Source: a virus (Duplodnaviria; Caudoviricetes). From it: DNA of 64,000 bases. Location: the IMG/VR virus record IMGVR_UViG_3300027759_000044; one strand, written 5' to 3'. A model generated the notes under the pieces. That model did no database searches and was not told the DNA's origin. It was given only the letters and a program-made list of their open reading frames with translations. Positions 1 to 64,000 of this stretch are shown in pieces; within the stretch, counting starts at the first letter, position 1; the number at the start of each line of letters is the position of its first letter. Made by a program: the position numbers and the translations under genes.

Positions 1-2
1 CA

Positions 3-620
3 GTTGATGGAACTACTATAGCAGGCGAAGGTGGCTACACTATAACAACATACAACTCTGGTGGTAGCATGTCATGGGATCCCGCAGAAGGTGGAATATT
101 CCGCAAAACTGTACCTACTGGCACAGACTTCTTAACATTTGGACCAGATTACTCATCAACATCACAAGCTTATACTGTAATGATGGTCTACCGATCACAA
201 CCTAGTACGGCAGGTAGATTACTAAACGCTAATAGTGCCGCTCCTGATTGGTTATTAGGTTTATGGGATAGTCCTTCTTATGTTCAAAACGTTTTCTATA
301 ACGGCAGTACCTTTGTAGGTGCCACTAGTGCAGCTGACAATAACTGGCAATTTATATGGGCAACATACAACGGCAACTCTGGTTCACCGTTTTCGCAAAG
401 TTATGTTGCTAATTCAACAATTCCAACAACTACCGCTGGTACTGATACTTCGGGTAACGGTTTCCAAGGTTTAAGATTGTTTGGTAGATATGACAGCCCT
501 ACAGCTAGTTCAGAGAACCCAACTTCTGATGTAGGTTTAGTTAAGGTATGGAACAAGGTATTGACATTATCTCAGATACAAGCTCAATGGACTGCGTATA
601 AAACAAGATTTGGATATTAA
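3..620 (+). CDS. 5'-truncated structural protein with C-terminal LamG/concanavalin-like beta-sandwich
   Basis: Frame is open from window start (VDGTTIAGEGG...) through the listed 69..620 ORF; ends in a LamG-type motif (VGLVKVWNKVLTLSQIQAQW). Confidence 0.65.
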   Translation, partial: VDGTTIAGEGGYTITTYNSGGSMSWDPAEGGIFRKTVPTGTDFLTFGPDYSSTSQAYTVMMVYRSQPSTAGRLLNANSAAPDWLLGLWDSPSYVQNVFYNGSTFVGATSAADNNWQFIWATYNGNSGSPFSQSYVANSTIPTTTAGTDTSGNGFQGLRLFGRYDSPTASSENPTSDVGLVKVWNKVLTLSQIQAQWTAYKTRFGY

Positions 621-622
621 AT

Positions 623-1456
623 ATGAAGCAAGATCCACGCACAATCGTAAACACTGACGAGGATCATACCTTCAATCCACCTGCCAAGAAAAAAATCATA
701 CCTAGGACACTTGACACATTTTCATTAATATGGAAAGCTGATAAAGTAGATACTAGAGATTACAAATATCAACTGACTTCTATAACAAATCCTAACTATG
801 TTGATTTAAGAAGTTATTGTTCTAGTATTGAAAATCAAGGTACATTAGGTAGCTGTACTGGGCAATCGATTGCCGGTGCAATAGAATTATTAAACAAACG
901 TAACGGCAAACCAACTGATGTTAGTAGATTGTTTATATATTACTATGAACGATTAATAATGGGAACAGTTAACTATGATAGTGGGGCTTATATACGTGAT
1001 GGTATAAAAGCAACAAATCATTATGGCGTAAGTTTAGAAACTTATTGGCCATATAATATTAAAAAGTTCAAGCAAGAACCAATCAATGAAGCAAAGAGTG
1101 ACGCACAAAGACGTAAAGTAACACGATACGAAAGAGTAGCAGACTTCAATGGATGTATTGACGCATTAACAAACGGATATCCAGTTGTAATAGGCTTTCA
1201 TGTTTATCAAAGTTTTATGTCAAATACTGTTGCTAGAACAGGTAATATGCCTTATCCAAATAAAAAACGTGAAAGATTATTAGGCGGACATGCTGTATTA
1301 CTTGTTGGATATGACAAAACTAGAAAAGTGTTTATTGTCAGAAACAGTTGGGGAGAATCTTGGGGTGATAAAGGTTATTTCTATATGCCATTTGACGTAG
1401 TTAAACCCGATATGAGTAGCGATTATTGGATTATCAAATCAGTTAACAATCCGTAA
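623..1456 (+). CDS. Papain-family (C1A) cysteine peptidase
   Basis: Catalytic motifs NQGTLGSCTG (Gln/Cys), GGHAVLLVGY (His), RNSWGESWGDKGY (Asn). Confidence 0.93.
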   Translation: MKQDPRTIVNTDEDHTFNPPAKKKIIPRTLDTFSLIWKADKVDTRDYKYQLTSITNPNYVDLRSYCSSIENQGTLGSCTGQSIAGAIELLNKRNGKPTDVSRLFIYYYERLIMGTVNYDSGAYIRDGIKATNHYGVSLETYWPYNIKKFKQEPINEAKSDAQRRKVTRYERVADFNGCIDALTNGYPVVIGFHVYQSFMSNTVARTGNMPYPNKKRERLLGGHAVLLVGYDKTRKVFIVRNSWGESWGDKGYFYMPFDVVKPDMSSDYWIIKSVNNP

Positions 1457-1457
1457 A

Positions 1458-1477
1458 AAAAGCCCCTAGGGGCTTTT
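1458..1477. terminator. Bidirectional intrinsic terminator
   Basis: AAAAGCCC-CTAG-GGGCTTTT between convergent genes. Confidence 0.85.
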
Positions 1478-1716
1478 CTTATTTCATCTTTTCTAGCATA
1501 TAAGCAGTGAATTTGTTTTCACACATTGCTGGAATCTCAACAAATGGATCCTCAAGAAAGAACGGACAACCGGTTTTCCATTTACCATGTTTCTTAAAGA
1601 ATTTGAATTCTAGCAAATCTTTTCTATCTGCAGGATTAAATTCTCTACGAGGATTAAATGAGCGACGGAATGTAGATAGATTTAAGTTCATAGTATAAGG
1701 GCCTAAACCCTGTTGT

Positions 1717-2106
1717 TTAGAATGGTGCGTCTTCAACTGCCGCAAGAATATCTTCTGCGGACACTTTTGCTTTTTTAGCACGTGCTTTGATAGCATCAAT
1801 GCTTGGCTTTGTTTTAGAAGCTTTAACTTTAACTTCACCTTTACTTGCTTCTTTAGTTTTATCTTCAAGTGTATCAGCAATAGTTGCCTGATCACTTGCG
1901 CTAGAAAACTCAGATAGAGTAGCAAGATATTTTAATGCTTCTACTTTTGTCATTTCTGAAGGTAGCTCAACAAAGTCTACACGACTAGCACCACCTTTAG
2001 TGAACTGCTTGATACGACGGACCATGTCATCTGTGAAGCGAACTTTAGCGTTACCATTGTGAATAGTAATACCGGCGACTTTAAAAGTTTGATTAGAATT
2101 AGCCAT
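1717..2106 (-). CDS. Hypothetical early protein, basic C-terminus
   Basis: 129-aa ORF with SD (AAGGAAA), downstream of sigma70 promoter at 2171-2199. Confidence 0.75.
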   Translation of the reverse strand: MANSNQTFKVAGITIHNGNAKVRFTDDMVRRIKQFTKGGASRVDFVELPSEMTKVEALKYLATLSEFSSASDQATIADTLEDKTKEASKGEVKVKASKTKPSIDAIKARAKKAKVSAEDILAAVEDAPF

Positions 2107-2170
2107 TGTGTTTCCTTTAAATAAAAGCTAAGTTTAAAAAATGTGCCGATAACTTCTCAGCACTATTATA

Positions 2171-2199
2171 ATGATAACACAATAGCCATTTGTTGTCAA
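2171..2199 (-). promoter_or_regulatory. sigma70 early promoter
   Basis: TTGACA-17 nt-TATCAT on minus strand. Confidence 0.7.
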
Positions 2200-2223
2200 C
2201 CATTGTGTTACCCATTATTTGAT

Positions 2224-2637
2224 TTATTGAACAACGTAGGGGCTGTTCCATTTGCCAATGTTAACATCAACATAGTATGCCGTGTTAAAATAATCTGTCA
2301 TTGCGTCCGATTCGTCAAACCAATCGGCAGCTTTTAAGGCTTCGAGGGCCTCGGTCAAGAATTCCTTAGCAACACCATCATAGTGATCCTGGAACCAATA
2401 TTGATTTACCTGATCGTAACCAGTATCATTAGGTTTGAAACCACGTTGTACCTGATAAAAATCATTGCCACAAACCTTGTTGCTATTGCCAATGAAGTCA
2501 ATAGCACCCGATTTGAGGGTCAATACGATGGTCATATGATTACGAACTGACAAAGATCCTTTAACCTTGTACTTAGCCAAAATTGGCTTAAGTGCTTGAG
2601 TAATCTTTGCTTTACGTTCTTGATTCATGTAAGCCAT
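2224..2637 (-). CDS. Conserved phage hypothetical early protein
   Basis: 137-aa ORF, SD AAAGGA, own promoter; ends DYFNTAYYVDVNIGKW. Confidence 0.8.
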   Translation of the reverse strand: MAYMNQERKAKITQALKPILAKYKVKGSLSVRNHMTIVLTLKSGAIDFIGNSNKVCGNDFYQVQRGFKPNDTGYDQVNQYWFQDHYDGVAKEFLTEALEALKAADWFDESDAMTDYFNTAYYVDVNIGKWNSPYVVQ

Positions 2638-2670
2638 TTGTTAGTCCTTTGTTTAACTGTTTAAGATTCT

Positions 2671-2699
2671 ATTATAGCACCAAATCCATTTAATGTCAA
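2671..2699 (-). promoter_or_regulatory. sigma70 early promoter (perfect consensus)
   Basis: TTGACA-17 nt-TATAAT. Confidence 0.85.
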
Positions 2700-2700
2700 A

Positions 2701-2832
2701 TTATTGTTCCATTGGGTCACCAAGAAAATACTCGGTTACATAGGTGACAACAATATCTTTGCCAGAATGAATCTTTAAGTATTCACCTAGTGCTTCGACA
2801 CTTCTAAATAAATAACCATTTGCTTTGTACAT
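2701..2832 (-). CDS. Small hypothetical protein (43 aa, MYKANGYLF...)
   Basis: Start moved to 2832 because promoter at 2866-2894 lies inside the longer track ORF; SD AAGGA. Confidence 0.6.
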   Translation of the reverse strand: MYKANGYLFRSVEALGEYLKIHSGKDIVVTYVTEYFLGDPMEQ

Positions 2833-2865
2833 CTTGAAGTCCTTTATGTAACTGTCTAAGTATCT

Positions 2866-2894
2866 ATTGTAGCAGAAAGACCATTTAATGTCAA
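2866..2894 (-). promoter_or_regulatory. sigma70 early promoter
   Basis: TTGACA-17 nt-TACAAT. Confidence 0.75.
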
Positions 2895-2896
2895 AT

Positions 2897-3058
2897 TTAG
2901 GAGTTGACAGTTTTGAATGGGCTAAACACTTCCCTATTCTTAACGGAGTCGGACACGTCATAGACCCAGGTTACAGGGACTTCCAGTACAGCAGAGATAG
3001 TTGAAGGATGTGTACCTTTCTCCAACATTTCCATGATATCAATTTCTAAGTCACTCAT
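2897..3058 (-). CDS. Small hypothetical protein (53 aa, MSDLEIDIMEML...)
   Basis: Hand-translated ORF, start overlaps stop of upstream gene. Confidence 0.6.
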   Translation of the reverse strand: MSDLEIDIMEMLEKGTHPSTISAVLEVPVTWVYDVSDSVKNREVFSPFKTVNS

Positions 3059-3228
3059 TTTGCTTTCCTAATGTTAAATAATCCACCTAAAATCACTACA
3101 GCTAGCCAGGACTCTAGTGAGTACTTAATAGCTAGTGCCGGAAACAACACATTTAATGACCAAATAGTCAATAACGGGCCAATTGCTACGAGGGCAATGA
3201 CAATTACAATTCCAACAAAATAACTCAT
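3055..3228 (-). CDS. Small membrane protein (57 aa)
   Basis: Hand-translated MSYFVGIVIVIALVAIGPLLTIWSLNVLFP...; two hydrophobic stretches; overlapping start/stop with neighbours. Confidence 0.65.
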   Translation of the reverse strand: MSYFVGIVIVIALVAIGPLLTIWSLNVLFPALAIKYSLESWLAVVILGGLFNIRKAK

Positions 3229-3500
3229 AAAACCTCCAACATGCTAGCGGGCACTCTCCAACTACGGAACTGACCTGGTTGATCTACAATAATAAATTTA
3301 CGATTGATTTTCTTTACAACACCGGAGATTGTACCACGTGTTGAACTAGTGAATTTAACATTGGAACCGATTGTCAGTACCGATTTGTTTCGCACCACTA
3401 ATTGGGCACGTGCAAAACGAATAGCATCATTGATGCTGTTCAATTCTTCATTAGTAAAGTCACCCTGCATGATAGCTGTATTAATTTGCTTGATGTTCAT
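3225..3500 (-). CDS. Hypothetical protein, SH3/KOW-like C-terminal half
   Basis: 91 aa, strong SD AAGGAG, beta-rich C-terminus (GVVKKINRKFIIV...WRVP). Confidence 0.7.
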   Translation of the reverse strand: MNIKQINTAIMQGDFTNEELNSINDAIRFARAQLVVRNKSVLTIGSNVKFTSSTRGTISGVVKKINRKFIIVDQPGQFRSWRVPASMLEVL

Positions 3501-3529
3501 AAGAACTCCTTTTGACTGAATAAGACTCT

Positions 3530-3558
3530 ATTGTAGCACTAAAACCATTTGTTGTCAA
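3530..3558 (-). promoter_or_regulatory. sigma70 early promoter
   Basis: TTGACA-17 nt-TACAAT. Confidence 0.75.
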
Positions 3559-3713
3559 ATTTTGGTGCTGTTTGGATGTTTGGGTTTACGAACGTACATA
3601 CCTTTTTTAGATTGTACAACCTTAGGTTTGAACGGAGTGTTGCTAGAAAACAACACTTTGTGGGCCCGATGTTTGGGTTGTCCAACAATAAATGATAAGA
3701 TTTTTCGTTTCAT
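3555..3713 (-). CDS. Small basic protein resembling alternative ribosome-rescue factor ArfA
   Basis: 52 aa, not in ORF track: ...NTPFKPKVVQSKKGMYVRKPKHPN...; resembles ArfA core PLFRQRVEKxKKGKGSYxRKxKH; promoter at 3721-3750. Confidence 0.5.
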   Translation of the reverse strand: MKRKILSFIVGQPKHRAHKVLFSSNTPFKPKVVQSKKGMYVRKPKHPNSTKI

Positions 3714-3720
3714 AATACGT

Positions 3721-3750
3721 ATTATAGCATAGGAAACGTATTTATGTCAA
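3721..3750 (-). promoter_or_regulatory. sigma70 early promoter
   Basis: TTGACA-18 nt-TATAAT. Confidence 0.7.
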
Positions 3751-4124
3751 CTTTTGGCAGTTGAGTCTTGGTTCAAGCACCCAAATACAACGACGGGGAT
3801 AGTGCCAAAGGGTGGGGGTAGCAGTACCGTAATAGCAAACCAAGGATTGATTCCGGCATCATTACAACGCCTAATTGTGGTTGCGATCCATAACCAACAT
3901 GATAGTACACTACCCACACATAATATTGCTAGTGAAATAATCCAGCCAAGTAATCCTATTACTACAATAGTGAAGGGTAAACTTAGTACAAATATTATAA
4001 AAGCCAATGAACTAGTAAGACCCAGTAGAGCCCAACTAATTAAGTATACACCCCAATATTCACTACGTGAGGCTTGACCTTTAAAATCAAAGTATTTTTT
4101 ATATTGTTCTAATTTGTTTATCAC
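3747..4124 (-). CDS. DUF805-family membrane protein
   Basis: F-x-F-x-G-x-ASRSEYW N-terminus and IRRCNDAGI motif, TM helices. Confidence 0.85.
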   Translation of the reverse strand: MINKLEQYKKYFDFKGQASRSEYWGVYLISWALLGLTSSLAFIIFVLSLPFTIVVIGLLGWIISLAILCVGSVLSCWLWIATTIRRCNDAGINPWFAITVLLPPPFGTIPVVVFGCLNQDSTAKS

Positions 4125-4408
4125 ATTATCATCCTTATTAATCCCACACTATCAATTGTTACAAGTAGCAAGTAGTTAGCCAACATGCCAAAAGATTTCC
4201 TAGTAAAACTAGCCCAAGCATAGAGACCACAGCCGATGATCCAAATAGGGTACAAAGTAAGTAAAGGCGGATTGGGGACTGTAAGTGCCATGGTAATCGA
4301 ACAGCCAATTGAAATGCCCCAAGCAAGCAACTCAATGATAAACCTAAAAGGATGAGTACGGTAATCATCTTTGATCCAATTAAAAATTCCATAAAAAATA
4401 TCGTTCAT
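4121..4408 (-). CDS. Small membrane protein
   Basis: 95 aa, three hydrophobic helices. Confidence 0.75.
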   Translation of the reverse strand: MNDIFYGIFNWIKDDYRTHPFRFIIELLAWGISIGCSITMALTVPNPPLLTLYPIWIIGCGLYAWASFTRKSFGMLANYLLLVTIDSVGLIRMIM

Positions 4409-4453
4409 ACGTATATTCTAACATATTGAACGATATCATACAATACATTTTGG

Positions 4454-4753
4454 TTACTGAGTACAGGTGCGTTCTTTATAAATTTTGCCATCTAGACCTT
4501 GTATTTCTTTCCATTCTGTACATGTTATACTAGGAGGTACAGTTTGTTGTTGGATGACTACAGGAGGTTGTTGAACAATAACTTGTTGACGGCCCAATTC
4601 ATATCCAATTGCTCCTACAACTACCGGAGCTACCCACCAACCTACTCCTGGACCACGATAATGTCCATGATGACGAAATCCATGTCCGTGATGTTGTGCC
4701 ATTGCTGAACCAGTCAATGCTAAAAGTGATAATGCTACTAGAATCTTTTTCAT
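4454..4753 (-). CDS. Secreted/membrane His-Gly and PXPV-like protein
   Basis: Signal peptide MKKILVALSLLALTGSAMA, HG-rich segment, VIVQQPPVVIQQ. Confidence 0.75.
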   Translation of the reverse strand: MKKILVALSLLALTGSAMAQHHGHGFRHHGHYRGPGVGWWVAPVVVGAIGYELGRQQVIVQQPPVVIQQQTVPPSITCTEWKEIQGLDGKIYKERTCTQ

Positions 4754-4780
4754 AACTATCTCCTATACATATATAACGTA

Positions 4781-4945
4781 TTAGGCAATTGTTCCGTTGA
4801 CACGATGTTTGTCCACTACTTCCTGCAAAATACTCTCTATCATCTTATTTAGCGTAATATCACGTTTATGCGCTTCCATAGCTAACTGGTATATCTCATG
4901 TTCATTTAAATCTAATTCAACTTCCACACGATTATCATTTTCCAT
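4781..4945 (-). CDS. Small protein, possible ribbon-helix-helix type (54 aa)
   Basis: Hand-translated MENDNRVEVELDLNEHEIYQLAMEAHKRDITLNKMIESIL...; SD GGAG. Confidence 0.6.
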   Translation of the reverse strand: MENDNRVEVELDLNEHEIYQLAMEAHKRDITLNKMIESILQEVVDKHRVNGTIA

Positions 4946-5138
4946 TTTTCTCTCCATAGTGTTTTAATAGTGGTTCAATGTTATTCTCATAAATTTGAGC
5001 CATTGTGTTGTATAATCCCTTACGTTCTTCTAGTGTCATTCCCGCACACCATGAAGGGTCTGTTGGATCTTTATCTAATCCATAATCCTGTCGATATGTA
5101 TAACACATATCAGTTATGATTTGTTCTTTATTTTTCAT
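4935..5138 (-). CDS. Hypothetical protein
   Basis: 67-aa ORF in tightly packed operon. Confidence 0.65.
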   Translation of the reverse strand: MKNKEQIITDMCYTYRQDYGLDKDPTDPSWCAGMTLEERKGLYNTMAQIYENNIEPLLKHYGEKNGK

Positions 5139-5250
5139 ATTCTTCTATTCTATACTTACTGAAGGGGTAATTTTCATGTAACCATTCAATCATACCTTCT
5201 TCATAAGGAAGAAAAACTGTACGAGCCTTGTTAGTTATATAAAGTATCAT
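5128..5250 (-). CDS. Small hypothetical protein (40 aa)
   Basis: Hand-translated MILYITNKARTVFLPYEEGMIEWL...; fills operon gap with overlaps. Confidence 0.5.
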   Translation of the reverse strand: MILYITNKARTVFLPYEEGMIEWLHENYPFSKYRIEEYEK

Positions 5251-5483
5251 TTTATTTTAAGATTCATTTTTTTCAAAATAGTTTCTTCATGGGTACCGCC
5301 ACCTTGTTTGTACACATTGTTAACTTCTTTGGCACATTCACGCACAACCAATTCATAAAACTTTTCTAGTTCTTTATCATACGGGCCGGCCCAATCAATC
5401 TTGCCTGCACCTGGCCCCCATGATTCATTGGCCCAAGTAACAAAGCCAGCCTCTTTGGCAATATCTTTAATCTTTTTATTCAT
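5247..5483 (-). CDS. Hypothetical protein (MNxxIxxLA...EKFxELxVxEC paralogue 1)
   Basis: Shares motifs with 6043..6255 and 6252..6455. Confidence 0.7.
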   Translation of the reverse strand: MNKKIKDIAKEAGFVTWANESWGPGAGKIDWAGPYDKELEKFYELVVRECAKEVNNVYKQGGGTHEETILKKMNLKIK

Positions 5484-5508
5484 TGTTCAGCCCCCAATAA
5501 TATATTAC

Positions 5509-5817
5509 TTATGCCGTAAACCAATCAGCATCATCTTTCAATTCTATAGATTCGTCACCGTCATATTCGTTTACTCTGAACATTGCACCTTCAGGTATCC
5601 ATGCTACTTTCAATTCCCACATACCACCTTCGTATATGTTAGGATACTTTAGTGTAACATATGTTTTCAACTCATCGAATTTTTCTTCCTCTACTAACTG
5701 AACGATAGCAGGGTCAAATAATAATTCAGGATGATTGGTATTCCATGTATACCATCCTGATCCATAATCAGGGCTATACAATACAGCAACTTTTCCATAT
5801 CTAACTAATTTGTTCAT
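5509..5817 (-). CDS. Conserved phage hypothetical protein
   Basis: 102 aa; KVAVLYSPDYGSGW...EYDGDESI pattern. Confidence 0.75.
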   Translation of the reverse strand: MNKLVRYGKVAVLYSPDYGSGWYTWNTNHPELLFDPAIVQLVEEEKFDELKTYVTLKYPNIYEGGMWELKVAWIPEGAMFRVNEYDGDESIELKDDADWFTA

Positions 5818-5818
5818 A

Positions 5819-6046
5819 TTATCTCCAAGCGTTAACTAAACCAATTAAACAAGTAACTATTGCTACCACATTCACTACCAATTGCGGGTTATTCTTTACA
5901 CGTATGGTCCATGTCAAAAACATAATTGTACCCAATGTAAATGCTACAATATTGTAGGGATAAACACTAGGTCCAATAGAGTTACAGATATGGCCAACAA
6001 TAATGAATACTGCTCCAATCCATTGTAGGATATCGTTTAATTTCAT
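5819..6046 (-). CDS. Small membrane protein (75 aa, MKLNDILQWIG...)
   Basis: Three hydrophobic helices; start reassigned to 6046, overlapping upstream stop, SD GGAG. Confidence 0.7.
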   Translation of the reverse strand: MKLNDILQWIGAVFIIVGHICNSIGPSVYPYNIVAFTLGTIMFLTWTIRVKNNPQLVVNVVAIVTCLIGLVNAWR

Positions 6047-6255
6047 TCCACTCCAAAATGTTCTGACAACCATTGTCTTGCGTGAAAACGTGCTATCAAT
6101 TGATGCCCGCCTGGATCTAAAACTTGTATGCATTCCTTAACAATCAATTCGGCAAACTTTTCAATAGCCTGTTTATCATAGTCATCCATTTCATCCCAGC
6201 ATCCTTGTGCGGTTAGTCCTGAATGATACATCAAATCTTCAATTCTTTTGTTCAT
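6043..6255 (-). CDS. Hypothetical protein (paralogue 2)
   Basis: MNKRIEDLM...EKFAELIVKECI...HFGVE. Confidence 0.75.
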   Translation of the reverse strand: MNKRIEDLMYHSGLTAQGCWDEMDDYDKQAIEKFAELIVKECIQVLDPGGHQLIARFHARQWLSEHFGVE

Positions 6256-6455
6256 TCTTCAACTCCAAAATGTATCTTTGTATTCCAAATAGCATCACTA
6301 AGACGCAACTTGGATTGATTGGCATCCTGCATTATCGTCAAACATTCCTTGACAATCAATTCGGCAAACTTTTCCATATTACTAGGTAGTCCTATTTCCA
6401 AATAGTCTTTTGAGTAACCGGCCTGTTCAGCAAGTTCTTTAATTCTTTCGTTCAT
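6252..6455 (-). CDS. Hypothetical protein (paralogue 3)
   Basis: MNERIKELA...EKFAELIVKECL...HFGVEE. Confidence 0.75.
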   Translation of the reverse strand: MNERIKELAEQAGYSKDYLEIGLPSNMEKFAELIVKECLTIMQDANQSKLRLSDAIWNTKIHFGVEE

Positions 6456-6793
6456 TACTTTACTCCAAATGTGTTAAGTGCTGGTTGCAATGTGTTAATC
6501 AATTCTGTCTCACGGGCATGAGCAGGACGCTTACCACGCACAACTTCTAATGTCCCAAATATAAAACGCTCGGCTCCTCGCTCACGTAAGGCACGTGACA
6601 GACCCCAATTTTTGTTTTCTGTCATAGCCCGTTGCATATGTTTTTGCATACGACGGACTAGTGTTCTACGAACATTGCCATTAAAACAAAGGGCAGTCAA
6701 ACCAACATAGTATTCCTGTGTTACTGTATCTTGGATATAGTATATCACTTGATTACGATCTGTTCTACGTTTACGGGTGATTTTCGAGTTCAT
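6455..6793 (-). CDS. GIY-YIG-like nuclease-domain protein
   Basis: VIYYI...EYYVGLT motif, R..H and RE..LI..L.P.LN features; start at MNSKIT because promoter at 6800-6828 lies in the longer ORF. Confidence 0.65.
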   Translation of the reverse strand: MNSKITRKRRTDRNQVIYYIQDTVTQEYYVGLTALCFNGNVRRTLVRRMQKHMQRAMTENKNWGLSRALRERGAERFIFGTLEVVRGKRPAHARETELINTLQPALNTFGVK

Positions 6794-6799
6794 GTTAGT

Positions 6800-6828
6800 A
6801 TTGTACATGAAAGCCCATTTATTGTCAA
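6800..6828 (-). promoter_or_regulatory. sigma70 early promoter
   Basis: TTGACA-17 nt-TACAAT. Confidence 0.75.
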
Positions 6829-6947
6829 ATATTGGCAAAAACCGCTAGAAGTGTATCAGAGTGTATTCCTGAATCCTCTAGCGATTTTGAAGCCCCTGAG
6901 GGGGCTAAATGAGTACTTTTGTTTGTTAAAAATGTAATACTTAAGTA

Positions 6948-7241
6948 TTAGTGAATTACTTGTCCTACACTTGTATTAATCCAAGTCTTAATTTCTTTAC
7001 GCAATTCTTTTTCTGTATATCCCATTTCTCCTAAACGGGATACTAATGAAATGAATAATCCATGACTGGCGATACCATATATATAAGTATCATCATCATT
7101 ATCAAGTTCAAATTTATCTAATTGTTCCAATAATACATCATTAATAAATTCCGATGCAATAATGGCGCTATGTTCAAATTGCCACATTTCCGGATCTTCA
7201 TCTTCTACTTCTTTAACTATTAATAGATTCTCTTTGCTCAT
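6948..7241 (-). CDS. Acidic hypothetical protein
   Basis: 97-aa ORF. Confidence 0.7.
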   Translation of the reverse strand: MSKENLLIVKEVEDEDPEMWQFEHSAIIASEFINDVLLEQLDKFELDNDDDTYIYGIASHGLFISLVSRLGEMGYTEKELRKEIKTWINTSVGQVIH

Positions 7242-7710
7242 TATTATTCTCCGAGTTATCTGTATTTACTATCGGTGTATATTCATAATTAATTGTTTCT
7301 ATATTCTCTCTAAAAACAATAGCTCCATTACGTAAATGAAATCTCCTAGCCATATTAGTTTTAGGACTTAATGTGACAAATCTATTAACACTAGGATATT
7401 GTTCCTGAATACCCTTAACTGCTCTATATAATAATTCAGCACCTTTTCCGGCTTTATAACTCCATATTGTATAAAATACTGCGGTAGTCGGTACTTGTGT
7501 AGTATTATCTAAATCTTTTACATTTTCTGGAATAAAATCATGGAAACTAACACATACCATTGCATCTGGATTATCTGCTGATTCATCAGTTAATGCGGCA
7601 ACTAATCGTCCATTACTAACTCTAAAATCGGCTGAGATTTCAGGTCTTACTGGATCGTCTTTAATAAATTCTAAAAGTTTGTGTGTGATATCTTTAATGA
7701 AGTGTAGCAT
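7213..7710 (-). CDS. GNAT-fold protein resembling malonyl-CoA decarboxylase C-terminal domain
   Basis: TAVFYTIWSY...GAELL...YPSVNRFVTLSP parallels MCD AxFYSIS...GxFLIK...P...FxTLSP. Confidence 0.5.
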   Translation of the reverse strand: MLHFIKDITHKLLEFIKDDPVRPEISADFRVSNGRLVAALTDESADNPDAMVCVSFHDFIPENVKDLDNTTQVPTTAVFYTIWSYKAGKGAELLYRAVKGIQEQYPSVNRFVTLSPKTNMARRFHLRNGAIVFRENIETINYEYTPIVNTDNSENNNEQRESINS

Positions 7711-7787
7711 TTTAGCCTCGGAGTAGTGTTATTCGTATTTAGCATAAATTTAAAATATGCTATTATTTAGCGACATTTTTTAGCCAC

Positions 7788-7793
7788 TAAATA
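7788..7793 (+). promoter_or_regulatory. T4-like late promoter core TAAATA
   Basis: 5 nt before ATG 7799; same spacing recurs at other genes. Confidence 0.6.
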
Positions 7794-7798
7794 TTATC

Positions 7799-8704
7799 AT
7801 GGAAAATGTTATTGAATGGAATGTTGGTTTAAATGATTTTAAGAAATGTACCCTAATATTAGGAGAACATTCTCATAAATTTACCACAGAATTATTAGAT
7901 GTTCCATTTGAATATGGGCGTAATATTACTGACATATTTAATGACCATTTATCCAATAGACAGACCAAGTATGTAGAGATATTATATAGTGGTGGGTTGG
8001 ATAGTGAATTAGTATTATTGTCTTGTTTGAAAAACAATATACCGGTAATAGCAATAACATTAGTTATTAAAATAGAAGGGTTAATCATTAATACTCACGA
8101 TTTATATTATGCCGAAAAATTTTGTAGAGAAAATGATATAATTCATAAACTTGTTGAATTAGATGCCGATAACTTTTTTCAGAATGGTAAACATTTACCT
8201 TATTTGACACCTTATTATATCACAGAACCTCATGTAGCAACACATTTATGGTTAATTGAACAATGTAATTATTTCCCTATTATGGGCGGTGATTGGCCTT
8301 GGGTACAGACTCATATAGAAAACAAAATGTTATCGCCTAGTAGACTAGAGTTTTCTAGTTATGAAAGGTTTATGAAAGATACAGGTATTAATGGTATTGG
8401 TAATATGATTGGATATAGTTTAGAATCTAGTTGTAAACTAATACAGATACATTTGGATAATCATATAAGTGGTGAGCCCGTATCTAATTTCAAATCACGC
8501 ATGTATCAAACTATGTATCCTGAACTAAAGCCTAGATTAAGAAGTTATGGATGGGAACATCATAAAACTAATTCATTTAATCTAATAAAGTATAAAATAG
8601 ATTTAATTAAACAATTAAAACTTACCACTCCATTTATTAAATGGAATAATACTATAAAAACGCTATTAAATACGTCAACTACTGAAAATGACCAATTCAA
8701 ATAA
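7799..8704 (+). CDS. AsnB-like/adenine-nucleotide alpha-hydrolase (PP-loop) enzyme
   Basis: ILYSGGLDSE PP-loop; similar layout to paralogues at 20.9-31.7 kb. Confidence 0.75.
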   Translation: MENVIEWNVGLNDFKKCTLILGEHSHKFTTELLDVPFEYGRNITDIFNDHLSNRQTKYVEILYSGGLDSELVLLSCLKNNIPVIAITLVIKIEGLIINTHDLYYAEKFCRENDIIHKLVELDADNFFQNGKHLPYLTPYYITEPHVATHLWLIEQCNYFPIMGGDWPWVQTHIENKMLSPSRLEFSSYERFMKDTGINGIGNMIGYSLESSCKLIQIHLDNHISGEPVSNFKSRMYQTMYPELKPRLRSYGWEHHKTNSFNLIKYKIDLIKQLKLTTPFIKWNNTIKTLLNTSTTENDQFK

Positions 8705-9278
8705 ATTTGATACGCATGAATCCTTTTATCACGGGTTGATTAAAAGCAAACTATGGTTATGTGAGGAACTAGAAAAAGCTATATACCGTGAATGTATTAG
8801 TAAACCTTCATTACATATTCTTGGATGTTGGGATAATCTATTAGCATTTATGCTACTTACACGTAATCCTACATTCTATTACGAAGTTCACGGTTATGAT
8901 ATAAATACAGAAGCAATAGCTAATGCTAATAAAATATGTGATATGTGGAAATATGAATCACCTAAAGTTTATAATCATGTGCAGGACGTGAATAACTATG
9001 ATTTTAGTACATGTATAAACAGTATCTTTATCAATTGTAGTATAGACCAAATGGACAGTAATAACTGGTATAATTCAGTGCCAAAAGGAAGATTAGTCTG
9101 TATTCAAACTACTAATATGAAAGATCCTGAATTTCCTTGGTATATTAAACAAACAACCAATAGTTTAGATGAGTTAGTTGATAGGTTTAATCTGAGTAAT
9201 TTGATATATTTCGGTGTAGAAAGTATTCCATATGGAACAGGTGATTATAAACGTTTTATGATTATAGGACGCAAATGA
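8688..9278 (+). CDS. Putative class I SAM-dependent methyltransferase
   Basis: LHILGCW motif I-like, GYDIN acidic motif II, FINCSIDQM. Confidence 0.6.
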   Translation: MTNSNKFDTHESFYHGLIKSKLWLCEELEKAIYRECISKPSLHILGCWDNLLAFMLLTRNPTFYYEVHGYDINTEAIANANKICDMWKYESPKVYNHVQDVNNYDFSTCINSIFINCSIDQMDSNNWYNSVPKGRLVCIQTTNMKDPEFPWYIKQTTNSLDELVDRFNLSNLIYFGVESIPYGTGDYKRFMIIGRK

Positions 9279-9300
9279 TTAGTAAAGAATAAATACATAT

Positions 9301-10191
9301 ATGGATGATTATAAGTATTTTTCACAATTATGCGAAAGCATAGTTACAGAAACCAGCACAGCTATGGCACAATTCACTGGGCCGGGCGCACAGGAAATAT
9401 TAAAACGGTTACATTCTAAAGAAGCTTTTGGACATGATGTTCAGCCTGAACCTGTAGTCAGACCTAAATGGACTGATCTCAAAGACAAGCCCGGAACATG
9501 GTTGCTAATAACAGGTAATAAAGGATTCGGGGCAGTCAAGTTTTTGCCGAGCAGTTTCAGAAGAGGCAGCGGATCATATCAATTGTTAGCTAGCAACGGT
9601 AAACCTGATCCTGATGAAGGCAATATGATATATTCTACCATTTCAGATAATGTTGCTAGTGCTAATAGTTCGTTAAAAGGTATTATAGGTGATGCTAAGA
9701 AATTTTACTTTGTAGATAGTGAATACGCTAAACAATTAAATACCAAACGTGTCGCAAATAAACCAGATCCTGCAGGAATTACAACTGTATCTAAATTGGT
9801 TACTAGATTTAAACCGCTTTTTAAAAAAATATTAGTTGCTTCTAAAGCTGATATCAATGGTGTCATTTCTAATATGGCAAAAAATGATGCTTATCATAAA
9901 GTAGAGAAAAAACTTACACAGGTACAGGCCATTGATAGCTCAATACAAGACTTAGACGATGGTACAATATCTGATTTACTTATTATGGCGGTTAACAACA
10001 GCGTTGTATTGACTGCAAGATATTACTATCCGGATCTAACCGGTAATGTCACTAGTGGATATAGATACCGTGATCTTAGTTTATCATCTGATAAATCTGA
10101 AGGCGTTCAAAAAGTATTAGCAGATATAGCCAACGGCGATAGAGAGAAATTAAGTGCTGTTCTCGCATATCTAAAAAGGAGTTTAGTATAA
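9301..10191 (+). CDS. Hypothetical late protein, probable internal virion protein
   Basis: TAAATA 5 nt upstream; N-terminal FSQLCESIVTE segment typical of prohead-protease-processed jumbo phage proteins. Confidence 0.55.
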   Translation: MDDYKYFSQLCESIVTETSTAMAQFTGPGAQEILKRLHSKEAFGHDVQPEPVVRPKWTDLKDKPGTWLLITGNKGFGAVKFLPSSFRRGSGSYQLLASNGKPDPDEGNMIYSTISDNVASANSSLKGIIGDAKKFYFVDSEYAKQLNTKRVANKPDPAGITTVSKLVTRFKPLFKKILVASKADINGVISNMAKNDAYHKVEKKLTQVQAIDSSIQDLDDGTISDLLIMAVNNSVVLTARYYYPDLTGNVTSGYRYRDLSLSSDKSEGVQKVLADIANGDREKLSAVLAYLKRSLV

Positions 10192-11438
10192 TGAGAGCAA
10201 CACACTTTTTAACAGAAGCAGATATCGGTACTAATATAATGAAAGACCCAAAGCTAGAAAAAATGTTAGCTATAGCTGTTAGACATGATAGAACATTCCC
10301 GCGAAATGAAATAGCAGATATGGGTCCAAAACCTACATATGCTGATTATGTTAAATCCTGGAGTAAATTAGTTAATCAAACACTAGCCAATAATAACTAT
10401 GGTGATTTAAGTAAAGATATTAAATTTGCCAATTGGTTATTAAAATTATATGTAAATCATGCGCTAGACTATGAAGATTTGAATGGTGAGGGCGGTGATG
10501 CATTAGGTGCTTGGCAAGCATTAAGCACACGTGGTTTGTTAAAGAAACCAGATCAAGATTTAAATAATAAAAAGTTTACTAGTTTACGTGCATTGCAAAA
10601 GGCAATGGAAAGAGATGAGTATCGTACTACTCTCCGAAAAATTAAAGATGCTGAAGAATTAGAGAAACATAAACGCACTAGAAAAGAAATAGTATTAATA
10701 GACAATGATAGATTTCATGTTATCATGCCATTAAACTATGGTGCTTGTTATACATTTAATAATCAAACTGGACACATGAGTAATTTCTGTACAGGTGGTT
10801 CTAGTGGGCATAATTGGTTTAATAATTATGCCCCTGATGGTCCTATCGTAAGTATTGTTGATAAACAAAATATTAATAATAAAAATGGTAAGTGGCAATT
10901 ACATGCACCTACTAGCCAACTAGTAAATAGTACACAAGATCAAAGATATAATAGAGTTGGCGCTGATGCTGAGTTTGCTAAAAGATTCCCTGGCTTGATG
11001 AAAGAAATTGTTAGAGCGATACTTACAAAAGCAAATGAAGTAAAAGAAGGTAGTAAAAAAATTGCCCCGCCTGAAGGATATGATGTTAGAGAAGCAGCCA
11101 AGCAGATTGTAGCAAAGTTCCCTCAGAGTTACAAATCAACTCCGGGAGCGCCAGGAAAAAATCTACCACCTGATAATACTGAGTATGTAACTGTTGTAGA
11201 TCAACCAGATGAACCGGAACCAACTCAGCCAACACAAGCAACCAACCCATTTGCTGAACCTGAAGGTCCAAACATAAGTGATTGGAGAATATATAATGCA
11301 GGACGACAAGTTGCTACAGCAGTAAATAAAACACAACAACAAGCTATGCAAGAACTAGAAAAATATGCTGTAAAGAATAGAATACCTAGAGGTCGTATGT
11401 ATTTACAAGATTATTCTAACAATCAAATAGTCAGATGA
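10191..11438 (+). CDS. Hypothetical late protein, probable internal virion protein
   Basis: N-terminus MRATHFLTEAD; GACYTFN...FCTGG...WFNNY domain; Pro-rich linker. Confidence 0.55.
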   Translation: MRATHFLTEADIGTNIMKDPKLEKMLAIAVRHDRTFPRNEIADMGPKPTYADYVKSWSKLVNQTLANNNYGDLSKDIKFANWLLKLYVNHALDYEDLNGEGGDALGAWQALSTRGLLKKPDQDLNNKKFTSLRALQKAMERDEYRTTLRKIKDAEELEKHKRTRKEIVLIDNDRFHVIMPLNYGACYTFNNQTGHMSNFCTGGSSGHNWFNNYAPDGPIVSIVDKQNINNKNGKWQLHAPTSQLVNSTQDQRYNRVGADAEFAKRFPGLMKEIVRAILTKANEVKEGSKKIAPPEGYDVREAAKQIVAKFPQSYKSTPGAPGKNLPPDNTEYVTVVDQPDEPEPTQPTQATNPFAEPEGPNISDWRIYNAGRQVATAVNKTQQQAMQELEKYAVKNRIPRGRMYLQDYSNNQIVR

Positions 11439-11445
11439 TAGCCAA

Positions 11446-11473
11446 AAAAATAGACCCCGAAGGGTCTATTTTT
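11446..11473. terminator. Bidirectional intrinsic terminator
   Basis: AAAAATAGACCC-CGAA-GGGTCTATTTTT between convergent genes. Confidence 0.88.
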
Positions 11474-12074
11474 ACATTACAATTCCATTACCGTTCTTAA
11501 ATCCTACAGTACCACCCTCTGCTTCAATACGTTTTATAACATCTTCAAACAGTATGGGTCTATAGTCTGTATGTTCAACACATACGCAATGATAACGAAC
11601 ATCAATATAATGTCTACTACCACGTTGGTGAAACTCATGTAATGTTTCAACGTGTTTCATTACACGGTTAGCATGTAAGTGCCCGTGAATGTTAACACCA
11701 AATCTTCCCAATGATTCTTCATGTATTGGAATGTGACTTAATATCATTCCATTCATAACATGATAAGCACGTAGTTCACGGAAGTATTCTCTATACTCAT
11801 CATCACGGAAAATATCATGGTTACCACGAATCAATACTTTATCACCGTTTAAGCGACTCATAATCTTTAATGCTTTACGGTTAATGACAACATCGCCCAA
11901 GTGATATACTTTATCCTTAGGTCTAACTGTTTCATTCCAACGCTTAACCATTTCTTCATCCATTTCATCAGGATCAGTCCATGGCCTTAATTTTGTAACA
12001 CCATCGTTACGTGTGAAATGACATACTCCGGAATGCCCGAAGTGTGTGTCACTTGTTAAAAATACTGCGGGCAT
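11472..12074 (-). CDS. Calcineurin-like metallophosphoesterase
   Basis: SDTHFGH, HLGDV, RGNHD, SHIP, NIHGHLH motifs. Confidence 0.92.
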   Translation of the reverse strand: MPAVFLTSDTHFGHSGVCHFTRNDGVTKLRPWTDPDEMDEEMVKRWNETVRPKDKVYHLGDVVINRKALKIMSRLNGDKVLIRGNHDIFRDDEYREYFRELRAYHVMNGMILSHIPIHEESLGRFGVNIHGHLHANRVMKHVETLHEFHQRGSRHYIDVRYHCVCVEHTDYRPILFEDVIKRIEAEGGTVGFKNGNGIVM

Positions 12075-12088
12075 ATAATTCCTTTATT

Positions 12089-12163
12089 TGGCATACCCCC
12101 AAGGATTCGAACCTTGCCTTGCGGTTTTGGAGACCGATGTGCTGCCGCTAACACCAGGGATAC
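12089..12163 (-). tRNA. trnW: tRNA-Trp(CCA)
   Basis: Cloverleaf, loop CTCCAAA, T-loop GGTTCGAATCC, encoded CCA. Confidence 0.9.
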
Positions 12164-12168
12164 ATTGT

Positions 12169-12390
12169 TTACAAATTCTTTCTAATTCGTTTAAGATATT
12201 CACGTCCAACAAGTCCTTGTTCAATTTCTTCTAATGCAGTTACCATTGGCCCTGATTTAGTATTAAGCATAGAACGATGTCCTCGTTTTAATTCTCTTAC
12301 ACGTTGTGAGGCGATAAGAACTAAATCAAAACGATTACCGACCATGAGTGCGGCTTCTTCACTTGTATATCTTGCTCTGCTTTGTGACAT
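12169..12390 (-). CDS. rpoZ: RNA polymerase omega subunit
   Basis: 73 aa from MSQSRARYTSEEAALMVGNRFDLVLIASQRVRELKRG...VTALEEIEQG; matches omega signature NRFDLVLxAxxRARxL...ALxEI. Confidence 0.88.
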   Translation of the reverse strand: MSQSRARYTSEEAALMVGNRFDLVLIASQRVRELKRGHRSMLNTKSGPMVTALEEIEQGLVGREYLKRIRKNL

Positions 12391-12410
12391 AATTTTCCTT
12401 TTAAAAATTT

Positions 12411-12486
12411 TGGTGGGTCGTGACAGGCTCGAACTGCCGACATTCTGCGTGTAAGGCAGACGCTCTACCAACTGAGCTAACGACCC
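12411..12486 (-). tRNA. trnV: tRNA-Val(TAC)
   Basis: Cloverleaf, loop CTTACAC, CCA end. Confidence 0.93.
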
Positions 12487-12491
12487 GATGT

Positions 12492-12671
12492 TTAACCACC
12501 TTGGTTACTATCTTTAACTTCTGTTTGACTAGCAATTCTTTCAAATGCTTCATCTTCTATTTGTTGATCCTCAATCATTCTTGGATCTGGCTTACGAAAG
12601 ATATTATCCCAGTTATTATTAAACGTATTTAAATCTACGCTATATGGTCTAGGAAGACTACCTTTGCTCAT
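12492..12671 (-). CDS. Small hypothetical protein (59 aa, MSKGSLPRP...)
   Basis: Hand-translated; start overlaps upstream stop. Confidence 0.6.
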   Translation of the reverse strand: MSKGSLPRPYSVDLNTFNNNWDNIFRKPDPRMIEDQQIEDEAFERIASQTEVKDSNQGG

Positions 12672-12835
12672 TTGCTATTATCCTTGCGAGAACTTGTACG
12701 TGAATTGCTTTTTTCAATTTCAACAAAACTACGAATAAAAGCTCCACGTTCATGTGCATCACGAATTAGTGTTGCCGCACGTTTAACTGCTTTAGGGATT
12801 TTAACTGCCCTTGAATCATAACCTCTACATGTCAT
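12668..12835 (-). CDS. Small basic hypothetical protein (55 aa, MTCRGYDSRAVKIPK...)
   Basis: Hand-translated; SD GAGGA. Confidence 0.6.
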   Translation of the reverse strand: MTCRGYDSRAVKIPKAVKRAATLIRDAHERGAFIRSFVEIEKSNSRTSSRKDNSK

Positions 12836-12860
12836 ACTATTTCCTCTTTTAAAAAATCAT

Positions 12861-12934
12861 TGGTCTCGGTAGCAGGAATCGAACCTACGCTCGAACGTCC
12901 CAAACGTTCAGTGATACCATTTCACCATACCGAG
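12861..12934 (-). tRNA. trnP: tRNA-Pro(TGG)
   Basis: Anticodon arm GAACG-TTTGGGA-CGTTC, CCA end. Confidence 0.92.
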
Positions 12935-12940
12935 ATAAAC

Positions 12941-13090
12941 TTAACTTGGTATTATATGTGGTATATATGGAACATTACGTGGACCATGTCGCTGTTCAAG
13001 TAGCTTTTTAGCTTCTTGTACATTTGGTGCGTACACTTTGTCCTTTTTATCACCTTCCGGTGTTCTTACTGTTGTTTCATACATTGGCAT
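12941..13090 (-). CDS. Small hypothetical protein (49 aa, MPMYETTVRTPEG...)
   Basis: Hand-translated; SD AGGAG; ends approximate. Confidence 0.55.
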   Translation of the reverse strand: MPMYETTVRTPEGDKKDKVYAPNVQEAKKLLEQRHGPRNVPYIPHIIPS

Positions 13091-13141
13091 ATAATTCTCC
13101 TATTTGGTTACGCCATACGGCACTTAAACTATTTTATTTGG

Positions 13142-13672
13142 TTAATATGCCCAAATAACTCCTGAAAAACGTGTTCCTTTTGTTACTTCTGTCACACCAT
13201 GTCGATATAAAAAGGTAGAAGGGAACAGTAATACATCACCTTGACTTAATTTTATAACTTCATCGTTCATTGTAAAATTTCCACCTTCAAAATCATCATT
13301 AAAAACTAATATCATAGATATAACAGGAATACCATCATCTTTATTTCTTCTAATTAAATCATAGTGAGGTGACATTATAGTACCGACTGAATATTTGTTT
13401 AATCTTAACTCAGAACAAAATGATACTATCATATCCATATTCAATTCTATTAAATATTCCAGCATTGCTTGATGTATGTAAGGGTCTATATAATCAACAT
13501 TATTAAATAATACATCTAATTCTCTATTATGCTGAGGGCCGTATTTATCTGCTCCAGCACTGTACCATGCATGTTGTACCCAATTAGGATGATCTTTATG
13601 TTCTCTAATTACTTTTTCACAAATATCTTTTGGTATAATATTATATATTTTACAATAGTCTTTGATTTCCAT
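13142..13672 (-). CDS. 2OG-Fe(II) oxygenase (prolyl-4-hydroxylase/PKHD-like)
   Basis: HYD...LVFNDDFEGGNF...YRHGVTEVTKGTR facial triad and Arg. Confidence 0.88.
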   Translation of the reverse strand: MEIKDYCKIYNIIPKDICEKVIREHKDHPNWVQHAWYSAGADKYGPQHNRELDVLFNNVDYIDPYIHQAMLEYLIELNMDMIVSFCSELRLNKYSVGTIMSPHYDLIRRNKDDGIPVISMILVFNDDFEGGNFTMNDEVIKLSQGDVLLFPSTFLYRHGVTEVTKGTRFSGVIWAY

Positions 13673-13689
13673 AAGTTCACCTTTAAATT

Positions 13690-13764
13690 TGGATGCGGGG
13701 GACGGATTCGCACCGCCGATCTTCAGGTTATGAGCCTGATGAGTTACTACTTCTCTACCCCGCG
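13690..13764 (-). tRNA. tRNA-fMet(CAT), initiator type
   Basis: CGCGGGG acceptor with C1:A72 mismatch, loop CTCATAA; atypical T-loop TGCGAAT. Confidence 0.85.
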
Positions 13765-13770
13765 CTATCT

Positions 13771-13846
13771 TGGTGGAGGAGACAGGGATCGAACCTGCGA
13801 CCTATTGCTTGCAAAGCAACCGCTCTCCCAACTGAGCTACACCCCC
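13771..13846 (-). tRNA. trnA: tRNA-Ala(TGC)
   Basis: Cloverleaf, loop TTTGCAA, CCA end. Confidence 0.92.
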
Positions 13847-13855
13847 AAATACTTT

Positions 13856-13940
13856 TGGTGCCCTAGGTCGGACTCGAACCGACACATATTTCTACGCCAG
13901 AACCTAAATCTGGTGCGTCTACCAATTTCGCCACCAGGGC
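13856..13940 (-). tRNA. trnL: tRNA-Leu(TAG)
   Basis: Long variable arm, loop TTTAGGT, CCA end. Confidence 0.92.
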
Positions 13941-14000
13941 ATTCATTTCAATACTTATTGTAACATAAAACTATTTAGTTGTCTACTACTTTGGATAACT

Positions 14001-14074
14001 TGGAGCGGGGTAACAGAATCGAACTGTCAGCATTAGCTTGGAAGGCTAAGGTATTACCACTATACGAACCCCGC
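14001..14074 (-). tRNA. trnG: tRNA-Gly(TCC)
   Basis: Loop CTTCCAA, CCA end. Confidence 0.93.
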
Positions 14075-14100
14075 AAAAAAGCCCACAGTATTTAGTGGGC
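14075..14100 (-). terminator. Intrinsic terminator whose loop contains the late promoter core
   Basis: Minus strand GCCCAC-TAAATACT-GTGGGC-TTTTTT immediately 5' of tRNA-Gly. Confidence 0.7.
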
Positions 14101-14122
14101 CCTTTGTCTGTGTGTGAAAGTT

Positions 14123-14362
14123 TTATTTCCTATCAAAGGCCCAGAATAAAACTCCTAGAGCAACAAGACCTACTAGACCTTGACTACCCAATGCTGTCAC
14201 AAACTTTAATACATTACCTAAAATGTCTAAACCTATGAATGGCACTGCCGCTCCGAAAATGATTTGTAAGATTACGCCTACTGCTAATAACTTGATACCT
14301 AAGTCAACTACGTGCCCTAGAAATCCACCAGCAATATCGAATGCGTTATTCATTTTTTCCAT
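14123..14362 (-). CDS. Small membrane protein
   Basis: Hydrophobic helices; SD AAGGA before MEKMNNAF. Confidence 0.75.
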   Translation of the reverse strand: MEKMNNAFDIAGGFLGHVVDLGIKLLAVGVILQIIFGAAVPFIGLDILGNVLKFVTALGSQGLVGLVALGVLFWAFDRK

Positions 14363-14469
14363 GTTTTTGTTTCCTTTCACAAACTAATATTTACCTCTTT
14401 GTGAAGGCTTCAAAGCACATTCTCTTTACATTATTAGACTATTCTTATTACACAATAAGTCTATATATT

Positions 14470-14545
14470 TGGAGTAGGTGACAGGAGTCGAACCTGCATA
14501 GCACGGATTTGCAATCCGCTACCTAACCATTCGGTACACACCTAC
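14470..14545 (-). tRNA. trnC: tRNA-Cys(GCA)
   Basis: Loop TTGCAAA, U73, CCA end. Confidence 0.92.
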
Positions 14546-14550
14546 ATAAA

Positions 14551-14637
14551 AGCATATTGAAACACACTAACTACCTTGGTATGTACTAAAGTTCAATGAA
14601 CCGCTACGACCCTATCTTTAATGTGCTTCAATATGCT
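14551..14637 (-). ncRNA. Hairpin RNA, 20-bp stem + 47-nt loop (element A)
   Basis: AGCATATTGAAGCACATTAA / TTAGTGTGTTTCAATATGCT pair fully on minus strand with two G-U wobbles; 5 nt before tRNA-Cys. Confidence 0.65.
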
Positions 14638-14639
14638 CT

Positions 14640-14832
14640 GCGTCCCCCGGCGGTAATTATAGTACAAAAAGATATGACGCTATCATACCCCTCACACGTA
14701 CCTTCCACCCGCTTCCCGACAGGGACCGTTCTCGCATTGCTAGCGGCCTTTGGGTTTAAAGACTACCACCCGTAGTTGTCACACTACTTCTCATCCTGCG
14801 GGTCACAGTATCCGGAGACACCCGGAACGTTC
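14640..14832 (-). ncRNA. Unidentified GC-rich structured RNA (~190 nt)
   Basis: Hairpins TCCGG/CCGGA, ACTAC/GTAGT, GGTATGAT/GTCATATC (G-U on minus), possible closing CGTTCC/GGGACG. Confidence 0.55.
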
Positions 14833-14847
14833 TTTTATAAATACAGT

Positions 14848-15030
14848 ATGGAACTACAAAACTGTATTGATGTTGTTGAAAAGTTGTTGCGTCAAAACAA
14901 ACGTAATTACAAAGATAGCCACGAACAATTGTTATATGAACGAGGATACCTTACTGGATTACTTGCTAGATTGATGAATGATGACCCTCATATTCTACAT
15001 AAAGTCATAAACAAAACAAATAATCGCTAA
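14848..15030 (+). CDS. Small hypothetical late protein (60 aa)
   Basis: TATAAATA 4 nt before ATG 14848; LYERGYLTGLLARL. Confidence 0.65.
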   Translation: MELQNCIDVVEKLLRQNKRNYKDSHEQLLYERGYLTGLLARLMNDDPHILHKVINKTNNR

Positions 15031-15031
15031 T

Positions 15032-15123
15032 TGGTGGAGACGGTGAGATTCGAACTCACGGTACATATTACTACATACGACAGGTTAGCAACCTGCTGCC
15101 TTAGGCCACTCGGCCACGTCTCC
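15032..15123 (-). tRNA. trnS: tRNA-Ser(GCT)
   Basis: Long variable arm, loop TTGCTAA, CCA end. Confidence 0.92.
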
Positions 15124-15137
15124 TGATAAATACAAAA

Positions 15138-15659
15138 ATGCAACACAATTTCTTTTACAAAAAAATAGGTAACATATCTGATGATTTGCTTTACGGTTTA
15201 CAAAGTGATGCAATATCTGCAACATATAAATCAACTTCAGATTTTTCATCCAATGTATTAACTACCAGTAATAGAGTTAACAGTAAATTACTTATTAAGT
15301 TATTTACTGAGCTAGCTACTGTGTTTAAAATTATAGGTCATATAGGCACTAATTATGCTAAAATGTATCCATTGAGTTATCTCAAAGAACATAGCGACCT
15401 TTCGTCATATGAAAAAGAACCATTGAATTATTCAACTATGGTAAAATTGCAAATCCCTATCATAACAAATGAAAAAGTAGGAATGATGTGGGCACCAACT
15501 CCTAATGAAACTACACTTGTTAACTTTGATATAGGTGGAATTTACATTATCGATAATGTAAGAACTCACTCTGTGGTAAATCTAAGCAATGAATATAGAT
15601 ATAATCTAACCTCTAGATGGAAGGTTGATTCATTACTTGATACATCAATCTTAGAGTAA
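15138..15659 (+). CDS. Asp/Asn beta-hydroxylase-like 2OG oxygenase
   Basis: LKEHSD...KLQIPIITNEK...IDNVRTHSVVNLSNEYRYNL. Confidence 0.75.
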   Translation: MQHNFFYKKIGNISDDLLYGLQSDAISATYKSTSDFSSNVLTTSNRVNSKLLIKLFTELATVFKIIGHIGTNYAKMYPLSYLKEHSDLSSYEKEPLNYSTMVKLQIPIITNEKVGMMWAPTPNETTLVNFDIGGIYIIDNVRTHSVVNLSNEYRYNLTSRWKVDSLLDTSILE

Positions 15660-15662
15660 TAC

Positions 15663-15739
15663 TGGTGCCTCCACCTGGACTCGAACCAGGAACCAACGGA
15701 TTATGAGTCCGCTGCGCTAACCAATTGCGCTATAGAGGC
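15663..15739 (-). tRNA. tRNA-Ile2(CAT, lysidine type)
   Basis: Anticodon arm GCGGA-CTCATAA-TCCGT and overall similarity to bacterial Ile2; Met identity not excluded. Confidence 0.78.
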
Positions 15740-15748
15740 ATCATTCTT

Positions 15749-15833
15749 TGGTGCGAGTGCCCGGAATCGAACCGGGATGCCGTTAAGCGAGAGATTTTAA
15801 GTCTCTTGTGTCTACCTATTTCACCACACTCGC
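15749..15833 (-). tRNA. trnL: tRNA-Leu(TAA)
   Basis: Loop CTTAAAA, long variable arm, CCA end. Confidence 0.93.
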
Positions 15834-15846
15834 AAATCATGTTATC

Positions 15847-15875
15847 ATTATATATCAATCAATGATTGTAGTCAA
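15847..15875 (-). promoter_or_regulatory. Internal sigma70 promoter in tRNA cluster
   Basis: TTGACT-17 nt-TATAAT just upstream of tRNA-Leu(TAA). Confidence 0.7.
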
Positions 15876-15894
15876 ATATTATGGTTAACTAACT

Positions 15895-15969
15895 TGGCGG
15901 TCCCAGCGGGTAACGATCCCGCTCCTCATGCGTGACAGGCATGTATGCGTCCATGAACACTTTGAGACC
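15895..15969 (-). tRNA. trnD: tRNA-Asp(GTC)
   Basis: Loop CTGTCAC, G73, CCA end; atypical T-loop ATCGTTA. Confidence 0.88.
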
Positions 15970-15978
15970 TAATACTGA

Positions 15979-16037
15979 ATAGGACACCCCTTTGGCCTAG
16001 GTCATTTAAGAGTACGCCTGCCCAGCGACTCTCCTAT
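15979..16037 (-). ncRNA. Possible hairpin RNA, 6-bp stem + 47-nt loop (element B)
   Basis: ATAGGA/TCCTAT closing pair, GC-rich interior with GAGT-CGC/GCG-TACTC hairpin; between tRNA-Tyr and tRNA-Asp. Confidence 0.35.
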
Positions 16038-16042
16038 ATTCT

Positions 16043-16127
16043 TGGTGGAGATTACTGGGATCGAACCAGTCGTGCTATAAAGCGGCGGATTTACAATCCA
16101 CTGCATCACCATTGATGCTTCATCTCC
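16043..16127 (-). tRNA. trnY: tRNA-Tyr(GTA)
   Basis: Loop TTGTAAA, long variable arm, CCA end. Confidence 0.92.
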
Positions 16128-16131
16128 GAGA

Positions 16132-16194
16132 TGAGTTACGGTTGCAAGACCTAGTGTCTCATTACTGAGAGAAGTATCAGGGCGATGTAACTCA
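16132..16194 (-). ncRNA. Hairpin RNA, 8-bp stem + 47-nt loop (element C)
   Basis: TGAGTTAC/GTAACTCA; central TCTCA-GTAA-TGAGA GNRA hairpin; 4 nt before tRNA-Tyr. Confidence 0.55.
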
Positions 16195-16199
16195 AAAAA

Positions 16200-16402
16200 T
16201 TAGTATAAGCTACTTGTTTCCACACAAGCCCTTAATTGAGCAGTTACTCTGTCCATCTCCATTTATTCAAAGTCTGTGTGCAGTTGAGATTCTGCCTATC
16301 AGAGCCTGCGAGGGTATTTTTAATCCTCACGCTAACGGTTTTCTGCCACCGGATCTCTATCGCTAATCAAACGCTATTTTAACGAAAATAGTAACGGGAT
16401 AC
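16200..16402 (-). ncRNA. Unidentified structured RNA (~200 nt)
   Basis: Hairpins CTATTTT/AAAATAG, GCGTGAGG/CCCTCGC, GAG-TAACTG-CTC, CTTGT/ACAAG; no ORF. Confidence 0.45.
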
Positions 16403-16478
16403 TGGAGCTCGGTACGGGATTCGAACCCGTGTGAATGCCGTGAAAGGGCACTATCCTAGGCCGCTAGATGAACCGAGC
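16403..16478 (-). tRNA. trnE: tRNA-Glu(TTC)
   Basis: Loop CTTTCAC, CCA end. Confidence 0.92.
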
Positions 16479-16480
16479 AA

Positions 16481-16694
16481 ACTATATGAAAAAACATTAA
16501 GGAACGTAAACTGTATCTACCAGTACCGTCTACTGGATCGTTGTTTCTGTCATTACTGCCTAACTTCCCGTCACGTTAAACAATATTGCTATTGTAGATA
16601 CGCTTCTTGCACCCTATGCGACCCAGTCCGTCAACTGGCTGACCCCATAGACCTACCTAACGGATTAGGTTACCTTAATGTATTTTCATATAGT
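16481..16694 (-). ncRNA. Multibranch RNA closed by a 22-bp stem (214 nt)
   Basis: ACTATATGAAAATACATTAAGG pairs with CCTTAATGTTTTTTCATATAGT (1 mismatch); interior GTATCTAC/GTAGATAC, two CCAGT/ACTGG hairpins, ACCTAA-TCCG-TTAGGT; 2 nt before tRNA-Glu. Confidence 0.65.
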
Positions 16695-16731
16695 CCCTGT
16701 AACTTAAACAGGGCTATATGATAACTCAGAA

Positions 16732-16773
16732 TTTTAAAGAACTCGGTTGAGTAGTACGATGACTTTTCTCAAC
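16732..16773 (-). promoter_or_regulatory. rrn-like boxB hairpin + boxA antitermination signal
   Basis: GTTGAG/CTCAAC hairpin followed by AGTTCTTTAAAA just after promoter 16784-16812. Confidence 0.5.
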
Positions 16774-16783
16774 TCATGCTATG

Positions 16784-16812
16784 ATTGTAGCACAACTTCC
16801 ATTTATTGTCAA
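16784..16812 (-). promoter_or_regulatory. sigma70 promoter (tandem P2)
   Basis: TTGACA-17 nt-TACAAT. Confidence 0.8.
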
Positions 16813-16864
16813 ATTCTTTCGTTTCTCTGTTTCCCAAGAACTTGTTCAATCAATCTATGTCTAG

Positions 16865-16893
16865 AGTATAGCAGATTGAGGATTTATTGTCAA
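16865..16893 (-). promoter_or_regulatory. sigma70 promoter (tandem P1)
   Basis: TTGACA-17 nt-TATACT. Confidence 0.8.
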
Positions 16894-16947
16894 ATTTACT
16901 ATTTTAGTACTTAATACTACATAAAATATGTGATGATAAATATTCTT

Positions 16948-17544
16948 ATGACAACCTCCCTATATGATGATTTAGAATTACCAAAAACTTGCACCTCTGA
17001 AGAAATCAAACAAAAATACAGAATCTTAGCACAATTACATCATCCCGATAAGGGAGGGGATGTGGAAAAGTTCAAACGAATGAAATTGGCATATGAAGTA
17101 TTAAGTGACCCAATTAAACGTGAACACTATGATTCTACCGGTGATCATTATAATGATATTAATCTTGACAGTGAAGTTATGGGCAGGCTAGCTGTTATGC
17201 TTTCACAATTTGTTCAACATATCAATCCAGAGATTGATGATTTAATATTAAAAATGCGAATTGAAATCCGTGCATTACAACAACTGACAACAAATGCTAT
17301 TGTAGAATGTAACAATCTAATAGACAAGATGAATATTATTTCTAAGAAGATTAAATTAAAAAAAGAGGGTGAGAACTTATTAAAGTCTGTAGTTGATAAA
17401 AAAATCTTAGGACTGCATACTGAAATAATTAACCACAAAAGAGGATTAATAGTTTTTGCTAGAATGCTAGAAGTATTAGAGGATTATCATTTTAGTAGTG
17501 ACGAATGGAAACTACTACTAGAAAATTTTGATGGTCCAGCGTAG
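16948..17544 (+). CDS. J-domain (DnaJ-like) protein
   Basis: LYDDLEL...EEIKQKYRILAQLHHPDKGGDVEKFKRMKLAYEVLSDP; HPD motif; start reassigned from TAAATA+5 nt. Confidence 0.9.
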   Translation: MTTSLYDDLELPKTCTSEEIKQKYRILAQLHHPDKGGDVEKFKRMKLAYEVLSDPIKREHYDSTGDHYNDINLDSEVMGRLAVMLSQFVQHINPEIDDLILKMRIEIRALQQLTTNAIVECNNLIDKMNIISKKIKLKKEGENLLKSVVDKKILGLHTEIINHKRGLIVFARMLEVLEDYHFSSDEWKLLLENFDGPA

Positions 17545-17606
17545 AGGAATCGAACCTCTATTGATAGCTTAGAAGGCTACTGTATTATCCATTATACTAA
17601 CGCCAG
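17532..17606 (-). tRNA. trnR: tRNA-Arg(TCT)
   Basis: Loop CTTCTAA, CCA end; overlaps 3' end of J-domain CDS in antisense. Confidence 0.92.
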
Positions 17607-17621
17607 AGGTTTTAATTTATT

Positions 17622-17697
17622 TGGCTCCCCTACGTGGGCTCGAACCACGGACATTTTGATTAACAGTCAAACGCTCTACCGACTGAGCTATAGGAGA
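17622..17697 (-). tRNA. trnN: tRNA-Asn(GTT)
   Basis: Loop CTGTTAA, CCA end. Confidence 0.93.
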
Positions 17698-17704
17698 ATA
17701 TGTT

Positions 17705-17780
<76 letters not shown>

Positions 17781-17806
17781 GACTTTTTATTTAATAGTAT
17801 TATACA

Positions 17807-18367
17807 CTAACTTAATAAAATTCTACTATGTTTTGGAACACCTGCTAACAAATATTCCATTTGGTCAGCAAGTATTGTTCTATGTTGTAATATCATATTT
17901 TCATAGTGATTAGGGACATAAGGTGTGTATAGTAATTCCATACGTACTTCTTTCAAACTCTTATGACCTTTTTTACTGTTACAATCTTTACAAGCTGTAA
18001 CAACATTCATCCAAGTGTTTTCACCACCTTTGCTCCGAGGAACAATGTGGTCACGACTTAGTAGATGATAGTTTGGAAACTGTTCCCCGCAATAAGCACA
18101 TACATGTCTATCACGACCAAACAATGTTTTATTGGTTAGTGCCACACATGAATGTTTGTATGGATTGAATCCATGACCTTTTATGGCAATAATGCTACTA
18201 GCTTCTAAGTAACTTAATGTGCCGTCATTTTGTATGCCACCACGATATTTAGCCACAATATTACCCATTGACCATGCTATGGCATCTTTTGCTTTATAGG
18301 TAATTGCGTCATCATTTGATATCCATTGCCGGGGAACTCCCGAGATATCTAGTGCTAGAACAGCCAT
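17807..18367 (-). CDS. HNH endonuclease (McrA/HNH_5-like)
   Basis: RDRHVCAYCG...DHIVPRSKGG...NVVTACKDCNSKKG; SD GGAG before MAVLALD. Confidence 0.9.
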   Translation of the reverse strand: MAVLALDISGVPRQWISNDDAITYKAKDAIAWSMGNIVAKYRGGIQNDGTLSYLEASSIIAIKGHGFNPYKHSCVALTNKTLFGRDRHVCAYCGEQFPNYHLLSRDHIVPRSKGGENTWMNVVTACKDCNSKKGHKSLKEVRMELLYTPYVPNHYENMILQHRTILADQMEYLLAGVPKHSRILLS

Positions 18368-18414
18368 GTAGTACTCCTTTTCTGTTATTATCACTATATG
18401 TATTTAATGCCGAG

Positions 18415-18489
18415 TGGCGGGTCCTGCAGGAATTGAACCCACATCCCGAAGTTCGAAGCATCGTATTCTATCCATTGAACTAAGGACCC
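18415..18489 (-). tRNA. trnR: tRNA-Arg(TCG)
   Basis: Loop CTTCGAA, CCA end. Confidence 0.88.
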
Positions 18490-18649
18490 GATTAAAGAGG
18501 GAGCCTAGCTATCTTATTGTTAGTAAGCCTCGCTAGATTGTCTCGTATAGGCAAGTTTATACACCTATCAATCATACTATAGTGTCATCACAGTTAACCC
18601 CACTGTGACTAGATTGACAGGGACTCAAACCTATCGTCTATCCCATAAC
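18490..18649 (-). ncRNA. Possible structured RNA between tRNA-Gln and tRNA-Arg(TCG)
   Basis: TCACAGT/ACTGTGA and TAGG/CCTA hairpins, duplicated CAATCTAG; no ORF. Confidence 0.35.
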
Positions 18650-18727
18650 TGGCACCCCCTCAAGGATTCGAACCTCAGAATGTCGGAATCAAAATCCGAT
18701 GCCTTAGACCAACTTGGCGAAGGGGGT
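18650..18727 (-). tRNA. trnQ: tRNA-Gln(TTG)
   Basis: Arm TCGGA-TTTTGAT-TCCGA, CCA end. Confidence 0.9.
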
Positions 18728-18732
18728 AAATT

Positions 18733-18806
18733 TGGTACCCAGTAGAGGTAACGCTCCTCTGATTCACCCTTATCAGGGGTGTGTTATACTTTTTAACTAA
18801 CCGGGC
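18733..18806 (-). tRNA. trnI: tRNA-Ile(GAT), atypical D and T loops
   Basis: Arm CACCC-CTGATAA-GGGTG; D-loop lacks GG; T-loop AGCGTTA. Confidence 0.82.
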
Positions 18807-18811
18807 ATGTT

Positions 18812-18886
18812 TGGTGGATGTAAGTAGATTTGAACTACTGACCTATTCCGTATGAAGGAATTGCACTACCGCTGTGCTATACATCC
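18812..18886 (-). tRNA. tRNA-Met(CAT), elongator type
   Basis: Arm ATTCC-TTCATAC-GGAAT, paired 1:72. Confidence 0.85.
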
Positions 18887-18965
18887 TGGTACCCCTGATC
18901 GGGTTTGAACCGACAACTGACGCTCTCTCTTGAAGAACCGACTTTTCCTATTTGTCTACAGGGGC
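18887..18965 (-). tRNA. Atypical tRNA-Leu-like gene (anticodon AAG or CAA depending on register)
   Basis: Normal acceptor/D/T arms and CCA; arm GTTCT-TCAAGAG-AGAGC puts C at 33; short variable region. Confidence 0.55.
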
Positions 18966-18971
18966 ATTGAT

Positions 18972-19048
18972 TGGGGTGCTTGATGGGATTCGAACCCACG
19001 TATATCGGAATCACAATCCGAGGTCTTAACCGCTTGACGACAAGCACC
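18972..19048 (-). tRNA. trnH: tRNA-His(GTG)
   Basis: Loop TTGTGAT, G-1:C73, CCA end. Confidence 0.93.
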
Positions 19049-19054
19049 GTGTAT

Positions 19055-19144
19055 TGGTAGAAACGGTGAGATTCGAACTCACGGACCCTTTCGGATCGAC
19101 AGTTTTCAAGACTGTTGCCATAAACCTGACTCGACCACGTTTCC
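19055..19144 (-). tRNA. trnS: tRNA-Ser(TGA)
   Basis: Loop CTTGAAA, long variable arm. Confidence 0.92.
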
Positions 19145-19150
19145 ATATTA

Positions 19151-19226
19151 TGGTGGGACCAGGGCGGTTCGAACGCCCGACCAACGGATTAAAAGTCCGC
19201 TGCTCTACCGACTGAGCTATGGTCCC
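19151..19226 (-). tRNA. trnK: tRNA-Lys(TTT)
   Basis: Loop CTTTTAA, CCA end. Confidence 0.93.
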
Positions 19227-19232
19227 GTATAT

Positions 19233-19309
19233 TGGTGCGACCGGAAGGACTTGAACCTCCGACTCCCTATTTCGTAGACAGGTACTCTAATCCACTGAGT
19301 TACGGCCGC
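19233..19309 (-). tRNA. trnR: tRNA-Arg(ACG)
   Basis: Loop CTACGAA, CCA end. Confidence 0.92.
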
Positions 19310-19390
19310 ATTCTAAAACACACATAGTACACCCTAGTCAACAGGGTTGCCCTCTTGGCCTTATTTTCCACGATGTATGTTTTAGAATGC
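19308..19390 (-). ncRNA. Hairpin RNA, 18-bp stem + 47-nt loop (element D)
   Basis: GCATTCTAAAACATACAT / ATGTGTGTTTTAGAATGC (one G-U on minus); overlaps first 2 nt of tRNA-Arg(ACG). Confidence 0.65.
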
Positions 19391-19536
19391 CGTGTATCTC
19401 TACACGACATGATAGGGTCAATACCCTACCCAGTAGTCTTACTAACATGTTGTCTCCATGCTTTCATGTATACTGTCCGCCCATTCTATACATTTAACGT
19501 TGTATTACGGCTCTCGTTGCCTATTCACGTTATCTA
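19391..19536 (-). ncRNA. Possible structured RNA (~145 nt)
   Basis: Hairpins CGTGTA-GAGA-TACACG, GGTAGGGT-ATTG-ACCCTATC, TACA/TGTA, GGC/GCC; no ORF. Confidence 0.45.
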
Positions 19537-19704
19537 TCAAGCAATACCAGCTAGCTTGTTAGCTTTCTTGGTAGCCTCTTGAAAGACTTTAGCACGTTGA
19601 AGTTTATTTTCTATCAACTGTGCTACTTGTTCCTTAGTCAAAACATGATTGCTAAACCAATCTTGTTTGTTTTCAGAAGTTTTGTATTCTATCTGTTCAT
19701 CCAT
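19537..19704 (-). CDS. Small hypothetical protein (55 aa, MDEQIEYKTS...)
   Basis: Hand-translated; first ORF after the attenuator; SD GAGG about 12 nt upstream. Confidence 0.45.
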   Translation of the reverse strand: MDEQIEYKTSENKQDWFSNHVLTKEQVAQLIENKLQRAKVFQEATKKANKLAGIA

Positions 19705-19726
19705 TTCTTGTCAAATCCTCTCTGTA

Positions 19727-19764
19727 AAAGCAAAAACCCCTGAGACTGTTAGTTCCCAGGGGTT
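19727..19764 (-). terminator. Attenuator terminator
   Basis: AACCCCTGGGA(AC)-TAACA-GTCTCAGGGGTT followed by TTTGCTTTT. Confidence 0.85.
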
Positions 19765-19810
19765 AGATAAAGTTGTTATGATGTTAACTTGTTACCTAGT
19801 CCCCGGGGTT
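19755..19810 (-). promoter_or_regulatory. Antiterminator helix overlapping leader stop codon and terminator 5' arm
   Basis: CCCCGGGG-AC-TAGGTA-AC-AAGTT...AACTT-TATCTA-A-CCCCTGGG; three stacked helices. Confidence 0.75.
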
Positions 19811-19929
19811 CTCTCTTGGTTATCATTTGAACCGCGAATACTTGTTGGATATGCTGGTACAAAGGATACACTGGCTAATGACAGCCACTGTCCGGTGTGT
19901 TTCAACATGTTACAAGTTTTATTCATCAT
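19792..19929 (-). CDS. 45-aa leader peptide containing all 20 amino acids
   Basis: MMNKTCNMLKHTGQWLSLASVSFVPAYPTSIRGSNDNQERTPGTR*; below ORF-track cutoff; TAAATA 7 nt upstream of ATG and sigma70 promoter at 19985-20013. Confidence 0.75.
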   Translation of the reverse strand: MMNKTCNMLKHTGQWLSLASVSFVPAYPTSIRGSNDNQERTPGTR

Positions 19930-19984
19930 AGTCTTTTATTTAGTCCTGGGTGCAAAATTTACACCTTTTCTCAATTCATGCTGA

Positions 19985-20013
19985 AGTATAGCATAGGTCG
20001 GAATTAATGTCAA
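19985..20013 (-). promoter_or_regulatory. sigma70 promoter heading the tRNA cluster
   Basis: TTGACA-17 nt-TATACT. Confidence 0.85.
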
Positions 20014-20023
20014 CATCTTAGGG

Positions 20024-20914
20024 TTATTTCACATTTTTGATAGCAGAATCTACATGAGCCTTAAGAGTAGCTGGCCCAAATTTTGATGGTTCAATGTGTT
20101 CCGTTGTAAAATATTCAACTGTTGAAGTATCTGTTAAATATTTTTGTATTAAATTACCCCAAAAGATATGTACTTCTGTATTAGTATTATTTGGCAGCAC
20201 TATAGCAAAACCATCGTTAGATTCCCAATTTGGATATCTTTTGTATAAATCTGTGGTTTCATTAATTTTTACAGTAGTAGCTATCAATACTATTTTCTTA
20301 GAATCAATTTGAGATTTTACTATATTGAGTGGAACTACTGCAACATCAATATGCCCTCCTAATAAATCATTGAGTAGAGGATTTGCTCCCTTATAAGGAA
20401 TGAAGTCCGGCGGTGTTGTTTTATTATGTAAAAATAATTGGTTTAGTGCAATTTTTTGTGCTGGTGCACCAAATGCAAAACTTTTTGTTATCTTTTTAGC
20501 TTTGATTTCAACTTCTAAATCATTAATAGTTTTAATTCCACTATTTGTATGTGTGATTACAGCCATTGTCGGCTTGCTAATCATAGAGATGTAATCAAAT
20601 TGGTAATCGGGATATTTGTTTTTGTACGTAGCAATACCTGCTATAGTAACAAATCCTATGGTTGATCCATTATTTTTTGCGGCCGCGATTTCAGACAAAC
20701 CAATTAAACTATCTGCACCGGGTTTGTATGTTGGAATAATTACCAATCCACTAGTTTCTTCTATATATTTTTGAAAATGTTTGAATGCAATATCTGTTCC
20801 GCCCCCCGGTGGAAATGGTATAATCATTTTTACAGAATTTTTATCTGAATTAAATAACTGGGCTGAACATAAAGATGATATTGTAAGTAAAAATATTGTT
20901 ATAAATTTTTTCAT
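20024..20914 (-). CDS. Bug/TctC-family tripartite tricarboxylate transporter substrate-binding protein
   Basis: Signal peptide; MIIPFPPGGGTD, YKPGADSLIG, IPYKGANPLLNDLLGGHID motifs. Confidence 0.88.
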   Translation of the reverse strand: MKKFITIFLLTISSLCSAQLFNSDKNSVKMIIPFPPGGGTDIAFKHFQKYIEETSGLVIIPTYKPGADSLIGLSEIAAAKNNGSTIGFVTIAGIATYKNKYPDYQFDYISMISKPTMAVITHTNSGIKTINDLEVEIKAKKITKSFAFGAPAQKIALNQLFLHNKTTPPDFIPYKGANPLLNDLLGGHIDVAVVPLNIVKSQIDSKKIVLIATTVKINETTDLYKRYPNWESNDGFAIVLPNNTNTEVHIFWGNLIQKYLTDTSTVEYFTTEHIEPSKFGPATLKAHVDSAIKNVK

Positions 20915-22041
20915 ATGTCGGTTACATAAAAGTATTTTGACGAGGTTACCTCATATACTTGAGGACCCGTGGAAGATTTTTTTGTTAGAAATCTATCGTC
21001 AATCATATTTACCCTAGTAACAACATTGTGAAAATATTTCTCTCTAATAGTAGACAATTCCGGATGTTCATAAAACCAAAAGAATTTATCTGTTCTACTA
21101 GCACTATTTGGTTTGTCCGCTTGAAATCGATTATCCCAATTACTATATAATAAACTCCTAGACAAATCATTTTGAAACTGGTTAACTATGACTTTTTCTT
21201 CAGGTGGCCTAGTTGTAATATTCCATAGAAATTTTTGCTTATCAGGATTTGCTTTATAATATAACGCTAATTGATATGCCTGTTCAAAAGGTAGTATAGG
21301 GAAATCAGGCGTCCAATAAAAACACTCAGTATTTTCTGAATCAATGTTTCCACGTCCAGCCTGATCCAAACATACATCAGTAAAAAACATATAAATCTTT
21401 TGTTTATGAGTAAACAATAATGGTTTATCTATGCCATATATATGCGATACTTTTTTACTGTTAAAATACAGATTACTATCAGACATTACACTGTTTAGTA
21501 AAATACCACCACCCCTTACAAAATTCAATTTTTCAAAAATTTCATCAACATTTAACGTATCAATTGATTCAGTGTAATCTTTAATTGTTATTTTAACGTT
21601 TGGTTTGTTTTTTGCCATCCATTCAAGTATCGGTTTAATAGCATAATTCCATTCACTCCAGTAGTTTCTTGCTGAGGTATCACTACTGTTCGGGGAATAG
21701 AACATACCATCCATTAATGTTTTGGGCCACTTTACACAAACCTCATCTAGTTTGATGTCATTATCAACAAAGGTGCGTAGTATGTTGTGGCTATCTGCGC
21801 CACCACTATAATACAATATCAAATAATCATATGTATCCCTGAGTTGTTGCGCTCTATCTCTATACAACTCATTAAGTGAACGTTTGCCTAACTGAGACCG
21901 ATCAAAGTTATTCCACACGTTATTGTGATAGTGAAAATTTATTGGAAAGGTAGTTGGGGATGCACTTACTAATGCATCATATTTGTTCAAATATTTTTGA
22001 TCATTAACTGTCCAATAGCCATATTTCTCTGTTTGAATCAT
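20911..22041 (-). CDS. AsnB-like PP-loop ATP-pyrophosphatase
   Basis: LYYSGGADSHN; no N-terminal Ntn glutaminase domain recognisable. Confidence 0.78.
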   Translation of the reverse strand: MIQTEKYGYWTVNDQKYLNKYDALVSASPTTFPINFHYHNNVWNNFDRSQLGKRSLNELYRDRAQQLRDTYDYLILYYSGGADSHNILRTFVDNDIKLDEVCVKWPKTLMDGMFYSPNSSDTSARNYWSEWNYAIKPILEWMAKNKPNVKITIKDYTESIDTLNVDEIFEKLNFVRGGGILLNSVMSDSNLYFNSKKVSHIYGIDKPLLFTHKQKIYMFFTDVCLDQAGRGNIDSENTECFYWTPDFPILPFEQAYQLALYYKANPDKQKFLWNITTRPPEEKVIVNQFQNDLSRSLLYSNWDNRFQADKPNSASRTDKFFWFYEHPELSTIREKYFHNVVTRVNMIDDRFLTKKSSTGPQVYEVTSSKYFYVTDI

Positions 22042-22055
22042 ACCTAATAGGAGGT

Positions 22056-22355
22056 CTATTCAAATATTTTAGGGCCGATGGTAATTCCAACTGCTTCGTT
22101 GTATGCATTTCTTATATCCCAGTATGGAGTAAGATCAGGATCTACGTCATATTCGTCAAAATCTTCACGACTGGCCCAAACTCCCTCATAAAACATTTGC
22201 AATCCATCTTCGCTAAATGAAACGTTATATGAAATATGCTTACCCGAATCTATATATGTTTGAAGTTTTAATTTAAATTCTGTAGATGATAGTATATTAC
22301 CATGCCATGGTATATCTACTGATGGTCTTGTATATTGTCTTTTAATTTTAATCAT
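22056..22355 (-). CDS. Hypothetical protein
   Basis: SD GGAGGT before MIKIKRQYTRPS. Confidence 0.7.
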   Translation of the reverse strand: MIKIKRQYTRPSVDIPWHGNILSSTEFKLKLQTYIDSGKHISYNVSFSEDGLQMFYEGVWASREDFDEYDVDPDLTPYWDIRNAYNEAVGITIGPKIFE

Positions 22356-22372
22356 TAACTTACCTCCTGTTA

Positions 22373-23023
22373 TCAATTATTTATCAAAGTTCTAGTTTTC
22401 ATGGGATTGGCTTCATCTTTGGGGCCTGAATCACTGTCTGGATGAAATACCATAACAGATAAAGAGTCATCGGTTGTCTTAAATCTATGTATGGTGTGTC
22501 TAGGTAAATTATATACCTGTCCGGGAATTAAAGGTATTTCTGAATCTTTTAAAGAACATACTCCTTGTCCACTTAATATAAGTATGATACGAACACTAGG
22601 GTGCGTATGAAAAGTTTGGTCTGTATTTTTTGGAATAAACAAATAGTTAACGCACGGATCACCGTTTCGTGGAGGATCAATTATATTACTATTACTACAA
22701 CCATCAATATAACTTAAATGTCCAGGAGTATTTACATTATTCAATATAGTAGCTTTGTCATCAAGACCATTAAATCCCGTGGCATGTATAATAACAATTT
22801 TTCCAGTATTATCCATTTTTGATAAGGTAATTTTTTTACGTGTAGTTACTGCAAAACACCCAGAGATCGAAAAGTCGTCAGTATTACATTTTGCATGTGT
22901 GGCCATAATAAATTTACAATGACTTGTTTCACTAATGGTATCAATGGCGTCTGATTGATTAGTTACCGATAATATAGTCCTATCAGATATATAAATTGTT
23001 TCATTGGTTTTAATTATATTCAT
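22373..23023 (-). CDS. Cupin-domain protein
   Basis: QTFHTHPSVR...GQG...LIPGQVYNLPRHTIHRF. Confidence 0.82.
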   Translation of the reverse strand: MNIIKTNETIYISDRTILSVTNQSDAIDTISETSHCKFIMATHAKCNTDDFSISGCFAVTTRKKITLSKMDNTGKIVIIHATGFNGLDDKATILNNVNTPGHLSYIDGCSNSNIIDPPRNGDPCVNYLFIPKNTDQTFHTHPSVRIILILSGQGVCSLKDSEIPLIPGQVYNLPRHTIHRFKTTDDSLSVMVFHPDSDSGPKDEANPMKTRTLINN

Positions 23024-23907
23024 TTTAAATAATCTCGGTGTATCTTAACAATATCTCCTATTCCACTAGACCAATTAGTAATATTAGTCCCGTAAGAATG
23101 CAAATGGTCAAATAGTAATTTCCAATAATATTGATTTTCAAAATTTAAAGTTTTTATGGGGGATAACAAATTTAATCGATCTTTAATATTTTGTAAAAAA
23201 TTAGTCTTAGGATCGTAACGATACTTTCCATTTGATATTAATTCAGTACTATTTAGTATATGATACCATAGATTAAAATCTGTACTAAAGAAATTACCCT
23301 CACCTTTTTTCTTATAATACTCAAGGCTAAGGTTATATGAAATCTCGCTTAAATGCATAGGTACATATAGATAATTAGGGTCATAATAGGTTATTTTTTC
23401 ATTAAAAAGTTTTGAATACTTTACATCATTGGTTTTTTCAATATCACCTTCACCTATTACAATATAATAATCGTCAGGTACATGTTTTATTAAATACGGA
23501 ACTGATGCATATGTTGGAAAACAAATTTTATGTATATTAAAATTATCAATACTTATGTTACTAAGTAGTTCATTGAATTTAATTGTAATCACATTTAGTT
23601 TAGTGTTGTATTTTTCAGCTATTTTTCTTACCAACAATAAATCTAATTCGTTTACATCTAATATATGAAGAAAATAATATTCTGTGGATATTTTTTGGTT
23701 ATAAAGAGACCTGGCAATAAGTTCACTATCTATCCCTGACAAAAATAAAGCAACAGTATTGCAGTTATTATTGATAATTGTATTTTTTAAATTGTTACAA
23801 GCTTGATCAATTGCATCAATAAAATCAATTGTGGTTATATCATCAATACCGTCTAACGAGTAACTAAATTCAAAAGAGACTGGATTAAAATTATAAATTC
23901 TTTTCAT
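23020..23907 (-). CDS. AsnB-like PP-loop enzyme
   Basis: ALFLSGIDSE variant PP-loop; IVIGEGD. Confidence 0.65.
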   Translation of the reverse strand: MKRIYNFNPVSFEFSYSLDGIDDITTIDFIDAIDQACNNLKNTIINNNCNTVALFLSGIDSELIARSLYNQKISTEYYFLHILDVNELDLLLVRKIAEKYNTKLNVITIKFNELLSNISIDNFNIHKICFPTYASVPYLIKHVPDDYYIVIGEGDIEKTNDVKYSKLFNEKITYYDPNYLYVPMHLSEISYNLSLEYYKKKGEGNFFSTDFNLWYHILNSTELISNGKYRYDPKTNFLQNIKDRLNLLSPIKTLNFENQYYWKLLFDHLHSYGTNITNWSSGIGDIVKIHRDYLK

Positions 23908-25006
23908 AATTTTTAATTATATTATCTGATTGATACACCGTATTGATATCTAAATTTTTATAAATTTTTAAATCACCACTTAATGAACCACTTCGTTGTC
24001 TTAAATATACAATATTTTTTAAACTTTGTCTTTTAGTTTTTTGCATATAAAAATCAGTTCCAATAAAATTACTTACTAACTTTTTAGCAGTAAATTTATA
24101 CGAATCCCAAGACCCGTAATTTTTAGGCTCATCTGAATACATTGACCACAATTGAAATTCATCTGAACTAAAGAAAGGAAAGTAGTCTTTTTCAATCCAG
24201 TCAGTATCAACCTCTGTAGCTATCCTACTAAACAGGAATACTCTATAATAAACATAAATCCATTTCCATGTAAAATTGTACCACCAAAATACATCCCACA
24301 TTGTATGATCTGTCCGGGGACACGATTCTAAATTTTTAATAAAAACACTTGTCCAAAAATGCGCCGCATTGGCATTAACTTTTTTACCTTCTGTTATAAA
24401 CTTAAATAACAAATTGTAATTTAATGGGCAAGATAGACTATTGCTGCCGGCAAACATTTCATAACTTTGTTGTATATCGGCGCCAAATAATTGATCATTT
24501 AGCTCACCGGATACATATATCATTTTAGTAATGTCTGTATCATTGTAACTGAAGTCACTGTTTACTACATTAAAGTGAGGACGTATAAAAGAATACCACA
24601 TCTCAGGATTTTCATCAATACTTTGCTTGTTCATAATTATATTAATTCTTTTTTTTGCTTTGTCCACACCTAAAAGTTTAATAAAAGAACACAATACTAC
24701 ACTAGAATCTATTCCACCACTGTACATTAGGTATATTGGTTTATCTATTTGAATCTGTCTATCTAATATTTGTTGAGTTTTTAATAAAGCACATTCTTCA
24801 TAACTATATGATTGATTATTACTAACAGGTATATTAAATCTGTCAGGCACATATGTATTAATAGGAAATTTAAATACCCGCGACCTATCGTTTAATCCAA
24901 TATTTTTATCACCAATAATTTTAAATAATTGTTTCCAGTATTCAGACTCTGAAAATTTATTAGCCTGATCAATAAATTGCCGACTTTGATATGCTATTAA
25001 TTCCAT
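23891..25006 (-). CDS. AsnB-like PP-loop enzyme
   Basis: LMYSGGIDSS, VSGELNDQLFG (AsnB SGEGADELFG-like), YFPF. Confidence 0.8.
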   Translation of the reverse strand: MELIAYQSRQFIDQANKFSESEYWKQLFKIIGDKNIGLNDRSRVFKFPINTYVPDRFNIPVSNNQSYSYEECALLKTQQILDRQIQIDKPIYLMYSGGIDSSVVLCSFIKLLGVDKAKKRINIIMNKQSIDENPEMWYSFIRPHFNVVNSDFSYNDTDITKMIYVSGELNDQLFGADIQQSYEMFAGSNSLSCPLNYNLLFKFITEGKKVNANAAHFWTSVFIKNLESCPRTDHTMWDVFWWYNFTWKWIYVYYRVFLFSRIATEVDTDWIEKDYFPFFSSDEFQLWSMYSDEPKNYGSWDSYKFTAKKLVSNFIGTDFYMQKTKRQSLKNIVYLRQRSGSLSGDLKIYKNLDINTVYQSDNIIKNYEKNL

Positions 25007-25596
25007 ATACGTAATCTTTCTGCAAATTCATGAATCATCATTTCCAATTTTTCTACATCGTTCTCTAATATTATTTGCTCAGTATAACAATCAACAACCG
25101 ATTGCACCTTAATTAATAAACCTTTGTAACTATTAATTTTAATCTCAATATCTTTTATTGCCTCATGTCTTGGTAATTTCCTATACTCCAAGTATTCTGT
25201 TAAATATTTTTCTTCATTACCAGCAAGCATAGATTCGAACAAATGCGGAATATACGGATTTATAAAATATGAACAATGCGATATTGGAGTAGCCACAAGA
25301 TTATACAAATGTTCTATTACTGATTTTTTTGTAAATGTTAATTCTTTTTTTTGAATGATTGCTGTATTTACTTCAATGTTATCTAATACAGTTATTATTC
25401 TGTTTTTATAAAGTATACACATATTTTTAATATTGTGGTCGGTAATTGTATCATAAAAGGTACTATGTATGCCTGCCTTAAAAATTGTCAATACTTCTAC
25501 ATCTATTATGGCGTTTTTGATCGCAGTGGCAACTTTGGAATCTTCAGTTTGTGATAGGATTAGGCTAGTCTTTATATCTACAATGATATGTTTCAT
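24997..25596 (-). CDS. Hypothetical helical protein
   Basis: 199 aa; TAAATA 5 nt before ATG. Confidence 0.7.
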   Translation of the reverse strand: MKHIIVDIKTSLILSQTEDSKVATAIKNAIIDVEVLTIFKAGIHSTFYDTITDHNIKNMCILYKNRIITVLDNIEVNTAIIQKKELTFTKKSVIEHLYNLVATPISHCSYFINPYIPHLFESMLAGNEEKYLTEYLEYRKLPRHEAIKDIEIKINSYKGLLIKVQSVVDCYTEQIILENDVEKLEMMIHEFAERLRIWN

Positions 25597-25641
25597 AAAT
25601 CTATTTATATTAAAAATTTTAAGGTAGATAAAAATATAAAA

Positions 25642-26229
25642 TTAAATTAAATTATTAAAACTTTTTTTAGATAGAGATTTGGCAATTTCACTGAAGGAAG
25701 GGAAACCGTCAAATTTTGTTTGTATTATTATTCTAGGTTTATCTCCAATACACTTAAAACTATGATAGGTATCTACATCTAACGCATACACGTCTCCAAT
25801 TTCATTATGTAATTCTTCTATAAATGGAACATTTTCATATGCATATATGTCGGTATTTCTACTCTTACCCAAATTGGTTGAGTATTTGAGGGTTGATATA
25901 CTATTAATATAATCTTCATCATACCAGCGTACCCAATCATCAAAATTACATGATATGGCAATATTTAATGCACTTTGGCATTTAAAGCCATCTTTATGAA
26001 TTCTATACCCATGGCCAGGATCTGAATAAAACGCTTTTTGTATACGCCCGATTTCTGAACATTGTATTTTCAATTCTGTATTAATAAACAATTTTAAAAA
26101 TTCATTGTTGAGATACTCATCAAAATGGATCCATTGGTACGGTATATTTGGTTGTTTTCTTTTTAATATTTCAATTAAAAAGAAGTCAATAGTCTCCTTA
26201 GGCAATTTACCCAATTTTAGATATTTCAT
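25642..26229 (-). CDS. Putative 2OG-Fe(II)/cupin-fold oxygenase
   Basis: RIHKDG...LNIAI...DTYHSF...PRIII. Confidence 0.6.
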   Translation of the reverse strand: MKYLKLGKLPKETIDFFLIEILKRKQPNIPYQWIHFDEYLNNEFLKLFINTELKIQCSEIGRIQKAFYSDPGHGYRIHKDGFKCQSALNIAISCNFDDWVRWYDEDYINSISTLKYSTNLGKSRNTDIYAYENVPFIEELHNEIGDVYALDVDTYHSFKCIGDKPRIIIQTKFDGFPSFSEIAKSLSKKSFNNLI

Positions 26230-27532
26230 TTTTTTCTATCATTTCTACTATTTTAGGAAATACAGATTTCCAATCTGTGTTTCTAGTGCCATCAAGATAG
26301 TTCATAAATTTTAAAAATTCTTTGATGCTATCAGGTTTATGAAATTCATCACCCGTATGATTTTTTAAATATGTTATAATCATATCTGCTTTTACAGAGT
26401 TGTGTTTATTCTCAATATAATACTTTATTAAATCTTGCTTTGATTGATCTGATAATGACGATACAGACAACCGTTCCGGGCCTTCTAAAAATCTTAGATG
26501 AAAGTCTACACCAATTGACTTGCACCATTCTTCACTTTCAATAATACTATAGCAAGTTGGAATTTGAAAGCATGTACTGACTGACATTAATTTTATTTTG
26601 TTGTTAGAATCAATTTGATATTGTTTTAATTTGTTAATATTAGTTTGAAACTTTTCCCACTTGCCACCAAATCGTATCAACTCATATTGATCTCCTATTG
26701 CATCCATACTAGCACGAATATGCACTTTCTTAAAATGACTCCAACGTTGTGCTATCTTATCATTAATAGCACTAGCATTTGTATCATATTCTAACCATAT
26801 ATTTTTAGCATACCCCGATTCAATTAATTTATCAAGCATAATATCGTGTGCAGGAGTGACCATTGGTTCCCCACCTGTAATATAGATATGCTTTAAATGC
26901 GGCATCATTTCTTCAAATTTGGGCCACCATCTAGGATCTTCAAACCATTGTAATTCCGGTGGCTCTATCCATTTATTTGTTGTTAAATTTTTGGTAACAG
27001 TTATCTTAGTTCCGTGCCCAAATGAGTTAGTATTAAAATAATCAAAATGTTCCTCGTACCATAAATTACTAAACACCGGACTACACATTACGCATTTTTG
27101 ATTACATAAATTACCAAACCGAATATCTAACGAATTGGGCATCCAATCTACATTGCCCTGCTCATCTATTTTATTTTTTGAATAATTAGATTCAGAAACA
27201 ACATCATTATTTTCAATATTCATCAAATAAAGTCTACGACTTTTATTTTTATGTTCCCTGTCATGATTTGTGATTATTTCTCTATTTTCACAACAATCGC
27301 AATGAGGGCTCCATTTATCAGGATTATTAGTATTAAATAATCTCACCTGACGATGTTTATCGCTATTCATAATATCGTTGATACTATGGGTTAGTATATG
27401 CATAATATTGCCATCTTTATCTCTGGCTCTCTGCATATCTAAACTTTTATCTGAATTTGTACCAATTGAACATAATCTGATATAACCATCAGGTAAAATA
27501 TGCATTCCGTTCCAAACTGTTTTACAAAACAT
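26207..27532 (-). CDS. Radical SAM protein with N-terminal SPASM/twitch-like domain
   Basis: GNLCNQKCVMC CX3CX2C motif, YITGGEP, N-terminal C...C...CxxC. Confidence 0.92.
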   Translation of the reverse strand: MFCKTVWNGMHILPDGYIRLCSIGTNSDKSLDMQRARDKDGNIMHILTHSINDIMNSDKHRQVRLFNTNNPDKWSPHCDCCENREIITNHDREHKNKSRRLYLMNIENNDVVSESNYSKNKIDEQGNVDWMPNSLDIRFGNLCNQKCVMCSPVFSNLWYEEHFDYFNTNSFGHGTKITVTKNLTTNKWIEPPELQWFEDPRWWPKFEEMMPHLKHIYITGGEPMVTPAHDIMLDKLIESGYAKNIWLEYDTNASAINDKIAQRWSHFKKVHIRASMDAIGDQYELIRFGGKWEKFQTNINKLKQYQIDSNNKIKLMSVSTCFQIPTCYSIIESEEWCKSIGVDFHLRFLEGPERLSVSSLSDQSKQDLIKYYIENKHNSVKADMIITYLKNHTGDEFHKPDSIKEFLKFMNYLDGTRNTDWKSVFPKIVEMIEKNEISKIG

Positions 27533-27543
27533 AAATTTCCCTA

Positions 27544-28119
27544 TTATTTATTTAAATCAAATACCATTAATATTAAGTCTTGAGAACTGTTATTATGGTA
27601 TTTGTGTATTTGCCTATGATCAAAATGATAAAGATAGCCTGGTCTAACCGGAAATATAGTATCATTTATTATTTGTATCATTTCATCATTACCTGTATAA
27701 TAAAATTGATAACGATTTATGGTATCCCAATACGGACCATCAGTATCACAATGTGAATATATTTGCTTTTTTGTACCTAGACAAGTTACATATGCTCTTG
27801 TTATAATCTTAGAATCTGTTGGATCTATGATTTTTTTTAATCTATCTAACAATAAAAATGTTTCTACAAATTTATCTTTATCTGATTTTATCAAACCTTT
27901 TGTGTCCCTGATAAGATGTGATGATATGCATTCTCTTAGTGGCCCGGTTTTAATATACACGGGATTATACGAATGTGCGGTAAATATATTTTTATTTTTT
28001 AATATTTCATTATAGCTATTTTCATATCCCTCAACTGTTTCTAACAAGGTTGTAATATTTGGTTTTAAATAATACCCCCTGTGAGTATTCCAAGTATCTT
28101 CAATATTTTGTTTATTCAT
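27544..28119 (-). CDS. Asp/Asn beta-hydroxylase-like 2OG oxygenase
   Basis: YSHCDT...YHFDHRQIHKYHN; start reassigned from TAAATA+5 nt. Confidence 0.7.
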   Translation of the reverse strand: MNKQNIEDTWNTHRGYYLKPNITTLLETVEGYENSYNEILKNKNIFTAHSYNPVYIKTGPLRECISSHLIRDTKGLIKSDKDKFVETFLLLDRLKKIIDPTDSKIITRAYVTCLGTKKQIYSHCDTDGPYWDTINRYQFYYTGNDEMIQIINDTIFPVRPGYLYHFDHRQIHKYHNNSSQDLILMVFDLNK

Positions 28120-28157
28120 ACTTGTATTTAACAATGATAAATATAATTTAATATAAT

Positions 28158-28760
28158 ATGTTAATCAAAACTTTATTTAAAATCCCAGATGCCGTTTTTA
28201 ATCCTGCCGCAGAAGAAATTGCGACTATTGATTGGATCAATTTTAATATTGATTCTGTTCGTGGTAATCGGCCGGAATTTAAAAATTGCCTTACTATACC
28301 AATTCGCGGGGTTCGCGGGGTCAATTTAAGAGAAAATTGTAATAGAAGTCATGCAGAAAATTTAACTATAACTGAATGTTATGATAAACCTAAATTTATT
28401 GTAATATATCCTTCAACCTTTACTTTAGCTGAATGGATAAGCAAAGAATTAGGTGGGCTTGTGTTAGGAAAAATAATGATAGTTAACTTGTTACCGCATG
28501 GTAAAATACCTATACATTGTGATTCAATGAGCCCCGGGGATTATTCTACTGTGTATTCACGATTTCATATACCATTTAAAACTAATGAGAAGGTTCTTTT
28601 TTACGGGGATGATAGTTATGATTTTCCTGAACATGTACCATACGGTATGCTAAGCCAATTGAATAATATGGCGCAACACCGGGTAGAAAATCACAGCGAA
28701 GAGGGACGAGTTCATGTTATAATAGATGTTGCATTACCCGGTGGTAATTACATATTTTAG
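28158..28760 (+). CDS. Asp/Asn beta-hydroxylase-like 2OG oxygenase
   Basis: LLPHGKIPIHCD...RFHIPFKTNE...NMAQHRVENHSEEGRVHVIID. Confidence 0.85.
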   Translation: MLIKTLFKIPDAVFNPAAEEIATIDWINFNIDSVRGNRPEFKNCLTIPIRGVRGVNLRENCNRSHAENLTITECYDKPKFIVIYPSTFTLAEWISKELGGLVLGKIMIVNLLPHGKIPIHCDSMSPGDYSTVYSRFHIPFKTNEKVLFYGDDSYDFPEHVPYGMLSQLNNMAQHRVENHSEEGRVHVIIDVALPGGNYIF

Positions 28761-29356
28761 ACTTTTAAATTATACGAAATTATAATTCTTTTGGTATCAG
28801 CTTTGATAAAATCTACCCAATGAGCATGATGAGTATTTAATATTACAACATCTCTGTCATTCATTTGATATTGATAAGAAGGAATATCTTTGGTTCTTTT
28901 CTTATCTTTTGATTCACTAACATTAGTTATTGCGTTTGATGAGTTTTTTAAACCTATATTAAGTGCATATTCTCTTAAATCCACATGTGGTGTTACTGAT
29001 CTTTGACATTCTATTAATCTTACAAATCTGGGTTCAAATGATGCGGTATTGATAAAATGTTCAACAAGTACAGAATTTATGTTTTCATGTTTAATAGTGT
29101 TTTTTAATATAGTTAAATTGTCGCAAATATTAATACATTCGTCAGTAAAGAATTTCCAAAAAGTATGACTTGTATTTACTCCGCTAGGGTATATTTGAAA
29201 GCAAGGATAAGTTATATTCTTGACTGGATAATGCTCACCATCCGGACCGACTGTTTCATCAACAATGTAATTGTTCATTTTACTTAAAACTGATTCAACA
29301 TCCCAATCGACTTTAAAATCTTTTCCTAAATGACAAAATAAATCATTTTTATTCAT
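28757..29356 (-). CDS. Putative 2OG-Fe(II) oxygenase
   Basis: VTPHVD...YALNIGL...LNTHHAHWV...KRIIIS. Confidence 0.6.
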   Translation of the reverse strand: MNKNDLFCHLGKDFKVDWDVESVLSKMNNYIVDETVGPDGEHYPVKNITYPCFQIYPSGVNTSHTFWKFFTDECINICDNLTILKNTIKHENINSVLVEHFINTASFEPRFVRLIECQRSVTPHVDLREYALNIGLKNSSNAITNVSESKDKKRTKDIPSYQYQMNDRDVVILNTHHAHWVDFIKADTKRIIISYNLKV

Positions 29357-30147
29357 AGCAAAACTTTAAAAATGTTACATGGGTCCCATTCCCACCGTTT
29401 ACCACTTACACCTTTACCAAAATCATATGACGCAGGTGCATGATGATGATTGTTGTGCCATCCTTGTCCCCATGCTAGATACCCTAATATAATATTATTT
29501 TGTGAATTATCTTTGGTTTCAAAATTTCTATATCCAAACCAACCTTTAACATGACCAAACACATTAACTAAATTATCTTGTGTAGATCCAATTAATGTTA
29601 CCAACCAAAATGCAGTTAATGCTAACTTCCAGTCAAACATTGCAACTAATGCAGGAACTGTCCATAGTATTTTAATACTATGTTTGTGGAAGAATACATG
29701 ATTTGGTTTTCTTAACAAGTCAACTGCATATTTTAAACCAATGGGGTTATCTTTCTCAGTAACTTTAAAGTACCATCCCACAAACGCAGTTTTCTTATCA
29801 TATGTAATTGGGCTATGCAAGTCTTTTACAGTGTCGCTATGTGGATGATGGTATCCTCTATGCATTGCCGCCCAAAATATACTTCCACCTTGACCTGCAA
29901 ATGTAGCAAAGAATAGAATAATATTCTCTTTCCATCTAGGTAAGTGATATGTTCTATGACTGAATACTCTATGATATCCTACAGCGATTCCCAAACCGCA
30001 AACTAATACCCACATAATGAATGTTGCAATAAGATAGTATGGAGGTATAACACCAACTACAAGTAGTCCAATTGTAAGTAGCCCAAATATCCATGCAGGA
30101 ACAAATTGAAACCAAAATGATTTGGATATTGTTTGTAGATAATTCAT
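29353..30147 (-). CDS. Membrane fatty-acid (delta-9 type) desaturase
   Basis: His boxes HRVFSH, HRGYHH, HNNHH; TM segments. Confidence 0.93.
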   Translation of the reverse strand: MNYLQTISKSFWFQFVPAWIFGLLTIGLLVVGVIPPYYLIATFIMWVLVCGLGIAVGYHRVFSHRTYHLPRWKENIILFFATFAGQGGSIFWAAMHRGYHHPHSDTVKDLHSPITYDKKTAFVGWYFKVTEKDNPIGLKYAVDLLRKPNHVFFHKHSIKILWTVPALVAMFDWKLALTAFWLVTLIGSTQDNLVNVFGHVKGWFGYRNFETKDNSQNNIILGYLAWGQGWHNNHHHAPASYDFGKGVSGKRWEWDPCNIFKVLL

Positions 30148-30734
30148 AAATTTCCTCCAATTGGTAATATATTCCTATATTCTTGTTTTAAATAATTACA
30201 TCTTACAATTGAATCTTCTGGTAATAGTAGTCTCTTATATAGCAATTCCCATGCATTTACATAAAAACATTTATTTTTTGATGGTACAATGAATTCATCA
30301 AAATATCCATAACGCTCATTGTTATATTTACTCCAATGGAATCTTCTTAAAAGTCTAGTATGTCTGCTATGAGTCAATGTATAAAACTTTAATCTTCCAT
30401 TACTTTCGTTGTATTTTATAACTTCATCTAATACTTCTTTTAATAAATTATTATCGCCGGAGCTTCTATATAAAGTATAAAACCAACTTGGTTCTTCTAC
30501 ACTTTCATAAAATGATATTAATGCTTTTACTATTCCATCTTTCACATAGCCAAACGCATGATAATTATTCAAATCACTCAAATAGTTAGCACAAAATATA
30601 TCATAAGTTAGTGCATTTAACCCGGTATTTTCTACTTGATATACCTTATCACTATCAATTCCCATATATTTTGAATGTTTAAAAATATCTCTAACAGCAA
30701 GTGCATGTTTACTTGTTAATTTAACAACCGACAT
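30144..30734 (-). CDS. GNAT-like acyltransferase (putative)
   Basis: HAFGYVKDGIVKALISFY...WFYTLYRS...LLKEVLDEVI pattern; start at MSVVKL. Confidence 0.45.
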   Translation of the reverse strand: MSVVKLTSKHALAVRDIFKHSKYMGIDSDKVYQVENTGLNALTYDIFCANYLSDLNNYHAFGYVKDGIVKALISFYESVEEPSWFYTLYRSSGDNNLLKEVLDEVIKYNESNGRLKFYTLTHSRHTRLLRRFHWSKYNNERYGYFDEFIVPSKNKCFYVNAWELLYKRLLLPEDSIVRCNYLKQEYRNILPIGGNL

Positions 30735-31650
30735 AGTTTTCCCCAAATAATTGTGCGTACAAATCATCTATAAAGATTCCGTCTAAACTAGATTCTAATC
30801 TTTTGGTATGACTTAAATATAATGAATTGTAGGTTTCTCCGTTAAAACCCATCAATTTTTCATAACCGTGTGTTTTTACTTTATCTAAGATATCAGGCAT
30901 TAATTCTTTAAGAATATCATTCTTAGAACTTACACTAGATGTTTTATAATTATATCGTTCCGTAATTAGCCATTGTATTTTAGGGTGCTCTAAGTAATAT
31001 CCCATCATTTCGGGAGTATAGCTAAACCATTCATTGACTAATGGAATACCATATTTTAAACTAAATCGCATTGCACTAGCATCTTCATTTTCTCTGAAAC
31101 AATAATACCATTTACTGCCATTTAGAAAAGTATGTCTACGTAACATCATTTCCCCGCCCATAATTGCCGGTAATTTCATTTGACGAATATGATGATAAAC
31201 CGTTAAATATGCCATTTGTCTACATTGTATATCTGCGGCAAATTCATATGCTTGACCACTATGATAAAAATCCTTTACATCAAATTCAACTGATTCCAAT
31301 TTCATACCTATATCATCCGTGATACGTTGTGCTATTTGATAGTCAGAAATGTTGTAATCATTTTTAAATTTAATAAAAACAACTCTAGGGTTTACTCCAA
31401 TATGCTTAAAGGCTCGCAATACTATTTCACTATCAGTGCCGCCGCTAAACATTACTACAAAATCATTGCCATATTCTTTGTGTATCAAGTCAGCAGTACG
31501 ATATTGTTCTTCTAACCAATTACTTGTTTTATAGTAATCCAGGTCTATTTTACCTACATTCACTTTAAATTTATCACAAGGTGTCTCACGATTACCAAAT
31601 AATATATCGCCAATTGAATACGTTAAGTGATTTTTATATGTGAAGTTCAT
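30721..31650 (-). CDS. AsnB-like PP-loop enzyme
   Basis: VMFSGGTDSE; AIMGGE. Confidence 0.78.
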   Translation of the reverse strand: MNFTYKNHLTYSIGDILFGNRETPCDKFKVNVGKIDLDYYKTSNWLEEQYRTADLIHKEYGNDFVVMFSGGTDSEIVLRAFKHIGVNPRVVFIKFKNDYNISDYQIAQRITDDIGMKLESVEFDVKDFYHSGQAYEFAADIQCRQMAYLTVYHHIRQMKLPAIMGGEMMLRRHTFLNGSKWYYCFRENEDASAMRFSLKYGIPLVNEWFSYTPEMMGYYLEHPKIQWLITERYNYKTSSVSSKNDILKELMPDILDKVKTHGYEKLMGFNGETYNSLYLSHTKRLESSLDGIFIDDLYAQLFGENYVGC

Positions 31651-31865
31651 TTCATAAGCGACATTAACTCAGCAACAGTGGATGCTTTTGCATCATCACT
31701 TACTTCATTAGCAGTAACTTCCTCATAATACACTTGTAACTCAACTACATCTAATGAGTCCAAACCTACTTCTAAAAGATTATCCGTCGGTGATAATTTA
31801 ATAGTTTTTTTAAAAAGCGTTAAAACTGCATCTTCAATAAATTTAATTTTTTCTTGGTCTGTCAT
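31647..31865 (-). CDS. Acyl carrier protein
   Basis: 72 aa, acidic, LLEVGLDSLDVVEL phosphopantetheine site, TVAEL. Confidence 0.9.
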   Translation of the reverse strand: MTDQEKIKFIEDAVLTLFKKTIKLSPTDNLLEVGLDSLDVVELQVYYEEVTANEVSDDAKASTVAELMSLMK

Positions 31866-32410
31866 TTTATGGTCCTATCTAATTCTGCTACATATTGTTC
31901 AGTGTAGTATATATTCTTTTTTCCTATGGGTTTGAATTTTCTATAAATATCGGGCCATTGATTAAACATTGCAGGTCTTTTGCCTTCATTTGCCCGTACA
32001 AACCATTGATATATTGCACTATTATGTGAGTCTGCTGTGATATACAAATGGTCGTACTGCACCGTATTTTCAATAATTTTTGGAAGAATAAATTCTCCCA
32101 TGCAGTATTTAGTTCGATATTTTGGATTAATATAGGCCCTAGTTAATGCGAGTGCTATTGTTTGATCTAAGTCATACTCATTGTATCCAGCACTACATAC
32201 ATACTCGCCTTCATCTTCTAGCACGTAGTAACATCCACGATTGTATCTTCCGTGTACATCATTCAATATATAAAAAATATTGGCAGGATCATTTTTGTAA
32301 TCAGGATGATAATTTTTGATAATATCATTATCTGTTATCTTAGAAAGAGAAACCTCTAACAAGTTCATTACAAACTTATTAGAGGAATCATGTAGCTCAT
32401 TCAATAACAT
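31862..32410 (-). CDS. GNAT-family N-acyltransferase
   Basis: YYVLEDEGEYVCSAGY...LTRAYINPKYR motif A. Confidence 0.7.
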   Translation of the reverse strand: MLLNELHDSSNKFVMNLLEVSLSKITDNDIIKNYHPDYKNDPANIFYILNDVHGRYNRGCYYVLEDEGEYVCSAGYNEYDLDQTIALALTRAYINPKYRTKYCMGEFILPKIIENTVQYDHLYITADSHNSAIYQWFVRANEGKRPAMFNQWPDIYRKFKPIGKKNIYYTEQYVAELDRTIK

Positions 32411-32538
32411 TAAATAGTTTCGTAATCAACTTTAAAGCCGCCGCATTCTGGGCAGGGAAAATCTTCTGGTAGATCATCCCATTTTCCTTCTGTTTCTTCA
32501 TCATGTACATGTCCGCAAATTACGCATATATGATCCAT
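32410..32538 (-). CDS. Rubredoxin (42 aa)
   Basis: Hand-translated MDHICVICGHVHDE...WDDLPEDFPCPECGG; two CXXCG motifs. Confidence 0.9.
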   Translation of the reverse strand: MDHICVICGHVHDEETEGKWDDLPEDFPCPECGGFKVDYETI

Positions 32539-33002
32539 CATTCTGCTCCCTTTGTTAGTTCATCTAATTTTTGTTGATATGCTTCTGCATGACGCTTCTC
32601 TACTTTAGCAAGTGCGGCAAAACGCTTTTCGGCTTTATTTAGTATTGTTTGGAATTCACTAGCATGACGCTGTGATTCTTCAATCTGATGTTGTGCTTCT
32701 TTTGCCGCAAGTAAATTACCTTCAAATTCTGCAATCTCACGGAACTCAGGGTACATAACCTGATACTCATAAGTCTCACCTTCAATTGCCATCTCTAAAC
32801 ATTGTTTAGTATCTGGCTTCTTAATAAGCAATTCTAAATGACCCCAGGCATGTAATAGCTCTTGGTCTGCTGTATGCTCAAAATGTTTTGCAATATCCTC
32901 ATATCCTTCAGCACGTGCTATTTTTGCAAAATATTTATATTTTACATGTGCTTGGCTTTCGCCGGCTAGTGCCCCTTGTAGGCTAGTTATAGTTTCTGAC
33001 AT
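32538..33002 (-). CDS. Rubrerythrin-family ferritin-like protein
   Basis: GESQAHVKY...EGY...QELLHA...EGETYE...MYPEF...EESQRH diiron motifs. Confidence 0.9.
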   Translation of the reverse strand: MSETITSLQGALAGESQAHVKYKYFAKIARAEGYEDIAKHFEHTADQELLHAWGHLELLIKKPDTKQCLEMAIEGETYEYQVMYPEFREIAEFEGNLLAAKEAQHQIEESQRHASEFQTILNKAEKRFAALAKVEKRHAEAYQQKLDELTKGAE

Positions 33003-33023
33003 AGTTTCTCCTTTGTGTGTAAA

Positions 33024-33326
33024 TCATTCATCAGTGGATTTTAATCCATTACTGTGTTTATCTGTTGTTTTTTCAATATCCTGAAATAAACGTTTCTCTT
33101 GTGCTGTTAGTTTATCTTTATGTGACCTACGTGGGTTGCCACATATATAACATTCTTTATTACCACAATCCATTACATGATGTTTTGTTAACCTGTGTGG
33201 TTCTTTTACTACTTTATCTTTAGTAGTTAACCCGTGTGCTTTTGCTATCTTAACTTGTTTCTTAACTGCTGTTTCGTCCCGATATCGGCGTTGTGAGTTT
33301 AAAAATTTTGCTAATTCATTGGCCAT
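33024..33326 (-). CDS. Conserved phage hypothetical protein with CxxxxCxxC motif
   Basis: MDCGNKECYICGNPR. Confidence 0.7.
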   Translation of the reverse strand: MANELAKFLNSQRRYRDETAVKKQVKIAKAHGLTTKDKVVKEPHRLTKHHVMDCGNKECYICGNPRRSHKDKLTAQEKRLFQDIEKTTDKHSNGLKSTDE

Positions 33327-33705
33327 TATATCTCTTTCTATAATCTTCTACTGCGGCTTTGATGGCGTCTTCGGCAAGGATACTACAGTGGATTTTAACT
33401 GGGGGGAGGCTGAGTTCGTCGGCAATATGGGAGTTTTTAATGGATGTTGCTTCATCCAATGTTTTACCCTTGACCCAGTCTGTGACAAGGCTTGAAGAAG
33501 CAATTGCCGACCCACACCCATATGTTTTAAATTTGGCATCTGTTATTATTCCTGTTTCTTTATTTACTTTTATTTGGAGCCGCATCACATCACCGCATGC
33601 CGGGGCACCTACCATACCTGTACCTATATCATCTTCATCTTTACTAAAACTTCCCACATTTCGTGGGTTTTCATAGTGGTCAATTACTTGTGCGCTATAA
33701 GCCAT
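33316..33705 (-). CDS. iscU: Fe-S cluster scaffold IscU
   Basis: DHYENPRNVG, GAPACGDVM, KTYGCGSAIASSS, PPVKIHCS. Confidence 0.96.
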   Translation of the reverse strand: MAYSAQVIDHYENPRNVGSFSKDEDDIGTGMVGAPACGDVMRLQIKVNKETGIITDAKFKTYGCGSAIASSSLVTDWVKGKTLDEATSIKNSHIADELSLPPVKIHCSILAEDAIKAAVEDYRKRYNGQ

Positions 33706-33708
33706 ATA

Positions 33709-33825
33709 TTAATCCTTTTTGAACATCGTCAAAATCTTTGTTTGAATGTTCTTTGCGAATTCAGGCTGTGGGAAATTCCAACCAATAAAAGCACCCAGTG
33801 CTAACCAAAATAATGTTTCTAACAT
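33709..33825 (-). CDS. Small membrane protein (38 aa)
   Basis: Hand-translated MLETLFWLALGAFIGWNFPQP...; SD AAGGAG. Confidence 0.6.
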   Translation of the reverse strand: MLETLFWLALGAFIGWNFPQPEFAKNIQTKILTMFKKD

Positions 33826-33852
33826 GATATATACTCCTTGTATGTATTGTAT

Positions 33853-34428
33853 TTAGTATTCTTCTTTATCATCAATTACAATCCAGCCTAATTTTAACAA
33901 ATCTTCTCGTATCTCATCAGTTACACAACTTTCTGGGACAAACTTTTTACCTTGTATATATCCTTCTTGTTGTTCTTTTGTAAGTGCTTGATATTCATCA
34001 TCATCTAGTATCTTACTATCTTTAATACCACTACAGTACCAATCAATGTAGTCACCCTTCTCTTGCATATCAGCAATAATACCACCGGCATGTCTCCAAC
34101 TACAACTCCATTTTTTCTCAGTTAATATAGGCCATACATCATTTTTAGTAAAATCATTGTTACACATAGAAGCATAAAGATGTTGTGCGTATACATCATC
34201 AGCTTTAGTTTTATCTATAATCCATTGAGTACTACGTAAGTCATACTCCATATTATCTTTTTTCCACTCGTCAGTTTCTTCAAGTTCAAGCCGTTGTTGT
34301 TGCCATGACTTATATACTTGAATAGTTCCTTCTACATCTTCTGCCTTTGCAGTACCTAGCTCAACTTCTTCAACTAGTCTTTTAATTTGAAATGTGCCAC
34401 GATTTGGACTTTTACTTATCATCTTCAA
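33853..34428 (-). CDS. Conserved phage hypothetical protein
   Basis: 191 aa; LYASMCNN...CSWRHAGGIIAD. Confidence 0.75.
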   Translation of the reverse strand: MKMISKSPNRGTFQIKRLVEEVELGTAKAEDVEGTIQVYKSWQQQRLELEETDEWKKDNMEYDLRSTQWIIDKTKADDVYAQHLYASMCNNDFTKNDVWPILTEKKWSCSWRHAGGIIADMQEKGDYIDWYCSGIKDSKILDDDEYQALTKEQQEGYIQGKKFVPESCVTDEIREDLLKLGWIVIDDKEEY

Positions 34429-34888
34429 CCTCTATCCAAGTATGATCGCCTAACCATTTAACTTTACATATATATTCGTAATCAATCGGCTTACCGGTTG
34501 ACCAATCATTAGGTCCGTTAATACTCAATCTTGTAATCTGTTTACGTGTGTCAAACAATAACCAATAGATGTTACCATTCGATAATTGAAAATCATACTT
34601 TGCGGCATGTACCATATCAGTCAAATCAAGTCTATGCTTAATCTGTTCTGCTTGCTTCTGTAATACTTCAACTAGTTCCATGATTCTGTCATATTCTTGC
34701 TTGGCATGCAACCTTGCAACATTTAACATAATGTCTTTATGCTTCTCTACTGGTACTAAATCAAATTTAGGTCCTGAACTTTCTGTAGCGTAGGGTGTTA
34801 CATTACGATTAAAGAAATGAATCAACGATCCGGAACTAGTAGAATCATAACTACTGACGCCATTAGCTGAATTAGGTTTGTCGCTCAT
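34412..34888 (-). CDS. DUF2452-like protein
   Basis: NVTPYAT...GPKF; W-rich C-terminus. Confidence 0.6.
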   Translation of the reverse strand: MSDKPNSANGVSSYDSTSSGSLIHFFNRNVTPYATESSGPKFDLVPVEKHKDIMLNVARLHAKQEYDRIMELVEVLQKQAEQIKHRLDLTDMVHAAKYDFQLSNGNIYWLLFDTRKQITRLSINGPNDWSTGKPIDYEYICKVKWLGDHTWIEVEDDK

Positions 34889-34894
34889 TAGCTA

Positions 34895-35488
34895 TTATAT
34901 ATCATTTTCTGATTTAACTGTAGGCTTTTGGGTAGGCTTTTTAGCCTTACTATAGAATATATGATTGCCAATTTTGGCTACTTGTTTATACGGCCACAAT
35001 GGATCTACACTTAAATTATGAAAAAATAATGCTGATCTGGGAATTACATCCTTGTATTCATCGTATGCTAATACATTATAGGCTACTTGTTCTGCTTGTT
35101 TATATTTTGTACTGTTTTTATTAGGATCATTTTTACCCTCACATACCCAACTAAACTGGCATAGTTTAACTTTCTGTACTTCATCATCTACTAGTTTATC
35201 TACCTGAGATGTTTGATATATTACAGCACATGGGTTATTACCAAAACCATGTGCGATTCTATTCATTACTACACGTGCCACTGCCGCTTGCCCATTCAAT
35301 GATTCACTGCCTGCTTCATAGAATATGTTTTTTGCTAAACAGTTTAATTGTTTTGGATCCACTATTTTTGCTACTTTAATTTCTTCAACAATTGTATTAT
35401 TTTCTACAGGTATTATTGGCCCAAAAGTAAGAACTAGAGTGACAAATATAATTGCTATTACAATTTTAATAGGTTGGCTTAAATTCAT
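34895..35488 (-). CDS. SleB-like cell wall hydrolase
   Basis: CLAKNIFYEAGSES...AVARVVMNR...CQFSW...IGNHIFY; N-terminal TM anchor. Confidence 0.92.
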   Translation of the reverse strand: MNLSQPIKIVIAIIFVTLVLTFGPIIPVENNTIVEEIKVAKIVDPKQLNCLAKNIFYEAGSESLNGQAAVARVVMNRIAHGFGNNPCAVIYQTSQVDKLVDDEVQKVKLCQFSWVCEGKNDPNKNSTKYKQAEQVAYNVLAYDEYKDVIPRSALFFHNLSVDPLWPYKQVAKIGNHIFYSKAKKPTQKPTVKSENDI

Positions 35489-35523
35489 AATTTATCCTTT
35501 CTGCTTATTAAACGGTGAGGGAT

Positions 35524-37104
35524 TTAAATATTATCCCAACAATCACAATTGCAACGAATTACTTCGTCTATTGCTTCTTGTACAGAATAAGTTGCAGGTA
35601 ATAAAATGTCAGATGCATATATTACCGATAATTGAGGTGGTATTAAATTACTATACCTTGAACCAGCAAAACTTCCTGGCTCAACTGCTTCACCTACATC
35701 TATTGCCTGACCGTCACTATAATAACGTTCATCAGTTGGATTATAATATCCAGCTGGGATTGGTGATCCAATCTCAGTTGCTAATGTTGCTGGAATACTA
35801 CCACCCAATGTTCCATTAGCAATTAACTCTGATTCTTGTTGTTTAGTTAATTTGTTATCTATGTTGTTATCTACTGGTATACCTGCTTCTTGTAATCTAG
35901 CCTGATTGCGAGATTCACGTAACATTGCCACAAGACTTTGCCCTCCCGCAGTATTATAATCAGCGATAGCTTCCAGTGTCTGTGAATACATATGCGGTTG
36001 TGTAAATGTAGCATAACGTGGTATAGTATCTACAAACGCATATTGTGTTGTAGGGTATGACGCTATTGTTGGTTCTCTTAAATTGTCCGGAGAACTATTA
36101 GGTACTCTAATTGGCAAACCAGTAACAATTGCACGTTGTTCTGTTGATAATATTTTACCAGTCAATTCCCAATTAGTAATTAACTGTTGTGCAGTTGCCG
36201 GTTTAGTATTTTTAATTGATAATATTTCAGCATTGGCAGCATCAATATAATCTTGAACAATACTATTAGAGAAACTTGAGCCACCCGGGGGATATGCTAT
36301 TGATATTGTAGGGACGGACCCTGATGTGCCTGGAGTAAAATTCAATGTGGTAACTCTACCAAAATTTGTAATGTCAGTGTCATCAGTTCCGATAGTGGCA
36401 GTAACAGTAGCACCATTAACTGTAACTACAGGAGCGGCTGCTCCTTCACGTCCATATCCACCGCCCGGGTCAGTAAGTGTTACTCCTGTTGTAGTATATG
36501 TGCTTATACCATCATATGTATATTGAATTGTAGCAGTTGCACGTTCCCATGTTACTGCCAAATATAATTGCTTATAAATGTTAAGTAATGTAGTTGTTTG
36601 TAAATTCTTTGTTAATCCATCAATATCTATACCAAGATAAGGTAATCCACTCATACATCCTAAGAAATTACTCATGGTATACGTGCCATATGGGCCATTA
36701 CCTAATGCAATTAATGCTAGTCCTTGACTTGCTAATGTAGTATCAGTTGGAACACTGGTACCACTGACACTCAAATTTTTAGTTGTTTCTAAACTATTAA
36801 CTACTTGTGCAAACTTTTCAATTGGTATACTTGATATGTTTTTAATCTGTTGAATTGACGCACTAAAACAACCGGCAGCTTTGGCAATATCAGGTGGTAG
36901 TATACCATCTAAGTATGAACCAAACCCTTGCGGAATAGCTTGTATTGCTAATGTATTAGATTGTGTACCTTCAGGTGTAATTTGTTCTGTGCTAGATTGG
37001 GGAACATTTGTACTAGGGGCAGTAGTTTCATATGCATTGCTAGCAGGACCATCCATATCATTACGCTCTGATACTAATCTATTATTTTGAAAAAAACCAG
37101 CCAT
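35524..37104 (-). CDS. Probable baseplate/tail structural protein
   Basis: 526 aa next to PAAR gene; LTDPGGGY repeat-like motif. Confidence 0.5.
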   Translation of the reverse strand: MAGFFQNNRLVSERNDMDGPASNAYETTAPSTNVPQSSTEQITPEGTQSNTLAIQAIPQGFGSYLDGILPPDIAKAAGCFSASIQQIKNISSIPIEKFAQVVNSLETTKNLSVSGTSVPTDTTLASQGLALIALGNGPYGTYTMSNFLGCMSGLPYLGIDIDGLTKNLQTTTLLNIYKQLYLAVTWERATATIQYTYDGISTYTTTGVTLTDPGGGYGREGAAAPVVTVNGATVTATIGTDDTDITNFGRVTTLNFTPGTSGSVPTISIAYPPGGSSFSNSIVQDYIDAANAEILSIKNTKPATAQQLITNWELTGKILSTEQRAIVTGLPIRVPNSSPDNLREPTIASYPTTQYAFVDTIPRYATFTQPHMYSQTLEAIADYNTAGGQSLVAMLRESRNQARLQEAGIPVDNNIDNKLTKQQESELIANGTLGGSIPATLATEIGSPIPAGYYNPTDERYYSDGQAIDVGEAVEPGSFAGSRYSNLIPPQLSVIYASDILLPATYSVQEAIDEVIRCNCDCWDNI

Positions 37105-38210
37105 TATGTTACTACTCCATTTTGTTGGATTGCTGTAGGTGATCTTAGTTGACTGTTTAATCCATCATTTACATAGATAGGATAATATATTTTGCTATTA
37201 GCCGGTCCACCAACTGTATTGTATATTGGAACTGTTAATGTTGTATAACTATTAGGAAATAACTTTATTGGATTCAATAAATCAGCTAATGATTCTAATC
37301 CCACGGTCTTACAATTTAATGATACTAATACATCTTTTAAATCTTGTCCTAATATAATACCAAACGCGCCGTATATCTTACGTTCTTGTTCTTTTGTCAC
37401 TGCTGATATATTTCCCAGCATCTGTTCTAACTCGGTTACATTTATATTACTAGCAATCAAAGCAAGACTTACTGATTTAGTAATAGCATTATTTTTTTGT
37501 AGTGTGGATAATAAATTACTAGGCAACCCAAATGTAGCAATAGTTTGTAAATTTATTGCTTTACCACTAGCAATTAAATCTTGCCCAAATACAGTAGTTG
37601 CTACACTTACACCAGTAATATCACCTGTTATTAAATCGTTCATATTACTATATGTACCATCTAAGAATTCTTGTGAATTGTTTACTGCTAATATAGCATC
37701 ATTACTAGATTCAATAAAACTATAAGATGACATAAAGCCGGATAAGAAATCTTTATATGCACCGCTATCTGCTGATAGTCCACTATTATAATTAAATTCG
37801 TTATAACCTTGCAAAGCAAACAATCTCACATAACCCCAACGTGTTACTTCATTTGTATATGTATAGTTGCTTGCCCAATTAGGATAACCAGTCCAGTTAA
37901 ATGTTGATGGTGGACTATTGCCTAACGCAGGAATACTTGTAGAACCTATAGATATTAAATTATTATAGGTTGTACTATTAATATTAGTAGCCCATCCAGG
38001 AGCTCCTCTAGCATAAGCATCATTGATAGCATATGTAAGTAATCTTAAACAAGTATCATTAACAATCTTACCTAATTGAGTAGCAGATGACGCACTGGTA
38101 CTAGAACCAGTAAAGTCTATCATAATAGGGTTAATATTAAATCCAATATTTTGTAATAATGAACTTAATGTGTTAACACCTAATGGACTTTGTTTACCTG
38201 TATCGCTCAT
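37104..38210 (-). CDS. Probable baseplate/tail structural protein
   Basis: 368 aa, coupled to PAAR gene. Confidence 0.5.
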   Translation of the reverse strand: MSDTGKQSPLGVNTLSSLLQNIGFNINPIMIDFTGSSTSASSATQLGKIVNDTCLRLLTYAINDAYARGAPGWATNINSTTYNNLISIGSTSIPALGNSPPSTFNWTGYPNWASNYTYTNEVTRWGYVRLFALQGYNEFNYNSGLSADSGAYKDFLSGFMSSYSFIESSNDAILAVNNSQEFLDGTYSNMNDLITGDITGVSVATTVFGQDLIASGKAINLQTIATFGLPSNLLSTLQKNNAITKSVSLALIASNINVTELEQMLGNISAVTKEQERKIYGAFGIILGQDLKDVLVSLNCKTVGLESLADLLNPIKLFPNSYTTLTVPIYNTVGGPANSKIYYPIYVNDGLNSQLRSPTAIQQNGVVT

Positions 38211-38491
38211 GGAACAAACACATCAGGACTACCTTGTACGATACTATGACCGCAAGTGTTTCCTGATCCTACTCTAAGTACTGGTGCACCTTCACAAAAT
38301 ACAGTAGGACTACCTTCAGTAGTTGATGCGTTTTTGTGCGGTGGATGAGGTTTTCTAGCCCAAGGAGCGTGTGGGGTAATCTGACTAACATGTAATCCAA
38401 CTTGAATTCCATTCGCAAATACAGTACTAGCACCACGCATTATTGCGCCGCCTTCCTGATTTGTATCACCCACACGACTTAGTTTTGCCAT
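38207..38491 (-). CDS. PAAR-like spike tip protein (T4 gp5.4-like)
   Basis: SRVGD...GASTVFANG...H...H...VLRVGSGNTCGH. Confidence 0.88.
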   Translation of the reverse strand: MAKLSRVGDTNQEGGAIMRGASTVFANGIQVGLHVSQITPHAPWARKPHPPHKNASTTEGSPTVFCEGAPVLRVGSGNTCGHSIVQGSPDVFVP

Positions 38492-38492
38492 T

Positions 38493-38798
38493 TTATCCCA
38501 ATACGATTTTTTTACTAGGTACCTTAATGCCAGTTGTTGCTTCTAGGTACTTATCTTTTATGTTGTCATCTGTCTCTGCATACATTGCAACACTAGTAGT
38601 ATTTAGTCTATATTCGCCCTTCGGATCTGCGGTAAAGATACTTGGAATCATTTGCATACCTTGTTGACTTGGTGCAATAGATACCGGTTCTTCAATCTGA
38701 ATAAACTCACTACCAGCTTGAATTACTTTAGCAATAAGTTCTTCTCCTGAGTTAAGTTTAAATGTGTATACAGTGTTTGGTTGTATTGATATTTGCAT
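38493..38798 (-). CDS. Conserved phage protein (Sm-like fold)
   Basis: YTFKLNSGEELIAK N-terminus. Confidence 0.65.
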   Translation of the reverse strand: MQISIQPNTVYTFKLNSGEELIAKVIQAGSEFIQIEEPVSIAPSQQGMQMIPSIFTADPKGEYRLNTTSVAMYAETDDNIKDKYLEATTGIKVPSKKIVLG

Positions 38799-39028
38799 TA
38801 CGCTGCCTTTGTTAAAAATTGTTTAAGTTCGTTAAATCCACCGATCAATTCACCATCAATGATAATTTGTGGTACTGTTCGTGCTGATGGAATTGCTTCT
38901 AATAGTTCTTCTTTAGTGTACCCGTCTCCGATTTTCTTTTCTTCAAACGGGATTTCTCGTTGACCCAACAATGCTTTTGCTTGGTCACAATAGGGACAGT
39001 GATATTTACTCCATACGATTGCTTTCAT
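38798..39028 (-). CDS. grxC: Glutaredoxin
   Basis: CPYC, TVPQI, IGGF. Confidence 0.92.
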   Translation of the reverse strand: MKAIVWSKYHCPYCDQAKALLGQREIPFEEKKIGDGYTKEELLEAIPSARTVPQIIIDGELIGGFNELKQFLTKAA

Positions 39029-39039
39029 TATTATTCTCC

Positions 39040-40140
39040 TTAAATATTTGGTAAGTCATCATAATCCAGTGACTCTGACATAATTCCTATTACATAGTTT
39101 GTGCTTTCCGTTTCTTGAAGTGCGGACTGCTTCTTACTCGTATCACTATGTTTATTAAACCATGGAATAGGTGTGCTTTTTGGGGCAGGACTATTATATT
39201 TAATACCAATCTCTTTCAATGCTCCTACAGCAGTATAATCAACAAAGTCTTTTAATACAGTTGAATTCAATCCAATAACTGGACCAAACTTAAATAAGTA
39301 ATCAGCCCACTCTTTTTCTTCACGTATAACATCCATATAAAGCTGATAGACTTCACCTTCACATTCTGATTTAACTTGTGCAAAACGGCTGTCTTCTTTA
39401 ACTACTTGATTAATAAGGTAAGCAGTCCACCCTTTATGGAGAAGTTCATCTTGGAGAATTAAACTGATAATATTGCCATTACCAATAAAGATTTTGTTCT
39501 CAACCATTGCTAACGATGTAGCAAATGATACCATAAATCGGAATGCTTCCAATGCGTAACTAGCATGTAGTGCCAGATAAATTGCTTTAATATGTTCTTT
39601 TTCATTAACATCTTCACCCAATTCTTTACGACAATTAACTTTGTGTAATGCATCATAGTAGTTACCTACACTACTTGCCATATCTACAATCTCTTTTGTA
39701 TCGTGGATAGTATTGAATACATCTTTAGGCACATTATAAATGTTACGAATGATGTGGCTGTAACTACGACTGTGAATGTTGGTTTCAAAGAATGTCCAGT
39801 TGTAAATCAATGCTTCTAATTCAGGTAACGATACTACTGGAGTGAATACTTGACTTGGTGCTCGTCCTTGTAAACTGTCTAATGCTGTTTGTCTTAGTAA
39901 GTTACTAGTAAAGATATGTTTTACTGTATCGCTTGAGTCTTTGAAATCATTGGCATCTTTAGTTAATGAAATTTCTTCTGGGACCCAGAAGAAGCCACGC
40001 GCCGTTGTTTCAAAGTCGGCAATCTTTTTATACTTAACCTCTTCAAATCTTTGAATGGTTACGGGACCTTCCGGGTCCAAAAACATTTTTCTGTTCAAAT
40101 AATCTGTCTTAGTGTTTAAGTTGTATTGTTGTTTACTCAT
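39040..40140 (-). CDS. nrdB: Ribonucleotide reductase class Ia beta subunit
   Basis: FFWVPEEI, ETNIHSRSY, LEAFRF, QDELLH iron/tyrosyl motifs. Confidence 0.97.
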   Translation of the reverse strand: MSKQQYNLNTKTDYLNRKMFLDPEGPVTIQRFEEVKYKKIADFETTARGFFWVPEEISLTKDANDFKDSSDTVKHIFTSNLLRQTALDSLQGRAPSQVFTPVVSLPELEALIYNWTFFETNIHSRSYSHIIRNIYNVPKDVFNTIHDTKEIVDMASSVGNYYDALHKVNCRKELGEDVNEKEHIKAIYLALHASYALEAFRFMVSFATSLAMVENKIFIGNGNIISLILQDELLHKGWTAYLINQVVKEDSRFAQVKSECEGEVYQLYMDVIREEKEWADYLFKFGPVIGLNSTVLKDFVDYTAVGALKEIGIKYNSPAPKSTPIPWFNKHSDTSKKQSALQETESTNYVIGIMSESLDYDDLPNI

Positions 40141-42455
40141 AATTTACATGCTTCGCAATCTTCTTCATCCATATCATTAAAGCCACTTGGCAAATCTAAT
40201 ACAGTTTCATCTTGGCTCTTACTACCTGCTTTATTAATCAAGCTATAGTAGAATGTCTTTAATCCCCACATATGTGCCTGCATCAAGTTCTTAGCAATCA
40301 ATGTTGTTGGAACTTTACGCTCAGGGAAATGTGCTGGGTTATAGAAAGTATTAGTGCTTATGCTTTGGTCAACGTAGGCTGCAATCACTGCCGCTGTCTT
40401 TAAGTAACCATCACAATCTTTTTGATCCCACATCAATTGATATTTGTTTTTCAATCTATGGTATTCGGGTACAACTTGTACAAAACTACCTGCTTTACTT
40501 TCTTTAACTGATATCAAACTCATTGGCATTTCAATACCATTTGTACTGTTGATAACTACTGAACTAGATTCTACAGGAGCTACAGCCATTTGTGTAGCAT
40601 TACGGACACCATGACTACGCATCATAGCACGTAGTCCTTCCCAGTTTAATTCGGGAGTAAAGTTAGCTAATTCGTTAACACCTTTAGCACGTAACTCCCA
40701 GGGGAAAATGCCTTGACCATAACGTGTCTTGTCACTATGTTCACATCTTCCACGTTCTTGTGCTAGTTCTACACTTGCTTCAGTTAAGTAGAAGGATAAG
40801 TGTTCCATCCACGTCTTGACTTCAGCCAGGGCGTCTTTTTCTCCGTACTTGAAACTTCGTTTGGCGTGCCAGTAGGCAAGATTAGTGATTCCAATTCCGA
40901 GAGGTCTGATTTCATCGTTTGATAGTTTAGACTGAATGGATAGAAAGTCTTGATAGTCAAGAATGTTATTGAGGCTACGATGCAATATGCGACAAGCACG
41001 GCGCATGTCTTCTGGATTACGGAACGCACCCCAATTGATACTGCCCAATGTGCAAAGAGCGATACGACCATCGCTGTCATCCAGACGTTTAAAGGATTTA
41101 GTAGGTAAAAGAATTTCACAACATAAGTTACTCTGGTAAATTGTATGATATTCAGGATCAAATGGTCCTTGATTCATAACATTGTCAACGAACACTAGGT
41201 AGATACGACCTGTATCTGTTCGTTCTTTTAATATGCCAGACTTGAATACTTCTTCAGCCGACATTGTTTTCTTACGTAAGTCTTTACGTTTTTCATATTT
41301 TACGTAGAGTTCTTCAAACAGGGCGGTGTTTCTGTAGAACGCTTCGTACAAATCAGGCACTTCATTTGGGTCGAAAAAGGTGATCTGCTCTTTATTTTTG
41401 AAACGTCTCCAGAAGAAAGCGGACAAGACAACCCCGTAGTCCATGAAACGAACACGAGTTTCGTCAGTACCTTGATTGTTTTTAAGTACAATAAGATCAT
41501 CAAACTGATGATGCCAAATTGGATAGAATACTGTAGCACTAGCATTACGGATACCTCCCTGTGAGCAACTTCTTAAATCACCGAACCATTTCTTTAAGAA
41601 CGGAATCATGCCGGTGTGCATAATCTCGCCACCACGAATAGGACTACCTAACGGGCGTAATCTGCCTATCTCTAATCCAATGCCAGCACGTTTACTAGCA
41701 TACTTTGCCATCATTTCACCAGAAGCGAAAATACTATCCAAGTCATCATCACTGCGAATAAGTACGCACGAACTGAATTGTTTAGTAGGGGTACCGAGAC
41801 CAGCAAGGACAGGGGTAGCAAGAGTAAATAATCCATCACTTGCGGCATTGTAGTATTCCTTTATATAACGCATTCTAGCGTTGTTGGGTTCTTCACTATG
41901 AAATACAGTAGCTGCCGCTATCATATAGCGAACTTGTGGTGTTTCATACGTTTGTTTAGTAGAACGATTCTTTACTAAATATTTTTCAATCAGTTGTTCA
42001 ATGGCGGCATAACTGTATTGTTCGTCCTTAGAATGGTCAAGCATGTCATCCATCTTGTTCCAATCTTCTTCACTATACCATTCTAGTAGTTCTGGTGTAT
42101 ATAATCCTGTAGCAACATTAGTTACTACGATATCGTACAGACGGGGAGGCTCATAGTTGCCATAAACATCTTTACGTAGCATTGATAGACGTTGTTTACC
42201 TGCTACATATTGATAGTTTGTATGTCCTACATCTGGATTATTTTCTACGTCAATTAAGTCTACAACCGCACGTAATGTAATTTCATCTATTTGATGTGTA
42301 GTGATACCATCATAGAAGTGAAGTTGTGATTTTATTTCTACCATAGAAGGGCTAACATCAGCTATCCCTACACATATTTTTGCCACTTGCGCTTGCCATT
42401 TTTCTAACATTAATGGCTCTTTTGTCCCATTTCTCTTAGTGACGTATATTTTCAT
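40137..42455 (-). CDS. nrdA: Ribonucleotide reductase class Ia alpha subunit with ATP cone
   Basis: VTKRNG ATP cone, SSCVL, QSNLCCEI, KTFYY, C-terminal CxxC. Confidence 0.97.
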   Translation of the reverse strand: MKIYVTKRNGTKEPLMLEKWQAQVAKICVGIADVSPSMVEIKSQLHFYDGITTHQIDEITLRAVVDLIDVENNPDVGHTNYQYVAGKQRLSMLRKDVYGNYEPPRLYDIVVTNVATGLYTPELLEWYSEEDWNKMDDMLDHSKDEQYSYAAIEQLIEKYLVKNRSTKQTYETPQVRYMIAAATVFHSEEPNNARMRYIKEYYNAASDGLFTLATPVLAGLGTPTKQFSSCVLIRSDDDLDSIFASGEMMAKYASKRAGIGLEIGRLRPLGSPIRGGEIMHTGMIPFLKKWFGDLRSCSQGGIRNASATVFYPIWHHQFDDLIVLKNNQGTDETRVRFMDYGVVLSAFFWRRFKNKEQITFFDPNEVPDLYEAFYRNTALFEELYVKYEKRKDLRKKTMSAEEVFKSGILKERTDTGRIYLVFVDNVMNQGPFDPEYHTIYQSNLCCEILLPTKSFKRLDDSDGRIALCTLGSINWGAFRNPEDMRRACRILHRSLNNILDYQDFLSIQSKLSNDEIRPLGIGITNLAYWHAKRSFKYGEKDALAEVKTWMEHLSFYLTEASVELAQERGRCEHSDKTRYGQGIFPWELRAKGVNELANFTPELNWEGLRAMMRSHGVRNATQMAVAPVESSSVVINSTNGIEMPMSLISVKESKAGSFVQVVPEYHRLKNKYQLMWDQKDCDGYLKTAAVIAAYVDQSISTNTFYNPAHFPERKVPTTLIAKNLMQAHMWGLKTFYYSLINKAGSKSQDETVLDLPSGFNDMDEEDCEACKL

Positions 42456-42458
42456 GTT

Positions 42459-42896
42459 TTACCTTATCTTATTATTAATTGTTGTTATATCTAGTTTACT
42501 TACTATTTTAAATTCTTGTAGATTATTACTTATCACCGTGTCTGGCCAATAATTAAGTATATATTTTGCGTTGTCTACCAAGACTAATGGTACTTCGTTG
42601 TCATCAATATCCTTAGCCAAAACGTATTCTATATCAATAATGTTCATTAACAGTAGAGTATAACACATTCCTAGACCTCTAGCAAGAGTACAATAGGTGT
42701 TTTCTACCAAAAGTTCCCAAGGACCGGGCCAATTGGGTAAATCAGATGGGTGTAGATAGTGATTGATTAATGGTGTTTGTTGCCACCATTTATCTATTTC
42801 CACACATTGTTGACTTAAATCAAGTGATTTGATTTGATTGCGTAAGTTGTACCAAGATTGTAATCTATTGTCGTAAGACGATTGAAATGTATTCAT
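42459..42896 (-). CDS. Conserved phage hypothetical protein
   Basis: 145 aa; WPGPWELL...C. Confidence 0.7.
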   Translation of the reverse strand: MNTFQSSYDNRLQSWYNLRNQIKSLDLSQQCVEIDKWWQQTPLINHYLHPSDLPNWPGPWELLVENTYCTLARGLGMCYTLLLMNIIDIEYVLAKDIDDNEVPLVLVDNAKYILNYWPDTVISNNLQEFKIVSKLDITTINNKIR

Positions 42897-42937
42897 TAGA
42901 TAACTACTTATCTAAATTAAAATATTGTTATAGATAT

Positions 42938-45643
42938 TTAGAAGAATTGAGCCATATTACATTGAACCATAGAAGCGCCTGCACCAAAGTCCCATGGTCC
43001 TTGATTATTACCTAAGTTTCCTGATGAGTTATTACTAGCAAAGAAAGTATAAGGTGAGGTTATAAACGCATCTCTAATATTTGCGTATTGTATATTTGCA
43101 GTATTACCAGTATTTGTTTTATAAATACCCCATTGCGATCCGGAAACGTTACATTGTATTGCTGATGGATTTCCAGGAGTACCACTGTAGGAAAAGTTAG
43201 CTACTGTAAGTGTCACACCTGCACCGACTAGAATTCTTGATCCTCCAACCGTAGTTTGTATGTCGTTTACTGTTCCACTATTTAGTATATAAAGATTACT
43301 GGCGCTGTTATTAATTATATTACCGTATGTGCCGCCATTCAAATTAGCTAATTTACCCAAACTAACAGCGGTGTTTCCTGTTGAGCCACTAACGTTAGAA
43401 AAATATATATTTGGTACAGGAAGGCCAGGCGCTGATCCTAAATTATTTGCACTTCCTGAATTCATTGATCCTCTTCCACTAGGTAATCCGGTAAGATTTA
43501 TGTTTCCCGGACCATTTAAATAACCGGTACCAACTGTTCGTAATAAAGTTAATACATTACCTATATTTATAGTGACTCCGGTGTTGAGAGTTATATCGCC
43601 GGATCCGGACACAACAATAAAATTACTTACATTACCTGAATCTAAAAAGGTCATACTACCAAAGGTATTACCAAAAGTAATATTATTTATATTACTATTA
43701 TTTAATGTTATAGTTCCTACAACTCCGGTTGTATTACAAGTAAGGTTGGGTGCAGGAGAGCTATCCCAACCTGTAGTTCCAGTTCCTATATTCAAACTTT
43801 GAAAATTTATAAGACTATTGGCTTGAATTGAACCAGTATAGCCTAATGTGTTTGTGTCAAACATTTTAGCTGCAATACCTGCAATATTAGCTGCTCTATT
43901 ACCATACATATAAACATTAAATGCATTTTGTCTAGCGGACACATTGGTAATTCCAGAAGCATTGCCAATGCACAGGGCGCTGACTAACGGCGCACCTGTA
44001 ACATAATATCCAAATTGAAATCCACCATTTCCCATAGTGGTTGCCGCATCAGTAAAAAAGTTAGTAAAAACTGGCATATCACATGTAAACCCGGCGTTTA
44101 CGTCTGTCCTGCGATTTTCTATAATAATATTACCACCTTGAAAATTAAGGTATTGAGTAGATCCTGTAATAATACCACTATTAGCATAGCTTACACCAGA
44201 ACCAAATTTCATTTGATATCCATTAAGATTTAATGTAGTATTTCCACCCAAAGTTAATTGGGAAGAAGTTACGGCAGTAGTAGTATTACCTATAAGGTTG
44301 GCATACAAATTAAAAGTTTTAGGATTTTGTGTGCCAACAAGATTTAATCCCCTAATATCTATAGGAGTTCCATAATAATTAATAGTTCCGGACCACAAAT
44401 AAAGGCCAGAAGTACTGTTTGAAAATGTGGTACTTCCGGTAATGTTACCAGGCGCATTGGCAACATTTGAAAAATTAAGTTGATTACTTCCTATATCTAC
44501 TGCTAATGCAGAAAAAGTCAATGTTCCGGTATTAACAAAAAATCCTGGACCTTGAGAAGAGGACTCGCTACCTACTCGTGATTGTGCATTTGGAAAGGCG
44601 GCAGTAAATCCTTTAAAATCTAGAGTAGCACTATTGTTAACTATTAATGGGAAAGTAGTATTAAAGGTACCAATTGCCGATTGCAGTTCAGTATATACAC
44701 TGCCAATTAAAAGATTTCCAAAATAGGATCCTCCTGAATTTATTGTTGTATTGCCTGAATAATTAGCACTGGTCATTCTTATATTTAAATTAGCTTGATT
44801 ATTAGCAAAGTTAACTGATGACATTACACAAGCAGTCATAAATGCAGAATTTGCAGCAACGTTGTTTAAATTTAAGTTTTTTACATGCAAGGCCCCGGTA
44901 CTCGTTATGGTTGAAGCGCCGGGTCCAACAACAAAATTTGGCGGGGCACCATCGATGGTAACACCGGTACCAGTAGACGCAAATATTACTTGACGTTGTA
45001 CTGATGTATCTGTATAAAAGCCGCCACCGGAATCTGAACATGTCAGTGATGATACGCTTGCCATCAATAATATATTTGCATTGGCTGCTGAATTTAACAT
45101 ATTAATATTACCAGTACCAAAATTAATAACTCTAACAGCGGCAGCATTACTTGAAAATACTCCGCAATTAATGTTAAAGTTATTTAAATTAATAGTGCCT
45201 GAGGTCAATGTAAAGGTGCCAGCTGTACCGGTTAAGGTCCTTAGAGTATAATTTGCCGCTAAATTCCAAGTAAGAGCGGAACCGGTTAAATTAATCGGCG
45301 GGGCGCCGCCGGTAGGTACGGCTGATATTGTGCCTCCATTAGTAATGGCTGCTACTGTTGCCGTATTAGTCCAAGTTATTGCACTAGATATATAAAAATC
45401 TCCACGAACGGTAAGAACACCGGATCCGGCAACAGTGATTGCATTTGTTGAGTTTGCATAAAAATTTAAACAACTACCCAAAGTTAGTGTAATAGTTCCG
45501 GTACCACTGCTATTATTAATGAATACGTTGTCCGCGGCGCCGGGTACCGAGGCACCAGCTGGTCCTCCTGGTGAAGCGGACCATCTTGTGGTTCCAGTTG
45601 CTGCCCATGTTCCAGTACCAAGTACCCAATATCTATCTGCCAT
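42938..45643 (-). CDS. Gly/Asn-rich tail fibre or adhesin-like protein
   Basis: 901 aa; MADRYWVLGTGTW N-terminus; beta-helix-like composition. Confidence 0.75.
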   Translation of the reverse strand: MADRYWVLGTGTWAATGTTRWSASPGGPAGASVPGAADNVFINNSSGTGTITLTLGSCLNFYANSTNAITVAGSGVLTVRGDFYISSAITWTNTATVAAITNGGTISAVPTGGAPPINLTGSALTWNLAANYTLRTLTGTAGTFTLTSGTINLNNFNINCGVFSSNAAAVRVINFGTGNINMLNSAANANILLMASVSSLTCSDSGGGFYTDTSVQRQVIFASTGTGVTIDGAPPNFVVGPGASTITSTGALHVKNLNLNNVAANSAFMTACVMSSVNFANNQANLNIRMTSANYSGNTTINSGGSYFGNLLIGSVYTELQSAIGTFNTTFPLIVNNSATLDFKGFTAAFPNAQSRVGSESSSQGPGFFVNTGTLTFSALAVDIGSNQLNFSNVANAPGNITGSTTFSNSTSGLYLWSGTINYYGTPIDIRGLNLVGTQNPKTFNLYANLIGNTTTAVTSSQLTLGGNTTLNLNGYQMKFGSGVSYANSGIITGSTQYLNFQGGNIIIENRRTDVNAGFTCDMPVFTNFFTDAATTMGNGGFQFGYYVTGAPLVSALCIGNASGITNVSARQNAFNVYMYGNRAANIAGIAAKMFDTNTLGYTGSIQANSLINFQSLNIGTGTTGWDSSPAPNLTCNTTGVVGTITLNNSNINNITFGNTFGSMTFLDSGNVSNFIVVSGSGDITLNTGVTINIGNVLTLLRTVGTGYLNGPGNINLTGLPSGRGSMNSGSANNLGSAPGLPVPNIYFSNVSGSTGNTAVSLGKLANLNGGTYGNIINNSASNLYILNSGTVNDIQTTVGGSRILVGAGVTLTVANFSYSGTPGNPSAIQCNVSGSQWGIYKTNTGNTANIQYANIRDAFITSPYTFFASNNSSGNLGNNQGPWDFGAGASMVQCNMAQFF

Positions 45644-45699
45644 TGTTTTTTCCTATATTCTATTTATTGTTGTATACTATTTGTTAATTTTCATAATTA

Positions 45700-45999
45700 T
45701 TATATAGCCTGTTGTGATGGGTCAACGGTTGAAGTATCAGTAACTACATCAGTAACTACATCAGTAACTACATCAGTAACTACATCAGTTACTTCATCCG
45801 TCAAATCTTGAGATGATGCTAGCAGGGCAAGGTAATTGTCAAATCGTTGTTGTTTTATTGTGTTGATTTCTGCTTGAGTTAGTGTATCATACACTTCTTG
45901 TGTAAACCATAACGCATCCTTATAAGGAAATCCAACATCGGGTATAATTTCAAAAATTACCTGTACATTTCCATCTATTTGATTAATAATATCTTCCAC
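45700..45999 (-). CDS. Small fibre-associated hypothetical protein with TDVV repeats
   Basis: 99 aa, GTG start. Confidence 0.6.
   Translation of the reverse strand: MEDIINQIDGNVQVIFEIIPDVGFPYKDALWFTQEVYDTLTQAEINTIKQQRFDNYLALLASSQDLTDEVTDVVTDVVTDVVTDVVTDTSTVDPSQQAI
45736..45795. repeat. 12-bp tandem repeat (ATCAGTAACTAC x4 + 1 degenerate)
   Basis: Directly visible; in frame, encodes TDVV repeats. Confidence 0.9.
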
Positions 46000-46065
46000 T
46001 TTGATATCTCCTTTCTTATATGTTAAACAAAGTTAAAGTTTTTACAAATTAATAATATATTTATA

Positions 46066-49000
46066 TTAAGCAAAACCAAAGTTTCTAGAAATAAGATTCC
46101 ATGAAGAATCTGGACTATTATATATCCATCCCATATAATCATATTTATTACTACCAGACGTTACTGTAGGTGGTGCTAAATCTGTTGATCCATTAAAGAT
46201 TGCATTAAAACTAAATGTTAAACTGTTAGTAGATTGTATTCTAAATAAAAGTTTTTGCCCATCGTACGGTGTACCTGTCGGGGCATTTATAGTCACTGTT
46301 CCGGAACCTGTATTTGTTTGTGTAGCCATATCAGTGATATCTGCGTTTATCGTAACTGATAAAGAATCTGCTATAGCTACAACTCTGGGTTTTAAGGCAG
46401 CTGAAATACCAGTAGTACTAACTACAACTACATTTGCTACACCACCAACACCCATTGTGATGTTGCCGCCGGATGTAGCAATATTAACATTACTAGTACC
46501 ATTTGCGATATTGGCTCCACCACCGCCTCCTCCTCCACCTGTTGCCCAAGATAGATTGCCAGCACCATCAGTTGACAAGAATTGTCCACTAGTACCACCT
46601 GTAATTTTAATGTCGGCATTACTACCTAATGATAATACCCCACTAGCATATGTAGCAGTTGATATACCCCCAAATGCTCCGGCATTGTTATATTGTAATT
46701 GTGTATTAGAACCACCGGGTGATCCACCACCTCCGCCGCCGCCGGCAGCCCAACTTAATCCACCAGAACCATCTGTTTGTAAATAATATCCTGATGTACC
46801 ACCACTAATATGTAGGTTAGATACTGATCCTAAAGTAACGTTAGCAGTTGTTGTAAAATTAACAACCCCTGTTGCATTACTTACTGTTAAACCAGTTAAT
46901 GATCCAGTTGAAGTGATATTGGGTTGAGCGGCAGTTGTTAATGTACCAGTAAATAGTGTGGCACTTAATGTACTAGTGGCAGCGTTATATGATAAATTAG
47001 TATTTGCTGATTCAGCAACATTACCGGTTACCGCATTAGCAAATATTGGATAATAAGTACCGGTAGTTGCAGTGGTAACGTTAATAAAATCAGCAACATT
47101 GGCATAATCAACACTTAAATTACCAACCCGTGTAGTACTCGTAACAACGAACGGAGCTGTTCCTGTAGCTACATTAGATATCAATTGCGGTGAAGTAATA
47201 GTGTTAGACGCTAAGAAAGTATTAGCAGAAATAACATTAGCACTAGATATATTACCACCAGAACCAGAACTAATAAGATTACCCACAGTTGCATTGCCAC
47301 TTACGTTCAACGTACCTGTTATATTTGAACCAGTACTAGTAACAACTAATACATTTGCGGCGCCAGTCGCACTAATGTTAACATTACCATTAGCAGCCGG
47401 TATACTTACATTACTATTTCCATTAGCAAATACACCAAGTAAGTTACCACCAGTTATATTAGCTGTAGTAGTAATTGCGTTTGCACCAGCCGCAATGATA
47501 CCAATAATGTTACCACCTAATATATTACCGGTGCCTGTATTTAACGTACCTACTATATTAGCACCAGTACCAGTAATTACCATTGTTGTGTTTCCAACAG
47601 CAGTAAAGTTTATATTACCATTAGCAGCCGGTATGTTAACATTACTATTTCCATTAGCATGTGGTCCAAGTAAGTTTCCACCAGTTATATTAGCTGTAGT
47701 AGTAATTGCGTTTGCGCCGGCAGCGATAATACCAATGATATTTCCACCTAAGATATTACCTGTACCTGTATTTAATGTACCGGCAACGTTAACACCAGTA
47801 CCAGTAATTACTACTACGTTAGCATTTCCAACAGCACTAAAGTTAATGTTTCCATTAGCTGCCGGTATACTTACATTACTATTACCATTAGCAAATACAC
47901 CAATAAACGTATTAGCTGTAATAACATTAGCTCCGGATATGTTACCACCTGATCCTCCTCCTGCAACAATACTATTAGCAAAAATAACATTTGCACCGGT
48001 TATGTTACCACCAGACCCAGAACCTGCAATAAGATTTCCAACAGTTGCGTTACCGGCTGCTGTGATTGTAGTAGCAGAAATAACATTAGCACCAGATATG
48101 TTACCACCTGTACCACCACCGGTATTTAAATTACCACCTAAATAAGTATCACCGGATGCAACAAACATTGCATATGAAGTAGTTACAGTAGCATTGGTAC
48201 TTGCTGTTGGATTAGATGCAATATAAAATGTAGCTAAGTTTGTATACGTCATTGCATTAGAACCAACAATTGTTGGGGTAGCAATATAATGTATTGCTCC
48301 ATTTGCAATAGTTGCTGCCGCTGATGTGTCTGTATATGTAGATGCGACTGTCCTTAATCCCATATTACCCATCGTAGCTAATACATTAGCTACACCACTT
48401 GCAGCGCCAGTAATTGTTATATTATTTGATTGTACAGTTCCATTAGCACCAGTTGTTGTAAAGTTAGCCCCGGTTACTAAACCAGTAATATTAGCTGTAC
48501 CGGTTATATTTGCGCCTGTAGTAGTAAAATTTGCTCTTGCTGTTGCATTGCCAGCAACAAACAGTGTTATGTTTGCATTAGAAGTAATAGTAATATTACT
48601 ATTACCATTTGCTAGTTTACCAACAAAGTTTGCGCCAACAACATTACCTGTGATATTTGCAGTACCTACTATATTGGCGCCTGTACCAGTGATTACCATT
48701 ACTGTATTACCAACAGCACTAATATTGACATTGCCATTAGCTACCGGTATACTAACATTACTATTTCCATTAGCTAATGTAGAACTTGAACTTATACTTG
48801 CCCAACTTAAATTACCTGCACCATCTGTTTGTAAGTACTGACTACTGGTGCCACCGGTTATAACTACATTACCAACTGCACCTAAATTACTTTGTCCACT
48901 TACGTTGAATGTACCGGCTACATTAGCACCGGTGCTAGTTACAACTAATACATTTGCTGTTCCACCTACACTTGTATTAACATTGCCGCCGGAAGCCGGG

Positions 49001-51873
49001 ATATCAACATTACTAGTACCATTTGCGATATTGGCTCCACCGCCCCCTCCACCTGATTGAGCTACCCAAGATAAAGTACCCGATCCATCTGTTTGTAATA
49101 CATAACCACTAGTACCACCAGATATATGTAAATTAGCTACAGCACCCAAAGTAACATTGGCAGTAGTTGTAAAGTTGACCACACCAGTTGCATTGCTTAC
49201 TGTTAATCCAGTTAAGCTACCAACACTTGTAATATTTGGTTGAGCATTTGTATACACTGTACCGGCTACCAATGCATTACCAACTTGACCGGTAACGTTA
49301 GCACCTACGATAGAACTTAATCCATTACCATTACCAGTAAACACTCCTGTATTGGCAGTAAATGCTGAAGCTGTAACGGTTCCGCTAACATCTAAACTTG
49401 TTAAGGTACCAACACTTGTAATATTTGGTTGTGCCGCAGTTGTTACAGTACCGGCTGTAGTTGCACTTCCGGCTGTTGTAGCAGATCCTGCTGTTGCTAC
49501 ACTTAAATTAGCTACTTGAGTAGTACTTGTAACTATAAACGGTGCTGTACCAGTTGTAACATTTGATATGAGTTGAGGTGAGGTAATGTTGGCAGATGCA
49601 AGTACTTGGGCCGTTCCTAAGTTACCTATGTTGGCATTGCCTGCGCCTGTATTTAATGTACCGGCTACGTTAATTCCTGTACCAGTAACAACAACAACAT
49701 TAGCAGTACCTATTGCTGATATATTAACATTGCCATTTGCGGCTGGTATACTTATATTACTATTTCCATTAACAAAGACACCGGTAAAGAAATTAGCAGA
49801 TATTAAATTGGCACCAGTAATATTACCACCTGTACCAGATCCAGCTGTAATATTGCCTGCGATTAAATTTCCAGTTACATTAGCCGTACCTGAAATATTT
49901 GCACCTGTGCCAGTTATTACCAAAACGTTAGCATTGCCAACAGCACTTAAATTTATATTGCCATTTGCGGCCGGTATACTTATATTACTATTACCATTAG
50001 CAAAGACACCGATTAAATTACCACCGGTAATGTTACCTGTAGTAGTAATTGAGTTTGATCCGGCTGCAATAATACCAATAATGTTGCCACCGGTAATGTT
50101 ACCTGTAGTAGTAATTGCATTTGATCCGGCTGCGATAATACCAATAATGTTACCACCTGAGATATTACCTGTAGTAGTAATTGAATTTGATCCGGCTGCA
50201 ATAATACCAATAATGTTACCACCTGAGATATTACCTGTAGTAGTAATTGCATTTGATCCGGCTGCGATAATACCAATAATGTTACCACCAATGATATTGC
50301 CTGTACCTGTATTTAAGGTGCCTGCTACATTGACCCCTGTACCACTAACTACCATTGTTGTATTTCCAACAGCAGTAAAGTTTATATTGCCATTAGCAGC
50401 CGGTATGTTAACATTACTATTACCATTGCTGATATTAGAACTGCCACCTCCACCGGATTGTGCTACCCAAGATAGAGTACCTGATCCATCTGTTTGTAAT
50501 ACATAACCACTAGTACCACCAGATATATGTAAATTAGCTACAGCACCCAAAGTAACATTGGCAGTAGTTGTAAAGTTGACCACACCAGTTGCATTGCTTA
50601 CTGTTAAGCCAGTTAAACTGCCGACCGACGTTATATTTGGTTGAGCGTTGGTTGTTACTGTACCGGCTGTTGTAGCAGTACCCGAAGTAGCTACGCTTAA
50701 ATTAGCAACTTGAGTAGTACTTGTAACTACAAATGGTGCTGTGCCTGTAGCTATATTTGATATGAGTTGAGGTGAAGTAATGTTGGCAGAAGCAAGTACT
50801 TGTGCTGTGCCTAAATTACCTATGTTAGCATTGCCTGTTACTGTTAAAGATGTTAATGATCCAACACTAGTAATGTTTGGCTGAGCATTAGTTGTTAATG
50901 TACCGGTGAAATAATTAGCAGATACTAAATTAGCCCCTGTTATATTACCACCTGTACCAGATCCAGCACTAATATTACCTGCACTTAAATTACCAGTAAT
51001 GTTTGCTGTACCTGCTATATTTGCACCGGTACCAGTGATTACTAAGATGTTAGCATTGCCGGCGGATGATATATTAACATTACCATTTGCGGCCGGAATG
51101 TTTATATTGCTATTACCATTTGCTAGTATACCAATAAAATTACCTGATGTAGTATTACCAGTTACTGCTAATGAACTCAATGTACCAACTGAAGTTATAT
51201 TTGGTTGAGCATTTGTATATACCGTACCGGAAATCAATGCGTTACCTACTTGGCCGGTTACATTAGCACCTACTATTGAACTTAGTCCATTGCCATTACC
51301 AGTAATTATTCCTGAGCCAGTGTTCAATGTACCGGCTACATTAACTCCTGTACCAGTAACAATCATTATATTTGCGTTACCCACAGCACTAAAGTTTATA
51401 TTACCATTTGCGGCTGGTATATTTACATTACTATTACCATTGCTGATACTGCTAGTTGAACCAGATGTTACTGTAGCCCAAGTTAATGTACCTGAACCGT
51501 CTGTTTGTAGATATTGACCACTAGAGCCTCCTGTGATATGTACATTACCAACAGCACCAAGTGAAGTATTACTTGTATTAGAAAAGTTTACAATGCCATT
51601 ACTTGTTAGTCCGGTTAATGTACCAACACTAGTGATATTTGGTTGTGCATTTGTATATACAGTGCCGGAAACTAATGCGTTACTTACTTGTCCGGTTACG
51701 TTTGCGCCCTGAATATTACTTAGATTATTACCAGATCCTATGAAGAAATTAGCTGTTGCTGTATTACCAAGATTAGCGTTAAGTGAAGATAGGTTACCCG
51801 TAGCTGTTACGTTATTGAACGTAAAGTTACCTGTTGTGTCTACGATGTAGGGTTCTATCAGTATTAAAGCCAT
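46066..51873 (-). CDS. Long repetitive tail fibre protein (1935 aa)
   Basis: Recurring NGNSNVNIPAANGN, AQPNITSVG, LQTDGSGxLSW modules. Confidence 0.85.
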   Translation of the reverse strand: MALILIEPYIVDTTGNFTFNNVTATGNLSSLNANLGNTATANFFIGSGNNLSNIQGANVTGQVSNALVSGTVYTNAQPNITSVGTLTGLTSNGIVNFSNTSNTSLGAVGNVHITGGSSGQYLQTDGSGTLTWATVTSGSTSSISNGNSNVNIPAANGNINFSAVGNANIMIVTGTGVNVAGTLNTGSGIITGNGNGLSSIVGANVTGQVGNALISGTVYTNAQPNITSVGTLSSLAVTGNTTSGNFIGILANGNSNINIPAANGNVNISSAGNANILVITGTGANIAGTANITGNLSAGNISAGSGTGGNITGANLVSANYFTGTLTTNAQPNITSVGSLTSLTVTGNANIGNLGTAQVLASANITSPQLISNIATGTAPFVVTSTTQVANLSVATSGTATTAGTVTTNAQPNITSVGSLTGLTVSNATGVVNFTTTANVTLGAVANLHISGGTSGYVLQTDGSGTLSWVAQSGGGGSSNISNGNSNVNIPAANGNINFTAVGNTTMVVSGTGVNVAGTLNTGTGNIIGGNIIGIIAAGSNAITTTGNISGGNIIGIIAAGSNSITTTGNISGGNIIGIIAAGSNAITTTGNITGGNIIGIIAAGSNSITTTGNITGGNLIGVFANGNSNISIPAANGNINLSAVGNANVLVITGTGANISGTANVTGNLIAGNITAGSGTGGNITGANLISANFFTGVFVNGNSNISIPAANGNVNISAIGTANVVVVTGTGINVAGTLNTGAGNANIGNLGTAQVLASANITSPQLISNVTTGTAPFIVTSTTQVANLSVATAGSATTAGSATTAGTVTTAAQPNITSVGTLTSLDVSGTVTASAFTANTGVFTGNGNGLSSIVGANVTGQVGNALVAGTVYTNAQPNITSVGSLTGLTVSNATGVVNFTTTANVTLGAVANLHISGGTSGYVLQTDGSGTLSWVAQSGGGGGGANIANGTSNVDIPASGGNVNTSVGGTANVLVVTSTGANVAGTFNVSGQSNLGAVGNVVITGGTSSQYLQTDGAGNLSWASISSSSTLANGNSNVSIPVANGNVNISAVGNTVMVITGTGANIVGTANITGNVVGANFVGKLANGNSNITITSNANITLFVAGNATARANFTTTGANITGTANITGLVTGANFTTTGANGTVQSNNITITGAASGVANVLATMGNMGLRTVASTYTDTSAAATIANGAIHYIATPTIVGSNAMTYTNLATFYIASNPTASTNATVTTSYAMFVASGDTYLGGNLNTGGGTGGNISGANVISATTITAAGNATVGNLIAGSGSGGNITGANVIFANSIVAGGGSGGNISGANVITANTFIGVFANGNSNVSIPAANGNINFSAVGNANVVVITGTGVNVAGTLNTGTGNILGGNIIGIIAAGANAITTTANITGGNLLGPHANGNSNVNIPAANGNINFTAVGNTTMVITGTGANIVGTLNTGTGNILGGNIIGIIAAGANAITTTANITGGNLLGVFANGNSNVSIPAANGNVNISATGAANVLVVTSTGSNITGTLNVSGNATVGNLISSGSGGNISSANVISANTFLASNTITSPQLISNVATGTAPFVVTSTTRVGNLSVDYANVADFINVTTATTGTYYPIFANAVTGNVAESANTNLSYNAATSTLSATLFTGTLTTAAQPNITSTGSLTGLTVSNATGVVNFTTTANVTLGSVSNLHISGGTSGYYLQTDGSGGLSWAAGGGGGGGSPGGSNTQLQYNNAGAFGGISTATYASGVLSLGSNADIKITGGTSGQFLSTDGAGNLSWATGGGGGGGGANIANGTSNVNIATSGGNITMGVGGVANVVVVSTTGISAALKPRVVAIADSLSVTINADITDMATQTNTGSGTVTINAPTGTPYDGQKLLFRIQSTNSLTFSFNAIFNGSTDLAPPTVTSGSNKYDYMGWIYNSPDSSWNLISRNFGFA
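50010..50310. repeat. 60-bp (20-aa) tandem repeat in fibre gene
   Basis: GGNIIGIIAAGSNAITTTGNI unit repeated about 4-5 times; related copies at 47440-47800. Confidence 0.85.
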
Positions 51874-51925
51874 TTTTTATCCTATTATACTATATTTAGT
51901 CTTTTTATTCATGGAGGTCATCTGT

Positions 51926-54900
51926 TTAATATATTGGGAAAGCACTTGTTGGGGCGGTGAAGTTACTTGTATAACGTGCATACCCTTTTGTAACGCGGAG
52001 ATCGTCTATGTAACCATTTAGACCATTCGTTCCGAGGTTAGTTCCATCTCCGCCTATAAATGGTCTTAATGCGGCATTTAAATATACATTTGTGTCTGTA
52101 TATGTAGATCCAGATTGTATTCCATTAACAAATAATTTAGTGCTTGTGCTTGATCTTGAAACTGCAATGTGATACCACTGGCTTGTGGATAAAGTGCTTC
52201 CAGTAATTCTATTTGCTGAGTTAGTGTAATAATAAAGCGTGGACCCACTCATATAAAGAGTTGGATATACTCCACCGGCTAACGGTCTTTGGTCATAAAA
52301 AACCTGTGTCCCACTAACAGAATTTAAATAAAGCCACATTTCAATTGTAAAATCTCCACTACCAAATGCATACAAATCAGTTGTTGCGGCATTACTTGTT
52401 AGATAATCACCAGTACCATCAAAAAACATACTGCTTCCGCCAAACTTACTTATTGCTGTACTTAGTTTTGCATCACCAACAGTTTCCATATTATTCATCA
52501 TTGCGGCATCGTAGATACCAGCACTAGTCATATTAGTTAATATACTTGTATTTTGTACTGCTGTTAATGGTGCTGACGGTGGTACAAAGTTACTGGTGTA
52601 TAGTGCGGTACCGTTTAATAGGCGAGCATCTGATAGATATCCAAAATAATACTCTACACCAGGACCGGGGTTAGTACCAATAACACAGGCAGCATTAGTA
52701 AACGCAGTGGATGTGGTCCAAGAATTAGTGCTAACAACGCCATTGATATATATATAAACTATTCCACTGTTTCTAACTACAGCAACATGATTCCATGCAT
52801 TTAACGTCATTGCATTACTGGATGTTACTACAAAACTTGAGTTAGAGTAAATAAAAATATTACCCGCGGAGTTCAATCCAACATGTAATCCCGTAGAGTT
52901 AATAGTGTTTGTATTTGACCAAATGCCTTTGTAGCTTGAGAATGCAGTTGGATATAACCATGTTTCAAAAGTAAAAGCTGCACTAAGACTAAAAACATTA
53001 TTAGTTGGTGCTGTTAAATAATCCCCAGTACCATCAAAGTAACCACTACCGCCGATTGTACTTACTGTATAGCCATTTGTAGTTGCACTAGTAAAACCGA
53101 ATGGATTTTGTTGTGTTGGTTGGCTATTACCAAATGCAGATATAGTAAAGTTGTTTGTACTGTTATCTATAAATGTTGGTGATTGACATGTTAATAAACT
53201 TGTACCAGATATTGCTGTTAGGGGACTTGTTGGAGGTGTGAATGCTGATGTATACACTGCGGTACCTTTAACTATACGGGCATTAGAAATATATCCTGTT
53301 ACATATTCACCATTATATGCACCGTTTCTACCAATAGCAACTATTTGAGTTGAGTCAGTTATGGCTAAACTTCCCATATTCAATGCAGTAGATTGAACTC
53401 CATTTACATATATATAAACACTGGCTCCGTTACGAACTCCTGCTAGGTGTACCCATGTGTTTGTAGAAATTGCAGATGCCGCTGTAGCAAAATACATAGC
53501 ACCGGCATAACCTACTCCTATTTTAGGTGTTCCACTGTTAACATTAAGGACAAAACTCATAGAACCCTGAGAACCACCTGAATCACAGGTTCCGATTACT
53601 ATCTGAGAACCGGAAATTGTTGATAAATTTACCCAGCATTCAATTGTAAAGTCTCCGGCTCCCATAGTAAAGGTAACATTATCCGGAACACTTATATAAT
53701 CTCCAGTACCATCAAAATAACCACTATAACTAGTTGGGGTTAATGATGATGGATTGAATGGTGAGAAACGCTGTACTGTTGGTGTACCTGATATAGTAAC
53801 TGCGTATCTGTTAGGACTGTTGTCAACAAATGATTGAGATTGGCAAGTTAGTAGGGATGTATTGGCTATTGCAGTTAATGGTGTAGTTGATGGCGTAAAC
53901 GTTGATGTGTAAACTGCTGTTCCGTTAACAATGCGTAAATTACTAATATAACCATTATATCCACCTGATGCTCCGGGATCACGACCAATATATGTAGTTT
54001 CTAAAGAACCAACAGTTCCAGAATTTGTATAAGTTGCCGCATCAGCAACACCATTAATATAAATCTTAGCAATGCCTGAGCTTCTTACTAATGCTATGTG
54101 AGTCCATGTATTTAACGAAACAGTAAGAGATGTTGTTATTCTTACTGATGCTGGTGTGTAGTAAGAAACTGTTCCATTTGTATTAATCCATAATTCCCAT
54201 GTCTGACCAATAATTACGCCATTGTTTGGCAAACTTGTTACGTACACCCAACATTCAACTGTAAAGGCAGCCGTCATTGCTTGAATTGTTGTTTGAATAT
54301 AGTTTGATTGTCCGTTATTAAAATAGTTACTCCAGTTACCACCGTATGGCGAGAATGTACCTTGAGTAGTATTACCAGCTCTTGTTACTAAAAAGTTATT
54401 ACTACTGTTATCTAAAAATACACTATTGTTTACTGATTGATTGTTTTGTAATACTAATAAACTTGTATTTGCTATAGCGGTTAAGGGTGCTGATGGTGGT
54501 GTGAATATTTGAGTGCCGGTAGTTGTACTGCTTGTTTGATAACCAGCTGGAATTGATCCTTTGATTATGCGAAGGTCAACTAGATATCCGTTAAGGGCAG
54601 TTCCACTATAACCTGTACCAATATTTAATTGACTAACAGATGAAACATTTTGTGATGCGCCGGTTGTATAACTAGATAGATTACCATTTAAGAATCCACG
54701 AATAACAGAACCACTTCTTGTATAAACAAGATGGTGCCATACCTTAGGAGTAATAGATCCTATTGAATAAGCAGTACCTACTACATATAAAGAAGATGTG
54801 CTAGTGTTTAATGTCCAATCAAACCCAGATCCATTATAGTCAGAAGTCGCACATATCCTATCAAACGTTCCAGTGCTAATACTGTTTGCGTATAACCATA

Positions 54901-56686
54901 CTTCTAAAGTAAAATCACCAGTACCAAATGCAAATACTGAATTGCCCGGAACAGTTAAGTAATCCCCGGTACCATCAAAGTATCCACTACCATATGTACT
55001 ATAACTGGTGTTTGGCGTGAAGGGTTGGAATGAACTTGCTTGCGTTGATGTGCCGGCTGTAAGCGTATACGTATTTGTACTATTATCAATAAAACGATTA
55101 CTTTGACTTGTCAATAAACTTGTATTTGCTATAGCCGTTAACGGTGAAGTAGGTGGTGTAAATGCCGCTGTATACAATCCAGTACCTTTAAGGATACGAA
55201 TATTAGATAGATATCCAGGAAAATATCCTACCCCATCATTTGCTCTACCGATATAAAATCCTCCGGCTTGTTCTCCGGAATTTGTAATATTAACTGAAGA
55301 AGCTTGAGTTGATCCTATCTGTACACCGTTAATAAATGCTCTAATGCTTCCACTGGCTCTACAGATAGCAAGGTGTACCCATTGATTAGGTGTAATTGTA
55401 TATGCGAAATCATAACCAACTGCCGGAGCATTACAAAAGAATGAAATTTTATATGTTGGTGAACCGTAAAAATATATACTCCAAACTCCAAACACAGTTG
55501 AGCCGGCATTAAGATTACCCATTAAACATGTGCCAGCCGGTATTGATGCAAAATTAACCCAACATTCAACTGTAAAATCACTAGTACCAAATACTAAAGT
55601 TGCCGGTACTGTTGATCCAATATTTAGAGAACTTGTACTACCATTAAAATAATTACTGTAATAACCCGGTGTATACGGATTAAAACTGTTTGGCTTTGTA
55701 TCACCAAAAATACTTACAGCAAAGTTATTTGTACTAGCATCATCTACAAACGTTGTACTTGCTCCTGGTATCAATAATGTATTATACTCAAAATAAGTAT
55801 CATTCGCTACTGTAATACTCCAATTGATAGTTCTAGTAGCAGTACGATTTGTTGTCGCAGCCGTAGCTGTTAACAATGTACTACTATCAGCTATCACAGT
55901 TGGCGTACCGGATATATTAGAACCACTTAAACTTAATCCAGTTGGTAATGCATTAGCACTATAACTAACATTATAACCAGCGGCATCAGTCGCACTTAAT
56001 GCTACATTAGAAATAGCACTGTTAACCGCACTGGTATATGTTGTAGCATTTGCTGGACTAACCCATGTAACAGCATCAACATTAATCGTTAAACTGAAAC
56101 TTCTTGTACTATCTTGTAATTGAGCATCGGTTGCTTGTATCGTAAATGAATATGTTGTGCTACTACTATCTACTGGTGCTGTACCAGTTATGACACCATT
56201 AGCATATAATGTAGAACCAGTTGGTAATGAACCAGAAAATAGTGAATAAGTTATTGGGGCATCACCACTAGCAACAACAGTATTAGATATACTTGTTGTC
56301 TCATAGTAACTACCTAATGATCCGGCTGCTGTTGTCCAAGTTGGTAACACGCTATAGATGATGCCAGGAATAAATATTGCCGTACCACCATCTGGGTTTA
56401 CCGCATAGATTGTATATGTGCCTGCACTTTTTGCAGGACTTGTAAATGTTAAACGATTTGGATTAACATAAGTTACTACTGCTACAGCACTACCATCAAA
56501 TGTAATAGTTGCGCCCGCTAAAAAGCCAGTACCATTAATCTGTACCGTTTGACCACCGGCTGGGTCTAATGCAGTATCATCTAATCCGCCAACACTATAA
56601 CCAGAGATAGTTGGAGGTAAAGGTTTTAATGCGTTAATGACACTTACGCTAGTTACAAGGTCATTTACAACTGAGGTTATACTCAT
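51926..56686 (-). CDS. Multi-LamG virion protein with N-terminal IPT/TIG and Ig-like domains
   Basis: Repeated GYFDGTGDYL...DFTxExW...WxHxAxVR...YxSxxRI LamG modules. Confidence 0.88.
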   Translation of the reverse strand: MSITSVVNDLVTSVSVINALKPLPPTISGYSVGGLDDTALDPAGGQTVQINGTGFLAGATITFDGSAVAVVTYVNPNRLTFTSPAKSAGTYTIYAVNPDGGTAIFIPGIIYSVLPTWTTAAGSLGSYYETTSISNTVVASGDAPITYSLFSGSLPTGSTLYANGVITGTAPVDSSSTTYSFTIQATDAQLQDSTRSFSLTINVDAVTWVSPANATTYTSAVNSAISNVALSATDAAGYNVSYSANALPTGLSLSGSNISGTPTVIADSSTLLTATAATTNRTATRTINWSITVANDTYFEYNTLLIPGASTTFVDDASTNNFAVSIFGDTKPNSFNPYTPGYYSNYFNGSTSSLNIGSTVPATLVFGTSDFTVECWVNFASIPAGTCLMGNLNAGSTVFGVWSIYFYGSPTYKISFFCNAPAVGYDFAYTITPNQWVHLAICRASGSIRAFINGVQIGSTQASSVNITNSGEQAGGFYIGRANDGVGYFPGYLSNIRILKGTGLYTAAFTPPTSPLTAIANTSLLTSQSNRFIDNSTNTYTLTAGTSTQASSFQPFTPNTSYSTYGSGYFDGTGDYLTVPGNSVFAFGTGDFTLEVWLYANSISTGTFDRICATSDYNGSGFDWTLNTSTSSLYVVGTAYSIGSITPKVWHHLVYTRSGSVIRGFLNGNLSSYTTGASQNVSSVSQLNIGTGYSGTALNGYLVDLRIIKGSIPAGYQTSSTTTGTQIFTPPSAPLTAIANTSLLVLQNNQSVNNSVFLDNSSNNFLVTRAGNTTQGTFSPYGGNWSNYFNNGQSNYIQTTIQAMTAAFTVECWVYVTSLPNNGVIIGQTWELWINTNGTVSYYTPASVRITTSLTVSLNTWTHIALVRSSGIAKIYINGVADAATYTNSGTVGSLETTYIGRDPGASGGYNGYISNLRIVNGTAVYTSTFTPSTTPLTAIANTSLLTCQSQSFVDNSPNRYAVTISGTPTVQRFSPFNPSSLTPTSYSGYFDGTGDYISVPDNVTFTMGAGDFTIECWVNLSTISGSQIVIGTCDSGGSQGSMSFVLNVNSGTPKIGVGYAGAMYFATAASAISTNTWVHLAGVRNGASVYIYVNGVQSTALNMGSLAITDSTQIVAIGRNGAYNGEYVTGYISNARIVKGTAVYTSAFTPPTSPLTAISGTSLLTCQSPTFIDNSTNNFTISAFGNSQPTQQNPFGFTSATTNGYTVSTIGGSGYFDGTGDYLTAPTNNVFSLSAAFTFETWLYPTAFSSYKGIWSNTNTINSTGLHVGLNSAGNIFIYSNSSFVVTSSNAMTLNAWNHVAVVRNSGIVYIYINGVVSTNSWTTSTAFTNAACVIGTNPGPGVEYYFGYLSDARLLNGTALYTSNFVPPSAPLTAVQNTSILTNMTSAGIYDAAMMNNMETVGDAKLSTAISKFGGSSMFFDGTGDYLTSNAATTDLYAFGSGDFTIEMWLYLNSVSGTQVFYDQRPLAGGVYPTLYMSGSTLYYYTNSANRITGSTLSTSQWYHIAVSRSSTSTKLFVNGIQSGSTYTDTNVYLNAALRPFIGGDGTNLGTNGLNGYIDDLRVTKGYARYTSNFTAPTSAFPIY

Positions 56687-57012
56687 GTCAACTCTGATCC
56701 AAATAAGTTAAAACTAACTGTAGTTGTGTTAGCTCTTACTGTAACAACATCAGTTGTTGCTAATGTAATACCAATAGTCATTGTAATACTGTCATTAGCA
56801 TTTACGTTAGTATCATATGAGATATACTGTGATGTTGCAATTGCAGCTCCAGCTGGTCGTACTGCAACACGAAATGTTGCGGCACTTGCTGCCTGATTAC
56901 AAATTACAATTGTACTACATACTGCTGAGGTTGCTGATGGTACTGTATACAAATCTGAATTTGTATTTGCTGCCGGGTTACTTTGCCCTAAAACTTTATA
57001 TGTGATTGCCAT
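56683..57012 (-). CDS. Small conserved virion-associated protein
   Basis: MAITYKVLGQSNP...SFNLFGSE pattern, typical next to jumbo phage fibres. Confidence 0.7.
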   Translation of the reverse strand: MAITYKVLGQSNPAANTNSDLYTVPSATSAVCSTIVICNQAASAATFRVAVRPAGAAIATSQYISYDTNVNANDSITMTIGITLATTDVVTVRANTTTVSFNLFGSELT

Positions 57013-57021
57013 GTTATTTCC

Positions 57022-59415
57022 TTATGCTCCCATTAACAAGAACGGGCTTAATAAATCTTGTGCGGTTATTCCACCACCGCCACCTCCGGTACCGGTAGTA
57101 AATGTTGTTACTTCTATTGGTGCTGTGTTTGGTGGGGCAGAACTAAATGTAATTACATTTCCAGTTAACGAATACACTGTTCTTGGCTGAAAAGTACCCG
57201 CAATACTAACTAATGTATAATTAATATTTGCCGGAGTAGCTGTTAAGGTGTATGCTGTTTGAACACCGTTACCGGTAAAATCATCTACTGCGATATTTGT
57301 ACCAGATGCCGATGACCAACTCAAGTTACCAGATCCATCAGTACTTAAAACATACGTATTCGAACCACCTGAAATATGTAAGTTAGCTACTGCTCCCAAT
57401 GTGACGTTAGCACCACTAAGTGCTACGTTACCAGTGATATTTGAATAGCCACTAATGTTTGCACCTGTACCAGTAATAACTACTACATTGGCATTGCCCA
57501 CAGCACTAAAGTTGATATTGCCATTTGCTGATGGAATGCTAACATTACTATTGCCGTTGCTTATATTACTTGTACTACCGCCACCTGATTGGGCTACCCA
57601 AGATAAAGTACTAGATCCATCTGTACTTAATACATACCCATTAGTACCACCGCTGATATGTAAATTAGCAACAGCCCCCAATGATACATTAGCTGTGGTT
57701 GTAAAATTAACTATACCGGTTGCATTACTTACGGTAAGCCCACTTAAATTACCAACACTTGTTATGTTAGGTTGTGCCGCAGTTGTTACCGTACCCGATG
57801 TTGCTACATTTAAATTAGCCACTTGAGTCGTACTTGTGACTACGAATGGTGCTGTACCAGTTGCTATATTTGATATAAATTGAGGTGTTGTGATGTTAGC
57901 TGAGGCTAATACTTGTGCTGTGCCCAAATTACCTACATTAGCATTACCCGTACCTGTATTTAATGTACCTGCTACATTGACACCAGTACCAGTAATTACC
58001 ATTACAGTATTTCCAACGGCTGATATGTTAACATTGCCATTAGCTGCCGGTATATTTACATTGCTGTTTCCATTTGATATACTTGATAGTGTTATACCAG
58101 TTAAATATACACCATTACCAGTAAAGAAATTAGCTGATGCGTTGTTACCTAAACTAGCGTTACCAGAACGAATATTAGCTAATGAAGTAAATGTTACCAC
58201 TTCGGATGTTATACCTACATTAGCACCAAAGGCTATTTCAGCATTGCTTACATCCCATCCCATCCAAGCAATTTTTGCGCTTGTGTCATAATAATTTAAT
58301 GCTGTACCAACATCTTTTCCACTATTGGCAACCGGAGCAGCACCGTTTGGTCCTGTTTGTAAATTAATGATTGGATCACTAATTGATAATGTAGTTGAAT
58401 TGATATATGTTAATGTACCATTAACTGTTAGGTTGCCACCAAAAACACCATTACCTGATACTGATAAATCTGTTAATGTGCCTACACTTGTAATATTTGG
58501 TTGAGCATTTGTATATACTGTACCAGCTACCAATGCGTTAGCCACTTGTCCAGAAATATTAGCAGCCTGAATATTACTTAAATTATTACCACTACCAACA
58601 AAATAGTTAGCTGTTACAGCATTACCTAAATTAGCATTGCCGGATGATATGTTACCAGTAACAGATAAACTTGTTAATGATCCAACACTAGTAATGTTTG
58701 GCTGAGCATTAGTTGTTAATGTACCAGTAAAGAAATTAGCAGATACTAAATTAGCTCCGGTTATATTACCGCCCGAACCGGATCCAGCACTAATATTACC
58801 TGCACTTAAATTACCGGTAATATTAGCCGTTCCAGATATGTTTGCGCCAGTGCCAGTGATTACTAAAATATTGGCGTTACCCACTGCGCTAATATTGACA
58901 TTGCCATTAGCTGAAGGTATATTTACATTACTGTTACCGTTTGCTAATCCTGCGGTTGTAATACCGGTTAAGTATATACCATTACCAGTAAAGAAATTAG
59001 CTGATGCGTTATTACCTAAATTAGCATTGCCGGCTGATATATTACCTGTTATATTAGCTGTGCCTGATATATTTGCACCAGTTCCAGTAATCACTAAAAT
59101 GTTAGCATTACCTACGGCTGATATGTTAACATTGCCATTAGCTGAAGGTATGTTTACATTACTATTACCATTGCTAATAGAAGCACTGATGCTTGATTGT
59201 GCGGCCCAACTTAAATTACCAGTACCATCTGTCTGTAATACATAACCATTAGTACCACCGGTAATTTTAACATTACCTACTGCTCCTAAATTTGCTGAAC
59301 TTGTGACACTGATATTTCCAAGGAAGTAATTTGCCTGTACGTTTGCATTAGCAGAATGCAATGATATATTTCCGGTCGTGAGGCCGTTCTTTACGTTAAA
59401 ATATTTAAATGACAC
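57022..59415 (-). CDS. Tail fibre protein (797 aa)
   Basis: MSFKYFNVKNGL N-terminus; same modules as 46066..51873. Confidence 0.85.
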   Translation of the reverse strand: MSFKYFNVKNGLTTGNISLHSANANVQANYFLGNISVTSSANLGAVGNVKITGGTNGYVLQTDGTGNLSWAAQSSISASISNGNSNVNIPSANGNVNISAVGNANILVITGTGANISGTANITGNISAGNANLGNNASANFFTGNGIYLTGITTAGLANGNSNVNIPSANGNVNISAVGNANILVITGTGANISGTANITGNLSAGNISAGSGSGGNITGANLVSANFFTGTLTTNAQPNITSVGSLTSLSVTGNISSGNANLGNAVTANYFVGSGNNLSNIQAANISGQVANALVAGTVYTNAQPNITSVGTLTDLSVSGNGVFGGNLTVNGTLTYINSTTLSISDPIINLQTGPNGAAPVANSGKDVGTALNYYDTSAKIAWMGWDVSNAEIAFGANVGITSEVVTFTSLANIRSGNASLGNNASANFFTGNGVYLTGITLSSISNGNSNVNIPAANGNVNISAVGNTVMVITGTGVNVAGTLNTGTGNANVGNLGTAQVLASANITTPQFISNIATGTAPFVVTSTTQVANLNVATSGTVTTAAQPNITSVGNLSGLTVSNATGIVNFTTTANVSLGAVANLHISGGTNGYVLSTDGSSTLSWVAQSGGGSTSNISNGNSNVSIPSANGNINFSAVGNANVVVITGTGANISGYSNITGNVALSGANVTLGAVANLHISGGSNTYVLSTDGSGNLSWSSASGTNIAVDDFTGNGVQTAYTLTATPANINYTLVSIAGTFQPRTVYSLTGNVITFSSAPPNTAPIEVTTFTTGTGGGGGGITAQDLLSPFLLMGA

Positions 59416-59450
59416 AGTTCCATATTCCCTGTTTACGAATTATATTATAT

Positions 59451-59475
59451 TTATCCCCCGATTAAGGGGGATAAA
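59451..59475. terminator. Hairpin/terminator overlapping a TAAATA late promoter
   Basis: TTTATCCCCC...GGGGGATAAA inverted repeat between fibre genes. Confidence 0.6.
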
Positions 59476-59480
59476 TTTGA

Positions 59481-62400
59481 TTAAGTTTTTATGTATGTAC
59501 TAACTAGATTGACTTTTAAGTTTGCACTAGTTCCGGTTGCATACAACGATACATTACCCGATATATTATTAATATTACTTGATAGTTCAATAATATCAGC
59601 AGTGTTATTACTGCAAATACTACCATAAATTGTAATATATGCTGTAGTACCGTCGTGTATTAATAATGTTTCTACTGATTGAAATCCGTCATCTCCTGAT
59701 GAACTAATAATATATTTTGCTGTTCTGAATGCTCCAGGGGCAAATGAATCAATAACTGTATTAGTAGTTACTGTTACATTAGTACGATTACTTGTTAAAC
59801 CATTATTAAGAGAAACATAATTAGCAGTTACATTACCAAATGTTGTTGCTCCAGTTACTATTAGTGTACCTACATTAGCGACACCAGTTGTGTTTATATT
59901 TCCACCGGATATATTACCAGTTACATCTAAGCTTGTTAGTGTACCAACACTTGTTATATTACCTTGTGCATTGCCTGTCACTGCAACTGCTAACCCAGCT
60001 GTACCGGCGGTTGCTACATTTAAATTAGCTACTTGCGTAGTAGAATTAACAACGAAAGGTGCTGTACCAGTAGTTACAAGAGAAGTAAACGTGTTAGCAC
60101 TAATGTTATTAGCTCCAGCAATATTGCCAGTTGCACCAGTAGTTGTTATATTACCGGCAGTTACAGTACCTGTAACATCAAAATTACCAGAAATATTACC
60201 ACCAACACCAGTAACAACTAATACATTTGCAGTGCCAACGGCTGATATATTAACATTGCCATTTGCACTTGGGATATTTACATTACTATTACCGTTAGAA
60301 ATACTTGATGTGCTAACACTAACCCAAGTTAAATTGCCTGCGCCATCTGTCTGTAATACATAGTTTGCAGAACCGCCACTAATATGTAAGTTAGCTACCG
60401 CACCTAATGTTACATTAGCTGTAGTGGTAAAGTTAACTATACCGGTTGCATTACTTACTGTTAATCCAGTTAAACTTCCAACACTTGTAATATTTGGTTG
60501 TGCCGCAGTTGTTAATGTACCAGTAAATGTATTAGCACTAATATTATTAGCACCACTAATATTACCACTTGCGCCAGCAGTCGTTATGTTCCCTGCACTT
60601 AAATTACCTGTAACATCAAAATTACCAGAAACATTCGCACCAATATTAGTAATAACCATTGAGGTATTACCACCTGCCGTAATATTAACATTACCATTAG
60701 CTGTTGGTATATTTACGTTACTATTACCATTAGCAATACCTGTACCTGACGGAACAGCTGCCCAAACTAAAGCACCCGAACCATTTGTTTGTAAATAATA
60801 TCCATTAGTGCCACCAGTAATTGTAACATTACCAACGTTACCTAAATTGCTTGTACCAGTCACTATTAAAGCACCGGTGTTAGCAGTACCAACAGTGTTT
60901 ATATTTCCACCAGATATATTACCAGTTACACTTAAACTTGTTAGTGTACCAACTGATGTTATATTTGGTTGGGCATTAGTTGTTAAATTACCCGCTAGAG
61001 TTACTGCGCCAATAGCACCACTATTAGCATAAACATTACCACTCGTAATATTAGCTGTAACTGATAAACTACCCAATGTTCCAACTGTTGTTAAACTAGA
61101 AGTAACAATAGATGAATTTAATGTTGTCCCTGTTAGATTAGCGGCGTTAGCAGTAATAGCTGTATTAGATGCCGCTGTTAATTGACCTTGTTGATTAACT
61201 GTAAATGTTGCTACAGCATCACCATTACCGTATGTACCAGATGTTACTGATGTATTACTAATATTAAATTCATTGCCAATTAATGTTAATCCTGTACCAG
61301 CTGTGTATGCACCTGCACTAGAGAATTGCGTCCATAAAATTTGTGTTGTACCAACTGTTACCGGAGCATTTACAGTAGCAACCCAACCTGTATCTGCGTT
61401 AACTGTACCTTGTTCAACAAAGGTGAATGCTCCTGGCATTTCAGTACCAACGTCAAAATCAGTTGAACGTGTTAATACAAAAGCTGCTGCTCCTGAACCA
61501 ACTACTGTTACTACATATATACCATTAAATGCGGCTGATTGAGTAGTGTTATTGACAAATGCACCAACTTCGTTTTTAATTAAAACTCGAGCACCAACAG
61601 TTGGAGTAGACCCATCGATACTTAATGCTCCATTAGTACTAGCAGTAATTGTTGCTCCAACACCACTAGTTCCATTATTGTATGTGTATCCACTACCAAA
61701 AATACTTGTTGTAGTAGCATATACTACTGACGCTTTAGGATCAAGGCCTTGGGCAGTTGAATCAACATAAGCTTTTGTGGCTGCGTCAGTATCATTAACT
61801 GGCGTAGCTAGACCGGTAATGTTAAAACTATTCATAGCAACATTGCCACCAAAACTACCTGTACCAGTTGCAACTAATGCTGTTGTTCCTAAATTACCAA
61901 CGTTAGCATTACCACTTACATTTAATGTTGTTAGTGTACCAACACTAGTAATATTACCCTGTGCGTTACCTGTTACAGCAATTGCTGTTGTAGCATTACC
62001 TGAATAAGCTGAATAATTAGCATTTGCTACAGTACCAATTATGTTTCCGCCTGCAATATTTGATAAACCAAAACCATCACCTGTAAATATACCTGTGTTA
62101 GCAGTAAATCCTACAGCAGTTACAGTCGCATTAACATTTAAACCTGTTAGTGTACCAACACTAGTAATATTACCTTGTGCAGCACCTGTAACTGCAACTG
62201 CTAAACCTGCTGTTGCTACATTTAAATTAGCAACTTGTGTTGTAGATGTGACGATGAACGGTGCTGTACCAGTAGCTATAGTAGAAGTAAATGTGTTAGC
62301 AGATATATTATTAGCACCAGTAATGTTACCAGTTGCACCAGTAGTTGTTATGTTACCTGCACTTAAATTACCGGTAACATCTAAATTACCAGAAATGTTA

Positions 62401-62957
62401 GCTCCGGTATTAGTAATCACTAGTGAGGTATTACCACCTGCTGTTATATTAACATTACCGTTAGCAGTTGGAATATTTACATTACTATTACCATTAGCAA
62501 TACCTGTACCTGACGGAACAGCTGCCCAATTTAAAGCACCTGAACCATTTGTTTGTAGATAGTATCCGTTAGTACCGCCTGTAATTGTAACATTACCCAC
62601 GTTACCTAAATTACTTGTACCTGTTACTGCTAGTGTTCCTACATTAGCAAAACCCGTAGTAGATAAGTTACCACCAGTTATTGTACCAGTTACACTTAAA
62701 TTAGCTAGTGTACCAACACTTGTAATATTTGGTTGAGCATTAGTATAAACTGTTCCAGCAACTAAGGCATTGCCTACTTGTCCGGAAACATTAGCACCTG
62801 CTATGTTGCTGATAGTAATACCATTACCAATAAAGTAATTAGCTGTTACAGCATTACCTAAGTTAGCATTGTTTGCTGTAATGTTGCCGGTGGTAGCATC
62901 TAGTAATATATTACCAGTTGTTATACCTTGTTTTACATTAAAATATTTTGTAGTCAT
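59481..62957 (-). CDS. Tail fibre protein (1158 aa)
   Basis: Internal duplication; DAATKAYVD motif; C-terminal FRTAKYII module. Confidence 0.85.
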   Translation of the reverse strand: MTTKYFNVKQGITTGNILLDATTGNITANNANLGNAVTANYFIGNGITISNIAGANVSGQVGNALVAGTVYTNAQPNITSVGTLANLSVTGTITGGNLSTTGFANVGTLAVTGTSNLGNVGNVTITGGTNGYYLQTNGSGALNWAAVPSGTGIANGNSNVNIPTANGNVNITAGGNTSLVITNTGANISGNLDVTGNLSAGNITTTGATGNITGANNISANTFTSTIATGTAPFIVTSTTQVANLNVATAGLAVAVTGAAQGNITSVGTLTGLNVNATVTAVGFTANTGIFTGDGFGLSNIAGGNIIGTVANANYSAYSGNATTAIAVTGNAQGNITSVGTLTTLNVSGNANVGNLGTTALVATGTGSFGGNVAMNSFNITGLATPVNDTDAATKAYVDSTAQGLDPKASVVYATTTSIFGSGYTYNNGTSGVGATITASTNGALSIDGSTPTVGARVLIKNEVGAFVNNTTQSAAFNGIYVVTVVGSGAAAFVLTRSTDFDVGTEMPGAFTFVEQGTVNADTGWVATVNAPVTVGTTQILWTQFSSAGAYTAGTGLTLIGNEFNISNTSVTSGTYGNGDAVATFTVNQQGQLTAASNTAITANAANLTGTTLNSSIVTSSLTTVGTLGSLSVTANITSGNVYANSGAIGAVTLAGNLTTNAQPNITSVGTLTSLSVTGNISGGNINTVGTANTGALIVTGTSNLGNVGNVTITGGTNGYYLQTNGSGALVWAAVPSGTGIANGNSNVNIPTANGNVNITAGGNTSMVITNIGANVSGNFDVTGNLSAGNITTAGASGNISGANNISANTFTGTLTTAAQPNITSVGSLTGLTVSNATGIVNFTTTANVTLGAVANLHISGGSANYVLQTDGAGNLTWVSVSTSSISNGNSNVNIPSANGNVNISAVGTANVLVVTGVGGNISGNFDVTGTVTAGNITTTGATGNIAGANNISANTFTSLVTTGTAPFVVNSTTQVANLNVATAGTAGLAVAVTGNAQGNITSVGTLTSLDVTGNISGGNINTTGVANVGTLIVTGATTFGNVTANYVSLNNGLTSNRTNVTVTTNTVIDSFAPGAFRTAKYIISSSGDDGFQSVETLLIHDGTTAYITIYGSICSNNTADIIELSSNINNISGNVSLYATGTSANLKVNLVSTYIKT

Positions 62958-62968
62958 TTTTATTCCTT

Positions 62969-64000
62969 TTAATCTGCTACGTAAACGCCCAATAAATTCA
63001 CCGTTGTGTTAGCGTAGCCAGTTGTGGCTAACAGCCTAACATTTCCGGATAGTATATCTGTTGATAATGCTATAATATCAAATCCCACTGTAGATAAACT
63101 ACCGTATATGGTGACATAACTATTAGCACTATCATGTATCAATAATACTTCAACAGCTTGGTATCCGTCATCGCTGTTGACTCTCATTGTGTATTTAGCT
63201 GACCTGTACTGATTGACCGGAAAGCTGTCAATTACGGTGTTTGTAATAACAACTATTGGGGTTCTGTTACTATAAATATCGCTGACTTTTAAACTTGTTA
63301 TGGTTGCGTTATTATTGACAATCAAATTGCCTCGGGCAGTCACATTTCCAGTAGTACTCCCCAGTGAAATATTAGATACTAGACCAAAATTAATGTTGCC
63401 AATAGCTGTGGTAAAAATACCAGCATCACCGCCACTTACAGCTATAACACCGGTACTTAAAGTTAATGTTCCGGCAGTTGAAGATATATTTCCAGTAATA
63501 TTGGCATTACCACTAGCAATGACATCACCTGTTATATCAACATTGGTTTTGTTAATAGTTGTTACTACATTCCCTGTACCCGGGCCACCAACTACAAATT
63601 TTACTGCGGTAAACGTTCTACTAGTTCCTAAAACTAAATTGCCACCTCGTATATATAAATATCCATCATCAGGTGTTAATACATTGCCCAATGAATTTGT
63701 TTGAGTACCATCCCATGCACTACTGGTAATACCCATATTGATATAGTTATTTACGCTGTTACCATTATCGGCGGTTACTACAATATCAGTACTTGCGGTT
63801 GCTCCAGTATTGATATTTTGAAAGTTTATCTGTGTAGCACTATTTAAATTACCAGTATATTGTGCTATTGTATTTGGAACAGATGTAAAACCCGTAACCC
63901 CTACTTGTAATGCATTTTTACCATTAATAAGATTACCGGAGATTGTGCTAACATTAGAACTTAAATTACCAGTTAATGTTAATATGTTTCCTACATAATC
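62969..64000 (-). CDS. 5'-truncated tail fibre protein
   Basis: Frame open from window end through 63736; C-terminal YRSAKYTM module like preceding fibre. Confidence 0.8.
   Translation of the reverse strand, partial: DYVGNILTLTGNLSSNVSTISGNLINGKNALQVGVTGFTSVPNTIAQYTGNLNSATQINFQNINTGATASTDIVVTADNGNSVNNYINMGITSSAWDGTQTNSLGNVLTPDDGYLYIRGGNLVLGTSRTFTAVKFVVGGPGTGNVVTTINKTNVDITGDVIASGNANITGNISSTAGTLTLSTGVIAVSGGDAGIFTTAIGNINFGLVSNISLGSTTGNVTARGNLIVNNNATITSLKVSDIYSNRTPIVVITNTVIDSFPVNQYRSAKYTMRVNSDDGYQAVEVLLIHDSANSYVTIYGSLSTVGFDIIALSTDILSGNVRLLATTGYANTTVNLLGVYVAD

Follow-up and report, generated by a model that had tools for sequence, protein, structure and literature searches.

The four hairpins that an earlier note described in this DNA as one family of RNAs with a fixed 47-nt loop, each upstream of a tRNA gene, are not one family: elements A and D are cassettes closed by a common type of long helix, element C is a separate conserved small RNA that exactly fills tRNA spacers, element B is a conserved spacer in which no structure could be demonstrated, and the shared count of 47 nt is a coincidence. 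A and D hold their stem constant rather than their loop, and together with a third element these two belong to one family of roughly 20-22-bp AU-rich RNA helices, found in the tRNA arrays of large uncultivated freshwater phages, which pair the 3′ tail of an upstream RNA (ACCA for a tRNA, AGCA for the non-coding RNA X1) with the leader of the next tRNA. We favour the reading that these stems act as processing aids, a case that the earlier note had itself listed against its proposal, and we give the explanation as a whole, with a presumed stalk of the RNase III type, a probability of about 0.45. The cassettes are apparently undescribed, no account of them having been found in a literature search that reached few of the older T4 papers.

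All 26 tRNA genes of the window (the whole 64,000-nt stretch that was analysed) lie on the minus strand. On that same strand, as had been claimed, A, B, C, and D stand directly 5′ of tRNA-Cys, tRNA-Asp, tRNA-Tyr, and tRNA-Arg(ACG), respectively, with gaps of 0-5 nt between their 3′ ends and the next tRNA.

Table 1. Coordinates of the elements, neighbouring genes, and candidate promoters in the window
Feature	Position	Strand	Description
tRNA-Cys(GCA)	14470..14545	-	RNase P cleavage at its 5′ end would define the 3′ end of element A
Element A	14549..14639	-	22-bp closing helix (14618-14639 paired with 14549-14570) and 47-nt irregular inner hairpin; ends 3 nt before tRNA-Cys
X1	14634..14832	-	covarying non-coding RNA of about 200 nt
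Element B	15970..16045	-	near-invariant 76-nt spacer between tRNA-Tyr and tRNA-Asp
tRNA-Tyr	16046-16127	-	element C ends 4 nt before it
Element C	16128..16198	-	three-helix motif P1-P2-P3 (P1, 16187-16194 with 16132-16139); P3 capped by a GUAA loop
Third closing-helix element	16479..16696	-	A-type helix of about 24 bp around an RNA of about 170-190 nt; adjoins tRNA-Glu
Tandem sigma-70-like promoters	16784..16893	-	11/12 matches each, consensus matches only
Element D	19308..19390	-	41 nt enclosed by 21-nt arms (or 47 nt by a gapless stem of 18 bp)
Sigma-70-like promoter	19686..19714	-	11/12 matches, consensus match only; about 290 nt upstream of D

Of 1721 tRNAs, 109 have a helix of at least 16 bp ending at their 5′ end; a mirrored control gave 13 of 1622. 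The distribution of helix lengths has two modes, one at 7-9 bp that is due to chance and a second at 21-22 bp. The 3′ arms end at positions −8 to +2 of the tRNA, and the mean A+U content is 71%; none of A-D, with stems of this same composition, is predicted to be an intrinsic terminator, which would have a G+C-rich stem and a run of U after it. Among helices chosen strand-symmetrically, isolated G-U pairs outnumber A-C mismatches by 51 to 10 on the tRNA strand, a bias that neither hairpins formed in DNA nor symmetric protein sites would show. The earlier observation that G-U pairs favour the tRNA strand is borne out, as is the broader claim, on the strength of both comparisons, that these are RNA-level structures in positions where tRNA maturation would fix their ends. 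The 89 distinct stem-closed elements before tRNAs enclose 5-404 nt. Conserved cargo families, of 83-84, 113-118, 158-162, and 170-196 nt, occur with closing helices that covary. Conservation is stronger in the helix than in the cargo: the helix sequence (an ACAC/GUGU core and ACCA...UGGU ends) is kept across >100 phages, and the existence of helices around as little as 5-30 nt of cargo means that a function must reside in the helix itself.

A closing helix of this kind, of about 18-27 bp and with its 3′ strand ending at the tRNA 5′ end, is present in A (22 bp ending at −3), in D (18-21 bp ending at +2, with the 3′ arm running 2 nt into tRNA-Arg(ACG)), and in the third element, the 3′ arm of which ends at position 0 of tRNA-Glu; the stems of C (8 bp) and B (6 bp) are too short. 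The 5′ arm of A starts within the conserved 3′ tail (AGAGCA) of X1, and in the copy of A at locus L112 the outermost pairs change from AGCA/UGCU to ACCA/UGGU, matching the ACCA end of the upstream tRNA. In both copies the 5′ arm thus starts where the upstream RNA ends, a feature not applicable to D, which opens the array transcript and has a leader hairpin, not a tRNA, upstream. Element A was found in about 40 loci, its cargo being preceded by either X1 or a tRNA and followed by Cys, Ala, or Val; it is an optional appendage of X1, outside the conserved core of that RNA, and two loci have X1 and the same tRNA-Cys with no A between them. X1 itself, a 20-mer of which occurs in >120 IMG/VR contigs, shows compensatory changes in 20 of 31 predicted pairs and has no Rfam match.

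The stem sequences, described earlier as unrelated, prove to be related in A and D, with 13 of 16 positions identical in the 3′ arms (reached by 10 of 2000 shuffles), and the arms of the third element are identical to those of A at 16-17 of 22 positions. Further, the same helix sequences close unrelated cargoes in other phages: the A-type helix does so in three relatives and the D-type helix in five. In one of the latter, L020, a D helix follows a homologous upstream leader and encloses an unrelated 54-nt cargo, with about 0.6 kb of extra DNA separating it from tRNA-Arg. The element at 16479-16696 had been absent from the earlier list.

With the stem limits used in the earlier note, all four loops do count 47 nt (14571-14617, 15985-16031, 16140-16186, and 19326-19372), but the length is not conserved. 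Within every family it varies among relatives, with 31, 37, 47, and 60 nt enclosed by A-type stems, 27, 37, 38, 41, and 54 nt by D-type stems, and 43-47 nt in the C family, and inconstant loop length is what the note had named as refuting its model. In D, the figure depends on where the stem is cut, the 21-nt arms leaving 41 nt, and the stem of A measures 22 bp rather than the 20 bp reported. As hairpins, A (−35.5 kcal/mol; z, −7.6 against shuffled sequence), D (−29.5 kcal/mol; z, −4.8), and C (−16.5 kcal/mol; z, −2.8) are real, but B shows no significant fold (z, −0.68; 46 of 200 shuffles). The loop arms thought to be unpaired are paired, those of C forming the invariant helix P2 and those of A pairing too. 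The CTAGG proposed as a shared motif is not enriched, CUAGG being present in 3 of 28 independent cargo clusters, a count that 376 of 2000 shuffles also reach. Nor does a guide or decoy role find support, as cargo complementarity in the 64-kb window is not beyond that of shuffled controls.

Element C stands apart from the cassettes. A model of it scores positions 16127-16198 of the window at 88.6 bits (E, 3e-25) and gives no score on A, B, or D, which speaks against a single family A-D. The strongly covarying motif, found in 74 viral contigs and cleanly present or absent between relatives, has invariant internal loops in addition to P2, with an invariant core of AUCGCC..ACUUC / CACUAG..GCAACC, and the GNRA loop pointed out earlier is real, the cap in relatives being of the GNRA or UUCG type. 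Two sets collected in different ways show 97.5% of cells paired, compared with 33-40% when slid, and compensatory changes in 12-13 of 20 pairs. C matches no Rfam family, and in prokaryote genomes (596 Gb) its exact pattern was matched three times, with about 17 matches expected by chance; these three lack the rest of the motif and any tRNAs. Because its closing stem is only 8-9 bp long, C cannot be an RNase III site. Element B, for its part, is present or absent as a block and is missing in four relatives, including L020. We considered B as a degenerate C motif and rejected this, as the C model gives no match.

RNase III needs about two turns of double-stranded RNA, and a 5′ leader that is paired with other sequence hampers RNase P. 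The two-turn closing helix could serve as a double-strand processing stalk cut by the host RNase III; such a cut would (i) allow normal maturation by freeing the upstream RNA at its CCA end and the downstream tRNA at its leader and (ii) release the cargo as a stem-capped hairpin RNA. Both the enzyme and any function of the cargo are what we infer. The second length mode reaches the size of an RNase III substrate (regular double-stranded RNA of at least about 20 bp), and since no RNase III gene was found in five near-complete relatives, a host enzyme must be assumed. The stalks around 16S and 23S rRNA and the T7 early RNA sites R1.1-R5 are similar to A and D in that a long, near-perfect helix of about two turns is formed from flanking sequences, in register with mature ends, on polycistronic stable-RNA transcripts shared with tRNAs. 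They differ in that they enclose rRNA or mRNA, whereas the phage cassettes hold a small interchangeable RNA of 5-400 nt within a helix whose own sequence is conserved, and cleavage of the latter is presumed. That conservation of the ACAC/GUGU sequence, over and above pairing, is not obviously explained by RNase III alone and may point to a more specific factor or to recombination between the arms; likewise, the invariant core of C and the conservation of the cargoes in A and D suggest functions that a stalk would not cover.

A somewhat unlikely alternative is that the helix stays uncut and clamps both ends of the cargo RNA, shielding it from exonucleases, so that stable stem-capped small RNAs would accumulate; their ends would arise by RNase P cleavage at the downstream tRNA and 3′ maturation of the upstream RNA, and their variable interiors would be functional, as in Y RNAs, 6S RNA, or 4.5S RNA. 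The exact register of the helix with the neighbouring mature ends, the conserved cargo families with their covarying helices, and the retention of cargo A in several different contexts are all consistent with such a clamp. However, 6-10 bp would suffice for it, whereas the lengths cluster at 21-22 bp; a cargo of 5-30 nt leaves nothing to protect; the helix is better conserved than what it holds; and a perfect 22-bp double-stranded RNA is expected to be cut in any host that contains RNase III. The YrlA Y RNAs (RF02553) are likewise modular, with a long stem formed from the 5′ and 3′ ends and a variable effector module, and are often phage-borne next to tRNA-like sequence. In contrast to them, no Ro-type bulged helix is seen in the elements here, RF02553 matches none of the elements (its sole hits are to tRNAs and score 18.8-28.2 bits, below the threshold of 69 bits), and no gene for a TROVE/Ro60 partner or for RtcB was found in the five near-complete relatives, the lack of a Ro60 partner also counting against the clamp.

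We consider it improbable that the inverted repeats act at the DNA level, as mobile-element ends or recombination sites that shuffle cargo, with RNA folding secondary. MITEs and integron attC sites likewise place inverted repeats around variable inserts with presence/absence polymorphism, and the clean presence or absence of A, B, and C between relatives, the unrelated cargoes in the same arms, the varied contexts of cargo A, and the repetition of the arms within one genome would all fit. The strand-biased G-U excess nevertheless counts against this reading and, along with the register with RNA ends, points to selection on RNA. Moreover, the outer pairs change to suit whichever mature end the upstream RNA has, filled and empty A sites show by eye no clean target-site duplication, and no transposase, integrase, or other recombinase lies nearby. 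To a similarly small chance we assign a phage-specific small-RNA production system, in which the conserved helix (ACCA-UAUA-AAACACA / UGUGUUU-UAUA-UGGU) would serve a dedicated factor as its site of loading or excision and tRNA-array transcripts would yield, through that factor, dozens to hundreds of different small effector RNAs, C being a second, independent effector or a ligand- or protein-binding RNA. Scarcely credible is the original model of guide or decoy RNAs with a fixed 47-nt loop and two free arms, which has in its favour the common count and the invariant internal loops of C, but which founders on the variable lengths, the paired arms, a motif and a complementarity that do not exceed shuffled controls, the unfolded B, and the silence of the C model on the other elements.

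The Rfam 15 search that had been proposed, run at gathering thresholds and at E up to 5, returned only tRNAs and tRNA look-alikes, with only tRNA reaching threshold, A-D uncovered, and no small ribozyme or riboswitch. Among INPHARED isolate phages, a near search matched the tRNAs alone, a distant search gave no match for X1+A or C+X2, and the neighbouring 376-aa protein was also without a match. The T4 stable RNAs C and D (species 1 and 2), which to our knowledge are not in Rfam, are small non-tRNA RNAs of the T4 tRNA cluster that are co-transcribed with the phage tRNAs and released by the tRNA-processing machinery, and in this they are similar to the cassettes; we know of no closing helix that they share around exchangeable interiors. 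The tRNA operons of large uncultivated freshwater phages devote hundreds of bases to non-tRNA RNAs that are absent from the catalogues. If the stem is a processing or packaging device, it would offer a route for adding new RNAs to an existing tRNA-maturation pathway, and one helix would be the handle for finding all of them. The idea of a 47-nt ruler falls away, and C is a well-defined RNA with an invariant core.

As to transcription, we infer that the elements of the array are co-transcribed. In four metatranscriptomes, assembled RNA contigs, which cannot show RNA ends, cover the tRNAs, X1, and X2 and span B-Tyr and Tyr-C-X2; cover of D is low in these contigs and carries no evidential weight. 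Judged from its consensus match, the promoter upstream of D is the likely start of a transcript with D and the tRNA-Arg...Arg(TCG) block, and the tandem promoters precede the third element, tRNA-Glu, X2, C, tRNA-Tyr, B, and tRNA-Asp. A boxA-like GUUCUUUAAAA, a further point of resemblance to the known RNase III stalk systems, lies after the tandem promoters, at about 16731-16742.

Elements A and D are new members of an apparently undescribed cassette family, in which a closing helix of ~20-22 bp pairs the 3' tail of an upstream RNA with the leader of the next tRNA and encloses a cargo RNA. In an unseeded scan of all tRNAs in the window and in 129 loci (L-numbers), for gapless helices ending between -8 and +2 of the tRNA, helices of at least 16 bp stood at the 5' end of 109 of 1721 tRNAs; a mirrored control gave 13 of 1622. 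Helix length has two modes, the second of them at 21-22 bp, and A+U makes up 71% of the arms on average. Across loci, these arms grade into one another around a shared AAACACA/UGUGUUU core. The 5' arm often opens with the upstream tRNA's ACCA, and the 3' arm closes with UGGU immediately before the following tRNA. The 3' arms of A and D are identical at 13 of 16 positions (reached by 10 of 2000 shuffles), and the arms of A match those of a third element at 16-17 of 22. When Watson-Crick seeds alone were used to pick the helices, isolated G-U pairs outnumbered A-C mismatches by 51 to 10, so selection acts on the RNA of the tRNA strand. In L008, L011, L036, L053, and others, further cargo families of 83-84, 113-118, and 158-162 nt precede tRNA-Glu, Lys, Asp, Cys, or Met, each closed by a covarying ~22-bp helix of its own.

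Features of the tRNA array and its surroundings
Feature	Coordinates	Strand	Remarks
Calcineurin-like phosphoesterase gene	11472-12074	-	beside tRNA-Trp; conserved in about 35 loci
tRNA array	12089-19309	-	26 genes (ARAGORN and Rfam)
Element A	14549-14639	-	before tRNA-Cys
X1	14634-14832	-	~200-nt strongly covarying RNA; compensatory changes in 20/31 predicted pairs
ORF	14849-15030	+	
ORF	15138-15659	+	
Element B	15970-16045	-	before tRNA-Asp
tRNA-Tyr	16046-16127	-	detected by Rfam, missed by ARAGORN
Element C	16128-16198	-	before tRNA-Tyr
X2	16196-16402	-	~205-nt non-coding block between tRNA-Glu and C
Third element	16479-16696		closes ~170-190-nt RNA directly before tRNA-Glu
Tandem promoters	16893/16812	-	sigma-70-like; 11/12 matches
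DnaJ-domain ORF	16930-17544	+	within tRNA array
HNH endonuclease gene	17807-18394	-	within tRNA array; conserved in about 17 loci
Element D	19308-19390	-	before tRNA-Arg-ACG
Five hairpins in series	19391-19540	-	between 19714 promoter and D
55-codon ORF	19537-19704		overlaps promoter-like site at 19714
Promoter	19714-19686	-	sigma-70-like; 11/12 matches

The earlier note had described A-D as four hairpins with loops of exactly 47 nt, each directly 5' of a tRNA, and had suggested that they are processed from the tRNA transcript. Their placement holds: with the tRNAs on the minus strand, A-D precede tRNA-Cys, Asp, Tyr, and Arg-ACG in the direction of transcription, and the processing idea stands as well. 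Folded on that strand, A (-35.5 kcal/mol, z -7.6), D (-29.5 kcal/mol, z -4.8), and C (-16.5 kcal/mol, z -2.8) are indeed structured, whereas B (-19.4 kcal/mol, z -0.68) was equalled by 46 of 200 shuffles, and its 6-bp stem is within chance range, since by chance the best helices at tRNA 5' ends peak at 7-9 bp. The 47-nt counts follow from the coordinates used in the note, but the A stem is really 22 bp long, and each D arm measures 21 nt, leaving 41 nt in between. In relatives, the interior of the A-type stem measures 31 nt (L063), about 37 nt (L108), 48 nt (L013 and L020), 60 nt (L041), or, in a 27-bp-stem variant, 36 nt (L009, L105); that of the D-type stem (GCAUUCUAAAACA... / ...UGUUUUAGAAUGC) measures 27 nt (L048, L127), 37 nt (L103), 38 nt (L032), 39-41 nt (L021, L014), or 54 nt (L020, where the cargo is unrelated, yet the upstream leader is homologous). 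The 89 distinct elements of the scan had interiors of 5 to 404 nt, and their sole pile-up at 47 nt consisted of homologues of A itself. Enclosed length is thus variable in relatives, which by the note's own reasoning refutes a family of fixed geometry. Nor did its guide or decoy proposal find support: the interiors of A-D showed no complementarity within the 64-kb window above shuffled controls, and CUAGG, put forward as a shared motif, was not enriched in independent cargoes.

The promoter placement, the lack of resemblance to a terminator in any of A-D, and RNA contigs spanning the B-Tyr and Tyr-C-X2 junctions fit a polycistronic RNA. By sequestering the CCA end upstream along with the leader downstream, a perfect two-turn helix should impede tRNA maturation until removed, and such a helix is a classical RNase III substrate; further, helices with cargoes of merely 5-30 nt exist, so the helix itself matters. 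Together, these points favour the closing helix as a putative processing stalk, like those of rRNA operons and T7 early RNA, and the family would work most like RNase III stalks. Its removal by an RNase III-type cut would free the upstream CCA end as well as the downstream tRNA leader. The rRNA parallel fits a boxA-like GUUCUUUAAAA at about 16731-16742, after the tandem promoters, where a hairpin followed by GUUCUUUAAAA (16723-16790, minus strand) resembles the boxB-boxA antitermination signals found in rRNA operons. Genes for RNase III, Ro60, and RtcB were not found in five near-complete relatives, and so the cut would have to be made by an enzyme of the host. The calcineurin-like phosphoesterase could be an RNA-end-healing enzyme. 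The main rival to a processing stalk is an uncut end clamp, which would leave stem-capped RNAs that are stable. The G-U strand bias argues against a cassette role at the DNA level, though such a role may account for cargo exchange.

By alignment, A is no part of the conserved upstream RNA X1, which has no Rfam match and is highly covered by RNA contigs (depth 4489 at 14714, run X17). X1 conservation ends at ...GCAGAGCA, past which many relatives directly enter a tRNA, including the orthologous tRNA-Cys in L045 and L035; A is therefore an optional insert. A 20-mer from an A arm was found in 21 IMG/VR contigs, and one from the RNA just upstream of A in >120, some as long as 524 kb. In L112, cargo A follows a tRNA rather than X1, and the outer pairs AGCA/UGCU are replaced by ACCA/UGGU. 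Some relatives carry a 40-56-nt insert in X1 after GGGUGGU. The two plus-strand ORFs near X1 break up the minus-strand array; the first is an insertion in this phage, as tRNA-Ser(GCU) directly adjoins X1 in L011-type relatives. L014, L021, L025, and L020 all conserve the hairpin series upstream of D, which reaches z -5.8 with D included.

Element C is a covarying small-RNA family, separate from A and D. Its 3' signature was found, in 43 distinct variants, in 74 IMG/VR contigs, and the proposed structure comprises P1 (9 bp), P2 (2+4 bp), and P3 (3-5 bp) with a GNRA or UUCG cap; 97.5% of cells are paired, versus 33-40% when slid, with compensatory changes in 12 of 20 pairs. With a covariance model, the window yields a single copy (88.6 bits), and A, B, and D do not score; of 100 loci fetched for other reasons, 46 yield one copy, with 97.1% of cells paired and compensation in 13 of 20 pairs. 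P1 and P3 covary freely, whereas P2 is invariant, as are the internal loops (AUCGCC, ACUUC, CACUAG, and GCAACC); the inner length is 43-47 nt. This invariance of the core points to a tertiary fold or to binding by a specific partner. C is cleanly present or absent between relatives. In 29 of 47 contexts, it starts 0-6 nt downstream of a tRNA; on its other side, a tRNA (27 contexts) or X1 (6 contexts) follows after 2-7 nt. No Rfam family matches it, and prokaryote genomes gave no true match. The neighbouring X2, present in about 30 loci and 97-98% identical in L005, L007, and L008, is well covered by RNA contigs (depth 2338 at 16284, run X18); folded as a single sequence, it falls short of significance (z -0.41). 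B, near-invariant over its 76 nt, is present or absent as one unit; it shows no significant fold and varies too little for covariation to bear on one.

The array covers 19 amino acids; ARAGORN and Rfam found no Phe tRNA in the window, and L020 has tRNA-Phe(GAA) between His and Leu. The non-coding spacers are G-rich on the minus strand, with 42-50% G+C versus ~31% in ORFs. The window belongs to an uncultivated virus; isolate phages match it at tRNAs only, and its DNA recurs in freshwater metagenomes.

Follow-up and report, generated by a model that had tools for sequence, protein, structure and literature searches.

Transcription attenuators that respond to the position of a ribosome are described for the leaders of amino-acid operons (trpL, hisL, leuL, thrL, pheL and ilv). 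In these systems, an antiterminator and a terminator with one strand in common lie behind a short promoter-proximal ORF; which of the two hairpins forms depends on where the ribosome is, and a ribosome at the stop codon favors termination. The leaders of these operons contain runs of codons that specify just one or two amino acids and the genes located downstream encode biosynthetic enzymes. The nearest functional analogues of the locus described here are general ribosome-stalling attenuators such as bmrB–bmrCD of B. subtilis, in which a ribosome stalled for any reason in the bmrB leader ORF lets the antiterminator form and the downstream genes are turned on (PMC4191407). Systems of the bmrB type are triggered by antibiotics that target the ribosome, and the genes under their control serve efflux or protection. 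T-box riboswitches likewise tie the status of tRNAs to the choice between antiterminator and terminator, but they bind the uncharged tRNA directly and have no ORF. Recent work treats the tRNAs carried by phages as a counter to tRNA-cleaving host defenses and has explained why phages carry tRNAs, but not how these are regulated (PMC11464382, PMC10264068). We found no paper in the literature on attenuators preceding phage tRNA genes or on leaders containing all amino acids.

We analyzed a stretch of 64,000 nt of DNA from an uncultured lake phage (Caudoviricetes; IMG/VR record IMGVR_UViG_3300027759_000044), hereafter the window. A preliminary description, made from the letters alone, had noticed a promoter, a 45-codon ORF, an antiterminator and an intrinsic terminator sharing one arm with it, all placed at the head of a cluster of 26 tRNA genes. 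All these parts were recovered at the same coordinates on the minus strand, and the cluster indeed contains 26 tRNA genes (25 identified by ARAGORN and one, at 16046–16127, by Rfam). In its parts and, according to our models, in its geometry, the locus resembles the attenuators of amino-acid operons. In contrast to those, its leader presents no run of regulatory codons for a sensed amino acid and instead contains every amino acid at least once; it is also longer (41–54 codons) and conserved in sequence. A small ORF and tRNA genes are found downstream instead of biosynthetic genes, and a second promoter lies past the terminator. The locus also differs from the bmrB-type systems by what it would control, namely a tRNA array and a 55-aa ORF, and we found no sequence relationship between those systems and the leader unit. 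To our knowledge, no selection for a complete set of amino acids has been described for bmrB-type leaders. Unlike T-boxes, the locus has a leader ORF, and neither Stem I, the specifier loop nor the UGGN bulge was seen.

The promoter of the unit (P1; 20013–19985, minus strand) reads TTGACA-17-TATACT with a TG ahead of the −10 and matches the sigma-70 consensus at 11 of 12 positions. In relatives, it consists of TTGACA or TTGACT, a spacer of 17 nt and TATACT or TATAAT. The predicted folds contain a 5′ hairpin, GGUGUAAAUUUUGCACC (19965–19949, minus strand), near the predicted start of the transcript; the relative L001 presents a hairpin of different sequence at this position. A conserved 5′-UTR motif, AGGACUAAAUA (19947–19937, minus strand), follows, whose AGGA lies 14 nt ahead of the ATG and which occurs with identical spacing in the window, L001–L010 and L007. 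No canonical Shine-Dalgarno spacing was found for the leader ORF, and only ~17 of the 45 long ORFs of the window present an SD-like motif. The leader ORF itself (19929–19792, minus strand) is found in the ORF list with 45 codons and all 20 amino acids. The folds further include a long-range helix, ACUUGU:ACAAGU, which is replaced by UGUCAC:GUGACA in L007. Relative to shuffled sequences, the fold z-scores were −2.6 over 111 nt and −3.2 over 254 nt. An Rfam cmscan of positions 11500–21000, with E-values up to 1, returned only tRNAs and chance matches, and no leader or riboswitch family (His_leader, Trp_leader, Thr_leader, Leu_leader, T-box) was matched at this threshold.

Relatives were gathered by several searches. 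A structural DNA pattern search of IMG/VR yielded six contigs, and the 376-aa protein encoded upstream yielded four more distant contigs when used as query. Leader-peptide profiles then gave 27 viral loci and 52 metagenomic ones; freshwater lakes are the source of most of these. A protein search gave 74 further cluster representatives. In total, the complete unit was found in 82 metagenomic loci representing 53 distinct ORF sequences. The layout described for the window recurs upstream of tRNA arrays in all 18 relatives that were scanned: the unit always heads a same-strand array of 9–29 tRNAs, whose first gene lies a few hundred to ~1,200 nt further downstream, and no tRNA was found upstream of the unit in these 18 relatives. 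The order of the tRNAs differs among lineages but the position of the unit is constant. The leader of the L009 lineage has no valine, and the contigs of this lineage stop within the tRNA array.

No relative was detected among cultured phages, either at the DNA level or with the four proteins tested; only the ribonucleotide reductase matches cultured phages, with at most 59% identity. The TctC-like neighbor, used as bait in IMG/VR, gave no match. Searches of Pfam, PHROGs and cultured phages gave no homologue of the leader, and when the peptides of the window and of L007 were compared by tblastn with 50,697 phage records (E-values up to 10), no relevant match was returned. The possibility that the leader is a small early peptide like Stp of T4 thus received no support from sequence similarity to peptides of cultured phages. 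Contigs assembled from lake-water metatranscriptomes of four studies cover positions 19452–20014, and four of these pieces bridge the terminator; such contigs place the unit in RNA libraries but carry no information on ends, strand or levels, and DNA carry-over is possible.

We then considered the evolution of the leader. The ORF is kept open in all 82 loci, also through indels, and changes at third positions are synonymous across the 53 distinct sequences (e.g., AAA/AAG, CAT/CAC, GGA/GGG, CAA/CAG and CCA/CCT, as well as CGC/CGT, GGC/GGT/GGA, AAC/AAT and GAG/GAA). In the numbering of the window peptide, synonymous variation occurs at K10, H11, G13, Q14, P28, R32, G33, N37, E39 and G43. The leader thus evolves like coding sequence and is probably translated. 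A reading of the transcript as a small RNA only was ruled out by the open frame and the synonymous variation.

The amino-acid content of the leader is unusual as well. Every amino acid is present in 88 of the 98 distinct full-length leader peptides (41–54 aa), and all 20 are still found in 85 of the 98 after trimming the last five residues. For comparison, windows of equal length drawn from the long ORFs of this phage contain all 20 amino acids at a rate of 0.3–2%. We simulated evolution from an observed peptide along the maximum-likelihood tree with empirically estimated site rates, which already give credit for conserved rare residues. Across 900 of these tree-aware simulations, the mean number of complete peptides was 13–35 out of 98 and the maximum was 68, versus 88 observed. 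The outcome was stable over three roots and after rescaling the branches to the observed identity.

Residues present in a single copy (H, F and D) shift position instead of being lost. Histidine relocates from position 11 to 16, phenylalanine from 23 to 35 in P0030 and P0058, and aspartate from 36 to ~18–20 where N-D turns into E-N; glutamate is found at position 18 or 39. The case is weaker for tryptophan: in L033 (W39) and in the L007 lineage (C-terminal W), this residue falls within or beside the RNA arm. These results indicate that the full amino-acid set of the leader is maintained by selection. We know of no other reason for such selection than a need for all classes of charged tRNAs.

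The order of the residues is strongly conserved too, and the block FVPAYPTSIRGSNDN is kept far beyond the needs of a sensor of hungry codons. Two RNA pairings inside the ORF, that of region 1 and the ACUUGU:ACAAGU helix, account for this conservation only in part, and the conserved peptide order thus keeps open rival readings as an arrest peptide or a functional peptide.

The antiterminator (19807–19755, minus strand) consists of a 7-bp clamp, CCCGGGG (19807–19801) paired with CCCUGGG (19761–19755), around a lower stem (UAGGUAA/UUAUCUA) and a tip hairpin (GUUA/UAAC) with the loop ACAUCA. The TAA stop codon of the leader (19794–19792) sits in the 5′ strand of this hairpin, within the lower stem. 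The terminator, AACCCCUGGGA/UCUCAGGGGUU followed by a U-tract (19764–19727, minus strand), uses the 3′ arm of the antiterminator as its 5′ arm. Its stem (19764–19735) has 11 pairs including 6 GC pairs, and the U-tract extends to 19727. The energy of the terminator folded alone is −16.6 to −19 kcal/mol, and −17.6 kcal/mol for that of the window.

Both helices are conserved, in line with what the preliminary description had expected of relatives. Across 51 distinct 3′ regions, 91% of the cells of the antiterminator are paired and six pairs changed on both sides. None of 500 shuffles matched this covariation, and controls in which the helix was slid fell to 25–58% paired. The lower stem UAGGUAA/UUAUCUA is replaced by the compensated CGGAAUAA/UUAUUUUG, and the tip stem occurs as GUUA/UAAC, AGUCUA/UAGAUU, UUAC/GUAA and UAACUA/UAGUUA. 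The arm CCCGGGG is kept in two reading frames, encoding T-P-G in one set of sequences and A-R-G in another, which indicates a constraint at the RNA level. For the terminator, 98.2% of the cells are paired across 51 sequences, 11 of which present a change from C-G to A-U. The columns of the stop codon are invariant or nearly so and are paired within the antiterminator. Chance hairpins were ruled out by this conservation and covariation.

The two structures are also comparable in energy. As long as the 3′ arm of the terminator is absent from the nascent RNA, 47 of 48 variants have the antiterminator as their minimum-energy fold; the exception is L007, which presents another clamp of 5 bp (GGGGU:ACCCU). 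The median energy is −19.7 kcal/mol for the antiterminator region versus −14.4 kcal/mol for the terminator alone, and the totals of the forced antiterminator and terminator states are only a few kcal/mol apart. Such a near-bistable arrangement, as calculated, would be expected for a switch and not for a plain gene end. Among the refuting conditions named in the preliminary description, those that can be checked in silico (on the alternative helices, their energetic balance and the coding character of the leader) all came out in its favor. The unit thus presents four of the features that define leader-peptide attenuators: a coding-type leader, an intrinsic terminator, a comparable and mutually exclusive antiterminator and a geometry in which a ribosome at the end of the leader would block the antiterminator.

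A candidate for region 1 of the classical arrangement, AGUAUUCGCGGUUC (codons 30–34; 19842–19829, minus strand), can pair with region 2 (19811–19798). The minimum-energy folds predicted for the window, L047, L050, L078 and L033/L082 include this pairing, and those for L074, L077, L079, L084 and L087 do not. A pairing between the start codon and the hairpin loop (UAUGAUG:CAUCAUA) was set aside, as it was marginal against shuffles (P = 0.003–0.055) and is missing in L007.

We modeled the effect of a ribosome on these folds. The stop codon lies 5–7 nt past the clamp in every lineage, and a ribosome placed on it gives the terminator a probability of 0.93–1.00 in seven of seven lineages; this result reflects geometry only, and it agrees with the earlier proposal that a ribosome reaching the stop lets the terminator form. 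For ribosomes stalled further upstream, the outcome depends on the lineage. L033 represents the textbook case, with an antiterminator probability of 0.85–0.98 for stalls at codons 30–36. In the window, the terminator is favored for most stall positions and the antiterminator for a few, and in L079 and L007 the terminator is favored at all modeled positions. For one and the same sequence, the probability of the terminator moved from 0.02 to 0.87 depending on the length of upstream context. Equilibrium folding with a ribosome mask is therefore sensitive to context and lineage, and its results are compatible with a switch without being decisive. The actual choice between hairpins would be kinetic. 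Moreover, some late single-copy residues are located 1–3 codons from the arm, such as E39 of the window peptide or W39 of L033, and a ribosome stalled there may mask the arm itself.

Neither the second promoter nor the conserved small ORF that follow the terminator figured in the preliminary description. Promoter P2 (19714–19686, minus strand) reads TTGACA-17-TAGAAT, an 11/12 match, and is located directly past the terminator. A promoter matching at least 10 of 12 positions, with a spacer of exactly 17 nt, is found 20–40 nt past the terminator in all 45 distinct downstream regions, and it is kept even in the L009 lineage, in which decay has left only 5 codons of the small ORF. This conservation indicates that P2 is a real promoter. 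It follows that the tRNAs are not made by read-through only: P2 provides transcription of the tRNAs that is independent of the attenuator, and read-through from P1 merely adds to it. The claim that the phage would supply tRNAs only when translation falters thus does not hold, and P2 counts against the attenuator reading in that the regulatory gain may be small.

The first gene past the switch is not a tRNA gene, contrary to the preliminary description, but the conserved 55-aa ORF (ORF list; 19704–19537, minus strand) between the terminator and the first tRNA, which starts at 19309. Homologues of this ORF are present in most relatives, including L007. It has no Pfam match, gave nothing significant in PDB or Atlas, and presents a single marginal PHROG match (phrog_7360, a family of unknown function; E-value 0.0085). 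The −10 hexamer of P2 falls within the ORF and the start of the ORF lies upstream of the predicted start of the P2 transcript, so that the full ORF could be translated only from read-through RNA. The 55-aa ORF would therefore be the only target strictly dependent on read-through. The 26-gene tRNA array itself (19309–12089, minus strand) contains internal promoter-like sites and inserted ORFs, and the terminator scan places the next terminator-like site at 12043–12025 (minus strand).

Taken together, these sequences are best read as a transcription attenuator that depends on the ribosome and uses its leader to test the decoding of all 20 amino acids, a reading that we consider slightly more likely than not. 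Alternatively, the unit could be a stand-alone early gene or a dual-function small RNA, i.e., a stable structured RNA of ~250 nt encoding a functional 45-aa peptide, with the hairpin at the stop codon serving RNA stability, translational control or protein binding instead of read-through. Our initial reading of the unit was indeed that of a self-contained gene, due to P2, and it was weakened by the conservation of an antiterminator as stable as the terminator and by the selection for all 20 amino acids. The unit does have its own promoter and terminator with P2 restarting transcription right behind, the order of the peptide is strongly conserved, and there are additional conserved RNA features, namely the ACUUGU:ACAAGU helix (UGUCAC:GUGACA in L007) and a loop complementary to the start-codon region. 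However, a stand-alone gene would leave three observations unexplained: 47 of 48 variants keep a competitor for the terminator arm that equals the terminator in stability, the complete amino-acid set is under selection, and no promoter specific to the 55-aa ORF covers its start codon. In addition, neither Pfam, PHROGs nor cultured phages yielded a homologue of the peptide. We consider this alternative unlikely. The conserved peptide could also act as an arrest peptide, with the residues Y-P-T-S-I-R-G in particular stalling the ribosome from the exit tunnel on one specific signal, so that this stall and not hungry codons would select the antiterminator. The conservation of the peptide well past any compositional need fits such a mechanism, as does the position of the block in the window, which ends ~8 codons ahead of the arm such that a stall there leaves the arm free. 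Yet no known arrest motif or family was matched, RNA pairing, through region 1 and the ACAAGU helix, can account for part of the conservation of the block, and the selection for all 20 amino acids would again be left without explanation, which makes a specific arrest quite improbable.

Other explanations assign no active role to the ribosome. A protein or RNA of the phage or the host could bind the hairpin loop (CAUCA/CAUAG) and stabilize or melt the antiterminator, with translation being passive. This would account for the conservation of the loop over lineages with differing stems, including L007, but no candidate for the binding factor was found, Rfam returned no match with E-values up to 1 (T-box included), and the stop codon is embedded in the hairpin throughout the lineages, which suggests that the ribosome is the effector; we regard a factor-dependent switch as no more probable than a specific arrest peptide. 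Finally, the CCC(C) located upstream of GGGG could be a second partner for the 3′ arm of the terminator through a three-way junction, yielding a fail-safe terminator that ends transcription with or without the hairpin and regulates nothing. A three-way junction is in fact the minimum-energy fold of the window, with the 3′ arm of the terminator still paired, and of L074. In most relatives, however, CCC forms the antiterminator by pairing with the GGG of the terminator 5′ arm, an upstream CCC is missing from L007, and the four-pair helix that closes the junction may not act as a terminator. This last explanation appears highly improbable.

Under the attenuator reading, P1 would start an RNA of ~250 nt and ribosomes would read the 45-codon leader. 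A ribosome at the UAA would occupy the 5′ strand of the hairpin together with CCCGGGG and leave CCCUGGG free; the terminator would then form and end the P1 transcript at ~19727. When the charged tRNA for a codon is scarce, the ribosome would lag or stall upstream of the arm; the antiterminator would then fold first and hide the 5′ arm of the terminator, and the polymerase would carry on through the 55-aa ORF to the tRNA array. P2 would provide basal transcription of the array, and the switch would add to the tRNA output instead of gating it. We infer that the leader is translated, that ribosomes stall on it, that the choice of hairpin is kinetic and that a physiological signal acts on it. This signal could plausibly be the depletion of tRNAs by anticodon nucleases or a mismatch between the tRNA supply of the host and the codon use of the phage.

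The logic proposed in the preliminary description is thus partly supported, with two corrections: the switch would modulate the transcription of the tRNAs, and its strict target would be the 55-aa ORF. Of the general tRNA-shortage switch that it envisioned, the generality fits the selection for all 20 amino acids, but the gating of the tRNAs does not stand. Going one step further, the leader might be a universal decoding sensor, in which a shortage of any one charged tRNA flips the switch and raises transcription of the tRNA array and of a small partner protein. We advance this more specific reading tentatively and give it somewhat less than even chances.

A selected all-20 property in a peptide of ~45 aa is unusual in itself and constitutes a simple search criterion for further sensors. 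A switch that reads the progress of ribosomes over the complete set of amino acids would represent a new sensing logic built from the parts of classical attenuators, and the leader would constitute a natural test track for all codon classes. It would also link translation stress to the viral supply of tRNAs in a way that can be tested. If true, a universal sensor would mean that the virus exerts feedback control over translation capacity, responding to shortages that arise from host anticodon nucleases or from a mismatch between codons and supply.

The start-codon region of the leader ORF (UAUGAUG, 19931-19925, minus strand) is complementary to the tip loop of the antiterminator (CAUCAUA, 19783-19777, minus strand), and the energies of this duplex are marginally better than those of shuffled sequences (P = 0.003-0.055). 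In lineages that carry the loop UCAUAG, CUAUGA is a possible alternative partner; the outlier lineage L007 lacks the pairing. Within the leader ORF, a long-range helix ACUUGU:ACAAGU is predicted to join codons 5-6 to codons 29-30 (19917-19912 with 19846-19841, minus strand), and L007 presents UGUCAC:GUGACA in its place. The two arms enclose a variable hairpin, located where conservation of the leader peptide is lowest. Together, the helix and this hairpin may constitute a pause or a structural domain.

Downstream of the terminator, the related loci L009 (9840-9870) and L010 (9838-9868) contain a decayed small ORF of five codons (MDTLL), and the predicted promoter P2 remains intact (TTGACA-17-TATAGT or TATACT) despite this truncation. 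In the window, the small ORF is separated from the first tRNA by a 227-nt spacer (19310-19536, minus strand) with several short hairpins, such as UAGGGU/ACCCUA and CGUGUA-GAGA-UACACG. At 19452-19459, within this spacer, the metatranscriptome contigs of two runs come to an end; either RNA processing at this point or a break between strains could account for it.

On its other side, the leader unit is flanked by a gene encoding a 296-aa TctC-like protein (20024-20914, minus strand; Pfam TctC, E = 3e-14) with a signal-like segment at the N-terminus. TctC is the receptor of tripartite tricarboxylate transporters. The 376-aa gene lies beyond it, and because its homologue directly adjoins the leader unit in L009 and L010, the TctC-like gene looks like an inserted, host-like gene.

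Inside the tRNA array, three further sites match the sigma-70 promoter at 11/12 positions (16893-16865, 16812-16784, and 15875-15847, minus strand). Apart from the terminator of the leader unit, scanning the minus strand from 11500 to 21000 identified only two terminator-like sites, one immediately beyond the last tRNA (12043-12025) and one at 11829-11815. An HNH endonuclease ORF also interrupts the array (17807-18394, minus strand; Pfam HNH_5, E = 3e-18). The 26th tRNA (16046-16127, minus strand) was detected with Rfam (35.4 bits) and not called by ARAGORN. It is flanked by tRNA-Glu and tRNA-Asp, a slot occupied in relatives by tRNA-Tyr (GTA), so that tRNA-Phe, present in several relatives, would then be the sole type missing from the window.

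Follow-up and report, generated by a model that had tools for sequence, protein, structure and literature searches.

The near-complete tRNA sets of large phages are the subject of a debate in which tuning to codon usage is set against replacement of tRNAs destroyed by host defences, and we know of essentially no account of how phage tRNA arrays are regulated. The DNA analysed here (the window, 64,000 nucleotides) is part of a jumbo phage genome of about 349 kb known from metagenomes only. Its minus strand includes a tRNA array (12089..19309) with 25 genes identified by ARAGORN and one further Rfam tRNA match at 16046-16127, which is presumed to be the regulated target. The same strand carries, ahead of this array, a short ORF of 45 sense codons followed by TAA (19929..19792). 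A preliminary description based on the letters of the sequence had proposed that this ORF, by including all 20 amino acids and many isoacceptor codons, is a leader that senses the deficiency of any tRNA. The locus therefore raises the question of whether the ORF is a genuine element, what its relation to the tRNA genes is, and whether its composition has a function.

Composition of the leader ORF

A direct count confirmed that the ORF includes the 20 amino acids and 34 distinct codons in 45, and the recount and translation agree exactly with the preliminary description, as do the synonymous sets listed there for Leu, Ser, Arg, Gly, Thr, Gln, Pro, and Ala. Most amino acids are found once or twice, the commonest occur five times each, and there is no run of one regulatory codon. 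When 45 codons were drawn from the codon usage of the 36 long ORFs of the window, the probability of obtaining all 20 amino acids was 0.006, that of obtaining at least 34 distinct codons was 0.002, and that of both was 1.8e-4. The same three figures were 0.013, 0.003, and 4e-4 for real 45-codon segments of those long ORFs, and 0.02, 0.15, and 0.008 for random open frames with the base composition of the leader ORF. The composition is unusual with respect to the coding DNA of this genome and only moderately unusual with respect to GC-richer random sequence. Simulation of 45-codon ORFs was the check suggested in the preliminary description, and its outcome is that such a composition is rare (all 20 amino acids in 0.6-1.3% of the cases, and jointly with at least 34 codons in about 2e-4).

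The G+C content of the leader region is higher than that of its surroundings. The enrichment in G/C-ending codons pointed out previously was borne out, as GC3 is 0.42 in the leader ORF, while the genes have 0.21 and a value of 0.26 would be expected from its peptide. On the other hand, the idea that the ORF samples many isoacceptors did not hold: given the peptide, 30.6 +/- 1.9 distinct codons are expected versus the 34 observed (P = 0.06, not significant), so that the codons add almost nothing to what the peptide already implies. The rare G/C-ending codons sit in RNA helices and are thus explained without any tRNA sensing.

Distribution and coding character of the leader ORF

The leader peptide belongs to a 21-member protein cluster, and one protein search found relatives down to 71% identity. 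A profile search through 1.84 billion proteins resulted in matches to 28 cluster representatives. Collections of DNA were also scanned with nucleotide patterns, a procedure that escapes the bias of gene callers; these scans identified 23 and then 62 loci on viral contigs (of up to 524 kb), as well as 92 family-like loci in metagenomes. In every complete copy among the 62 viral-contig and 92 metagenome loci the frame is open over 43-50 codons. Insertions and deletions within the frame are multiples of three while those in the flanks are not, and the pooled Nei-Gojobori pN/pS ratio is 0.50 in the frame versus 0.98 and 1.00 in the shifted frames. The same pattern run against 185,579 cellular genomes produced 24 matches, all 24 of them chance matches without leader ORF or tRNAs. 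No cultured relatives were found in the GenBank phage collection using the DNA, the leader peptide, or the neighbouring 526-amino acid protein as queries. A search for the locus through the upstream TctC-like protein found none, and this upstream gene is not part of the module. Taken from these sequence comparisons, the leader frame is evidently a real, widespread gene-like element under selection, and the element appears at the head of the tRNA arrays of widespread uncultured, mostly freshwater jumbo phages.

No Shine-Dalgarno sequence is found at normal spacing before the leader ORF. Scanning of the 25 nt upstream of each long ORF of the window revealed a Shine-Dalgarno-like 4-mer at -18 to -4 in only 11 of the 36, so its absence before the leader ORF means little; this scarcity suggests that the host relies little on Shine-Dalgarno pairing. 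Many of the long ORFs of the window are preceded by A-rich leaders rather than by a Shine-Dalgarno sequence.

Contigs from lake metatranscriptomes of four studies span positions 19452-20014 and, in 4 runs, bridge the terminator described below; they do not extend over the flanking gene. These contigs, which may include DNA, carry no transcript ends, strand, or level, and bridging cannot prove a single transcript; we take them as a hint that the element is expressed.

Genetic organization of the locus

In a set of 74 loci the element is followed by a tRNA gene on the same strand whenever the downstream DNA extends for at least about 500 nt. The first tRNA is located 260-1537 nt past the leader stop codon, there are up to 31 tRNAs per locus, and no tRNA was found in the 3 kb upstream of the element in any of the 74 loci. 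This arrangement was replicated in the metagenome collection, where a tRNA is found downstream in 54 of the 54 loci with at least 700 nt of downstream DNA. The upstream gene varies from locus to locus and can be TctC-like or code for a CMD, aldolase, rubrerythrin, or oxygenase protein. A constant tRNA array downstream together with a varying upstream gene identifies the element as the head of the tRNA array. A tRNA-Phe was not found in the array of the window, although the leader has a Phe codon; the window thus runs counter to a correspondence between the residue types of a leader and the tRNAs of its array.

Upstream of the leader ORF there is a predicted promoter, P1 (19985..20013, minus strand), that consists of TTGACA, a 17-bp spacer, and an extended -10 region (TG-n-TATACT), and matches the consensus in 11 of 12 positions. 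Although the upstream genes differ, most homologues conserve the -35 and -10 regions of P1 as well as the initial bases of the transcript. In most homologues a TTGGGTAAAC-like motif and an A-rich stretch (20016-20035, minus strand, in the window) are located about 10 nt upstream of the P1 -35 region; the motif occupies the same place in loci L001-L079 and is weak in the copy of the window. As it is present despite differing upstream genes, it may be an UP element or the site of a regulator.

A second, sigma70-like promoter site, P2 (19686..19714, minus strand; TTGACA, 17 bp, TAGAAT; 11 of 12 positions), separates the terminator from the array and is conserved in most, not all, homologues. A -35 context similar to that of P2 recurs within the array at about position 16810. 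Two more sigma70-like promoters are observed inside the array (16765-16893, minus strand), and one of them joins the P2 -35 context (ATTTGACAATAAATGGA) to the P1 first transcribed bases (AGCATGAgTTGAGAAAAG), a combination suggestive of a single promoter/leader class throughout the array. Because of P2 and the promoters inside the array, a switch located at the leader may govern only or mainly the 55-amino acid ORF described below, or part of the transcription of the tRNAs.

The terminator is followed by a conserved ORF coding for 55 amino acids (19537..19704, minus strand), the start of which is overlapped by P2. Homologues of 48-55 amino acids occupy the same place in most loci. No Pfam match and only a weak PHROG match were found for this ORF, which has no known relatives; the family shares the motif IEY..S...W....L(T/S).E(E/Q)..LI..K..RAK.Y. 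If P2 is active, its transcription start falls inside the ORF, and the protein could come only from read-through from P1. The gap between this ORF and the first tRNA of the window is about 230 nt. This G+C-rich spacer (19310-19536, minus strand) opens with a block that is conserved across loci (GTGAATAGGCAACGAGAGCCGTAATAC), and may be another structured RNA. Within the tRNA array there are also genes for a DnaJ-domain protein (16930-17544, plus strand) and an HNH endonuclease (17807-18394, minus strand).

Structure of the leader RNA

The leader transcript has a fold z-score of -3.3, and conservation of the nucleotides passes both ends of the frame, continuing for about 20 nt past the stop codon. 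A 5'-proximal hairpin (19949..19965, minus strand) is present in every predicted fold of the RNA; its length and sequence vary among homologues, its stem is kept, and it is missing in L015. Between this hairpin and the start codon there is an A-rich motif, CCAGGACUAAAUAAA... (19930..19949, minus strand), with nearly invariant nucleotides that are unpaired in the folds of nascent RNA. Since this motif is kept even in copies where its distance from the AUG differs by one base, its conservation is not due to coding.

In the minimum-energy fold of the full-length RNA, the start codon and codons 5-7 (19912..19930, minus strand) pair with nucleotides 19777..19792, directly after the stop codon, to form a closing helix that is consistent with the duplex energy and with the conservation past the stop codon. 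The energy of this duplex ranges from about -8 to -17.5 kcal/mol across homologues (z-scores mostly between -3 and -6), and in the MKNF-type relatives the closing helix is found in an alternative register. The start-codon region of the full-length RNA is thus predicted to be sequestered by the sequence located just past the stop codon.

A consensus scan identified an intrinsic terminator (19726..19764, minus strand; hairpin 19764..19735) composed of an 11-bp G+C-rich stem, an 8-nt loop, and a U-tract, with a predicted energy of -17.5 kcal/mol. It begins 27 nt past the leader stop codon, and its pairs covary, with changes on both sides in 17, 3, and 1 sequences. A tmRNA was considered and rejected, as there was no match to the ARAGORN tmRNA model or in Rfam; within 19250-20100 Rfam returned nothing better than E = 1.8 except for the neighbouring tRNA.

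Antiterminator and predicted effect of ribosome position

The last codons of the leader ORF (codons 41-45 and the stop codon; 19792..19807, minus strand) can form a hairpin with UUUAUCUA and the 5' arm of the terminator (19755..19770, minus strand). The predicted energy of this antiterminator is -19.7 kcal/mol versus -17.5 kcal/mol for the terminator, and since both include the strand 19755-19764 the two hairpins are mutually exclusive. With the final 30 nt of the ORF, the 3' strand of the antiterminator forms a duplex of -20.6 kcal/mol, a value reached by 1 of 3000 shuffled sequences and 3 of 8530 genomic 30-mers. Covariation was detected by scripted pair counts as 14 cells changed on both sides, in 5 pairs. 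In L042, L045, L057, and L051 the ORF strand has followed the terminator arm in its changes, and Pro42 has been given up for Ser or Gln as a consequence. Pairing of region 2 with its matched region 3 averaged -15.08 versus -14.47 +/- 0.14 for permuted partners, and none of 5000 permutations reached the value of the matched pairs. The 5' UTR motif GGACUAAAUAA (19930-19944) and the end of the ORF GGACUAGGUAA (19792-19806), both on the minus strand, are near-repeats that can each pair with the same UUUAUCU segment ahead of the terminator. The closing helix and the antiterminator would then be a further pair of competing helices.

One copy, L077:1429-1667 (minus strand), includes only 17 residue types, without C, D, and V, and its antiterminator strand is not adjusted to the changed terminator arm, unlike that of its close relative L042 (-11.2 versus -16.2 kcal/mol). 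This copy may be undergoing decay.

Equilibrium folds of the complete RNA with ribosome masks contained the terminator in every state, but folds of this kind are blind to a kinetically favoured hairpin and are misleading as a test of attenuation. Folds were also calculated for nascent RNA, ending at the terminator loop and with the ribosome masked at set codons. For the copy of the window, the probability of the antiterminator was about 1 when the RNA was naked or had a ribosome at codons 3-36, and 0 when the ribosome was at the stop codon. Twelve divergent homologues behaved similarly, most clearly when queued ribosomes covered the 5' part. Antitermination of the naked nascent RNA was predicted for the window copy but not for L029 or L048, and the protector (1:2) pairing was predicted to be weak and irregular. 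Geometry and constrained folds agree in that the position of the ribosome would select between the two hairpins, a selection that needs kinetic control. In the clade of the window the sole Glu codon is codon 39, seven codons from the end and within the footprint where a stalled ribosome would itself cover part of the antiterminator.

Retention of the 20 amino acids across the family

All 20 residue types are present in 66 of the 77 unique peptides, and the other 11 lack one to three types (among C, D, V, and H). In the metagenome collection the complete set is found in 57 of 65 peptides, and in 35 of the 38 that had not been seen before. It is also found in 13 of 18 representatives that share less than 60% pairwise identity. 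Only 12 residue types are accounted for by the columns with a conservation of at least 75%. When the variable columns were resampled from the pooled composition of the family, 1.95 complete peptides of 18 were expected and none of 5000 trials reached 13. Shuffling within columns gave 3.3 +/- 1.5 of 18, and a five-block shuffle, which is robust to local misalignment, gave 6.0 +/- 1.6 of 18; neither reached 13 in 20,000 trials. A tree-aware simulation that started from a root with all 20 residue types and used column-specific frequencies and parsimony-calibrated rates resulted in 5.4 +/- 2.0 of 18 (P = 0.001), and in 20.9 +/- 8.9 versus the 66 observed when applied to the 77 peptides. Residue types relocate within the peptide: E can occur in any of four blocks, F has shifted from the SF site to a DF site, and K, H, D, and C also change place, as in the case of Asp in L115 compared to L062. 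We regard these results as good, if not conclusive, evidence that the amino-acid set is kept complete, since the lineages are partly dependent on one another and the trees are weak.

The preliminary description had suggested checking whether homologous leaders keep their codon diversity while the peptide drifts, and would have taken conservation of the peptide sequence instead as a refutation; the latter was found in part. About 15 peptide columns are conserved (M-N-TC, W15, F-P-Y-P-TS-I-RG, including P-x-YPTSIRG, and G). A pure codon sampler would not need these columns; RNA pairing explains some of them. Changes in the third position within conserved columns are all C/U transitions that keep pairing with G, and therefore the constraints on RNA and peptide are inseparable there. 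Pairing likewise confounds the observations that Arg32 is always coded by CGY though AGA is preferred, that both Ser codon boxes are present in 50 of 50 copies, and that both Arg boxes are present in 49 of 50.

Proposed mechanism and alternative explanations

The reading that best accommodates these observations, to which we assign a probability of about 0.5, is that the frame is the leader ORF of a generalist, ribosome-dependent transcription attenuator that heads tRNA arrays, in which the position of the ribosome would decide termination and the all-20 composition would presumably exist for sensing. Transcription would start at the strong sigma70-type promoter P1, and the start codon, located where the nascent RNA is A-rich and unpaired, would be translated while the polymerase proceeds. 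If the ribosome is at the end of the frame by the time the terminator is made, it would cover the antiterminator strand and the terminator would form, releasing a leader RNA of about 250 nt that would refold with its start codon paired just past the stop codon. If the ribosome is late, the antiterminator would form first and transcription would read through into the 55-amino acid gene and the tRNA array. As the frame has every amino acid, the ribosome should be delayed whenever nearly any of the charged tRNAs runs short, and more phage tRNA would be synthesized as a result. Such a shortage could be triggered by a host anticodon-nuclease defence or by a mismatch in codon demand. That the all-20 frame acts in this way as a test track, so that a shortage of charged tRNA switches the phage tRNA array on, is a tentative proposal that we hold at somewhat less than even odds. 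The sensor of general tRNA deficiency put forward in the preliminary description thus gains from a genuine leader ORF at the head of tRNA arrays, from the covarying terminator and antiterminator, and from the retention of all 20 residues above the null expectation; it loses its isoacceptor component, and the conserved peptide columns, the Glu at codon 39, and promoter P2 after the terminator weigh against it.

The main rival, which we regard as unlikely but worth serious consideration, is that the ORF codes for a functional small protein that is expressed from a promoter-terminator unit of its own and perhaps acts in tRNA biology or host takeover. The RNA structures would then contribute to mRNA stability or limit translation, and the presence of all 20 amino acids would be a by-product of a diverse conserved sequence. 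The 15 or so conserved columns, with an invariant YP-TS-I-RG core and W15, agree with this possibility, as do the in-frame purifying selection, the strong promoter and terminator of the unit, the sequestered start codon of the full-length RNA, and the synteny with tRNA arrays, which would suit a tRNA-related protein too. However, a small protein does not account for a covarying antiterminator in which the stop codon is embedded and one strand is common to the terminator, and four lineages give up Pro42 to keep the antiterminator pairing. Retention of all 20 residue types exceeds the tree-aware and block nulls, stronger constraint than a pN/pS of 0.5 would be expected of a protein, AlphaFold2 modelled the peptide poorly (pLDDT 62, pTM 0.18), and the leader peptide has no relative in Pfam, PHROG, or the Atlas. 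A hok-like type I toxin was rejected, as the C-terminal half of the peptide is polar and no segment is of sufficient length for a membrane helix. We consider it somewhat less probable again that the element is a specific attenuator, with a narrow stall window (codons about 27-36, the invariant YPTSIRGSND) or arrest by the nascent peptide, and that the all-20 composition has no role in sensing. The invariant residues are at the positions where a ribosome covers region 1 (UUCGCGG, codons 31-33) and not region 2, and a weak 1:2 pairing is predicted; coverage of region 1 with region 2 free is the geometry of the trp-type leaders, the classical attenuators. Against this, the irregular 1:2 pairing loses to the antiterminator in the nascent-RNA folds of the window, and no explanation is offered for why, in the variable parts, residue types change place and are retained in excess.

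Two other explanations have a much lower probability. A non-coding structured RNA with a fortuitous frame would account for the G+C content being higher than in the surroundings, for the fold z-score of -3.3, for the nucleotide conservation past both ends of the ORF, and for the lack of a Shine-Dalgarno sequence at normal spacing. It is very improbable, as no complete copy has an interrupted frame, indels come in multiples of three, the in-frame pN/pS ratio of 0.50 contrasts with about 1.0 in the other frames, and there is no Rfam or tmRNA match; we dropped this reading once the frame proved to be conserved. Least probable of all, and hardly to be expected, is a RiPP precursor serving a neighbouring cluster of radical-SAM, oxygenase, and PP-loop genes. 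Radical SAM/SPASM genes are indeed found upstream in L001-L003, but the upstream neighbours vary widely and the constant partner is the downstream tRNA array.

Comparison with other systems

The generalist attenuator that we favour resembles the trpL, hisL, and pheL attenuators and the multivalent ilvL and thrL attenuators in having a short ORF before an intrinsic terminator and an antiterminator that shares a strand with the terminator. As in those leaders of amino-acid operons, the end of the ORF is part of the antiterminator strand, and a ribosome at the stop codon would favour termination while a stalled one would favour read-through. Unlike them, the phage element has no run of regulatory codons, includes every amino acid in a long ORF (43-50 codons), and precedes tRNAs and the 55-amino acid ORF instead of biosynthetic enzymes. 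Its predicted 1:2 hairpin is weak, and for this reason the untranslated RNA of the window is predicted to read through; the released leader is predicted to close on itself and hide the start codon. While classical leader-peptide attenuation depends on a stall at one codon run, almost any delay should give read-through here. As judged from its sequence, the element has the structure of a leader-peptide attenuator and lacks the regulatory codon run.

The bmrB leader of bmrCD (PMC4191407) and the leaders of ARE ABC-F genes such as msrD (10.1101/2021.11.29.470318) sense general translation stress. They are similar to the attenuator proposed for the phage in that attenuation responds to slowed or stalled ribosomes and not to one amino acid. 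They differ in responding to ribosome-targeting antibiotics and in controlling bacterial resistance genes. We know of no requirement for a complete amino-acid set in the bmrB or ARE ABC-F leaders. With the mRNAs of hok-type type I toxins the element shares a long-range 5'-3' pairing that hides the translation start in the full-length RNA, but its peptide is not a hydrophobic membrane peptide and the element is tied to tRNA arrays. The tRNA cluster of phage T4 includes two small stable non-coding RNAs, species 1 and 2. Like these, the element would produce a small structured transcript beside phage tRNA genes; unlike these, it has a conserved frame with its own promoter and terminator and heads the array. 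In the literature that was searched, neither a leader with a complete amino-acid set nor attenuation before tRNA arrays has been described.

Implications for phage tRNA supply

The element is compact, about 290 bp, and might be used as a natural reporter for conditions in which tRNAs or amino acids are limiting. If the proposal is true, leader-peptide attenuation would be extended from one amino acid to all, from enzyme operons to RNA genes, and from bacteria to phages. A sensor of all aminoacyl-tRNAs would mean that the supply of phage tRNAs is controlled by feedback. A conserved switch that reads overall translation capacity and thereby gates the array would indicate that these phages make their tRNAs on demand, and would provide a testable handle on the debate about why large phages carry them.
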